In this document: positions 1 through 32,000 of the stretch, piece by piece
How positions within the stretch are numbered: the first letter of the stretch is position 1
Layout: every line of letters starts with the position of its first letter
Origin: Bellilinea caldifistulae
GTDB taxonomy: Bacteria; Chloroflexota; Anaerolineae; Anaerolineales; Anaerolineaceae
Length of the DNA: 32,000 nt
Assembly: GCF_001306055.1 (NCBI RefSeq)
Contig: NZ_LGHJ01000006.1
Coordinates: forward strand, 60,001-92,000
Direction: 5' to 3'
Notes under the pieces: model-generated
Seen by the model: the letters and a program-made list of their open reading frames with translations, nothing else
Databases searched by the model: none
What the model was told of the DNA's origin: nothing
Position numbers and translations under genes: made by a program

Positions 1-1
1 C

Positions 2-406
2 AAACGGCTGGGTGTGCCGGCGCTGGTGGTGCAGAATCTGGACGAAGCAGACGTGTTGATGACCCTGCGTACCTACTACCGCTCGCGTCAGCAGCCGGTG
101 GTCGAGGCGGAAGAACGGCGAATGCCAATATATGTGCTGCGCGCCAATACCATCAACCAGATGGAACAGTCGCTGGGGGAACTGTATAACCTGAGCATGG
201 ATAGCAACTCTGCCGAGTGGGAAATCATTGCTGCCCAAACACAGGTGGCCATCCAAAATGTGCTGAACGGTCAACGGTTTGTGGATTTGCCCCCCGCACC
301 GGCCAGCATCCGGCGGATGCAGCATGAGATGGCGCGCGCCCAGCAGCTGGTCTCACATTCCTACGGCAAAGAACCACACCGCCGCGTGCGCATCTTCCGC
401 GATTGA
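2..406 (+). CDS. R3H domain nucleic-acid-binding protein, C-terminal part (5' end lies outside the window)
   Basis: The frame is open from position 2. The C-terminus LPPAPASIRRMQHEMARAQQLVSHSYGKEPHRRVRIF matches the R3H pattern (R-x3-H ... S.S.G.E..R.V.I). The upstream IYVLRANTINQMEQSL resembles the linker of R3H/AAA (Ycf45/SpoIIIAA-like) proteins. Stop TGA at 404-406. Confidence 0.6.
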   Translation, partial: KRLGVPALVVQNLDEADVLMTLRTYYRSRQQPVVEAEERRMPIYVLRANTINQMEQSLGELYNLSMDSNSAEWEIIAAQTQVAIQNVLNGQRFVDLPPAPASIRRMQHEMARAQQLVSHSYGKEPHRRVRIFRD

Positions 407-478
407 GGCGGGTAGAAAACCGCCCCTCCCGCAAGGCCCCCACCTGCACTGCGCTCGACATGACGTGAACAAGGCCAT

Positions 479-520
479 GTCATTGTGGGCCGCCGTCAGG
501 CGGCGTGGCAATCCTCCACT
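479..520 (+). repeat. Intergenic interspersed repeat, copy A (GC hairpin GCCGCC-gtca-GGCGGC)
   Basis: gtcattgtgggccgccgtcaggcggcgtggc (479-509) matches 16230-16259 at 28 identical positions with 2 mismatches and 1 indel. Same orientation in both copies. Both lie between a + strand stop codon and the next + strand promoter. Confidence 0.6.
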
Positions 521-578
521 ACGCCGATGGGGAGGCAGGGCGGGGAAACAATTTTCTCTACCCTAAAATCCCCGAATT

Positions 579-609
579 TTGAACGCTCATCCCGCCAAGG
601 TGCTATAAT
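579..609 (+). promoter_or_regulatory. Putative sigma70-type promoter of the lactate permease gene
   Basis: TTGAAC (579-584), then TGcTATAAT extended -10 (601-609). The spacer is 19 nt, which is long. The ATG at 624 is only 14 nt after the -10 and has no Shine-Dalgarno, so the leader is very short. Confidence 0.4.
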
Positions 610-623
610 CGGCTGCGTTACCC

Positions 624-2195
624 ATGGAACTGAACCTGTTCACCTGGACCCTGGCGCTGCTGCCGGTGCTGGTCGTCTTGATTCTGATGCTGGGCTTCAA
701 GTGGGGTGGCAGTCGTGCTGGTGCAGCCGGCTGGGTTACCGCCGTACTGGTTGCCTGGATCTTCTTTGCCGCCGGCCCGCGTTTGATTGCCTACACCCAG
801 GCCAAAGCAGTCCTGCTCAGTCTGGATGTGTTGTACATCATCTGGACGGCGCTGCTGCTCTACCACACCGCCGATGAAGCCGGCGCTGTGCGGATGATTG
901 GCGTCAGTCTGCCGCGCCTGACCGCCGACCGCACCATGCAAGGACTGTTGATCGGCTGGCTGTTCGCCTCGTTTTTACAGGGTATGGGCGGTTTCGGTGT
1001 GCCGGTGGCCGTGGCGGCACCGCTGCTGGTTGGACTGGGTTTCAACCCGGTTCAGGCGGTGGTGATGGCGTGTATCGGCCACGGCTGGGCGGTCAATTAC
1101 GGCTCGCTGGCAACCTCCTTCCAAACCCTGATGGCGGTTACCGGCCTGCCCGGCGAACTGCTGGCGCCCGATTCGGCCTGGCTGCTGGGACTTTCGGCGT
1201 ATGCCTGCGGGGCGATTGTGGCACTGGTGGCTGGCGGCTGGCGCGGCCTGCTGCGCAGCCTGCCGGCGGTGATCGTCCTGGGGAGTGTGATGGCGCTCAG
1301 CCAGTACGGACTGGCGGTCAACGGGCTGTGGAATCTGGGCGCTACCGGCAGCGCCATGCTGGGACTGCTGGTCGGAATGGGTTTATGCCGCCTGCCCCTC
1401 TACCGCGGCAACCCGCAATCCACGCCGGCAGCCGATTTCGCTCACCTGAACGGCGGGGACGGGAAACCCCGTTCGCTGAAAATTTCGCTCTCGGCTTACG
1501 CCATTCTGGTGGTGCTGACTTTTGCGATCAACCTCATCCAGCCGCTCAACGCCTTCCTCGACCAGATTCAACTGAACCTCAACTTTCCGGAATTGCGCAC
1601 TGGCCTGGGATGGGTCACTCCCGCCGGGCCGGGACGCTCCATCAGCCTGTTTGGACATACCGGCTCCATTCTCCTGTATGCCTCGCTGATTTCCTACTTC
1701 ATCTACCGGCGGGCGGGTTATTACCGGCCGGGTGCAGCCGCCAGAATTGGCGAAAAGACCGTGAAGGGAGCGGTCAATTCCAGCTTGGGTATTCTGGCAA
1801 TGGTGGGCATGGCGGTGATCATGTCACATGCTGGCATGACCAACCTGCTGGCGCTGGGCATGAGCCGCAGTTTTGGCGCTGCCGCCTACCCGCTGATTGC
1901 GCCGTTCATTGGGGGGTTGGGAGCCTTCATCACCGGCAGCAACAACAATTCCAATGTGTTGTTTGCCGTGCTGCAAATGCGCACTGCCGAACTCCTCGCA
2001 CTGCCCGTGCCGTTAATACTGGGTGCCCAGACAGCCGGTGGCTCACTGGGCAGCATCATGGCCCCGGCCAAGGTGATTGTCGGTTGCAGCACGGTCGGTT
2101 TGAGCGACCGCGAAGGGGAAGTGATGGCGGCTGTCATCCGCTACGGCTTGATCCCGATTGCTCTGGTAGCGCTGGCGGCCTGGCTGGCTGTGTGA
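624..2195 (+). CDS. lctP: L-lactate permease family transporter (LctP/LldP, TC 2.A.14)
   Basis: 523 aa and polytopic. The N-terminus (LFTWTLALLPVLVVLILMLGFKW) and GMGGFGVPVAVAAPLLVGLGF are typical of the lactate permease family. The C-terminal GAFITGSNNNSNVLF motif is also typical. Confidence 0.8.
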   Translation: MELNLFTWTLALLPVLVVLILMLGFKWGGSRAGAAGWVTAVLVAWIFFAAGPRLIAYTQAKAVLLSLDVLYIIWTALLLYHTADEAGAVRMIGVSLPRLTADRTMQGLLIGWLFASFLQGMGGFGVPVAVAAPLLVGLGFNPVQAVVMACIGHGWAVNYGSLATSFQTLMAVTGLPGELLAPDSAWLLGLSAYACGAIVALVAGGWRGLLRSLPAVIVLGSVMALSQYGLAVNGLWNLGATGSAMLGLLVGMGLCRLPLYRGNPQSTPAADFAHLNGGDGKPRSLKISLSAYAILVVLTFAINLIQPLNAFLDQIQLNLNFPELRTGLGWVTPAGPGRSISLFGHTGSILLYASLISYFIYRRAGYYRPGAAARIGEKTVKGAVNSSLGILAMVGMAVIMSHAGMTNLLALGMSRSFGAAAYPLIAPFIGGLGAFITGSNNNSNVLFAVLQMRTAELLALPVPLILGAQTAGGSLGSIMAPAKVIVGCSTVGLSDREGEVMAAVIRYGLIPIALVALAAWLAV

Positions 2196-2321
2196 CCCGT
2201 CAAACCAGGTACACAATATCCGACCCGCCGGTTGGGTATGCCCATGGAATTGCCCGGATGTCTTCGGAGGTCAATCCGCCCGCCATGGCGGCGATACCGT
2301 CGCGTCCCTCTGACGCGGACT

Positions 2322-3230
2322 TCACACCTGCACTTCCGGCCAGACCGGGTAGAACATGGCCCACTGACGCGGATAAGCGCGGATGATCTTCTCGGCTTCG
2401 GCCAGCACCGCTTCGGTATTGAGCAGCAGTTCGCTGTCGCGGTCGGGGTGTGGCTGAGGCCAGATGGGTGGACTGCACACCAGCCGGTAAAAGTGAGGGC
2501 GCGGGCTGACGCAGGCCACCACGTACATCGGCACGCCGCATTGCAGCGCCAGATGCACATAGGCAACCGGCAGAGGCGCCGGCCGTCCAAAGAAGCGCGG
2601 TCGCAGGCGGGCATCCGCCAGGGGGCGGTCGAGACCGGTCAGCACCACCCCGCCGCTGCGCAGGCGTTGTTTGGCTTTTTGGGTCGCTTCGATGCCCATC
2701 GGGGTAACCTCGATGCCGACTTCGGTGCGGATGCGGTTTTGCAGCTGATAACCGGAGGGCGGGCGCGGAAAGGAAAGCACCTGAAAGTTCAACCCGCGCA
2801 GGGCCAGCGAGCGCCCTGCCAGGTCAAAATTGCTGGTGTGAGGGGTGAGGAAAAGCGCCGGGTGCTGCCCGCTTTTGACCTGCTCGAACAGCCCGGCAAA
2901 GGATGGGTCAAAATCCGTGCGGCGCAGAACTTCCTGCGGACGGTCAAGGTTGTGGTAGAAGTCATATAACCCGTGGGTGTGCTGGTGTAATACCTCATAC
3001 ACGGCGCGCCGCAACTCTTTTTCGCTGAGACCGCCGCCGGAAATGACCCACTGATTGGCACGCAAGGCGCGCACCAGTGGACTGTGGCGCCGGGCGGCGG
3101 TGATGGCTGCGCCGAAATCGGCAATCCGATACCCCAGCCACGGCGGGGTGTGTTTGCTAATAGCCAGCGCCAGCCAGACGCCAAAGCGGCTATTCGTCAG
3201 GGTTTGCAGATTGATCCTGGAGGTGGTCAT
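2322..3230 (-). CDS. LpxL/HtrB/PatA-type (PF03279-like) lipid/glycolipid acyltransferase
   Basis: LTPHTSNFDLAG reads as an H-x4-D acyltransferase motif. RFFGRPAPLPVAYVHLALQCGVPMYVV matches the FFG..a.t..G...lA...g.pvv block of this family. I chose the start at ATG 3230 (MTTSRINLQ) because the longer ORF to 3329 would overlap the upstream GTPase gene. Confidence 0.65.
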   Translation of the reverse strand: MTTSRINLQTLTNSRFGVWLALAISKHTPPWLGYRIADFGAAITAARRHSPLVRALRANQWVISGGGLSEKELRRAVYEVLHQHTHGLYDFYHNLDRPQEVLRRTDFDPSFAGLFEQVKSGQHPALFLTPHTSNFDLAGRSLALRGLNFQVLSFPRPPSGYQLQNRIRTEVGIEVTPMGIEATQKAKQRLRSGGVVLTGLDRPLADARLRPRFFGRPAPLPVAYVHLALQCGVPMYVVACVSPRPHFYRLVCSPPIWPQPHPDRDSELLLNTEAVLAEAEKIIRAYPRQWAMFYPVWPEVQV

Positions 3231-4455
3231 CGAGCAGGCTGCGATCTTCTCCGAGTGGAGATTGATTGAGAACTTGTTGAATGCGCTGCTGCAGGCTGGT
3301 TTTGGTGGGCTGCCGCCTGCCCAGTCCACGCAGGGATTCGAGCAACATGGCGGTCAGCGATTGGGTCAGGTTTTGCAGTGCGGCGGCAGAAAGCTTCTCG
3401 CCGCGTTCGAACCAGATCACGGCGGCATAGCCCATGACCACCGTCACCGCCGAGGCAATTGCCGCGGCCAGCAGCCACCCCGGCAAACCGCCCAGCTTGC
3501 TCAATTCGCCAAACAGAGTGCGCCCCAGCAATCCCAGCCCAAAGGTGGCGGCCAGTTCGCGGGCGCGTTCCAGCGTGATGCGGTAATTATAAATGCGGGC
3601 AATCCCCAGCACCATCACCGATTGGGTGACAATCAGCGGGGCAAAATCAATCATCGGCAGCGGGGTCAGCGCAATCACCGCAGCCACCGAGGCAGCGCTG
3701 ACAATCGAGCGCCACGCCAGCTGCCAGCGGTAGTGCGGCAAGCCCTGCCCCAGCGCGGCGGTGATCTCCGGCTGCAGGGCAGCGATGGCCGCCAGAATTT
3801 GCGGCAGACCTTCGCCGTTCTTCGCCACCAGCGGCAGTACCTGGGCGCTTTCCAGGCCAAGGTTTTGGGCAGCGCGGGCAATCACCGCTGCTGATTGGCG
3901 GCGCACCAGATCCATCTTGTTCAAAACGACCACGTAAGGCTTGTTCAGGGCTTTCAAGCGCTGGTACAAATCCAGCTCGGTTTGTTTGATGCCCTGAATG
4001 GCATCGAAGACGATGATCAGCACATCGGCCTCAGCCGCGGCCAGTAAAGCCTCTTCCCGTTCGCGTTCGCCCACCTGCCCGACTGCATCCGCACCGGGGG
4101 TGTCCAGGATGGTGAATAGACCCGTATCGGCTTCCTGATTGGTGCGGGTCGTGCCGGGCAGTGGGCCAACCTCGGCACGGTCGCTTTTTTGCTGGACAAA
4201 CTGGTTATACAGAGTGGATTTGCCAACATTGGCCGGCCCAACGATGGCAATCCGACTTTTGTGCCCAAAGGCGGTGCGGAACTGATGGGCTGACAGGCGC
4301 ATCAGCACGCGCAACAGATTGGCATCCGGCGGCAGACCGCCAAGCAGGGCTTGCAGGGTGCTGCGGTCGGTCGGCGAAAGCGACTCCCACACGATGCGGA
4401 AGACTTCGCGGGTTTCAGGGGGTAGTTTGCGTAAGAGGTCTTGAAGGGTGGGCAT
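3190..4455 (-). CDS. Membrane-associated GTPase (Era/EngA-like G domain plus DUF697-like C-terminal membrane domain)
   Basis: G1 is GPANVGKST, G3 is DTPG and G4 is NKMD. The C-terminus PLPMIDFAPLIVTQSVMVLGIARIYNY...LGRTL resembles the YcjF/DUF697 domain. Start taken at ATG 4455 (MPTLQDLL). The longer ORF to 4542 would run into the divergent MFS gene. Confidence 0.7.
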   Translation of the reverse strand: MPTLQDLLRKLPPETREVFRIVWESLSPTDRSTLQALLGGLPPDANLLRVLMRLSAHQFRTAFGHKSRIAIVGPANVGKSTLYNQFVQQKSDRAEVGPLPGTTRTNQEADTGLFTILDTPGADAVGQVGEREREEALLAAAEADVLIIVFDAIQGIKQTELDLYQRLKALNKPYVVVLNKMDLVRRQSAAVIARAAQNLGLESAQVLPLVAKNGEGLPQILAAIAALQPEITAALGQGLPHYRWQLAWRSIVSAASVAAVIALTPLPMIDFAPLIVTQSVMVLGIARIYNYRITLERARELAATFGLGLLGRTLFGELSKLGGLPGWLLAAAIASAVTVVMGYAAVIWFERGEKLSAAALQNLTQSLTAMLLESLRGLGRRQPTKTSLQQRIQQVLNQSPLGEDRSLLDDHLQDQSANPDE

Positions 4456-4497
4456 CTTAAGTGGGTTAAATGGTATCACAAAGGCGAAAAATGGGGT

Positions 4498-5757
4498 ATG
4501 ATGAAGCCGTTTGAAATTCATTGGAAGGTCAAGGCGTTGCAATCACACTCTCGTTGGATGGTTTTAGGGCTGTGCTGCCTGTTTTTCTTTTCGCTGGGCG
4601 TCACAGTTGCTTCTTTTGGGCCGTTGCTGCCGGAACTTTCGGTCTTGAATCAGGTGGATTTAAGCCGGATGGGGCAGATTTTCACTTTTTACTTTTTGGG
4701 CTCGTTGATTTCCCAGATTCTCAGCGGGCCGTTCAGTGACCGCTTTGGCGAAAAGCCGCTGATGCTGGCCGCAACCCTGCTGCTGATGGTCAGCGTGGCA
4801 ACGCTGCCGTTTAGCCACACTTTTTCCCTTAGTTTGCTGCTGTTCAGCCTGACCGGCCTGGGCGGCGGGGCAATTGTACTGGCCACCAATGTGCTGATCG
4901 CGCGCGTGTACGCTGACCGTTCGGTCTCGGCGCTCAATTTGCTCAACCTGTTTTTTGGGGTGGGGGCATTTCTCAGTCCGGCGCTGGTTGGGTTGATTGC
5001 CGGACAAACCGGCAACGGACGGCAAATCCTGTGGCTGGTGAGCGCTTTGCTGGCTTTGCAGGTGGTTCTGTTTGGCTGGCTGCGCATTCCGCCTCCCGCC
5101 CGTACGCCGCAGGCAAATGCCGGAACGGGCATGCGTTTTTTGCTGCGCAGCCGTTTGGTCTGGCTGCTGGCTTTCTTGCTGATGCTGTATGTCGGCGTAG
5201 AAAACGGCTTTGGCGGCTGGATTACGGTGTACATGCAGCGCACCGCTAACCTGCCGTATGAGCAGGCTGCCCTTTCGGCATCGGCATTCTGGCTGGCGTT
5301 GACCGCCGGACGGCTGGTGACGGTCGGCTTGGGGATGCGTTTGAGTGCTATGCGCATCCTTGCCCTCAGTCTGGGCGGAGCGCTGGCCGGCAGCCTGCTG
5401 ATGGTGTTGGGCAGGGGCAACCTGCCGCTCAGCACCGCCGGCATCCTGCTGACCGGTTTTAGTTTTGCCTCCATCTTCCCCTCGACGGTCTCGCTGAGCA
5501 GTGCTTTCTTCCCGGAACAGGCCGGGCGGGCGATGAGTATCATCAACGGGATGGCCAGTATCGGCGCCATGGTGCTGCCGTGGCTGCAGGGAGTGCTGCT
5601 CAATACCATTTCGCCGACCGCCAGTACCCTGCTGACGCTGGGTGGGGTGGCAGGCATGGTGCTTTTACTGGCGGCCGTCCGCCCGCTGACCCGTTCCACA
5701 GCGCCTTCGTCTCTGCCGGAAGCGGCAGGTGGTTTTTCGGATGTGTTGCCCCGTTGA
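4498..5757 (+). CDS. MFS transporter (sugar/FucP-like)
   Basis: About 12 predicted TM helices. GPFSDRFGEKP is an MFS loop 2-3 motif. Start taken at ATGATG 4498/4501 (MMKPFE). Divergent from the GTPase gene with only about 42 nt between the start codons. Confidence 0.7.
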   Translation: MMKPFEIHWKVKALQSHSRWMVLGLCCLFFFSLGVTVASFGPLLPELSVLNQVDLSRMGQIFTFYFLGSLISQILSGPFSDRFGEKPLMLAATLLLMVSVATLPFSHTFSLSLLLFSLTGLGGGAIVLATNVLIARVYADRSVSALNLLNLFFGVGAFLSPALVGLIAGQTGNGRQILWLVSALLALQVVLFGWLRIPPPARTPQANAGTGMRFLLRSRLVWLLAFLLMLYVGVENGFGGWITVYMQRTANLPYEQAALSASAFWLALTAGRLVTVGLGMRLSAMRILALSLGGALAGSLLMVLGRGNLPLSTAGILLTGFSFASIFPSTVSLSSAFFPEQAGRAMSIINGMASIGAMVLPWLQGVLLNTISPTASTLLTLGGVAGMVLLLAAVRPLTRSTAPSSLPEAAGGFSDVLPR

Positions 5758-5823
5758 GCATGCTGCCCAGACCGTTTGAAACAGCCGAACAAATTGACCG
5801 CTGGCTGAATTCCGCAAAACCCC

Positions 5824-5851
5824 TTGACTAGAACAGATTTTCTGATAAAAT
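5824..5851 (+). promoter_or_regulatory. Promoter with embedded operator-like AGAAC-N4-TTTCT (copy 1 of a shared module)
   Basis: TTGACT (5824-5829), 16-nt spacer, then TGaTAAAAT extended -10 (5843-5851). A second TATAAT lies at 5855-5860. 27/29 identical to 24539-24567. Confidence 0.6.
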
Positions 5852-5929
5852 AGGATATAATCAGTCAACAATTGTAAGGTCGTATCAACCGCCGCTGGCT
5901 GACGGGCTTACTTCAAAAGGAGATCCAAA

Positions 5930-7045
5930 ATGAGCAGTGTCCGCGTACTGGTTGGCACCCGGAAGGGAGCCTTTATTCTATCGTCCGACGGCAAACGGCA
6001 AAACTGGCAGGTGGACGGGCCACACTTTGGCGGGTGGGAAATCTTCCATCTCAAAGGCTCGGCGGTTGATCCCAATCGAATTTATGCCTCACAGGCAAGT
6101 GAGTGGTTCGGACAGGTCATGCACCGCTCGGATGATGGCGGCAAAACCTGGCAGACGGTTGGTAATCAGTTTCAATACCGCGGCGAGGTCGGCAGCCACC
6201 AGTGGTTTGATGGAAGCATCAAGCCGTGGACCTTTCGCCGCGTCTGGCATCTGGAACCTTCTCCGCTGGACGCCGATACGGTCTTTGCCGGGGTGGAAGA
6301 TGCCGCTCTGTTCCGCTCGACGGACGGCGGGCAAACGTGGGAAGAATTGAACGGGCTGCGCCAGCACGGCACAAGCGCCGACTGGCATCCCGGAGCGGGC
6401 GGTCTGTGTTTGCACACCATTCTGCTCGACCCGCAAAACCCGCGGCGGATGTTCGTTGCCATTTCGGCAGCCGGCGCTTTCCGCAGTGATGATGGCGGTG
6501 AAAGTTGGTTGCCCATCAACCGCGGGTTGAAATCGGATTACATTCCCGACCCAGAGGCGGAATTTGGTCATTGCGTTCACCGGATTGCCCTGCACCCCGC
6601 CCGTCCGCAGGTTTTGTTCATGCAGAAACACTGGGATGTGATGCGCAGTGATGATGCCGGAGAACACTGGTACGAAATCAGCGGTAACTTACCCAGCGAT
6701 TTTGGTTTTGTGGTGGCGGTTCATGCGCACGAGCCGGATACCCTCTACGTTTTACCCATCAAAAGCGACTCGGAACACTACCCGCCCGAAGGAAAATTGC
6801 GGGTGTACCGCAGCCGAACGGGTGGAAACGAGTGGGAGGCGCTCACCCACGGTTTACCCCAGCAAAATTGCTACGTCAACGTCCTGAGAGACGCCATGGC
6901 GGTGGATGAACTCGATCCGGGCGGGGTGTACTTTGGCACCACCGGCGGGCAGGTGTATGTTTCAGCGGATGGCGGGGATCACTGGCAGTCCATCGTCCAC
7001 GATTTACCGGCCGTGCTTTCGGTTGAGGTGCAAACCCTGCCATGA
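5930..7045 (+). CDS. Cytoplasmic BNR/Asp-box repeat beta-propeller protein (sialidase-fold / Ycf48-like)
   Basis: Six Asp-box-like motifs: [52 protein letters not shown]. No signal peptide is visible. SD AAAGGAG at 5914-5920. Confidence 0.75.
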
Positions 7046-7338
7046 TACGCGTCATCCTGCCGGCTCATTTACGGCGTCTGGCAAACCTCAGTGGCGAAGT
7101 CCACCTGGATCTCTCGCCGCCGGTCACGCCGCGCCGGATTGTGGATGAGATCGAACGGCTTTACCCGGCTCTGCGCGGCACAATCCGCGATGCGCACACC
7201 CGGCAACGCCGCCCCTACCTGCGTTTTTTTGCCTGCCGGGAAGATGTCTCTTTTGCCGACCCTGACCAGCCGGTAGCCCCGCCGGTAGCAACCGGAGAAG
7301 AGCCGTTCATTATTTTAGGCGCCATTGCCGGCGGTTAG
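7042..7338 (+). CDS. MoaD/ThiS-family ubiquitin-like (beta-grasp) protein with C-terminal Gly-Gly
   Basis: 98 aa, ending ...[10 protein letters not shown]-stop. Its start overlaps the stop of the BNR gene as ATGA (7042-7045). Length and the terminal GG are typical of sulfur-carrier/Ubl proteins. Confidence 0.65.
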
Positions 7339-7354
7339 GCAGCCAGTTTTTTTC

Positions 7355-7383
7355 TTGACATTACACCTTACCAGCGGTACAAT
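7355..7383 (+). promoter_or_regulatory. Near-consensus sigma70 promoter of tRNA-Phe
   Basis: TTGACA (7355-7360), 17-nt spacer, TACAAT (7378-7383). The predicted TSS is about 6 nt before the tRNA 5' end. Confidence 0.7.
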
Positions 7384-7395
7384 TTGACCGCAATC

Positions 7396-7468
7396 GCCGA
7401 GATAGCTCAGTTGGTAGAGCACGCGACTGAAAATTGCGGTGTCGCCAGTTCGATTCTGGCTCTCGGCA
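7396..7468 (+). tRNA. tRNA-Phe: tRNA-Phe (anticodon GAA)
   Basis: Cloverleaf folded by hand: acceptor GCCGAGA/TCTCGGC, D arm GCTC-AGTTGGTA-GAGC, anticodon stem CGCGA/TTGCG with loop CTGAAAA, T arm GCCAG-TTCGATT-CTGGC, discriminator A. The 3' CCA is not encoded (next bases are CAC). Confidence 0.9.
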
Positions 7469-7471
7469 CAC

Positions 7472-7498
7472 CCCCCGCTCCCTGCGCGGGGGTTTTTT
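7472..7498 (+). terminator. Rho-independent terminator after tRNA-Phe
   Basis: Stem CCCCCGC (7472-7478) pairs with GCGGGGG (7486-7492). The loop is 7 nt and is followed by TTTTTT (7493-7498). Confidence 0.8.
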
Positions 7499-7529
7499 CT
7501 TCCCGCAAAACTCTGTTAGAATCAGAGGA

Positions 7530-8924
7530 ATGAACCACCTTACCAAACGATGGACTCTGGCAGCCGGTTTGTGCGTGCTGATTGGCAGTGTTCTGCTTTT
7601 CTTCGGCTTGCAGCGGCCGGTTACGCTGGTGGTAGATGGTCAACCTTATAGCCTATTCAGCCGTGCCTTTTCGGTGCGTGCTGTGCTGGCTGAGAGCGGT
7701 CTCCCCATCCATGAAGCCGACCGGATTACTCCCCCCTTGAACGCCGCGCTCGGCTGGGAAGCGGCCGTCCGGGTGGACCACGCCCGGCCGGTGCAGATTT
7801 TGGACACGGCATCCGGCAAAACTTTTTCTTTGACAACCGCCGAACGCATCCCGGCCAACCTGCTGGCGCAGGCCGGTCTGCGCTTGTTCCCGGCCGACCG
7901 GCTGGAATGGAACGGTGCGCCCTTCGACCCGGCTTCTCCCTTGCCGGATGCCCCTGCCTACCTGCTGGTTTACCGCCCGGCAACCCGTGTGGAAGTCATC
8001 CTCGACGGTCAACGCCTGCAACTGATTTCGGCACAGCCCACGTTGCTGGGTGCGCTGAACGAAGCCGGTATTCTTCTGCGGGCGGCTGACCAGCTCTCGC
8101 TGCCGGTTGACACCCCGCTCACCGGCAAGCCGCTGAGCCTGACCATTGAACCGGCCCGCACTGTGCAAATCATCGCCGACGGCAAAACCCACCTCTACCC
8201 GGTCAACGCCGAAACCGTCGGCGAGGCGCTGGCGCAAGCCGATATACCCCTGCAGAATCAGGATTACAGCATCCCCGCCGAAGACCAGCCCATCCCACCC
8301 GACCGGATCATCCGCGTGGTGCGGGTGCGTGAGGAAGTACTGCTGGAACAGAAACCGATCCCCTTCAAGTCCACCTACCAACCCGACCCCAACACCGAAC
8401 TGGATCAGCGTTCGGTGGTCAGAGCCGGGGAACTGGGGGTGGAAGTTTCGCGGGTGCGCGTGCGCTACGAGGATGGTATCGAGATCAGCCGCCAGAGTGA
8501 GGCGAGCTGGGTTGCCAAACAACCGGTGGATCAGGTGCTGGGTTACGGCACGCAGGTGGTGGTGCGCACGCTGGAAACGCCGGAAGGAACGATTGAGTAC
8601 TGGCGCAAAGTGACCGCGTTTGCCACCTCATACCACCCCTGCGGATTCAAGGCCGGCTGTTCCTACACGACCGCCAGCGGGGCAACCCTGCAAAAAGGGA
8701 TTGTGGCCGTCACCCGGGCGTGGTACTCGTGGATGCGCGGTCAGCGGGTCTACATTCCCGGCTACGGTTCGGCGGTGGTAGCCGATACCGGCGGCGGCTA
8801 CCCTGACGGGCGCAACTGGATTGATTTGGGCTACTCGGACGCCGATTACGTCCCGTGGGCCAGTTATGTCGAAGTCTATTTCCTCACCCCGGTACCGGCC
8901 AATATCCCATGGATCCTGCCCTGA
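7530..8924 (+). CDS. YabE-like cell-wall protein (3x DUF348, G5 domain, 3D/DPBB domain)
   Basis: N-terminal TM anchor. Three DUF348-like repeats (VTLVVDGQPY..., VEVILDGQRL..., VQIIADGKTH...). A G5-like segment (EQKPIPFKSTYQPDPNTELDQRSVVRAGELGVEV). The C-terminal 3D domain reads TASGATLQKGIVAV...VADTGGG...WIDLGYSD. Start taken at ATG 7530; the longer ORF from 7434 overlaps the tRNA and its terminator. Confidence 0.75.
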   Translation: MNHLTKRWTLAAGLCVLIGSVLLFFGLQRPVTLVVDGQPYSLFSRAFSVRAVLAESGLPIHEADRITPPLNAALGWEAAVRVDHARPVQILDTASGKTFSLTTAERIPANLLAQAGLRLFPADRLEWNGAPFDPASPLPDAPAYLLVYRPATRVEVILDGQRLQLISAQPTLLGALNEAGILLRAADQLSLPVDTPLTGKPLSLTIEPARTVQIIADGKTHLYPVNAETVGEALAQADIPLQNQDYSIPAEDQPIPPDRIIRVVRVREEVLLEQKPIPFKSTYQPDPNTELDQRSVVRAGELGVEVSRVRVRYEDGIEISRQSEASWVAKQPVDQVLGYGTQVVVRTLETPEGTIEYWRKVTAFATSYHPCGFKAGCSYTTASGATLQKGIVAVTRAWYSWMRGQRVYIPGYGSAVVADTGGGYPDGRNWIDLGYSDADYVPWASYVEVYFLTPVPANIPWILP

Positions 8925-9775
8925 ATCCCGTCCCGGTGGATGTGCCGCGGCTGCTGCGCGCCCATGGCCTGACCCCCCGCAAGGGGCTGGGGCAAAATTT
9001 TCTGGTGGACAGCAGCGCCCTGCGTAAACTGATCGAAGCCGCCGAAATCCCGCCGGATGCCGAGGTGCTGGAAATTGGGGCGGGGGTTGGCAGCCTGACG
9101 GTATGGCTGGCGGCGGCGGCGCGCCGTGTGGTGGCGGTGGAGGTGGACAGCAACCTGATTCCGCTGCTGCGCCAATCGCTCGGCGGGTTCGAGAATGTGA
9201 CGCTGGTGGAGGGGGACATCCTGGAGGTGCGTCTTTCGGACTGGATACGGGAGGAGGGCTATCTGGTGGTTGCCAACATCCCCTATTACATCACCTCGGC
9301 GATCATCCGTCACCTGCTGGAAAACCGTCCACGCCCGGCCCGCATGGTGCTGACCATGCAGCGTGAGGTTGCCGAGCGGATTTGCGCCGCGCCGGGGGAA
9401 TTGAGCCTGCTGGCGCTTTCGGTGCAGGTCTACGGGCAGCCGCGCCCGGTGCTGCGTATTCCTGCCGGGGCGTTCTACCCGCCGCCGCAGGTCGATTCGG
9501 TTTCGCTGCGGGTGGATCTGTATCCCCGGCCGCTCATCCCGCCTGATCAGCTGAATGATTTCTTCCGCCTGGCAAAAGCCGGATTTGCCCAAAAACGCAA
9601 AACTCTGCGCAACAGTCTTTCGGCCGGGCTGGCCATCCCGCCGGCGCAGGCAGCAGCCCTGCTGGAAGCAGCCGGGATTGACCCGCAGCGCCGTGCTGAA
9701 ACGCTCGGCATCCCGGAATGGGAACGGTTGAGCCGGGTTTGGGCGCAGCAGCGCGCCAGCGCGGAAAGCAAATAA
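8909..9775 (+). CDS. rsmA: 16S rRNA (adenine1518/1519-N6)-dimethyltransferase RsmA/KsgA
   Basis: GQNFLVD, the SAM motif VLEIGAGVGSLT, and NIPYYITS. Start taken at ATG 8909 (MDPALNP), overlapping the yabE-like gene end by 16 nt. Confidence 0.9.
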   Translation: MDPALNPVPVDVPRLLRAHGLTPRKGLGQNFLVDSSALRKLIEAAEIPPDAEVLEIGAGVGSLTVWLAAAARRVVAVEVDSNLIPLLRQSLGGFENVTLVEGDILEVRLSDWIREEGYLVVANIPYYITSAIIRHLLENRPRPARMVLTMQREVAERICAAPGELSLLALSVQVYGQPRPVLRIPAGAFYPPPQVDSVSLRVDLYPRPLIPPDQLNDFFRLAKAGFAQKRKTLRNSLSAGLAIPPAQAAALLEAAGIDPQRRAETLGIPEWERLSRVWAQQRASAESK

Positions 9776-9803
9776 TTCGGAAGCGACCACGGCGGCGGTA
9801 AAG

Positions 9804-9819
9804 TTTGCGCCAGCGCAAA
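9804..9819 (+). promoter_or_regulatory. Perfect palindrome TTTGCGC-CA-GCGCAAA (TTGCG-N4-CGCAA, CRP/FNR-family architecture) upstream of nirS
   Basis: 7+7 bp inverted repeat centred at 9811.5. A GATAAT -10 candidate lies at 9841-9846, which places the centre at about -41.5 from the predicted TSS (about 9853). Confidence 0.5.
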
Positions 9820-9907
9820 GAACTTCACCATTCGCTGACCGATAATGGAATCACCCCGCCCTGTTGAATGGCGGGAGATTTCCCTGTTTCCCCAAAGGAG
9901 GTGAACC

Positions 9908-11974
9908 GTGAAACGCCATCTGCTTTTTGTGTGGGCAGGTTTGGTCATGCTGCTGGCACTCCTGGCGGCCTGTACATCTGCCCCAACCACCCCACCGCCC
10001 CTACCCACCCAGCCGGAAGCCACCCGCGCCGAAGAAGCGCCGGCCGAGCTGGATGCCGCCGCTCTGCTGCAAAAAGGCGGCTGCGGGGCGTGCCACGTCA
10101 TCCCCGGCGTGCCGGGCGCAGTCGGGGTGATTGGCCCCGACCTTTCTCAAATCGGGCTGACGGCTGCCGAGCGCATTCAAGATGCTGCTTACACCGGTAC
10201 TGCCAAAACCGCCCTCGATTATCTGCACGAGTCCATTGTTAACCCGGATGTCTTTCTGGCGCCGGACTGCAACGGCGCTCCCTGCCAGAAAGGACTGATG
10301 ACCGCCGCACTGGCGGCCCAGTTCAATGAAGCCGAGCTGAACGCCATTGTTTCTTATCTGGCCGGCCTGAAAGGCGAAACCCCGCCGACTGGCGGCGTGG
10401 AGGCCACCCCCGCCGTTGAATTGGGCGAAGCCCCCGTCTTGACCACCGAAGAATTTGAGCAGGCCCGCCAGATCTTCTTCGACCGCTGCGCCGGATGCCA
10501 CGGGGTGCTGCGCAATGGCGCCACCGGCCCGGCGTTGACCCCCGACAAGACCCTGCCCAAAGGTACCCTGGCCCTGGCTTCGATCATCTTCAACGGCACG
10601 CCGCGGGGTATGCCGGACTGGGGCAAGCAGGGTGTGTTGACTGCCGAACAAGCCGAATTGATGGCGAAGTACATCCAGAACGAGCCGCCTGCTCCGCCGG
10701 AAATGTCCATGGAGCAGATGCGTGGCTTCTGGAAGGTGCTGGTTGCCCCCGAAGACCGCCCGACCGAGCCTCAGCACACCCGCAATTGGGAGAATTTCTT
10801 TGCCGTCACCCTGCGTGATGCCGGTCAGGTGGCAGTGATTGATGGGGATACCTACGAAGTGGTGGCCACTGTCAACACCGGTTACGCCGTCCACATTTCG
10901 CGCATGTCGGCCACCGGACGGTATGTATACACCATCGGGCGCGACGGTAAAACCGCGCTGATTGACCTGTGGATGGACCCCCCGGCTGTGGTTGCCGAGG
11001 TTAAAACCTGCTACGACGCCCGCTCGGTGGAGGTGAGCAAGTACAACGGTCCGGAAGGCGACTTCACCGACCGCTACGCTATCGTCGGCTGTTACTGGCC
11101 GCCCCATTTTGTGATTGTGGACGGGTTGACCCTGGAACCGCTTAAAGTCGTCAGCACGCGCAGTTACACCTATGACACGCAGGAATATCACCCCGAGCCG
11201 CGGGTTGCCAGTATTGTCGCTTCGCATTTCAGCCCCAAGTGGGTGGTCAATGTCAAGGAGACCGGTCAAATCTGGCTGGTGGACTACACCGATGTGCAGA
11301 ACCCGGCGATTAAGATGCTCAACGCCGAGCGCTTCCTCCACGATGGTGGATGGGATGCCAGCGGCCGCTATTTCCTTGTGGCAGCCAACAATGCCAATAA
11401 GATTGTGGTGCTGGATGTGCAGGAAGAGAAAGTTGCCGCAATTGTGGAGACCGAGAAGATACCCCACCCCGGGCGCGGAGCCAACTGGATTGACCCGGTT
11501 TTTGGACCGGTATGGAGCACCTCGCATCTGGGTGAAGGCGCGCTGGTTGCCATCGGTACCGATCCGGTCAATCACCCCGAATACGCCTGGAAAGTGGTGC
11601 GCACCATTCCGCTGCCCGGAGCCGGTTCGCTGTTCCTCAAAACTCATCCCAACAGTGATTGGATCTGGGTGGACCACACCCTCAACCCGGATGAGGAAAT
11701 TCAGCGGACGGTATGTGTGATTGCCAAAGCCAACCCGGTCGAGCCGTATAAATGCTGGCAGGTAGCCGATTACGGGCGGGCGGTTCACTTTGAGTACAAC
11801 ATGGAGGGAAATCAGGTGTGGGTGAGCGTGTGGGGGCGCGCCGATGATCCCGGTCGGACGGGTGAAATTGTCGTCTATGACGATAAGACCCTTGAAGAAA
11901 TTGCCCGCATTCCCAATCTGGTCACTCCAACCGGTAAGTTCAATGTTTACAATACGGTGAAGGACATTTATTAA
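9908..11974 (+). CDS. nirS: Cytochrome cd1 nitrite reductase NirS: lipoprotein form with an additional N-terminal c-type cytochrome domain
   Basis: GTG start 7 nt after AAGGAGG (9894-9900). Lipobox LLAAC. First haem-c site CGACH. Second site CAGCHGVLRNGATGPALTPD is the canonical NirS haem-c domain. The d1 propeller block FAVTLRDAGQVAVIDGDTYEVVATVNTGYAVHISRMSATGRYVYTIGRDGKTALIDLW closely matches my recollection of Pseudomonas NirS. Confidence 0.9.
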   Translation: MKRHLLFVWAGLVMLLALLAACTSAPTTPPPLPTQPEATRAEEAPAELDAAALLQKGGCGACHVIPGVPGAVGVIGPDLSQIGLTAAERIQDAAYTGTAKTALDYLHESIVNPDVFLAPDCNGAPCQKGLMTAALAAQFNEAELNAIVSYLAGLKGETPPTGGVEATPAVELGEAPVLTTEEFEQARQIFFDRCAGCHGVLRNGATGPALTPDKTLPKGTLALASIIFNGTPRGMPDWGKQGVLTAEQAELMAKYIQNEPPAPPEMSMEQMRGFWKVLVAPEDRPTEPQHTRNWENFFAVTLRDAGQVAVIDGDTYEVVATVNTGYAVHISRMSATGRYVYTIGRDGKTALIDLWMDPPAVVAEVKTCYDARSVEVSKYNGPEGDFTDRYAIVGCYWPPHFVIVDGLTLEPLKVVSTRSYTYDTQEYHPEPRVASIVASHFSPKWVVNVKETGQIWLVDYTDVQNPAIKMLNAERFLHDGGWDASGRYFLVAANNANKIVVLDVQEEKVAAIVETEKIPHPGRGANWIDPVFGPVWSTSHLGEGALVAIGTDPVNHPEYAWKVVRTIPLPGAGSLFLKTHPNSDWIWVDHTLNPDEEIQRTVCVIAKANPVEPYKCWQVADYGRAVHFEYNMEGNQVWVSVWGRADDPGRTGEIVVYDDKTLEEIARIPNLVTPTGKFNVYNTVKDIY

Positions 11975-12018
11975 GGTCGGTTTTGGCCTGCGGGTCAACG
12001 GCTGGTTGGATGCGTCTG

Positions 12019-12060
12019 CCTCCCCCGAACCGATGTGCGGCTTTGGGGGAGGTTTCTTTC
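12019..12060 (+). terminator. Rho-independent terminator after nirS
   Basis: CCTCCCCC (12019-12026) pairs with GGGGGAGG (12045-12052), with extra inner pairs, followed by TTTCTTTC. Confidence 0.75.
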
Positions 12061-12264
12061 TGTTGTCTGGTTGATGAGATTGACTGTCGCGTGGCGGTTT
12101 CCCGTAAAGCAGTTAACCATGCGGTGGGGGGAGATGCGCGGCTGCCTTGCACCCAACGAAAGCCAATTCGAAACGGCTGTACAGCCGGTTGATTCAGCCA
12201 GCCGGACGAAATTGGAGTACAATTCAACCCAAACCCCTGAACAAAGAAAGGGACGCTGCTGGGC

Positions 12265-12900
12265 TTGTTCATTACGTTTGAAGGACCGGAAGGCTCCGGT
12301 AAGACCACCCAAATCCACCCGCTGGCCGACTACCTGCGCACTGAGGGCTGGGATGTGCTCACCCTGCGCGAACCGGGCGGCACGCCGATCAGCGAACAGG
12401 TACGGGCTATTTTAATGAACCTCGCCAACACCGCCATGCACCCGCGCACCGAGATTCTGCTCTTTCTGGCTGCCCGCGCCCAACTGGTGGAGGAAGTCAT
12501 CCGTCCGGCGCTGGCACAGGGCAAAATTGTGCTGTGCGACCGTTACGCCGACTCGACCCTCGCTTATCAGGGTTACGGCCATGGGACCGATCTGGATACC
12601 CTGCGTCGGTTGCTCCACTTTGCCACCGGCGGCCTGCAGCCCGACCTGACATTTTTGCTGGATGTGGACCCGTTAATCGGTTTGCACCGCAAACGCAAAG
12701 AAGGTGAATGGAACCGGCTGGATGCCTGCGGTGAGCAATTCCACCAGCGCGTTCGCGATGGTTACCGTCTGCTGGCTCAGGCTGAACCTCAGCGCTGGAT
12801 CATCGTGGATGCCGCACAACCGCCGGATGCGGTACAATCGGTCTTGCGCCAGCACGTTCTGTCACGTTTGCGGACGCAAACCGCCCCAAACTCTGGATGA
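12265..12900 (+). CDS. tmk: dTMP (thymidylate) kinase
   Basis: FITFEGPEGSGKTTQ P-loop, REPGGT, DRYADSTLAYQGYG. TTG at 12265 is the only canonical start after the in-frame stop at 12238. Confidence 0.9.
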   Translation: MFITFEGPEGSGKTTQIHPLADYLRTEGWDVLTLREPGGTPISEQVRAILMNLANTAMHPRTEILLFLAARAQLVEEVIRPALAQGKIVLCDRYADSTLAYQGYGHGTDLDTLRRLLHFATGGLQPDLTFLLDVDPLIGLHRKRKEGEWNRLDACGEQFHQRVRDGYRLLAQAEPQRWIIVDAAQPPDAVQSVLRQHVLSRLRTQTAPNSG

Positions 12901-12925
12901 GAAAGGTTATTTTAGGTACTCAGTG

Positions 12926-14200
12926 ATGAAGAAACACCCCTTGTTGTGGATTGTCCTGTTGATTGCCCTTGTGCTTTCGGCGTGTGCGCCGGCTGCCACT
13001 TCAACCCCGGCCGAGCCGACCGCCGTGCCTACTCGCACACCCCGCCCGATGCCGGAAGGCACACCGATGGCCTGTACCCTGTTCAGTCTGTTCCCCGAAC
13101 CGCGTGACCCGGCATCGGTTAAACTGCCGCCGGTCAGCGATGCCGATTGGTCGCGCGGCGCAAAGAATGCCCGCCTGACACTGATTGAATACAGCGATTT
13201 TCAGTGCCCGTACTGCTCGCTGGCAGCTGGCTACTTGAAGGAATTTGAGCAAGCCAACCCCGATCAGGTACGGGTTGTCTTCCGCCATTTTCCGCTGACC
13301 TCGCACGATAAGGCGCTGCTGGCCGCTCAGGCAGCCGAGGCCGCCGGCTTGCAGGGCAAATTCTGGGAAATGCACGACTTTCTGTTCGATCAGGCTAACT
13401 GGCAGGTGTGGACGGCTCAGTCCAAAGCCGACTTTGAAAAGTGGCTGAATGAGCAGGCCGCTTCCATCGGACTGGATGCCGCCCGCTTCGGCCGAGACCT
13501 CAATTCCGAGGCAGTCGTCCGCAAAGTGGAAGGCACTTTCCAAAATGGCATGGACATGGGGCTGACCGGCACCCCTTCCCTGTTCGTCTTGATTGACGGT
13601 GAATTGATCTTCGTCCCCGAAGATCAGGTGCCGTATGACCCGGCCACGCTGGATGCCATCCTCAAACTCGCCACGCTGCGGGATATTCAGTTTGACCGCT
13701 GCCCGCCCATGGTGATTGATCAAAACAAACAATACACCGCCACGCTCAAAACCGAGAAGGGCGACATCAAAATCCGCCTGTTTGCCGATAAAGCCCCATT
13801 GGCGGTCAATTCGTTCGTCTTTCTGGCACGGATGGGCTACTTTGACGGGATGATCTTCCACCGCGTCCTGCCTGACTTTGTCGCGCAGACCGGCGATCCT
13901 TCCGGCACCGGCTTTGGTGGTCCCGGTTACCAATTCGCCAATGAGATCAGCGAAGATCTGAAATACGACCGGCCCGGTCTGGTGGGCATGGCCAATGCCG
14001 GGCCGGATACCAACGGCAGCCAGTTCTTCATCACTTACGCAGCCCTGCCGCAACTGGACGGCGGCTACACCATCTTTGGCGAAGTGATTGAGGGCATGGA
14101 CGTGGCCAAAGCTCTGACGGCCCGTGACCCGGCCAGCGCCGCCCCGCAGGACCTGCCGCCCGGCGATAAAATTCTTTCGGTGATCATCGAAGAGCAGTAA
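12926..14200 (+). CDS. Fusion lipoprotein: DsbA-like thioredoxin-fold oxidoreductase plus cyclophilin-type peptidyl-prolyl isomerase
   Basis: Lipobox LVLSAC. YSDFQCPYCS (CxxC) with the downstream GTPSLF cis-Pro loop indicates a DsbA-type domain. The C-terminal FHRVLPDFVAQTGDPSGTGFGGPGYQFANE...GLVGMANAGPDTNGSQFFITY is a cyclophilin signature. Start taken at ATG 12926. Confidence 0.8.
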   Translation: MKKHPLLWIVLLIALVLSACAPAATSTPAEPTAVPTRTPRPMPEGTPMACTLFSLFPEPRDPASVKLPPVSDADWSRGAKNARLTLIEYSDFQCPYCSLAAGYLKEFEQANPDQVRVVFRHFPLTSHDKALLAAQAAEAAGLQGKFWEMHDFLFDQANWQVWTAQSKADFEKWLNEQAASIGLDAARFGRDLNSEAVVRKVEGTFQNGMDMGLTGTPSLFVLIDGELIFVPEDQVPYDPATLDAILKLATLRDIQFDRCPPMVIDQNKQYTATLKTEKGDIKIRLFADKAPLAVNSFVFLARMGYFDGMIFHRVLPDFVAQTGDPSGTGFGGPGYQFANEISEDLKYDRPGLVGMANAGPDTNGSQFFITYAALPQLDGGYTIFGEVIEGMDVAKALTARDPASAAPQDLPPGDKILSVIIEEQ

Positions 14201-14208
14201 ACCGCCTG

Positions 14209-15522
14209 ATGCAGAGCAAAGTCGAACCCGGCTGGCGTTTCTGGCTGTTGATGGTGCTGTTTGGAGGCGGCGCGGCCCTCTCGCTTGGCGTGGCGCTACT
14301 GTTTCTACTGCTCGGTCTGGCCATGACCACCCCCCTGCTCGCTCTGCCAGCGGGTTCGGCGGTTTCTTTTCTGAACATTGCCTTTACCAGCGGGCTGGTT
14401 GGGGTGGTGATGCTGCTGGGGTTATCCTCCCTGTTGCGAACACCGCCCCCGCCGGCTGCCGTAGCTGCTGCCAGCCGCCGCCGGCTGGCGCTGGCCAGTC
14501 TGGCGATGATCCTGTGGCTGCCGCTGGTCGGTCTCTTTCGGATTGTGGAGACTTCGCCGCTGGTGTGGCTGTTTCTGCCGCCGCTGGTGGTGATTGGCGC
14601 AGCCATCCCGGCCTGGTGGCTGGTCGAGATTGCCCGGCGCGGGCTGGATGTTCTGCCGCGTGGGCGCGGCTGGCAGATTCTCTCCACCTCGCTGGCGCTG
14701 ACCATCCCGTTGACGCTGGTGCTTTCGCTGGTCATGCTGGCGGTTTTCGTGGTTGTGCTGGGCGTCTATCTCAATACGCAGCCGCAACTGCTGGCGGATT
14801 TGCAACAATTTTTTGAACAATTCGACCCGGCTCAGATGGATATGCAGCAGCTGGAAGCCCTTGCCAATCAGGTGCTTTCCAACCCGGTCATCGTCGCCCT
14901 GTTGATCAGCCTGGTAGCCGGGGTTACGCCGATGCTCGAAGAACTGCTTAAACCGCTGGCCCTGTGGTTATACGCCGGCGACCGCCTGACTCCCGCCCAG
15001 GGTTTTGTGGGTGGGGCGTTGTGCGGGGCAGCCTTTGGGCTGTGGGAAAATTTGAGCGCGCTGGCCGGGGCCGGTGAGGGCAGCGGGGTGCTGATTCTGG
15101 TGGCGCGGGTCGGCTCGCTGCTGCTGCACACCACCGCGACGGCCGTGTTGGGCTGGGGGCTGGCCTCGTTCTGGGCGCAGCGCCGTTATCTCGGCCGGCT
15201 GATCGGCGCTTACCTGCTGGCGGTTGGGCTGCATGCCTTCTGGAATCTGTTCGGCGTGCTGAGCGCCGTACCGGTCACTCCCCAATTACCGCTGATCAGT
15301 CGTCTGCCGGCCTCGCCGGAGACTTTTAATCCGCTCTGGCTGGCGCTGCCGGGCATGGCATTGCTCAATCTATTTCTGCTGGTGGGATTAAACCGCCGCT
15401 TGCAGGTTGAAACCAGGCGGATGATGGCTGCTGCGGTGTCTGGCGATAATTCGCCCGCCCCGACGGACGATACCTTTATAAAACAGGAAAATTGGAATGG
15501 ATTGGATTCGGCTGGCAATTGA
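14209..15522 (+). CDS. PrsW-like (glutamic-type) intramembrane protease family protein
   Basis: Polytopic. Motifs seen: EELLK, FGLWEN, LLHTTATAVLGWG and HAFWN. They match my recollection of the EExxK / FGxxE / H / HxxxN pattern of the PrsW/CPBP-type families. Confidence 0.55.
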   Translation: MQSKVEPGWRFWLLMVLFGGGAALSLGVALLFLLLGLAMTTPLLALPAGSAVSFLNIAFTSGLVGVVMLLGLSSLLRTPPPPAAVAAASRRRLALASLAMILWLPLVGLFRIVETSPLVWLFLPPLVVIGAAIPAWWLVEIARRGLDVLPRGRGWQILSTSLALTIPLTLVLSLVMLAVFVVVLGVYLNTQPQLLADLQQFFEQFDPAQMDMQQLEALANQVLSNPVIVALLISLVAGVTPMLEELLKPLALWLYAGDRLTPAQGFVGGALCGAAFGLWENLSALAGAGEGSGVLILVARVGSLLLHTTATAVLGWGLASFWAQRRYLGRLIGAYLLAVGLHAFWNLFGVLSAVPVTPQLPLISRLPASPETFNPLWLALPGMALLNLFLLVGLNRRLQVETRRMMAAAVSGDNSPAPTDDTFIKQENWNGLDSAGN

Positions 15523-16150
15523 TTTTGTACTGCACATTGACCATTATCTGGATGTGATCATCCGCAGTGTGGGGATTGGCACCTACGGCGTCTTGTTTTT
15601 GATCATCTTCATCGAAACCGGGCTGGTGGTGACGCCGTTCCTGCCGGGCGATTCGCTCTTGTTTGCGGCGGGGGCTTTTTCCGCCAAGGGTTCGCTGGAA
15701 GTGCTGCCGCTCTGGCTGCTGCTGATGGCTGCCGCCGTAATCGGTGACAGTGCCAATTACTGGATCGGCAACAAGGTTGGTTCGCGGGTGTTTGAAGAGG
15801 ATACCCGCTGGGTCAAGCGGGAGTATCTGGAACGCACCCAAAAATTTTACGAAAAACACGGTGGCAAGACCATACTGCTGGCGCGCTTTGTACCGATTGT
15901 ACGTACTTTTGCGCCGTTTGTCGCCGGCATTGGCAAGATGCGCTATGGTTACTTTCTCACCTACAACATCGTCGGCGGGACGCTGTGGGTCAGCCTGTTT
16001 CTGTGGGGCGGGTACTTCTTCGGCGGGCTGCCGTTTGTGGAAAAGAACTTTTCGCTGGTGATCATTGCGATTGTGCTGATCTCGGTGCTGCCGGCGGTGT
16101 GGGAGACGCTCAAAGCCCGGCGGGAGAAGCGCGCCGCGGCGGTCGAGTAA
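15497..16150 (+). CDS. DedA/VTT-domain membrane protein
   Basis: FLIIFIETGLVVTPFLPGDSLLFAAGAF and ARFVPIVRTFAPFVAG are typical DedA motifs. It overlaps the upstream gene by 26 nt. Confidence 0.85.
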   Translation: MDWIRLAIDFVLHIDHYLDVIIRSVGIGTYGVLFLIIFIETGLVVTPFLPGDSLLFAAGAFSAKGSLEVLPLWLLLMAAAVIGDSANYWIGNKVGSRVFEEDTRWVKREYLERTQKFYEKHGGKTILLARFVPIVRTFAPFVAGIGKMRYGYFLTYNIVGGTLWVSLFLWGGYFFGGLPFVEKNFSLVIIAIVLISVLPAVWETLKARREKRAAAVE

Positions 16151-16229
16151 AGCCATTACGCAGGCGGGGGGGGAGATTCTCCTGCACTGGCGAGTGTTGT
16201 TGCGTTCGGAGTAACGTCAAAGGGTTTAC

Positions 16230-16275
16230 GTCATTGCGCGCCGCCGCAGGCGGCGTGGCGGTCTCCTGCCTCACT
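16230..16275 (+). repeat. Intergenic interspersed repeat, copy B (hairpin CGCCGCC-gca-GGCGGCG)
   Basis: gtcattgcgcgccgccgcaggcggcgtggc matches copy A (479-509), see that feature. Preceded by the direct repeat ACGTCA x2 (16214-16219 and 16228-16233). Confidence 0.6.
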
Positions 16276-16376
16276 CCCAGCGCTGTGGGCAAGTTTCATG
16301 ACGTTCGGGGTAGTGGAATGCGTGTGGGGAAAAACGGTCGCAAATTTAGTCAAAACCGCCCTTCTCACATACCCCG

Positions 16377-16405
16377 TTGAATTTCCAATTCTTAAGTTCT
16401 ATAAT
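16377..16405 (+). promoter_or_regulatory. Near-consensus sigma70 promoter of the PKD lipoprotein gene
   Basis: TTGAAT (16377-16382), 17-nt spacer, TATAAT (16400-16405), inside an AT-rich patch. A second TATAAT lies at 16441-16446. The leader to ATG 16533 is about 90-125 nt. Confidence 0.6.
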
Positions 16406-16532
16406 CAAAGAAAACCATATTTACTTCACAAATTGTCCTGTATAATGCCCGATTAAACCCTGGAGGGAATCAGACCTTCAAAGGTAGCCGGGTTGGTGCT
16501 CGAAATGGCTGCTTGTGGGAGGGGAGGCATCC

Positions 16533-19157
16533 ATGAAACGCTTGTTATCTTCACTCGTGATCGTAGTCTGCTGTTTATCAGCATGTGTGGATATTCCTTC
16601 GCAATTCGGCGTTGATCTTAATGTAGAAACCAGCAGTGAACTGGGTCCGGATACCCTCGCCCGCATTGACGCCGTCAACCAGACTCTGGCAACCGGTGTG
16701 GAAGTTGGACCGGAAACCCGCCAGGTGGTTCGTGAACTCAACGAAACCATTCGCCAGGGGGTCAAGGCCGGTTTTGACGAAGCCACACTCTCGCGCGTGG
16801 ATGACCTGCTGCGGGTGGTCGAGGATGGCTTGAAGATTGGACTGGACCAAGAAACGCTGGACAGCATCAACGGAATCGTGGACGCCATGGACCGCATGCC
16901 CGGTAACTGGGAAATTGCTGCCACCGAAATTGTGCGCACGCTGGAACGCAGCGGCGGTACCCTCGCCGGGCGGATGGCGGATGAAGTCAAAACCGTGATG
17001 AACGAAGCCCGGTTGAACATGCAGCAGATGACCGCCATTGCCGGGACGGAATTCCGCTGCAATGTGGATTTTCTCGGCTCCAAGGCCGGGGCAACCGTCA
17101 ACGAATTCATCGGCCGCAGCATCATCGGCCGCTTGAAGAACATCCTCTCCGGTAAGCCGGCAAAGGAAGAAATTCCGACACCGTGGGTGTGTCAGGTCAT
17201 CCCGGAGCGCATCGAACTGATTCAGGTGGGCGGGCGGTTGATCTTTCAAGACGGTATTTTGACCCTGACCGGTTATAACTACGTGGAGGCAAACTCTCCG
17301 CGTGCCTACGTGGTGGATGAAGCCGGCAACCGGCTTGAGTCCATTCAGTTATTCCCCTACCGCACCAGCCCATATCAAATCCAGCTCAACCTGCAGGATT
17401 TGGATTTCAGCGCCATTCCGCCCCGTTCGCGGATTGTCTTTCAATGGCCGAACGTTCCGGAAACCAGCGGGGTGGCCATTCTGATGCCGGCGGTCAACCC
17501 TCCGGTGGCACGCTTTACATTCAGTCCCGCCGGCGGGAGCGCACCGTTGACCGTCCAGTTTACCGACACTTCTACCGGCGACCCCTCGCAGTGGTCCTGG
17601 TCGTTTGGGGATGGGGCAACCTCCAACGAACGCAATCCCACCCACACCTTCATGGAAGCCCGGCGTTATGAAGTTCAATTGACGGTTTCCAATCCGCTGG
17701 GTTCTTCAACCGTTTCGGAAGTGCTGGTGGTGGGCGAGCAGCTGGCGGCTGATTTCACCTTTACCCCCCGGCAGGGCGATGCTCCGCTGATCGTTGAATT
17801 TACCGATCGTTCGAGCGGCAACCCGACTGCATGGGAATGGGATTTCGGCGACGGCGAACGCTCCACCGAGCGCAACCCCATTCACGTGTATAATGTCCCC
17901 AATCCGGAGGGTTACACCGTGACTTTACGGGTGAGCAATGCGCAGGGAAGTGCGCTCAAAACCAACCCCGACCGGGTCATCGTCAAGGAGAAACTGGATG
18001 CCGATTTTACCGCCGATACCACCAGTGGGCGCGCGCCGCTGACCGTCAGGTTCCGCGATACTTCCAAAGGCAGCCAAATCACTGGCTGGTTGTGGGATTT
18101 TGGCGACGGCACTACCTCGACCGAGCGCAACCCCACCCACACCTTCACCGAAAACAGCCTCTACGATGTAAGCCTGACCGTTACCAACCCTGAAGGGCAA
18201 ACCAGCACCGAGGTCAAACGTGGTTACATCAACGCCTTCAAACTGGTCTACCTGCGTCCGGGCTTCATCACCATTCCTGTTTTCTCCGTGCTCAATGATT
18301 TACAGGCCTACACGCCGTCCTTCTCACTGGCAATGGGCGGTGAACAAAAGGACACCGGCATTTCTTCTGATCGCTATGTGTGCGGGATCATCGGTATTTC
18401 CGCCGTGGAGGGAGACATTCAGGAAGACGATGCCGGGGATATCCTCAAAGCATATCTGTTCCGGCAGTACAGCCCGGCGCTCGGAAAAGACTCGTGGTGG
18501 GTGACGGCTGACTTCCGCACTCACCGTGACAGAAAAGAACGCTGGAATATCAAACTGCTCTGTCTTGACCGAAAAACGGAGAATAGCGCTTTTGTGTACC
18601 GGGAATACACCGGCATGGAAGGCGGAAAACAGCACCTGACCGGACTCTCAACAGCGGACTACTTCTTCTGCGGGGTGGTGGGGCAGGCTGCTTTGTTCGG
18701 TGATATTCAGGAGAGCGGCGTTCAACCGGTGGTCTGGCAGGCGTATCTGGACGGCAGCGGCCCGGAGTGGAAAATCGTTGTGGATTTTGCCACCCACGGT
18801 GTTAACGAAACCTGGAATGTCAATGTGCTCTGCCTCAAGCGAGGTTCGTATCTGGCAACCGATAAACCGGCTTTTGTGACTCAGCATTTCAATTACCTGG
18901 CTCTGCCGGAGCCGCGCTTCCGCACCAGCATCCCGGTCAACGATTATTCCTGCGGTTTGGTGGGTGTTTCTGCCGAAAGGGGCGATATTCAAGAGAATGA
19001 CCGGCAGCCGATTTTGCTGCTTGCCGACATGATCCCGGATGGCAGTATCTGGGCAATCCGCACCTATTTCGCCTGGCACAATAAAGCCCCCGACTGGCAG
19101 GTGGACATGCTGTGTATCCACAATGAATACGTCAAGGGTGAAATTCCACCCCCGTAA
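16533..19157 (+). CDS. Large surface lipoprotein: helical N-region, Ig-like region, 3 PKD domains, 3 copies of an unassigned Cys-bracketed C-terminal repeat
   Basis: SD GGGAGGGGAGG lies before ATG 16533. Lipobox CLSAC. Three PKD domains (about 17508-18225), each with PL.V.F.D.S.G....W.WDFGDG..S.ERNP.H.Y/F. C-terminal repeats at 18369-19121. Confidence 0.8.
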   Translation: MKRLLSSLVIVVCCLSACVDIPSQFGVDLNVETSSELGPDTLARIDAVNQTLATGVEVGPETRQVVRELNETIRQGVKAGFDEATLSRVDDLLRVVEDGLKIGLDQETLDSINGIVDAMDRMPGNWEIAATEIVRTLERSGGTLAGRMADEVKTVMNEARLNMQQMTAIAGTEFRCNVDFLGSKAGATVNEFIGRSIIGRLKNILSGKPAKEEIPTPWVCQVIPERIELIQVGGRLIFQDGILTLTGYNYVEANSPRAYVVDEAGNRLESIQLFPYRTSPYQIQLNLQDLDFSAIPPRSRIVFQWPNVPETSGVAILMPAVNPPVARFTFSPAGGSAPLTVQFTDTSTGDPSQWSWSFGDGATSNERNPTHTFMEARRYEVQLTVSNPLGSSTVSEVLVVGEQLAADFTFTPRQGDAPLIVEFTDRSSGNPTAWEWDFGDGERSTERNPIHVYNVPNPEGYTVTLRVSNAQGSALKTNPDRVIVKEKLDADFTADTTSGRAPLTVRFRDTSKGSQITGWLWDFGDGTTSTERNPTHTFTENSLYDVSLTVTNPEGQTSTEVKRGYINAFKLVYLRPGFITIPVFSVLNDLQAYTPSFSLAMGGEQKDTGISSDRYVCGIIGISAVEGDIQEDDAGDILKAYLFRQYSPALGKDSWWVTADFRTHRDRKERWNIKLLCLDRKTENSAFVYREYTGMEGGKQHLTGLSTADYFFCGVVGQAALFGDIQESGVQPVVWQAYLDGSGPEWKIVVDFATHGVNETWNVNVLCLKRGSYLATDKPAFVTQHFNYLALPEPRFRTSIPVNDYSCGLVGVSAERGDIQENDRQPILLLADMIPDGSIWAIRTYFAWHNKAPDWQVDMLCIHNEYVKGEIPPP
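18369..19121 (+). repeat. Three tandem protein-level repeats (60-68 aa cores) of unknown family inside the PKD lipoprotein
   Basis: Cores at 18369-18572, 18657-18842 and 18942-19121. They share D(R)Y.(.)CG[ILV][IV]G..A..GDIQE...[ILV]......W.[IV]...F..H.....W.[IV]..LC[LI]. Confidence 0.7.
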
Positions 19158-19182
19158 ACAATCGGCCCGGCCAAACTCTTCC

Positions 19183-19217
19183 GAGGCGGTTGGGGGTTCA
19201 ACCGCCTCAACTTTTTT
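19183..19217 (+). terminator. Rho-independent terminator after the PKD lipoprotein gene
   Basis: GAGGCGGTT (19183-19191) pairs with AACCGCCTC (19200-19208). The loop is 8 nt, followed by AACTTTTTT. The T-tract overlaps the stop codon of the convergent gene. Confidence 0.75.
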
Positions 19218-20856
19218 ACCACCCGCTTGCCGCAAAGATGCTTTCCAGCAAGGCCTGTCGTTCCTCGGTGGTCATCGGACGCGAGCGCAGAAAATCCTCG
19301 AAGCGCAGGGTGAGCAGTTGCGTGCCGATGTACCGCCCTTCGTAGAAAACATGCCGGTCAACGAAGGCGCGCTCGAATGGTTCGCCCATCGAATACTGGT
19401 CAAAGAACAGGTTGCCCAACCCGTAGTGCAGAAAACTGCCGTCGTAAAATTCCATAGCCTGCGGCAGGTGCCCCTGACTGCCGGAGACAACCACCGCCCC
19501 CGCCTGAGCGACGCGCTCAAAATCTTCCACCGCTTGCGGCCGGGCGCTGAAGGTTTCGTATTCAAGGTGCGAAAAGGTTACAATCGGCAGGTAGCCCTCC
19601 GCCCGCAGGCGGGCAATTTCGGCGGTCAGCCGGTCGAAATCGCACAACACTGCGCCGGGGGACTCGGCTGAAGCCTTGGCGTAAGCCGGTCCTTTGGCGT
19701 TACAGCCGATGAAAGCGATGCGGTTGCCGTTGTGATCAAACAACGCCGGCTGCCAGCTCTCTTCCAGTGTTGCGCCGCCGCCGTAAGTCTGCCAGCCACG
19801 CCGGTGGTACTCTTGCAGGGTGAACAGCACATCCTCCGGCTGAGCGTCAATAAAGTGATCACCGGTCATCTCGACCACATCGGTGCCGACGGCTTCCAGC
19901 AGTTCAATCCAGCGGATGTCGCTGCACGGAAAGATGATCACTCCGGTTTCGTTCAACCCCTCCTCAGGTGGCGAACAATTCTCCCGGAAGGCCACTTCGT
20001 TGTTGATGTGGGTAATGTCCGCTTCTTTGAGCCAGTCGGTTACTTCGCCCAGGGCGTATTCCACCCCGTGCAGGCGCAGATACAGCGCGGTGGCGCGCAC
20101 CAGTGCCGTGACACCGGTCACCGCCACAACCGTCATCCGGTTTTCATCACGGTTGCCGGGCGGTATGCCGGCAGCCAGTTCCCCGGCATGGCTACCGCTC
20201 AAGGCATAGGGAATGGCCAGCGCGTAACCGGCTTCATCCAGACCGCGTTGCAGGGGTGAGAGACCGTCCACTGCCAGCACTTTCAGTTCGGGTTCAAGGC
20301 GCTCGAAGGGGACAATGCCGCGCGCTTCGGGTTGCTGCCAGAGCGCTTGCGTCATTCCCCCAAGCGGCACAACCCGAACGGTTGACTCGCCGGGCGCTCC
20401 CCACCAGCCGGTCAACATTGCCAGCGTATCGGGTTCAACCAGCAGAGGAAAAGCCGGATCGTCCAATCCATACCACGCCCGCTGCAGGCTGACCGAGGTG
20501 ATCCCGTCCTCCACCGTAGCAAAGCGGGCAACCAGCGCGTACACCCACCGGCCGGCCGGCAGTCCTTCCTCCCCCAGCCGCAGCTGAACATCGGCATCTG
20601 CAGAATGCTCGCTCAATTGCCAGCCGTTCGGCAATTGAACCGCCCCGCGCAAGCCGGGAGGCAGATGATCGTCCAGCCACACCCGCCGGGATGGCGAGGC
20701 TATCGGCTGTGGTTCATTGATCTTTGTTTGGGGCTGGAAAGGCGTGGGAGTCTCAATGCTGTTTAGATAAATCGGACGAAAGGAGGAAACTTCCGGTAAA
20801 ATCTGGCAGCCAGCCAGCCACACAATCCACAGCAGGTACCATAAATTGCGTTTCAT
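19216..20856 (-). CDS. CapA/PGA_cap-family (metallophosphatase-like) lipoprotein with an unassigned ~230-aa N-terminal domain
   Basis: Lipobox WLAGC. The C-terminal half shows ITHINNEVAF, VEMTGDH, IVTFSHLEYE, VVSGSQGHLPQ and HYGLGNLFFDQ. These are collinear with the CapA family motifs (N.E, H.G.E, GsHpH..Q, YslGNf.fdq) as I remember them. Confidence 0.65.
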   Translation of the reverse strand: MKRNLWYLLWIVWLAGCQILPEVSSFRPIYLNSIETPTPFQPQTKINEPQPIASPSRRVWLDDHLPPGLRGAVQLPNGWQLSEHSADADVQLRLGEEGLPAGRWVYALVARFATVEDGITSVSLQRAWYGLDDPAFPLLVEPDTLAMLTGWWGAPGESTVRVVPLGGMTQALWQQPEARGIVPFERLEPELKVLAVDGLSPLQRGLDEAGYALAIPYALSGSHAGELAAGIPPGNRDENRMTVVAVTGVTALVRATALYLRLHGVEYALGEVTDWLKEADITHINNEVAFRENCSPPEEGLNETGVIIFPCSDIRWIELLEAVGTDVVEMTGDHFIDAQPEDVLFTLQEYHRRGWQTYGGGATLEESWQPALFDHNGNRIAFIGCNAKGPAYAKASAESPGAVLCDFDRLTAEIARLRAEGYLPIVTFSHLEYETFSARPQAVEDFERVAQAGAVVVSGSQGHLPQAMEFYDGSFLHYGLGNLFFDQYSMGEPFERAFVDRHVFYEGRYIGTQLLTLRFEDFLRSRPMTTEERQALLESIFAASGW

Positions 20857-20884
20857 GGGCAGAATTATAGAATATAATCAACCC

Positions 20885-21454
20885 ATGACCGTCGAAATCA
20901 CCCCTTACAAAAGTGAATGGAAGACAGAATTTGAGCAAATTGCCGCATTCTTGCGGCAGGTGTTAGGAGATACGGCACTGCGCATTGACCACATCGGCTC
21001 AACGGCCGTGCCGGGGCTGGACGCCAAGGATATCCTCGATATTCAAGTAACGGTAAAAGCGCTGGACGAAACCGTGATGAACGCCTTGACCACAGCCGGT
21101 TTCATTCACCGCGCCGACGTTACCGGTGATCACCTGCCGCCCGGCCGGGATGAAGACGAAGCCAGCTGGCGGAAGTGGTTGTTCAAACCGCCGCCCGGCT
21201 GGCGTGAGGTTAACCTGCATGTGCGCCTTGCAGGTGCGCCCAATCAGCGCTATGCGCTGCTGTTCCGCGAATTTTTACGTTCGCACCCCTTGTTTGCTCA
21301 GGCCTATGCGCGCCTGAAATGGGGTCTGGCTGCCCACATGCCTGACCGCCACACCTATTCGGATGTCAAAGACCCCGCCGTGGATTTGATTATTCTGGCA
21401 GCCGAGGAATGGGCCGCCCAAACCGGCTGGCAGCTTCCGCCCCCCGATGCCTGA
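20885..21454 (+). CDS. GrpB family protein (UPF0157, nucleotidyltransferase-fold)
   Basis: ITPYKSEWKTEFEQIAAFLRQVLGDTALRIDHIGSTAVPGLDAKDILDIQV is a typical GrpB N-terminal block. TATAAT at 20873-20878 ends 6 nt before ATG 20885, suggesting a leaderless transcript. Confidence 0.8.
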   Translation: MTVEITPYKSEWKTEFEQIAAFLRQVLGDTALRIDHIGSTAVPGLDAKDILDIQVTVKALDETVMNALTTAGFIHRADVTGDHLPPGRDEDEASWRKWLFKPPPGWREVNLHVRLAGAPNQRYALLFREFLRSHPLFAQAYARLKWGLAAHMPDRHTYSDVKDPAVDLIILAAEEWAAQTGWQLPPPDA

Positions 21455-21479
21455 ACCATCCCCCTGATGACAACGGCGC

Positions 21480-23066
21480 TTACGGGGCGATCACCTGCTG
21501 CTGGACGGTTTCCGGCAGTTCGGGCGAAAAGTCCCGCAGGTTTTGTCGGATTTCATTCACCTGTGCAGGACGCAGGGCGTAGAATGCCACCGTATCGCTG
21601 GTACAGACGATGTTGTCGGCGATCCGCCAGCGGCCAACCTCGACCCAGCCGGCCGGTTTGGAATACAGGTCAAACCACTCCGGGTAGAGAATAGCCAGCG
21701 CTGCCCCCTCGGATTGGGCGAGATCATCCACGTTGGCGAAATTCCAGCTGCCCTCCTGCCACCAGCGGCCGGTTTGGCGGTTAGCCAGCCCGAGGATGTC
21801 AATCAGGTGTATATCGGCGTAATAACTGATTGCGCCGATGTCATTGGCAACAATCCTCTGGCCGTTGTAAAAGCGGCTGACAAAGCGCGCCATTTGTACC
21901 TGCTGTTCGTGAATGTTGCGCACGGCCAGGGGGTATGCCGAAAAGGCGTTACCGCCGCGGTAAGCCAGCGGAAGCAGCAAAAGCAGGGTGAGCATCAGTG
22001 CGGCTGCGTTCAACGGCGTGAAGCGCTCCTGCGGCCGGCTTTGCAGCCATTTGAGCAGCACTCCCAGCAGCTCCATCAGCAGCAAGCTGCCGGTAAAAAC
22101 CAGATAGGCCTCATAACGGAAGAACCAGCCAACCCTGGCCAGTTGCAGATGCAGGCTGAACATGCCCACAAATAAACCCACCCGCCAGCGCTGGGGCGAA
22201 TTGAGCAGTCCGAGACCCTCGCCCAGCCCAAAGGCGAGCAGCACCGCCACAATCAGCCCGAACAGGGCCGGCGTATCCAGCAGGTTGTAAATTCCCTGGG
22301 TTAGAAATTGAGCCAGCCCCGCGGCAGAAGACACATCCACCACGCTTTTGACCAGCACCGAATTGGGGAAAAATGCCCAGCCGTTGGCGAGCGAAATCAG
22401 TCCGTAGAGGGTCATCAGCGAAGCACCCGCCGCAGCCAGGGTCACTGCGGCACGCAGGCGTTTTTGCCAGAGCAGGGCAAGCCCCACCCAGAACAGGAGA
22501 AACAGGCCTTCGTAGCGGGTGACGGGCAGCAGCGCACATAAAGCCAACAAACCCCAACCCGGCCGGTTTGACCGTTCTGGCGCGGCTAGCAGTTCAGAGG
22601 CTGACCAGAGCACCGCCGCGCTCAGCAGGGCGTGCAGGGCGTGTTCCATACCGGTTAAGGCCAGCACCGGCAGGGGGGTGAAGAGCAGCACCAGAATGAC
22701 CAGCACGACCTGCACCAGCCGCCGCCCGCTGTTTGCCAGCAGGCGCTGAGCCATCAGCAGGGCGGCCGCTCCTGCCAGCAGGCTGAGCAGCAGGGCAGCC
22801 CAGTCGCGCACACCCCCCAGCCGGAAGATGACTCCTAGCAGCAAAGTCCACAACGGGGAGGAACTGGCCGAGGTGAAGGGGCTGAGATCCACACTCCAGT
22901 GTCCATCTTCGGCAAAATGGCGGGCAATTGCCATGTGAATGAAGGCGTCGTCCACCGGATAACCGATTTGCCCGCCAGTGTTATTCAGAGCTTGCCAGAA
23001 CAGGGTCAGGGCCAGCAGCAGGTAGAGAAACAGGGGCAGCAGGTCAAGAAGTGTGTTTTTCTTCAT
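21480..23066 (-). CDS. Polytopic membrane protein, putative GT-C-fold glycosyltransferase
   Basis: 528 aa with more than 10 TM helices. A DDAFIH acidic motif follows TM1, as in GT-C enzymes, and there is a C-terminal soluble domain. The function is inferred from architecture only. TGTATAAT lies on the minus strand at 23090-23097. Confidence 0.4.
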   Translation of the reverse strand: MKKNTLLDLLPLFLYLLLALTLFWQALNNTGGQIGYPVDDAFIHMAIARHFAEDGHWSVDLSPFTSASSSPLWTLLLGVIFRLGGVRDWAALLLSLLAGAAALLMAQRLLANSGRRLVQVVLVILVLLFTPLPVLALTGMEHALHALLSAAVLWSASELLAAPERSNRPGWGLLALCALLPVTRYEGLFLLFWVGLALLWQKRLRAAVTLAAAGASLMTLYGLISLANGWAFFPNSVLVKSVVDVSSAAGLAQFLTQGIYNLLDTPALFGLIVAVLLAFGLGEGLGLLNSPQRWRVGLFVGMFSLHLQLARVGWFFRYEAYLVFTGSLLLMELLGVLLKWLQSRPQERFTPLNAAALMLTLLLLLPLAYRGGNAFSAYPLAVRNIHEQQVQMARFVSRFYNGQRIVANDIGAISYYADIHLIDILGLANRQTGRWWQEGSWNFANVDDLAQSEGAALAILYPEWFDLYSKPAGWVEVGRWRIADNIVCTSDTVAFYALRPAQVNEIRQNLRDFSPELPETVQQQVIAP

Positions 23067-23112
23067 CGCAAATGATGGTCTCTGATGAGATTATACATCC
23101 CAAGACCCGAAT

Positions 23113-23147
23113 CAAAATCCGTAAGGGCTTACAACGCCCTTACGGAT
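23113..23147 (-). terminator. Rho-independent terminator of the M50 protease gene
   Basis: Perfect 12-bp stem: ATCCGTAAGGGC (23117-23128) pairs with GCCCTTACGGAT (23136-23147), loop 7 nt. On the minus strand it is followed by TTTTGATT. Confidence 0.8.
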
Positions 23148-23174
23148 GAGGTGCTTGAATTCCGCCGGGTATTC

Positions 23175-24269
23175 TTAGCGGGCGGCTGCAGCGCGCTTTT
23201 CCAGCGCCGAGCGAATCATCAAAAACTCACCAATGTTTTCCATGGTGACCAACCCGACCAGCTGCCCGTCGGCTACTACTGGCAGGGTGTGGCACTCGCG
23301 TTCCTGCAATTTGCGCGAGACTTCTTCCAGCATGTCGTTGATGTGGGCGCTTTCGAATTTACAGTCCATCGCCGCCGAAACCGGGGCGTTCTGCCCCAGC
23401 CGCTGAAGGGCATCCACCAGACTTTTGCGGGTCAAAATTCCCACTACGCGGTCACCCGAAAGCACGGGGAAGTCCTGCTGGGTACTGCTCATCAGCAGTT
23501 CAATGGCGCGGCTGAGCGGCTCGCCTTCCTGCAGGGTACGGAAATCGGTGACCATTGCCTGCGAAACCGGAATCCCGCTGAGGGCCGATTTCATCTGTAC
23601 CATGCTGGCTTCCTGGGCTGCGCCGATATAGACAAAGAAGGCGATGAACACCAGAAACGGATTGGTAAACAGACCGATGAAGCCAAACACAAACGCCAGG
23701 GCTTGACCGAGGGTGGCGGCTGCCTGAGTAGCCTGAGTGTAGGGCAGGCGGGTTGCCAGCAAAGCCCGCACCACCCGTCCGCCGTCCATTGGGAAGGCCG
23801 GAATCAGGTTGAAGCCCGCCAGAAACAGGTTAACCACCATCAATCTTTCAAGGAACGGCCCGCCGGTCATGCTCAGCGAACCGATTGGCTGCAATGTGCC
23901 GGTCAACAGCAACCCGATGAACAACACCGCTGAGATGACCACATTCACCAGCGGGCCGGCCAGCGCCACCCACAATTCCTGCATCGGTTTTTCCGGCATG
24001 CGTTCCAGTCGGGCTACACCGCCGATGGGCAGCAGGGTGATGTCTTTGGTTTGAATGCCAAAACGACGGGCGGCAAGGGCGTGGCCGAGTTCATGCAGCA
24101 CCACACACAAAAACAACGCCAGTAAAAAGCCAACCCCCACGGCTACCGCGTTGAGCGAACGCCCCACCAGATAGTAACTGAATGCCACCCAGCCCAAAAT
24201 CAACAGGAAAGTGGCATGGATTTGAATATCAATTCCTGCCACCCGTGCAATTTTCAACGACCATTTCAT
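23175..24269 (-). CDS. Site-2 protease family (M50) zinc metalloprotease with C-terminal CBS pair
   Basis: HELGHALAARRFGI (HExxH), LLPIGGVARLE, NLIPAFPMDGGR, followed by two CBS-like modules. SD GAGGA lies before ATG 24269. Confidence 0.85.
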   Translation of the reverse strand: MKWSLKIARVAGIDIQIHATFLLILGWVAFSYYLVGRSLNAVAVGVGFLLALFLCVVLHELGHALAARRFGIQTKDITLLPIGGVARLERMPEKPMQELWVALAGPLVNVVISAVLFIGLLLTGTLQPIGSLSMTGGPFLERLMVVNLFLAGFNLIPAFPMDGGRVVRALLATRLPYTQATQAAATLGQALAFVFGFIGLFTNPFLVFIAFFVYIGAAQEASMVQMKSALSGIPVSQAMVTDFRTLQEGEPLSRAIELLMSSTQQDFPVLSGDRVVGILTRKSLVDALQRLGQNAPVSAAMDCKFESAHINDMLEEVSRKLQERECHTLPVVADGQLVGLVTMENIGEFLMIRSALEKRAAAAR

Positions 24270-24539
24270 TTCTCATCCTCACTCACTTAAACTTTACTTG
24301 AACAATCAATGTCCATACGGATAACCTTATCTTACTATATTGATGAGTAAGTATCAATTTTTGATTAACGATCTGTATAAAGCATGTTAGTGAGCAAGTA
24401 AACTTCGTTGATGTTGAGAATGTATCTCCAAAGACAAAGGAGGTTACAATGTCCGAATGGATTTTCAATGATGAAAAAACAGCTCGAAGAAACACCATCA
24501 GATGATTCTTAACATGAAAATTTGATGAAAAGTTGCCTC

Positions 24540-24567
24540 TTGACTAGAACAAATATTCTGATAAAAT
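24540..24567 (+). promoter_or_regulatory. Promoter with embedded operator-like AGAAC-N4-ATTCT (copy 2 of the shared module)
   Basis: TTGACT (24540-24545), 16-nt spacer, TGaTAAAAT (24559-24567). A second TATAAT lies at 24575-24580. 27/29 identical to 5823-5851. Confidence 0.6.
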
Positions 24568-24670
24568 GGATGTATATAATCCAAATTAAGATTCGTCCTG
24601 ATCACGCATCCTCTCACCTCTCAGATGAATCCCTTACCGGCAATACCGGACCACCAAAGGAGTAAAAGGT

Positions 24671-25570
24671 ATGAATCCGATAAACCGTAAAATTGTTCCG
24701 TTTCTCTGGTATAACCAGGAAGCTGGCGAAGCAGCAAAGCTTTACCTGCACGCTTTTCCAGATTCGTCTCTTCGCAGTGTCACCACCTTTACTGAGACCC
24801 CCTCCGGCACTGTGAAAATTTATGCAGCCGATCTTTGGGACAGCGAGTTCCATTTGATGAGCGCCGGCCCGGAGTTTAAATTCACGCCGGTAATTTCTTT
24901 CCTGGTGGCTTGTAGTAGCGCAGCGGAGGTTGACAGTGTCTGGCAAAAACTCTCGCCGGAAGGTTCTGTGCTGATGGAACTGGGAAGTTATCCATTTAGT
25001 GAACGCTTTGGGTGGTTGCAGGATAAATACGGCGTATCGTGGCAGATGATGTTGTTTTCGGGAGATCGGCCCATCCGCCAGAGAATGATCCCGTTTTTGA
25101 TGTTTACCGGTCAACAGTTCGGCCGGGCAGAAGAAGCCATTCGTTTCTACGCCTCAATATTTCCGAACAGCGGTGTGGAGGAAATTCAACATTATGAAAA
25201 AGGAGAAGAACCAAATCAGCCCGGCACGGTTAAATTTGCCGAATTTACCCTGCATGGGCAGTCGTTTGCCGCCATAGACAGTTCCTATGAGCATGGTTTC
25301 ACTTTCAATGAAGCCATTTCGTTTGTGGTGAATTGCGAAACGCAAGAAGAAATTGATTATTATTGGGAAAAACTTTCGGCTGATCCCGAGGCGGAGATGT
25401 GCGGCTGGCTGAAGGATCGTTTTGGTGTATCATGGCAGATCGTCCCAACAATTATGTATGAAATGCAGCAGACAAATGACCCCATCCGGTTGACACGCTT
25501 GACCAGGGCCTTTCTCCAAATGAAGAAATTTGATATTGCTGCCTTAGAAAGGGCTTATGAAGGCAGCTGA
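24671..25570 (+). CDS. Tandem-domain VOC-superfamily protein (PhnB / 3-demethylubiquinone-9 3-methyltransferase-domain-like, PF06983-type, x2)
   Basis: Two homologous halves. Half 1: IVPFLWYNQEAGEAAKLY...FGWLQDKYGVSWQMM. Half 2: IPFLMFTGQQFGRAEEAIRFY...CGWLKDRFGVSWQIVP. SD AAAGGAG at 24655-24661. G+C is visibly lower than the flanking genes. Confidence 0.8.
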   Translation: MNPINRKIVPFLWYNQEAGEAAKLYLHAFPDSSLRSVTTFTETPSGTVKIYAADLWDSEFHLMSAGPEFKFTPVISFLVACSSAAEVDSVWQKLSPEGSVLMELGSYPFSERFGWLQDKYGVSWQMMLFSGDRPIRQRMIPFLMFTGQQFGRAEEAIRFYASIFPNSGVEEIQHYEKGEEPNQPGTVKFAEFTLHGQSFAAIDSSYEHGFTFNEAISFVVNCETQEEIDYYWEKLSADPEAEMCGWLKDRFGVSWQIVPTIMYEMQQTNDPIRLTRLTRAFLQMKKFDIAALERAYEGS

Positions 25571-25650
25571 TCGGTTAATTGAATTGGAGTGGATTTTTTC
25601 CGGCGGTAGAACCGGCCAGTGGTTTGGATAAGGGAGAAATCCGTTAATTG

Positions 25651-25692
25651 AATAAAATTCCTGCAGCCATCCTGTTCGTTGGGTGGCTGCAG
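25651..25692 (-). terminator. Rho-independent terminator of surE (possibly bidirectional)
   Basis: 12-bp stem CTGCAGCCATCC (25661-25672) pairs with GGGTGGCTGCAG (25681-25692), including one G-U pair. On the minus strand it is followed by GAATTTTATT. Confidence 0.7.
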
Positions 25693-25711
25693 TGCCGTGT
25701 GCGTTTTTCTG

Positions 25712-26512
25712 TTACGCCGACTCCAAAAGAGGATGACCGATTTCCTGATCCCACTCCCATTGATTCAATTCGGGGAAGAGGGAGTAGGCGGTCAGGTCGA
25801 GTTTAAGAGGGGTGATCGAAACAAAACCATCCGCCACGGCGCCGATGTCGCTGCCCCGTTCGGGAATGCCGGTTGGCGAGTCCCCGCTGATCCAGTAATA
25901 CGGGCGGCCGCGCGGGTCTACCCGCGAATCGAGTTTGTCGTGATACACGCGCAGTCCCATCCGGGTCAGACGGTAACCTTTGATTTGATTCATCGGTAAA
26001 AAGGGAATGTTGACATTCAGTAAATTCCCTTCCGGCAGGCCGTTCTGAATGACGGCGCGGGTGATCTGGCGGGCAACCTGCTCGGCAGCCTGAAAATCGG
26101 CCAGGGTGAGGTGGTTTTTGGGTGAATCGAGCGAGAAAGCAATCGCCGGCAGTCCCCAAATGGCTGCTTCCATCGCCGCGGTAACTGTCCCGGAGTAGGT
26201 GACATCATGCCCAAGGTTGGCGTAGGGGTTAATTCCGGAAACCACCAGATCCACTTTTTCGCCCAAAAAATTGCAGATTGCCAGTGCCACGCAGTCCGAA
26301 GGTGCGCCGTCAGTGGCAAAGGCGGAGGTGCCGTCTTCCAACGGCATTTCTTTGACTCGCAACGGCCGGTCAAGTGTTTTGACATGCCCGGAAGCCGACC
26401 AGTTGCGGTCAGGGGCCAGCACACTGACCTTGCCGAGCGGTCTGACCGCCTGCGCCAGCGCCAGCAGCCCCGGCGCGTGAATGCCGTCATCATTGGTGAC
26501 CAGAATGTGCAT
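25712..26512 (-). CDS. surE: 5'/3'-nucleotidase SurE
   Basis: The N-terminus MHILVTNDDGIHAPGLLAL and GINPYANLGHDVTYSGTVTAAMEA are canonical SurE blocks. SD GGGAGG lies before the ATG. Confidence 0.9.
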   Translation of the reverse strand: MHILVTNDDGIHAPGLLALAQAVRPLGKVSVLAPDRNWSASGHVKTLDRPLRVKEMPLEDGTSAFATDGAPSDCVALAICNFLGEKVDLVVSGINPYANLGHDVTYSGTVTAAMEAAIWGLPAIAFSLDSPKNHLTLADFQAAEQVARQITRAVIQNGLPEGNLLNVNIPFLPMNQIKGYRLTRMGLRVYHDKLDSRVDPRGRPYYWISGDSPTGIPERGSDIGAVADGFVSITPLKLDLTAYSLFPELNQWEWDQEIGHPLLESA

Positions 26513-26762
26513 GAGATTTCCTCCCGTCCAGAATGTGCCTTGCGGTTCGGTTTCTGTGGCTAAAACGCAGCCAAGGCCTGATCTTATCTTACCTGCCCAA
26601 GATTAGCAAACCACAAAAAATGGATTAAGAACAGGTAAAAAATCTTTTAATGCTCAAAACAAATCGGTTGGGCAGTGTTTCCACGTCACCCCAACAAAGC
26701 CCTGATGAGGTTGCGTCTATGGGTTGAACCTGATCTTGCCGGAACGAAATAAAAGGTCGTGA

Positions 26763-27377
26763 TCACGCGTCCGCATAAGTGATGCCGATGATCCGCAGGT
26801 CAACCGGATTCTGGCGGAAGTTCTCGAAGGTCAAATCGCGCAGGCTCAGGCCGCTGACGGTTTTCAACTGCTCGAACAAGGTGTAGTACCCCATGGCGAT
26901 GCGGGCTTCCCAGTTCAGGTTAAGTCGCCGGGCCATCTGGTGAATCGTGTCTGCATCCGGCGCTTCGATTTCACAAAACAGCCCGAAAGGCATCTCATCC
27001 AGCACAATTTCAGCCTCTCCCAGCCGGTAGGTGGTGCGGTACTTTTCATACATCATGCTGACCTGATAGCCCAATGCTTCCAACAACCGCCGGCAAGCCT
27101 CCGCATCGCTGACCTCCACCTCCACTTCCTGACGGACGGCAACTTCGGCTCCGGCTTGACCGGCGCCCTTGTAGGTGAGCAGGGGGCGGCCATCCTGACG
27201 CAGGCGCAGGACGCGGTGAGCGCGGGTCAGGCTGCCATCCGGCAGGTCGAAACGCCAGTTGAGTTCATGGTGCCTTGGCTTCACCTGTACCGCACCGATG
27301 TTTTCCAGTCTCCGGCGGAAGGCGGACAGATCACGCAGAAAAAACTTGGCTTCAATTTCCATGTCGTTGTGATTCAT
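26763..27377 (-). CDS. CYTH-domain protein (CyaB/ThTPase-like triphosphate tunnel metalloenzyme)
   Basis: An EIEAKF (ExExK) motif near the N-terminus, about 200 aa, with alternating charged beta-strand pattern. Start taken at ATG 27377, which overlaps the upstream stop as ATGA. ATG 27362 is an alternative start. Confidence 0.7.
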   Translation of the reverse strand: MNHNDMEIEAKFFLRDLSAFRRRLENIGAVQVKPRHHELNWRFDLPDGSLTRAHRVLRLRQDGRPLLTYKGAGQAGAEVAVRQEVEVEVSDAEACRRLLEALGYQVSMMYEKYRTTYRLGEAEIVLDEMPFGLFCEIEAPDADTIHQMARRLNLNWEARIAMGYYTLFEQLKTVSGLSLRDLTFENFRQNPVDLRIIGITYADA

Positions 27378-27799
27378 GTGGCTCTCCATTCTTTCCATAA
27401 CACCCAACCCGCCAGCGCAACCAGCAGCACCGAAGCCGCCAAACTGAACGGCAGGTTGAACCACTGCGGCGAGCGGGCAAAAACCAGCCGCTCAAACCAG
27501 TCCCAGCCCAGCCAGAGAACGAGCGTCAGGGTAGCCAGCCCGACTCCCCAGCGGCGACCCAGCCATAGACCCACCGCGGCGGGGAACCCCAATATGCCAA
27601 AGAACACACCGCTGGCGATGAAGTAACCCATTCCCAGCGGGAGGTCGAGCCGGCTGTAAAAATCCGCATTGCGGAGCGTTTCAGCCAGCCTCAGCCAGCC
27701 GCCAAGCCCGATGAACAAATTGGCGAAGGCGATCACCTTCAAGCCGAATGAACGCTTGCGCCGGGGAGGGAGCTGGTTTATTGCCATCGCACATCCCAC
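27374..27799 (-). CDS. Small 4-TM membrane protein, unknown function
   Basis: Four hydrophobic segments and Trp-rich loops. I recognise no family. The start is GTG 27799 or ATG 27787; both overlap the 3' end of the upstream glycosyltransferase gene. Confidence 0.5.
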   Translation of the reverse strand: MGCAMAINQLPPRRKRSFGLKVIAFANLFIGLGGWLRLAETLRNADFYSRLDLPLGMGYFIASGVFFGILGFPAAVGLWLGRRWGVGLATLTLVLWLGWDWFERLVFARSPQWFNLPFSLAASVLLVALAGWVLWKEWRAT

Positions 27800-30096
27800 A
27801 GGTGGACGTGGGCGCTTTCGCCGTCACGGGTGCTGTAAATCTCAATGTCTATCTGACTGGCGGTCAGTTCTGTATCGAACAGCACGGTAACTTCGCGCGG
27901 ATCGGGGGTTTCTTCTTTTTCGGCCTCAAACCGGCGCGGATTTTGACCATCCGGCGGATAGACCCACACCACCACCCTGCCCGGCACCCCGCCGATCCGC
28001 GTCGTCAGCGCTTTCAGGCTCTGCGGTGTATCGAAAAACAGGTTGAGGACGAGCGGATTGGCTTCCAGCGTGCGGATCAGCGTACCCGGTTGCCCGTCGA
28101 AGGCGTGTTCAATTTCGCCCATGTCCAGTCGGGAATAGCGCACATTCAGCAGTGTCCCGTCATTCAAACGCAGCGCTTTTTCCTGCAAGGCGCGCCGTTC
28201 CTGCCGTTCCTGCTCAAAGAGGTCTTGGGCATTTTCGACATAGCGCAGGCGCACAAAGTAGAATCCGGTTTTGCCGTTGGGGTAATTCAACCTGCGCTCC
28301 ACCTGAACGTCGGTGAATTTGTTGCTTTCCTGAACCTTTTGCCATTCCTCCGGAATCATGACGAAGCGGGTGTTTTCGGCCAGCGGCTGATAATCGTTCA
28401 GATAGCCTTCAATGCTGCCCAGCCGGAAGGGCAACGGGTCGTCGAAGAAGAAACGCGCGATCACATCGGTACCATTTGCCCAGGAAGGCGAAACCACCAG
28501 ATCCACGCCGGGGTTTTGGCTGAGGTAGTCGCTGACTTCGGCAAACAACTGGCGAGCGCCCCACTGTAACCCGCTCAGCCCATAATCACTTGACCAGAAT
28601 GGCGCGTGATTCAAGGCATCCTGCAGCATGGAAAAGGCGGCAATGGTAAGAAGGAGGAACAGAACGAGGCTCAGCCAGACCGTCCAGTTGGGACGCGGCC
28701 AGCGCTTCTGCAAGCGGCGGCTGAGCCAGTGAATCACGCTTTCCAGTCCCAGCCCGCCCAATAATGCCGCCGGGATGACCATGAACAGCGCCCGGGTGAT
28801 ACCCAGTTTGACCAGTGCCGCTCCGCTGGGAGCAGCCAAAAGAGCCAGTAGAATCAGCCGGTACTCGCTTCGGCGCAGATTTTGCAACGTCCGCCCCAAA
28901 CCCACCGTCACAAATGGCAGGCTGATCCAGCCCAGATGACCGTAACCCTTCATCACATGGCGAATCAACTCGCCGGTCTGCGGAATGAACCAGTACAGGG
29001 GATTCAGCCCGCTCACGTACTCGCTCAGGTAAATACCCACTTTTTGAAGCGGGGTGCGGTCGGACAGCCAGTAGGAATTGAGCAGGGTCAGGTGGCGAGT
29101 CATTTCGCCGGGGTGTTCGATTTGGAAACGCAGGTAGGGCAGGGCAAACATGGCCACCAGTCCCAGCGCCAGTAACAAACGGCGGCGCTGCTGCCAGTGG
29201 TAGTGCCAATCGGAAATGAGCAGAAACAGAGACAGGCTGATGATCACCATTTGCGCCGGGCTGTAGCTGTAAAAAGTCAGGGCTGCTGCGCAGACGGCCC
29301 CGTAAATCCACGCCGGTTGACCTTCCCGGTAGCGCCAGTAGGCGTACAGAAAGACCGCAAAGAAGGTCACCGCCAGACCGACTTCAAAGGCCGTGCGGGA
29401 GTGTAAAAACCAGGCCGGCATTACGGCAAGCAGCAGAGCCGCCCCCCAGCCAAACGGACTGCCGAACCCCCTGCGCAGCAACAGGCCAACCGAAAGGGCT
29501 GCCAGCAAACTGATGACGGCCGGAACGGCGCGGGTGACCCACACCGATTTGCCGAACCACAGGTAGGGCAGTACCTGCACGTAAACCGAAAGGCTCAGGT
29601 TGTACATCGAGCCGTTCGGGAAGTAGGCCGGTAAAAATTCGCCGTTGTAACCGCGAAAACCATCCCGCACCAGATCGGCTGCCAGCACGGTTTGGACGGC
29701 TTCATCGGTGAAGAAGTAGACCGGAAAATCCGGCAGAGCGATCAGGCGGGTGGCGAGGTAGACCAGCAAGGCCAGCCCCAGCAGAAAGGACGGCAGATGA
29801 GCTGTCGTCCTTTCCCACCGGCTGGGGTGGGGTTGAACCTCTCCGGTTGGGGCTTCAAGCCAGTCCGGCAGGGGTAAGGGCGGGTTCGCAAAGGTCAGCG
29901 TATGGCTTTCCAGCCTTTTGCCCTCCGGTGAGCGGCTTTCGATGGTCAGGTGCAGGGTAGTATGGGCGGGCACTTCCACCTGCATCCGCAGGTGAACTTC
30001 GGCTGAGGGGGAGGCTGCTTCGCCTTCCGGCGGGGTTGGAAGGGAGTCGGGGCTATTTTGCGGCTGGAAATCGGGGGAAGATTCGGCTGCACACAT
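27778..30096 (-). CDS. GT-C-fold membrane glycosyltransferase (ArnT/PMT/GT39-83-like) with C-terminal jelly-roll (carbohydrate-binding-like) domain
   Basis: 772 aa. An N-terminal soluble segment of about 100 aa is followed by TM1 and the acidic loop motif YFFTDEAV, then about 12 TM helices. The C-terminal soluble region of about 270 aa ends in a beta-rich module (...QIDIEIYSTRDGESAHVHLWDVRWQ). Confidence 0.6.
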   Translation of the reverse strand: MCAAESSPDFQPQNSPDSLPTPPEGEAASPSAEVHLRMQVEVPAHTTLHLTIESRSPEGKRLESHTLTFANPPLPLPDWLEAPTGEVQPHPSRWERTTAHLPSFLLGLALLVYLATRLIALPDFPVYFFTDEAVQTVLAADLVRDGFRGYNGEFLPAYFPNGSMYNLSLSVYVQVLPYLWFGKSVWVTRAVPAVISLLAALSVGLLLRRGFGSPFGWGAALLLAVMPAWFLHSRTAFEVGLAVTFFAVFLYAYWRYREGQPAWIYGAVCAAALTFYSYSPAQMVIISLSLFLLISDWHYHWQQRRRLLLALGLVAMFALPYLRFQIEHPGEMTRHLTLLNSYWLSDRTPLQKVGIYLSEYVSGLNPLYWFIPQTGELIRHVMKGYGHLGWISLPFVTVGLGRTLQNLRRSEYRLILLALLAAPSGAALVKLGITRALFMVIPAALLGGLGLESVIHWLSRRLQKRWPRPNWTVWLSLVLFLLLTIAAFSMLQDALNHAPFWSSDYGLSGLQWGARQLFAEVSDYLSQNPGVDLVVSPSWANGTDVIARFFFDDPLPFRLGSIEGYLNDYQPLAENTRFVMIPEEWQKVQESNKFTDVQVERRLNYPNGKTGFYFVRLRYVENAQDLFEQERQERRALQEKALRLNDGTLLNVRYSRLDMGEIEHAFDGQPGTLIRTLEANPLVLNLFFDTPQSLKALTTRIGGVPGRVVVWVYPPDGQNPRRFEAEKEETPDPREVTVLFDTELTASQIDIEIYSTRDGESAHVHLWDVRWQ

Positions 30097-30232
30097 TGCT
30101 ACTGGGATTATAGCATGAGGCGAACTAATCGCCTCTCATCCAGATGCGTTTGGGATAAAAGGTATCGGCTGGCGGGCGGAAAATTTCGCGGAAAGGTGTT
30201 GATCTACCCCTTTCTACAACAGCATATTTGGT

Positions 30233-30261
30233 TTGTTCCTCTCCTTCCATAGTGCTATAAT
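30233..30261 (+). promoter_or_regulatory. Promoter of the Lgt-like gene (leaderless-type)
   Basis: TTGTTC (30233-30238), 17-nt spacer, TGcTATAAT (30253-30261). ATG 30270 lies 8 nt after the -10. The divergent GT-C gene has TGcTATAAT on the minus strand at 30107-30115, 10 nt before its ATG at 30096. Confidence 0.5.
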
Positions 30262-30269
30262 CCAAAACG

Positions 30270-31037
30270 ATGAACCTCTTTTCGCTGATGGTCGGAATAG
30301 GCGCATCGCTGGGTCTGCTGCAAGTCTGGCGGGACGCGCCGCCGCGCAGGGAGTTTGCCTGGCTGCTGAACGGCTGGCTGATTCTGCTGACGGCGCTGAT
30401 CGGCGGGCGGGCCGGTTTCGTCTGGCTCAACCCGCACCTGTTTGCCGGGGACTGGCAGGCGGCGCTGCGTTTTTGGGAAGGCGGGCTGATTTTTCCCACT
30501 GCCTTACTGGCGGTTCTACTGATGATTCCCCTTCTGACCATCCTCCGTCGTCTATCCATCCCGCAGGCGGCCGATCTCACCATTCTTCTGCTCATCCCCC
30601 TGGCGGTGAGCCTGTGGCTGGGTTGCGGTGTAGCCGGATGCGCTTACGGCATGGCACTGACCGATCAGTATCCCTGGGCGCTGCCGGTGCTCGATTCGGA
30701 CGGCACACTGACTTACCGTTTGCCGCTGCCCTATCTGGCGGCGTTCGTCCTTCTGCTGATTGCCCGCCCGGTGGAGAAGAAAGCTATCGAACTTCAAATA
30801 CCGGGGGCACGCGCCAGTTTGCTCGGTTTTGTGCTGGGTGTGCACACCTTAATCTTTTCCTCGTGGCGTGCCGATGCCGTACCCACCTTTCAAAACATTC
30901 GGCTGGATTTGGCTGTCGGTACGCTGTTAGCCGTGATTGGCCTGTTCGGCGCGCTGGTGATTGAGGTTATCCGTCTTTCCAAAGCCCTCAACCGCCGCCG
31001 TCTCTCTGCCAGACGCCCCCCTCATCCTTCTACTTAG
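30270..31037 (+). CDS. Prolipoprotein diacylglyceryl transferase (Lgt)-like membrane protein, divergent
   Basis: IGGRAGFVWLN, RFWEGGLIFPTAL and LGCGVAGCAYG resemble the Lgt blocks (GaR.G.v, .W.GGl...G, GR.GNf.n.E..G, the last in its GC..GC.yG variant). The assignment is tentative. Confidence 0.45.
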   Translation: MNLFSLMVGIGASLGLLQVWRDAPPRREFAWLLNGWLILLTALIGGRAGFVWLNPHLFAGDWQAALRFWEGGLIFPTALLAVLLMIPLLTILRRLSIPQAADLTILLLIPLAVSLWLGCGVAGCAYGMALTDQYPWALPVLDSDGTLTYRLPLPYLAAFVLLLIARPVEKKAIELQIPGARASLLGFVLGVHTLIFSSWRADAVPTFQNIRLDLAVGTLLAVIGLFGALVIEVIRLSKALNRRRLSARRPPHPST

Positions 31038-31050
31038 GAAAAAGCAACCC

Positions 31051-31914
31051 ATGAGATTGACGCTCGGATTGGCTCAAATCAATACCGTGCTGGGCAAGCC
31101 GGAAGCAAACCTCGAAAAACACCTCGCCCTTGCCCGGCAAGCCGCTCAGGATGGAGCGGATTTGCTCATCTTCCCCGAACTTTCACTGACCGGTTATGTG
31201 CTGCAAGACCTGACCGCGGCGGTGGCTCACCGCCCGCAGGCCGATGACCCGCTCTTCCAACCGCTGCTGGAAGCCTCTCGCAAGATTGACTTACTGGTGG
31301 GCTTCGTGGAAGAAGACACCCGTAACCGTTTTTACATCGCTGCCGCCTATCTTTCCAAAGGGGAAGTATGCCACGTTCATCGCAAGGTGTATTTACCCAC
31401 CTACGGGCTGTTTGACGAGGGGCGTTTCTTCGCCTGGGGAGATGCGATTCAGGCGTTTGAAACCCGTTTTGGGCGGGCGGGGATACTGATCTGCGAGGAC
31501 TTCTGGCACGCTTCGCCGCCTTACCTGCTGTGGCTGGACGGCGCCGACCTGTTTCTGTTTACCTCCGCTTCGCCAGGGCGCGGCCTGAACAGTGCGCCAA
31601 TTCTCGAATCGGCACGCTGGGTGGAGCACATCAACCACGCCTACGCCAGTTTGTTTACCGCTTTTGTGGCACACACCAACCGGGTGGGTTACGAGGACGG
31701 CCTGAATTTTTGGGGCGGCTCAACCGTCTTTGACCCGAACGGGGAATTGATTGTGCAGGCCCCCTACTTTGAAGAGGGAGTCACGCTGGCAGAATTAGAC
31801 CTCAATCAACTGCACCGCACCCGCGCCCGTCTGCCGCTTTTGCGCGACGAACGCACCGCCCTCGTCCAGCGCGAACTGAACCGCATCCTCACCAGCCGCA
31901 CCTCCGGCAGATAA
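31051..31914 (+). CDS. Carbon-nitrogen hydrolase (nitrilase superfamily), probable glutaminase partner of NAD+ synthetase
   Basis: LGLAQINTVLGKPEANL, the catalytic-Glu context LLIFPELSLTGY, and the catalytic-Cys context GILICEDFWH. Start taken at ATG 31051. It is followed 8 nt later by a NadE-like start. Confidence 0.75.
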   Translation: MRLTLGLAQINTVLGKPEANLEKHLALARQAAQDGADLLIFPELSLTGYVLQDLTAAVAHRPQADDPLFQPLLEASRKIDLLVGFVEEDTRNRFYIAAAYLSKGEVCHVHRKVYLPTYGLFDEGRFFAWGDAIQAFETRFGRAGILICEDFWHASPPYLLWLDGADLFLFTSASPGRGLNSAPILESARWVEHINHAYASLFTAFVAHTNRVGYEDGLNFWGGSTVFDPNGELIVQAPYFEEGVTLAELDLNQLHRTRARLPLLRDERTALVQRELNRILTSRTSGR

Positions 31915-31921
31915 AAAGAGA

Positions 31922-32000
31922 ATGGCCATGAAACCGATTGACCTGACGATTAACACCGACCTTGCCCGGCGTATTTTAACCGGCTTCATCCGCAGTGAAA
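31922..32000 (+). CDS. Probable NAD+ synthetase NadE, N-terminal 26 aa only (3' end lies outside the window)
   Basis: M(A)MKPIDLTINTDLARRILTGFIRSE resembles the NadE N-terminus (i....v...i..Fir.e). The call rests on 26 residues plus the adjacency to a CN-hydrolase. Confidence 0.35.
   Translation, partial: MAMKPIDLTINTDLARRILTGFIRSE

Follow-up and report, generated by a model that had tools for sequence, protein, structure and literature searches.

Two promoters lying far apart in the window (i.e. the entire 32-kb stretch of Bellilinea caldifistulae DNA that was analyzed) share a nearly identical module, in which a dyad resembling the Cheo or LexA box occupies the spacer between the -35 and the extended -10 elements. 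It is fairly probable that this dyad is the site of a LexA-type repressor by which both promoters are co-regulated; we infer LexA as the bound protein, repression as its effect and induction by DNA damage from the sequence of the sites and their counterparts in other genomes. A repressor site within a promoter spacer is in itself a textbook mechanism, and the noteworthy aspect of the present sites lies in their targets, namely a gene pair coding for a BNR propeller and a Ubl protein with a C-terminal GG, and genes of the VOC family. Judging from the sequences compared, Chloroflexota seem to have conserved both this almost invariant pair and VOC-family genes as targets of the box.

The two 29-mers, CTTGACTAGAACAGATTTTCTGATAAAAT (5823-5851) and CTTGACTAGAACAAATATTCTGATAAAAT (24539-24567), lie in the same orientation on the forward (+) strand, as do all the features of the window described below, and are identical at 27/29 positions. 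They differ at the second base of the N4 (G/A) and at box position 10 (T/A), which is the mismatched base of the half-site, just as an earlier note on this DNA had claimed; its description of the module as a promoter with TTGACT, a 16-nt spacer and TGaTAAAAT is likewise borne out, and in a promoter scan both copies belong to the top-ranked sigma-70-like sites of the window, with 10/12 hexamer matches, a spacer of 16 nt and the TG of an extended -10. In the first copy the -35 TTGACT of the BNR/Ubl promoter (5824-5829), which was picked up by the promoter scan and is conserved in orthologs, is followed by the operator AGAACAGATTTTCT (5830-5843), a Cheo-type dyad (GAAC-N4-TTTC) whose single core mismatch is at box position 10, and by the extended -10 TGaTAAAAT (5843-5851, with the TG at 5843-5844 and TAAAAT at 5846-5851). 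The second copy comprises the -35 TTGACT of the VOC promoter (24540-24545, from the same scan), the operator AGAACAAATATTCT (24546-24559; GAAC-N4-ATTC, its one core mismatch again at box position 10) and the extended -10 TGaTAAAAT (24559-24567, with TAAAAT at 24562-24567). The remaining shared elements are also as the earlier note had described them: GGAT and TATAATC recur just 3' of both modules, both genes have a Shine-Dalgarno sequence AAAGGAG (5916-5922 for the BNR gene and 24656-24662 for the VOC gene), and the ATG codons at 5930 and 24671 are respectively 78 and 103 nt past the module.

The 14-bp dyad AGAAC-N4-(T/A)TTCT fills the first 14 of the 16 nucleotides of the spacer, and its final T doubles as the T of the extended -10 TG; in both copies its position overlaps the promoter elements, as repression by binding would need. 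Each copy matches 7/8 of the core bases and has an AT-rich N4, and the AA/TT pairs, which Groban et al. in 2005 reportedly found to be the essential operator bases in B. subtilis, are intact. The core mismatch of both copies falls on the inner base of the -10-proximal arm, where the G of GTTC is replaced. A degenerate pattern spanning both modules finds 2 sites in the window and 0 in 100/100 dinucleotide-preserving shuffles. With <=1 mismatch allowed, GAAC-N4-GTTC has 11 matches in the window where 11.7 would be expected, and AGAAC-N5-TTCT at <=1 mismatch is similarly at chance frequency; since the 12-mer alone is at chance frequency, weight was placed on promoter context and conservation. Three overlapping known elements, the -35, the dyad and the extended -10, explain nearly all positions of the module, and because these overlapping elements fix nearly every position the 27/29 identity needs no duplication. 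Outside the functional elements the flanks and 5'UTRs of the two copies are unrelated.

Certain other elements were considered in and around the modules. The TATAAT located further downstream (5856-5861 in the first copy and 24575-24580 in the second) might be read as the real -10, but no acceptable -35 lies 16-18 nt ahead of it, and the VOC orthologs do not conserve it; in the first copy it is probably at or near the transcription start. It is kept in the BNR orthologs of the Bellilinea clade and is missing in the VOC orthologs (loci L058 and L059) and in the AraC and DUF1761 promoters described below. An RNA element in the leaders found no support: tRNA-Phe was the only match in a search with Rfam, and folding of the conserved BNR 5'UTR, both singly and with RNAalifold, produced no covariation and z-scores short of significance. 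Among other operator types, that of Rex (TTGTGAA-N4-TTCACAA) has only the GAA...TTC core in common with the dyad, whose flanks read CTAGAA and TTCTGA in place of the TGTGAA and TTCACA arms, while by inspection the arms mismatch those of CtsR- and CIRCE-type operators.

The first gene 3' of copy 1 (5930-7045) codes for a BNR/Sortilin-like beta-propeller of 371 aa, as indicated by Pfam and by a hit to the PDB structure 3b7f (E 1e-69). Its stop codon is overlapped by 4 nt by the start of a 98-aa ORF (7042-7338) that ends in ...GAIAGG. The earlier labeling of the latter as a MoaD/ThiS-like Ubl protein holds, because it has the C-terminal GG and its AF2 model (pLDDT 72) finds its best matches in the SAMP1, MoaD and CysO folds. 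Homologs of the BNR protein are 78-83% identical across phyla, from Chloroflexota to Bacteroidota and Gammaproteobacteria, with the 371-aa length kept, and the identity of the Ubl partner across phyla is about 55-58%. The gene behind copy 2 (24671-25570) codes for a 299-aa protein with a tandem PF06983 domain (PhnB-like, VOC/glyoxalase superfamily; Pfam E 2e-73), which is matched by the PhnB structure 3oms in the PDB. The VOC locus lies in a low-GC stretch (45-50% vs ~60% for the window). The earlier note had taken the two genes to be unrelated, and they are indeed at distant loci, but a degree of relationship exists: in L061, a locus from an Anaerolineae genome, a VOC gene comes directly after BNR-Ubl, apparently as one operon, and in two further loci (L014 and L025) the module precedes an operon of an AraC-type and a VOC gene; by virtue of these two arrangements the BNR/Ubl and VOC targets of the module are functionally linked.

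As pattern searches return matching sites alone, orthologs of the BNR protein were fetched by protein similarity, and hence without selection for the motif, after which their upstream DNA was read. A Cheo-type box is present in the promoter of each of the Chloroflexota BNR/Ubl orthologs obtained in this manner (5/5). The ortholog from Caldilineaceae has a perfect GAAC-N4-GTTC, TTGACGtgagCGAACGAATGTTCTAAAAT, while the boxes of the others are AGAACATATGTTTT in Ardenticatenaceae (promoter stretch TTGACAaagcAGAACATATGTTTTACAAT), AGAATAAACGTTCT in locus L057 (promoter stretch TTGACAatctAGAATAAACGTTCTAGAAT), AGAAAATATGTTCC in Promineifilaceae (promoter stretch TTGCCAaaacAGAAAATATGTTCCATAAT) and AGAATAAATGTTCT in Anaerolineae SCUK01 (promoter stretch TTGACAaatAGAATAAATGTTCTATAAT). 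The core forms encountered in these distant orthologs are GAAC-N4-GTTC, GAAC-N4-GTTT, GAAT-N4-GTTC and GAAA-N4-GTTC, such that either half-site may be the imperfect one, with exactly one core mismatch in 4/5 of the boxes and none in 1/5. In all five promoters the gap between the -35 and the box is 3-4 nt longer than in the window, and the box overlaps the first T of the -10, the spacer being 17 nt. The box of the BNR/Ubl pair thereby extends across 6 Chloroflexota lineages in differing registers. Within the Bellilinea clade, 16 further BNR loci (2 from genomes and 14 from metagenomes) have both arms invariant, and the variation of their boxes is confined to the N4 (AGAT, AAAT, ATAT and AAGT). 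Retention of the dyad while hexamers and register change is the signature of a site for a symmetric dimer and therefore argues against both a copied promoter and an effect of spacer composition; we take this pattern of conservation to mean that the dyad is a real operator. The comparison of orthologous upstream regions that the earlier note had called for thus found the box kept at the BNR/Ubl orthologs, and it equally recovered a conserved island at the VOC orthologs: in L058 and L059, whose VOC proteins share 80% identity with that of the window, TTGACTAGAACATAATTTCTGATATTAT is retained, as is the stretch TTGCCTCTTGACTAGAACATAATTTCTGATATTAT that forms the island, whereas divergence affects the 5'UTR and the greater part of the upstream spacer. 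SOS control of the BNR/Ubl pair is not universal, since the upstream regions of the pair in Thiogranum (a gammaproteobacterium) and in Lewinellaceae (Bacteroidota) have no recognizable SOS box of their own lineage, there being no convincing CTGT-N8-ACAG in the former and neither CTAA-N5-TTAG nor GGA-N5-TCC in the latter.

A scan with the pattern TTGACNAGAACNNNNNTTCTNNTAWAAT of 185,579 genomes, one per species, recovered 25 loci, the genome of the window itself not being among them. Chloroflexota account for 13/25 of these matches, which belong to ~6 gene families, and no classical SOS gene lies behind the box in these 13. At BNR/Ubl matches position 10 is always T. The same T is seen in the module preceding the AraC-type gene of L014 and L025, a leaderless gene whose product combines DUF6597 with HTH_18 and which is followed by a 135-aa VOC gene. 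Across the BNR, VOC and AraC genes of the Bellilinea clade, the base at position 10 is invariably T or A. At promoters of DUF1761 membrane proteins it is G in L017, L035, L036 and L044, T in L009 and A in L027, and it is again G in the case of two families of small proteins of unknown function that are encoded behind the box. The canonical and the one-mismatch box are found together in L021, at the gene for a 267-aa membrane protein adjoining mreB, with the former in the spacer and the latter right after the -10, and in L035 another one-mismatch box closely follows the -10 of a gene for a DNA methyltransferase. At orthologous genes, the comparison shows canonical and one-mismatch boxes to be equivalent. 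A second scan with the pattern GACNAGAACNNNNNTTCTGATAAAAT of all JGI metagenomes gave 21 stretches, of which 17 are BNR, VOC and DUF1761 orthologs and the other 4 look like chance matches; its additions are 14 BNR loci, one VOC locus and three DUF1761 loci. The module pattern has 0 matches in viral contigs, which disfavors a phage or mobile origin.

The same layout is also encountered outside Chloroflexota. In Bacillota, 4 of the ~10 matches of the genome scan are at classical SOS genes: two in the divergent region between lexA and yneA/yneB (with 69% identity to LexA in tblastn, and a hit to the NCBIfam YneB model), one at uvrA and one at a radical-SAM repair gene of the TIGR03916 family, where CGAATATATGTTCT occurs beside AGAACGAATGTTCT. 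The Bacillota matches with GTTCT are genuine SOS promoters, with the layout TTGAC-N-AGAAC-N4-GTTCT-NN-TATAAT, and arms with one mismatch also occur naturally in this phylum (L008, L005 and L022). The earlier proposal of an operator of the Cheo/LexA type in the spacer is thus sustained by canonical or other one-mismatch boxes at the Chloroflexota orthologs and by the recurrence of the layout at Bacillota SOS genes. Nevertheless, such matches can arise without LexA, because one-mismatch versions of the layout precede tRNA genes in WOR-3 and Lachnospiraceae (L007 and L018).

With regard to the protein that binds the dyad, the LexA of Dehalococcoides ethenogenes, a member of Chloroflexi, is said to have been found by Fernandez de Henestrosa et al. 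in 2002 to bind GAAC-N4-GTTC, the reported targets being lexA and uvrA and not BNR/Ubl or VOC genes. LexA is the expected binder in the present case because this LexA from the same phylum uses that motif. In Firmicutes and Actinobacteria, too, GAAC-N4-GTTC is well established as the motif of LexA (PMC3323433; PMC4551915). Among all fetched loci, tblastn searches with the LexA proteins of B. subtilis and E. coli detected lexA in two Bacillota loci and in no Chloroflexota locus, and a comparable search for recA detected none in any Chloroflexota locus. A LexA tblastn search against plasmids had no Chloroflexi among the matches listed, a protein-similarity search with B. subtilis LexA had solely Bacillus proteins among the matches listed, and a limited literature search yielded nothing specific on LexA in Chloroflexi or Anaerolinea.

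Taken together with the structure of the modules, these observations can be accommodated in a simple scheme. Each copy is a strong promoter for the housekeeping sigma factor, with TTGACT, a 16-nt spacer and the extended -10 TGnTAAAAT, onto which an operator of the Gram-positive/Chloroflexi SOS box type, AGAAC-N4-GTTCT, is superimposed, its half-site nearer the -10 having a single mismatch. The dyad would be occupied at roughly -34 to -15, between the -35 and -10 elements, by a repressor dimer, in all likelihood LexA, which would thereby keep RNA polymerase off both promoters. Upon DNA damage, self-cleavage of LexA stimulated by RecA would release both operons together, namely that of the BNR propeller and the MoaD-like Ubl protein and that of the tandem PhnB-like VOC protein, with the DUF1761 and AraC-VOC genes potentially co-regulated in relatives. 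The single mismatch probably weakens both operators, and the genes might therefore be leakier or induced earlier. As 4/5 of the unselected BNR boxes have exactly one mismatch, there are hints that a weak operator is the selected state for the BNR/Ubl operon. As a counterpoint to LexA, the missing G of GTTC in both copies could reflect a shifted specificity or a different protein.

This last point leads to an alternative in which the operator is real and the repressor is not LexA itself, but a LexA paralog or an unrelated regulator preferring AGAAC-N4-WTTCT, which would govern a genotoxin or xenobiotic regulon in response to a signal other than RecA-mediated damage. The Chloroflexota genes behind the box, all of them non-classical (VOC/PhnB-like, DUF1761, AraC with DUF6597, BNR/Ubl and small unknowns), are compatible with this alternative, as is the consistent T or A at position 10 across three gene families in the Bellilinea clade; further, the gene for the AraC-type regulator itself has the module, which makes autoregulation possible. 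However, a canonical LexA box is present at orthologs of the same genes, i.e. at BNR in Caldilineaceae and at DUF1761 in L017, L035, L036 and L044, and the canonical and variant boxes share a single promoter in L021 and a single contig in L035. There is also no candidate gene for an alternative regulator conserved beside the targets, and proteins of the AraC family are as a rule activators whose sites lie 5' of the -35, not binders of a dyad in the spacer. Hence, we regard a repressor other than LexA as rather unlikely.

Two other explanations were weighed. The window could simply contain the same very strong constitutive promoter twice, with the likeness of the spacers arising from constraints on promoter strength or from chance, given that each of the two comes close to the sigma-70 consensus and has an extended -10, that the 12-mer alone is at chance frequency in the window and that a one-mismatch layout stands before the tRNA genes of WOR-3 and Lachnospiraceae (L007, L018). 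This is difficult to reconcile with the retention of the dyad by distant BNR orthologs despite changes in register, in the hexamers and in the side of the imperfect arm, with the confinement of the variation within the clade to the center of the N4, and with the boxes situated 3' of the -10 in L021 and L035; furthermore, we know of no requirement of such a kind on the sequence of a promoter spacer that this conservation would match. An unregulated promoter is accordingly quite improbable. Still less probable, to the point of being hardly credible, is the view that the same promoter DNA came to stand before two genes by being recently duplicated, or by moving as a cassette or repeat element, despite the 27/29 identity, the recurrence of GGAT and TATAATC just downstream and the location of the VOC locus in a stretch of 45-50% GC as against ~60%. 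The likeness of the copies ends at the edges of the functional elements, with unrelated flanks and 5'UTRs, and each gene family keeps its own module with family-specific flanks, and the downstream TATAATC is not kept in VOC orthologs. In terms of distribution, 17/21 metagenome stretches are BNR, VOC and DUF1761 orthologs, and the viral contigs had 0 matches. As for the many identical copies devoid of regulatory context that the earlier note had named as the mark of a repeat element or a generic strong promoter, the ~40 kb of the source genome that were read hold two copies and no more.

The preferred reading, that of a LexA-type operator, can be set against known systems. The Gram-positive Cheo/SOS box is the LexA/DinR operator CGAAC-N4-GTTCG, found in B. 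subtilis at lexA, yneA, uvrB, dinB and recA. The 14-bp dyad, the GAAC/GTTC arms, the AT-rich N4 and the overlap with the -35/-10 region are common to it and the window copies, whereas the latter have a T or A for the canonical G, which is conserved in the Bellilinea clade, have outer bases A/T (AGAAC...GTTCT) in place of C/G, and serve targets that are not classical repair genes. With the LexA system reported for D. ethenogenes they share the phylum and the GAAC-N4-GTTC motif, and they differ from it in class (Anaerolineae as against Dehalococcoidia) and in their targets (BNR/Ubl and VOC as against the reported lexA and uvrA). A different kind of parallel is offered by the mycobacterial WYL regulators SiwR and PafBC, which control damage regulons independent of LexA that include DinB-like or glyoxalase-like genes (PMC10693628). 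There too the regulated genes include small, functionally uncharacterized members of the DinB and glyoxalase/VOC superfamilies, which in that case are induced by genotoxic stress, but SiwR and PafBC are ssDNA-sensing activators that act on an imperfect palindrome upstream of the promoter, unlike the spacer-embedded LexA-type dyad described here, and no WYL gene was seen near the loci of the window.

The wider proposal, that Chloroflexota possess a damage-responsive LexA-type box with the BNR-Ubl pair and VOC/PhnB-like proteins as a conserved non-classical target, is a tentative one, in which we place somewhat less than even confidence. If LexA were confirmed, an SOS-type regulon would be sketched for the first time in Anaerolineae, an abundant but hard-to-culture class, and a testable condition, i.e. 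DNA damage or genotoxins, would be provided for three functionally uncharacterized families: the BNR and GG-Ubl pair, the PhnB-like VOC proteins and DUF1761. If the box were damage-responsive, the orphan cross-phylum BNR/Ubl pair would gain its first functional lead, pointing to a function in the response to genotoxins or damage, and the SOS regulon of Anaerolineae would appear to be built around weak operators with one mismatch each. The BNR/Ubl pair is also notable in itself, on account of the length and ~80% identity that its BNR protein has kept across phyla.

The gene pair found behind the first copy of the promoter module, namely a BNR-repeat beta-propeller and a small ubiquitin-like (Ubl) protein (window positions 5930-7338), recurs across several bacterial phyla. 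In Anaerolineae, Caldilineaceae, Zixibacteria, Lewinellaceae (Bacteroidota) and Thiogranum (Gammaproteobacteria) the propeller is 371 aa long and retains 78-83% identity, and in every locus compared (L050, L052, L055-L057, L060 and L061) it is followed by a 98-aa protein with a GAI(A/S)GG C-terminus and a predicted MoaD/SAMP1/CysO-like fold. The closest solved structure to the propeller is 3b7f, which is annotated as 'glycosyl hydrolase, BNR repeat'. Among orthologs from the Bellilinea clade the 5'UTR of the propeller gene (5852-5929) is conserved, including in those whose sequence 5' of the -35 element has diverged, and it contains an invariant core, TCAACCGCCGCTGGCTGACGG (5885-5905). The sequence variation flanking this core is compatible with a stem that might be retained; RNAalifold recovered no covariation in this 5'UTR, the z-scores were non-significant and no Rfam family was matched. 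Directly 3' of the operon lies a tRNA-Phe gene (7396-7469), with its own near-consensus promoter (TTGACA-17-TACAAT; 7355-7383) and a GC-rich terminator (7472-7492).

Contextual associations in other genomes connect these genes with VOC domains. In one Anaerolineae genome (L061, 183-2010) the BNR-Ubl pair is directly followed by a gene for a 123-aa glyoxalase/VOC protein, with which it apparently shares one operon; this arrangement ties together both gene types that bear the module in the window. Similarly, genes for AraC-type proteins combining DUF6597 and HTH_18 domains occur under the module in three loci (L014, 2986-3850; L023; L025, 2517-3381), and in these the next gene codes for a 135-aa VOC protein. 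The AraC-type genes start just 6 nt past the -10 element, implying that their mRNA is probably leaderless.

A promoter from Chloroflexia (L021, 6429-6530) combines a canonical GAAC-N4-GTTC-type box within the spacer, a one-mismatch box immediately 3' of the -10 element and a weak third box upstream. Given this multi-box promoter and the adjacent mreB gene, the 267-aa membrane protein encoded behind it is a candidate for a damage-induced protein that inhibits cell growth or division. An identical 20-mer, TTGACAAGAACGGATTTTCT, is present in tRNA gene promoters from one WOR-3 genome (L007, 89-116) and one Lachnospiraceae genome (L018, 6123-6150). As the search pattern itself constrains such matches, the identity may be fortuitous, but it warns against taking every one-mismatch box for a LexA site.

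The region between the VOC gene and the divergent minus-strand gene for an M50/CBS peptidase (23175-24269) contains a second conserved island (24325-24383), adjoining the latter gene. It includes an inverted repeat (ATTGAT, 24339-24344; ATCAAT, 24353-24358) as well as a promoter predicted on the minus strand, and may constitute an operator of the peptidase gene. Just 5' of the VOC promoter is an 18-codon ORF, MSEWIFNDEKTARRNTIR (24450-24506), with a strong AAGGAGG ribosome-binding site; it is found in a near-identical metagenome contig (L033) and is not conserved in the VOC orthologs with 80% protein identity (L058 and L059). The GC content around the VOC gene (24001-26000) is 45-50%, as against ~60% in the rest of the window, which may point to a foreign origin of this gene.

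What the first reader, a model, noticed from the sequence alone, without database searches (positions are those of the whole stretch)
18369..19121. Unassigned triple Cys-bracketed repeat domain at the C-terminus of the PKD lipoprotein
After three clear PKD domains the protein ends in three modules of about 95 aa. Their cores align as follows. R1: DRYVCGIIGISAVEGDIQEDDAGDILKAYLF..SWWVTADFRTHRDRKERWNIKLLCLDR. R2: DYFFCGVVGQAALFGDIQESGVQPVVWQAYLD..EWKIVVDFATHGVNETWNVNVLCLKR. R3: DYSCGLVGVSAERGDIQENDRQPILLLADMI..IWAIRTYFAWHNKAPDWQVDMLCIHN. The invariant features are a Cys at each end (a likely intradomain disulfide), CG[ILV][IV]G, an acidic GDIQE loop (a possible Ca2+ or ligand site), an F..H pair and two Trp residues. 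Each core is preceded by a linker with a (S/P)AFV...(Y/F) strand. I cannot match this to any domain family I know. It sits at the distal, presumably ligand-facing end of a surface-anchored adhesin-like protein.
Basis: seen in the sequence. Interest (0 to 1): 0.7.

Follow-up and report, generated by a model that had tools for sequence, protein, structure and literature searches.

The report
Single-chain tail-fibre-tip head on lipoprotein
The end of a Bellilinea surface lipoprotein carries three copies of an unnamed 90-residue module that probably pack into one three-fold head; single copies of the same module sit at the tips of tail fibres of phage-like injection machines, so the head is most likely a binding device built into one chain.

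Summary
The 874-aa PKD lipoprotein of Bellilinea caldifistulae (ATG 16533 to stop 19157) ends in three homologous ~90-aa modules, with pairwise BLASTP E of 5e-16 to 8e-12. Each module has a Cys pair and a GDIQE loop. No Pfam, NCBIfam, PHROG or PDB sequence match covers them.

An exhaustive profile search found at least 350 clusters, in two architectures. One has tandem copies, three in 59 of 72 carriers and never more, mostly in secreted multidomain proteins. The other has one copy, at the extreme C-terminus in 71 of 80 carriers. Many single-copy carriers look like tail fibres, and two lie inside contractile-injection-system gene clusters.

AlphaFold2 models the three modules as one compact all-beta unit (pLDDT 92.9, pTM 0.90). 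Its best PDB match is the three-module PCSK9 C-terminal domain (Foldseek E 8e-5, TM ~0.4, ~10% identity). One module alone resembles pyocin or phage fibre tips and H-type lectins only weakly.

The two Cys appear or vanish together (221 C/C, 34 neither, 9 mixed), which supports a disulfide.

Best reading: a single-chain pseudo-trimer of a tail-fibre receptor-binding tip, used as an adhesin head. It is a new, unnamed domain family of a known kind. The ligand is unknown.

The parts
16377..16405 (+). Promoter-like site upstream of the gene (TTGAAT-17-TATAAT)
   Evidence: Consensus scan, 10 of 12 matches. A consensus match only; the shuffles give about as many sites.
16533..16586 (+). Signal peptide with lipobox (MKRLLSSLVIVVCCLSAC); Cys at ORF aa 24 is the presumed lipidated residue
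   Evidence: Sequence read directly. ATG 16533 is the start used in GenBank/RefSeq. No predictor was run.
16587..17498 (+). N-terminal region of ~300 aa, unassigned, conserved among related lipoproteins (SELGPDTLxRID motif)
   Evidence: No Pfam, NCBIfam or PDB hit. The same N-terminal motif appears in P0015, P0016, P0053 and P0063.
17499..18239 (+). Three PKD domains (stalk); boundaries approximate
   Evidence: Pfam PKD_4 E=9.8e-47 and PKD E=1.6e-35, 3 stretches each.
18306..18572 (+). Module 1 (aa ~598-686): six strands, Cys623-Cys683, GDIQE at 633-637
   Evidence: HMM envelope 589-686. AF2 strands at model residues 26-109. BLASTP to modules 2 and 3.
18573..18842 (+). Module 2 (aa 687-776): six strands, Cys719-Cys773, GDIQE at 729-733
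   Evidence: HMM envelope 687-776. AF2 of the three-module unit and of this module alone, pLDDT 90.8.
18843..19124 (+). Module 3 (aa 777-870): six strands, Cys813-Cys867, GDIQE at 823-827. A short Pro-rich tail follows (EYVKGEIPPP, to 19154; stop 19155-19157)
   Evidence: HMM envelope 777-870. AF2 strands at model residues 211-299.
19183..19218 (+). Intrinsic-terminator-like hairpin (11-bp stem, 7 G-C) plus T-run
   Evidence: Scan. With the promoter-like site it suggests a monocistronic gene.

Best explanation
The last ~280 residues form one globular head. Three homologous six-stranded beta-sandwich modules, each probably pinned by one disulfide between the third and sixth strands, pack around a pseudo-threefold axis.

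This head is the single-chain counterpart of a homotrimeric tip domain. That tip, in single copy, ends the tail fibres of extracellular contractile injection systems and related phage-like fibres. Tandem triplication lets a monomeric protein display the same three-fold binding surface without needing to trimerise.

In Bellilinea the head is tethered to the cell by a lipidated Cys. An unassigned ~300-aa region and three PKD domains hold it away from the membrane. It therefore most likely acts as an adhesin or receptor-binding head, with a cell-surface glycan as the most likely class of ligand.

Shown: the repeat; homology to the fibre-tip modules; the gene contexts; the Cys covariation; a confident compact model.
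Inferred: the pseudo-threefold packing (model coordinates could not be inspected); trimerisation of the single-copy form; the binding function; the glycan ligand.
For: 1. Homology. A profile built only from window-type modules hits 350 cluster representatives at E<=1e-3 and 124 at E<=1e-10, out of 1.84 billion.
2. Two architectures among the best 152 carriers. Of the tandem carriers, 59 have three copies, 13 have two (mostly fragments) and none has more than three. The single copy lies at the extreme C-terminus in 71 of 80.
3. Single-copy carriers look like fibres. PHROG 'tail fiber protein' families hit 27 and 23 of 75, and Pfam Phage_tail_fib, Peptidase_S74 and Shufflon_N also occur. These hits lie in the N-terminal and shaft parts, which leaves the module as the distal tip.
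4. Gene context. P0086 lies between Baseplate_J/Tail_P2_I and sheath/tube, with an AAA ATPase and eCIS_core nearby. P0127 lies between CIS spike/baseplate genes and CIS_TMP/AAA/eCIS_core.
5. Structure. AF2 of aa 577-880 gives pLDDT 92.9 and pTM 0.90, all-beta, six strands per module. Foldseek aligns ~280 columns to PCSK9 (E 8e-5 to 1e-3). One of these entries (2qtw) is titled with structural homology to resistin in the C-terminal domain. The next hits are the apicomplexan APC-beta domains.
6. A single module's top, non-significant, hits are all fibre tips or lectins that I know as homotrimers: R1/R2 pyocin fibre, phage AP22 gp53, HPA, HAA, SLL-2 and discoidin II.
7. Export. 35 of 44 complete tandem carriers have a signal-peptide-like N-terminus. 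Tandem modules keep both Cys in 188 of 189 cases, whereas 34 of 75 single-copy modules lack both. This is what I would expect for exported versus cytoplasm-assembled proteins.
8. Tail fibres are modelled as trimers and their C-terminal domains are treated as receptor-binding domains in the eCIS catalogue (PMC12923769).
Against: - I also could not confirm that the PCSK9 alignment falls on its C-terminal domain rather than its catalytic domain.
- TM-scores are only 0.38-0.40, and the single-module matches have E>=0.05.
- At least two apparently complete, signal-peptide-bearing proteins have two modules (P0030, P0047). This does not fit a strict rule of three.
- In 26 of 58 three-module carriers more sequence follows the triple, so it is not always distal.
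- 25 of 62 single-copy carriers also have signal peptides and may not be fibres.
- No hit in 50,697 GenBank phage genomes, and the one pattern-limited scan of IMG/VR found none. The phage link therefore rests on eCIS-type clusters and on PHROG hits to the shaft.
- No ligand evidence of any kind.
Confidence: 0.62

Rival explanations
1. The modules are a divergent branch of the H-type lectin family (HPA, SLL-2, discoidin type). They bind GalNAc/Gal-type sugars at the interfaces between modules.
For: Both folds are six-stranded beta-sandwiches. H-type lectins rank 4-8 and 45 in the single-module Foldseek list, with TM 0.36-0.43. H-lectin and 'SLL2-like lectin' domains are reported on eCIS fibres (PMC12923769).
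Against: The Foldseek E-values are 0.13-1.5, not significant. No Pfam H_lectin hit in 133 carriers at E<=0.01, nor in 58 isolated modules at E<=10. hhalign of the module profile against an HPA/SLL-2 profile gives probability 1.1%, though that lectin profile holds only 5 sequences.
Confidence: 0.12
2. The region is a true homologue of the PCSK9 C-terminal (Cys/His-rich) domain or of resistin, and mediates protein-protein contacts.
For: It is the best Foldseek hit of the three-module model: E 8e-5, prob 1.0, ~280 aligned columns, and consistent across 15 or more PCSK9 entries.
Against: Identity is 8-10%, TM 0.34-0.40 and rmsd ~7 A. No sequence signal against PDB even at E<=10. The window has one Cys pair per module, against three disulfides per PCSK9 module (my knowledge). 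The family members that carry a source name are all bacterial. Independent triplication of a trimeric sandwich explains the likeness equally well.
Confidence: 0.08
3. The three modules are ordinary tandem adhesin repeats (beads on a string, like the PKD domains before them) with no higher-order unit. Three is simply the commonest number.
For: Tandem Ig-like repeats are the norm in such proteins. Two-module proteins exist. AF2 can over-pack repeats.
Against: No carrier among the best 152 has more than three copies, and 59 have exactly three, unlike the variable numbers typical of bead repeats. pTM is 0.90 for 304 residues. The whole unit aligns to three-module PDB domains. The single-copy form sits on fibres that are treated as trimeric.
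Confidence: 0.13
4. The gene is a remnant tail-fibre gene of a prophage or eCIS, not a cellular adhesin.
For: Its modules are homologous to fibre tips.
Against: It has a lipobox signal peptide and a PKD stalk, and no baseplate-attachment N-terminus. It has its own promoter-like site and terminator. The neighbours are housekeeping genes (DsbA-cyclophilin, PrsW, DedA, PGA_cap, GrpB, SurE and others). The gene is conserved with the same length in Bellilinea MAGs, in a 23-member cluster.
Confidence: 0.03

Closest known systems
C-terminal receptor-binding tips of eCIS / phage-like tail fibres (catalogued by Nachmias et al. 2026, PMC12923769)
   Same: Single-copy homologues of the window's modules sit at the extreme C-terminus of fibre proteins encoded in eCIS clusters.
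   Different: The window protein is a lipoprotein with a PKD stalk. It has no baseplate anchor and carries three copies in one chain. The catalogue's text does not name this fold, and six accession or organism terms taken from family members were not found in its supplements.
PCSK9 C-terminal (V / Cys-His-rich) domain, and resistin
   Same: Best structural match to the three-module unit. From my knowledge, that domain is three six-stranded sandwich modules in one chain around a pseudo-threefold axis, related to a protein (resistin) that forms homotrimers. This is the same single-copy versus triplicated logic.
   Different: ~10% identity, TM ~0.4, a different disulfide pattern, and no sequence signal. 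The likeness is probably analogy.
H-type lectins (Helix pomatia agglutinin, SLL-2, discoidin I/II; Pfam PF09458)
   Same: A small six-stranded sandwich. These lectins form trimers (my knowledge). Weak fold matches, TM 0.36-0.43.
   Different: No HMM or profile-profile signal. Foldseek E>0.1.
R1/R2 pyocin fibre and Acinetobacter phage AP22 gp53 fibre tips (6cl5, 6cxb, 6ct8, 4mtm)
   Same: These are the top single-module Foldseek hits. They are distal domains of contractile-tail fibres.
   Different: E 0.05-0.6 and TM 0.31-0.36, so not significant. No sequence relation.
Apicomplexan perforin-like protein APC-beta domain (7pln, 5ouo, 6d7a)
   Same: The next hits after PCSK9 for the three-module unit. 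From my knowledge, this domain is three tandem Cys-containing beta repeats forming a pseudo-threefold prism.
   Different: TM 0.24-0.31, rmsd 13-17 A. Shorter repeats, and eukaryotic.

Membership tests
PKD domain (stalk of the same protein) | Match to the Pfam PKD / PKD_4 HMM above the gathering score | tested here: met
   PKD_4 157.4 bits (cut-off 27) and PKD 121.4 bits, three stretches each. This applies to aa ~330-575 only, not to the finding.
H-type lectin (PF09458) | Sequence match to the family HMM | tested here: not met
   No H_lectin hit for the window protein, for 133 carriers at E<=0.01, or for 58 isolated modules at E<=10.
H-type lectin (PF09458) | Profile-profile similarity to bona fide members | tested here: not met
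   hhalign of A6 against the HPA/CHA/SLL-2 profile A10: probability 1.1%, E 0.049. Against HPA alone: probability 0.2%. The lectin profile is shallow (5 sequences).
H-type lectin (PF09458) | Six-stranded beta-sandwich fold that superposes on HPA or SLL-2 | tested here: inconclusive
   The model has six strands. Foldseek to 2ce6, 2ccv, 4q56 and 3wmp gives E 0.13-0.19 and TM 0.36-0.43.
H-type lectin (PF09458) | Gal/GalNAc binding at protomer interfaces | not testable with these tools
   Needs coordinates and binding assays.
PCSK9 C-terminal domain / resistin-like | Three tandem six-stranded sandwich modules forming one compact unit | tested here: inconclusive
   AF2 pTM 0.90 with 6+6+6 strands. 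Foldseek E 8e-5, ~280 columns, TM 0.38-0.40. Coordinates and the aligned target range were not available for inspection.
PCSK9 C-terminal domain / resistin-like | Cys-rich modules (three disulfides each; from my knowledge) | tested here: not met
   Exactly two Cys per module in the window. The family consensus has one Cys pair.
PCSK9 C-terminal domain / resistin-like | Detectable sequence homology | tested here: not met
   phmmer and hmmsearch against all PDB chains at E<=10 return no PCSK9 or resistin chain.
eCIS / phage-like tail-fibre tip domain (unnamed family defined here) | Sequence homology of the module to the C-terminal modules of fibre proteins | tested here: met
   The profile of window-type modules hits single-copy C-terminal modules at E 1e-19 to 1e-9 against 1.84 billion proteins. 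Shared motifs are T, (C)G..G, GDIxE, W, DF.TH and E.W.
eCIS / phage-like tail-fibre protein (the whole protein) | Baseplate-attachment N-terminus and a position inside a CIS or phage tail gene cluster | tested here: not met
   The window protein has a lipobox and PKD domains instead. Its neighbours are housekeeping genes. It is met for the relatives P0086 and P0127.
eCIS / phage-like tail-fibre tip domain | Homotrimeric assembly of the single-copy form, equivalent to the three-module unit | not testable with these tools
   No multimer prediction and no model coordinates were available.
Bacterial lipoprotein | Signal peptide ending in a lipobox [LVI][ASTVI][GAS]C | tested here: met
   MKRLLSSLVIVVCCLSAC read directly. 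Related carriers have similar lipoboxes. No dedicated predictor was run.

The most novel reading that the evidence does not exclude
The modules define a previously unnamed receptor-binding domain superfamily shared by eCIS or phage-like tail-fibre tips and by bacterial surface proteins. In the surface proteins a homotrimeric fibre tip was converted, by tandem triplication, into a monomeric single-chain pseudo-trimer. This would be a bacterial parallel to resistin versus the PCSK9 C-terminal domain, and a natural 'single-chain' tail-fibre binding head.
Probability: 0.5. Interest if true: 0.65.

Novelty: new variant of a known kind. Interest (0 to 1): 0.55.

Why it matters
The result gives a name-worthy and sizeable family (at least 350 clusters at 50% identity) to what is now annotated only as 'PKD domain-containing protein' or 'hypothetical protein'.

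It links cell-surface adhesins of Chloroflexota and other bacteria to the receptor-binding tips of contractile injection systems.

If the pseudo-trimer reading holds, it is a natural example of turning an obligate trimeric fibre tip into a monomeric binder. That is useful for people who retarget eCIS, tailocins or phages, and for understanding how binding heads move between mobile machines and cellular proteins.

It does not by itself reveal a new mechanism. The ligand is unknown.

Tried and rejected
- Word-indexed protein searches found only 3 and 6 relatives. The family became visible only with the exhaustive profile search.
- tblastn of a single-copy module and of the window head against 50,697 GenBank phages: no match.
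- IMG/VR scan with a close-subfamily alignment: 149 pattern matches, none confirmed.
- BFVD Foldseek with the three-module model was uninformative (TM <=0.37, rmsd 9-17 A).
- PHROG hits of single-copy carriers turned out to lie in the shaft and N-terminus, not in the module.
- Mean identities between module positions 1, 2 and 3 of different proteins are flat (0.32-0.36). Only nearest neighbours are position-specific, so one versus several triplication events could not be decided.
- A paper search for a PCSK9/resistin link to tail fibres found nothing relevant.
- The eCIS catalogue's supplements did not contain the family members I looked for.
- The reverse-strand ORFs overlapping the region (18324-18635, 18648-19235) were dismissed as shadow ORFs of a GC-rich gene, because the + frame has PKD hits and many homologues.
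Full report
**The observation**

The window is chromosomal DNA of Bellilinea caldifistulae (Anaerolineae, Chloroflexota; GCA_001050215.2, DF967971.1). The ORF is annotated there as an 874-aa 'PKD domain-containing protein' starting at ATG 16533. Its translation begins MKRLLSSLVIVVCCLSAC, a lipobox-type signal peptide read by eye. Pfam finds three PKD domains at about aa 330-575 and nothing else. NCBIfam, PHROGs and PDB sequence searches find nothing for aa 586-880.

Pairwise BLASTP between the modules gives E=5e-16, 5e-15 and 8e-12 at 31-38% identity. The repeat is therefore real and far beyond chance.

Each module begins about 20 residues earlier with two further strands. The gene has a promoter-like site at 16377-16405 and a strong terminator-like hairpin at 19183-19208. 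Its neighbours are housekeeping genes: a DsbA-cyclophilin fusion, PrsW, DedA, PGA_cap, GrpB, SurE, KsgA and others. None is a phage or injection-system gene.

**The family**

A word-indexed search found only three relatives, all Anaerolinea-like. I then built a profile of 11 modules from the window and those three proteins and ran it exhaustively against 1.84 billion cluster representatives. It found 350 proteins at E<=1e-3 and 124 at E<=1e-10.

Re-scanning the best 152 locally showed two architectures:

| Modules per protein | Proteins |
|---|---|
| Three tandem | 59 |
| Two (mostly short fragments; P0030 and P0047 look complete) | 13 |
| More than three | 0 |
| One | 80 |

In 71 of the 80 single-module proteins the module is at the extreme C-terminus.

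Tandem carriers are large multidomain proteins with PKD, SH3_3, Big, He_PIG, fn3, PASTA and similar domains. 35 of 44 complete ones start with a signal-peptide-like segment, often with a lipobox. Several share the window's N-terminal SELGPDTLxRID motif.

No Pfam family covers the module in any of 133 carriers, nor in 58 isolated modules even at E<=10.

**The single-copy form**

Of 75 single-copy carriers, 27 and 23 hit the two commonest PHROG 'tail fiber protein' families. Pfam finds Phage_tail_fib, Peptidase_S74 and Shufflon_N in a few. These matches lie in the N-terminal and shaft parts, so the module is the unassigned distal tip.

Gene context confirms this for two members. P0086 is encoded between Baseplate_J/Tail_P2_I and sheath/tube genes, in a cluster that also has gp25, a spike protein, an AAA ATPase and eCIS_core. 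P0127 lies between CIS spike-tip and baseplate genes and CIS_TMP, AAA and eCIS_core. Two further members (Tolypothrix and an unnamed contig) lie beside DUF6603 and giant unassigned proteins.

A recent catalogue of eCIS fibres treats such fibres as trimers and their C-terminal domains as receptor-binding domains, many of them lectin-like. Its text does not name this fold (PMC12923769).

The family is absent from 50,697 GenBank phage genomes by tblastn, and the one pattern-limited scan of IMG/VR found nothing.

**Structure**

AlphaFold2 on aa 577-880 with a 24-sequence alignment gave pLDDT 92.9 and pTM 0.90. The model is all-beta with six strands per module. A pTM this high for 304 residues implies a fixed arrangement of the three modules.

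Foldseek against the PDB put 15 or more PCSK9 entries on top: E 8e-5 to 8e-3, probability 0.99-1.0, about 280 aligned columns, TM 0.34-0.40, 8-10% identity. One entry's title notes structural homology to resistin in the C-terminal domain. The next hits are the apicomplexan APC-beta domains.

From established knowledge, the PCSK9 C-terminal domain is three six-stranded sandwich modules with pseudo-threefold symmetry, and resistin is a homotrimer. That is the same relation I propose here between the triple and single-copy forms.

Module 2 modelled alone (58-sequence alignment) gave pLDDT 90.8 with six strands. It has no significant PDB match. Its best hits (E 0.05-0.2, TM 0.31-0.43) are R1/R2 pyocin fibres, phage AP22 gp53, Helix agglutinins, SLL-2 and discoidin II. 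From my knowledge these are all trimeric fibre tips or lectins.

I could not inspect coordinates. The packing geometry, and the assumption that the PCSK9 alignment falls on its C-terminal domain, are therefore inferences.

**Conserved features**

Across 264 modules the most conserved positions are:

| Position | Conservation |
|---|---|
| T | 85% |
| first C | 87% |
| G | 97% |
| G-D-I-x-E | 91 / 80 / 87 / 83% |
| W | 97% |
| F | 82% |
| E | 85% |
| W | 91% |
| last C | 84% |

The two Cys co-vary strongly: 221 modules have both, 34 have neither (mostly Ala...Phe) and 9 are mixed (Fisher p=5e-34, not corrected for the relatedness of the modules). Tandem modules have both in 188 of 189 cases, whereas 34 of 75 single-copy modules have neither. 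It also fits exported proteins versus fibres assembled in the cytoplasm.

GDIxE is kept in carriers of very different kinds. I therefore think it is structural (a tight acidic hairpin, possibly a metal site or a contact between modules) rather than the specificity determinant. This is untested.

**Membership tests**

- H-type lectin: no HMM hit. hhalign against a small HPA/SLL-2 profile gives probability 1.1%. The fold resemblance is weak. Not a demonstrable member.
- PCSK9/resistin: no sequence signal and a different Cys content. The architecture is shared. Homology is not supported.
- Tail-fibre tip: homology of the module is met. The window protein as a whole is not a fibre.

**Conclusion**

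The finding is a real and currently unnamed domain family. The best-supported reading (about 0.6) is a single-chain pseudo-trimer of an injection-system or phage-like tail-fibre tip. It would serve as the binding head of a lipid-anchored, PKD-stalked surface protein.

The rivals are ordinary bead repeats (0.13), a divergent H-type lectin (0.12), a true PCSK9/resistin homologue (0.08) and a fibre-gene remnant (0.03).

The ligand is unknown. A glycan is the default guess by analogy with fibre tips and lectins.

It is a new variant of a known kind, of moderate interest.

Noticed in passing
window 12704-14200 (+): A 498-aa protein fuses a DsbA-like thioredoxin domain to a cyclophilin-type prolyl isomerase. 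It lies three genes upstream of the disulfide-containing lipoprotein. No functional link was tested.
   Followed up: no
window 16587-17498 (+), aa 25-328 of the same protein: The ~300-aa region between the lipobox and the PKD domains is also unassigned. It is conserved in other three-module lipoproteins through the motif SELGPDTLxRID. It may be a second undescribed domain.
   Followed up: partly
window 24001-26000: GC drops to 0.47 against ~0.59 elsewhere. The stretch holds a 3-dmu-9_3-mt/glyoxalase-type gene (24671-25570) and part of surE. It may be a foreign insert.
   Followed up: partly
window 9908-11974 (+): A cytochrome cd1 nitrite-reductase-like protein (Cytochrom_D1 E=2e-131 plus a c-type cytochrome domain), in an organism I know as a strict fermentative anaerobe.
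   Followed up: no
P0030 (639 aa) and P0047 (263 aa), relatives from metagenomes: These apparently complete, signal-peptide-bearing proteins have only two modules. They are exceptions to the rule of three that the pseudo-trimer model does not explain.
   Followed up: partly
one of the 75 single-copy carriers in alignment A3: One carrier has a Shufflon_N (PilV-type pilin) N-terminus, E=6e-9. This suggests the module may also be used on a type IV pilus adhesin. I did not identify which protein it is.
   Followed up: no
L009 8792-11245 and L010 10001-12307: Single-copy carriers from Tolypothrix and an unnamed contig lie next to DUF6603 proteins and ~1,360-aa unassigned proteins. These may be a different, poorly annotated type of injection-system or fibre cluster.
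   Followed up: no
window 7434-8924 (+) and 5930-7045 (+): A DUF348 + G5 protein and a BNR/sortilin-type repeat protein. These are further predicted cell-envelope proteins in the same window.
   Followed up: no
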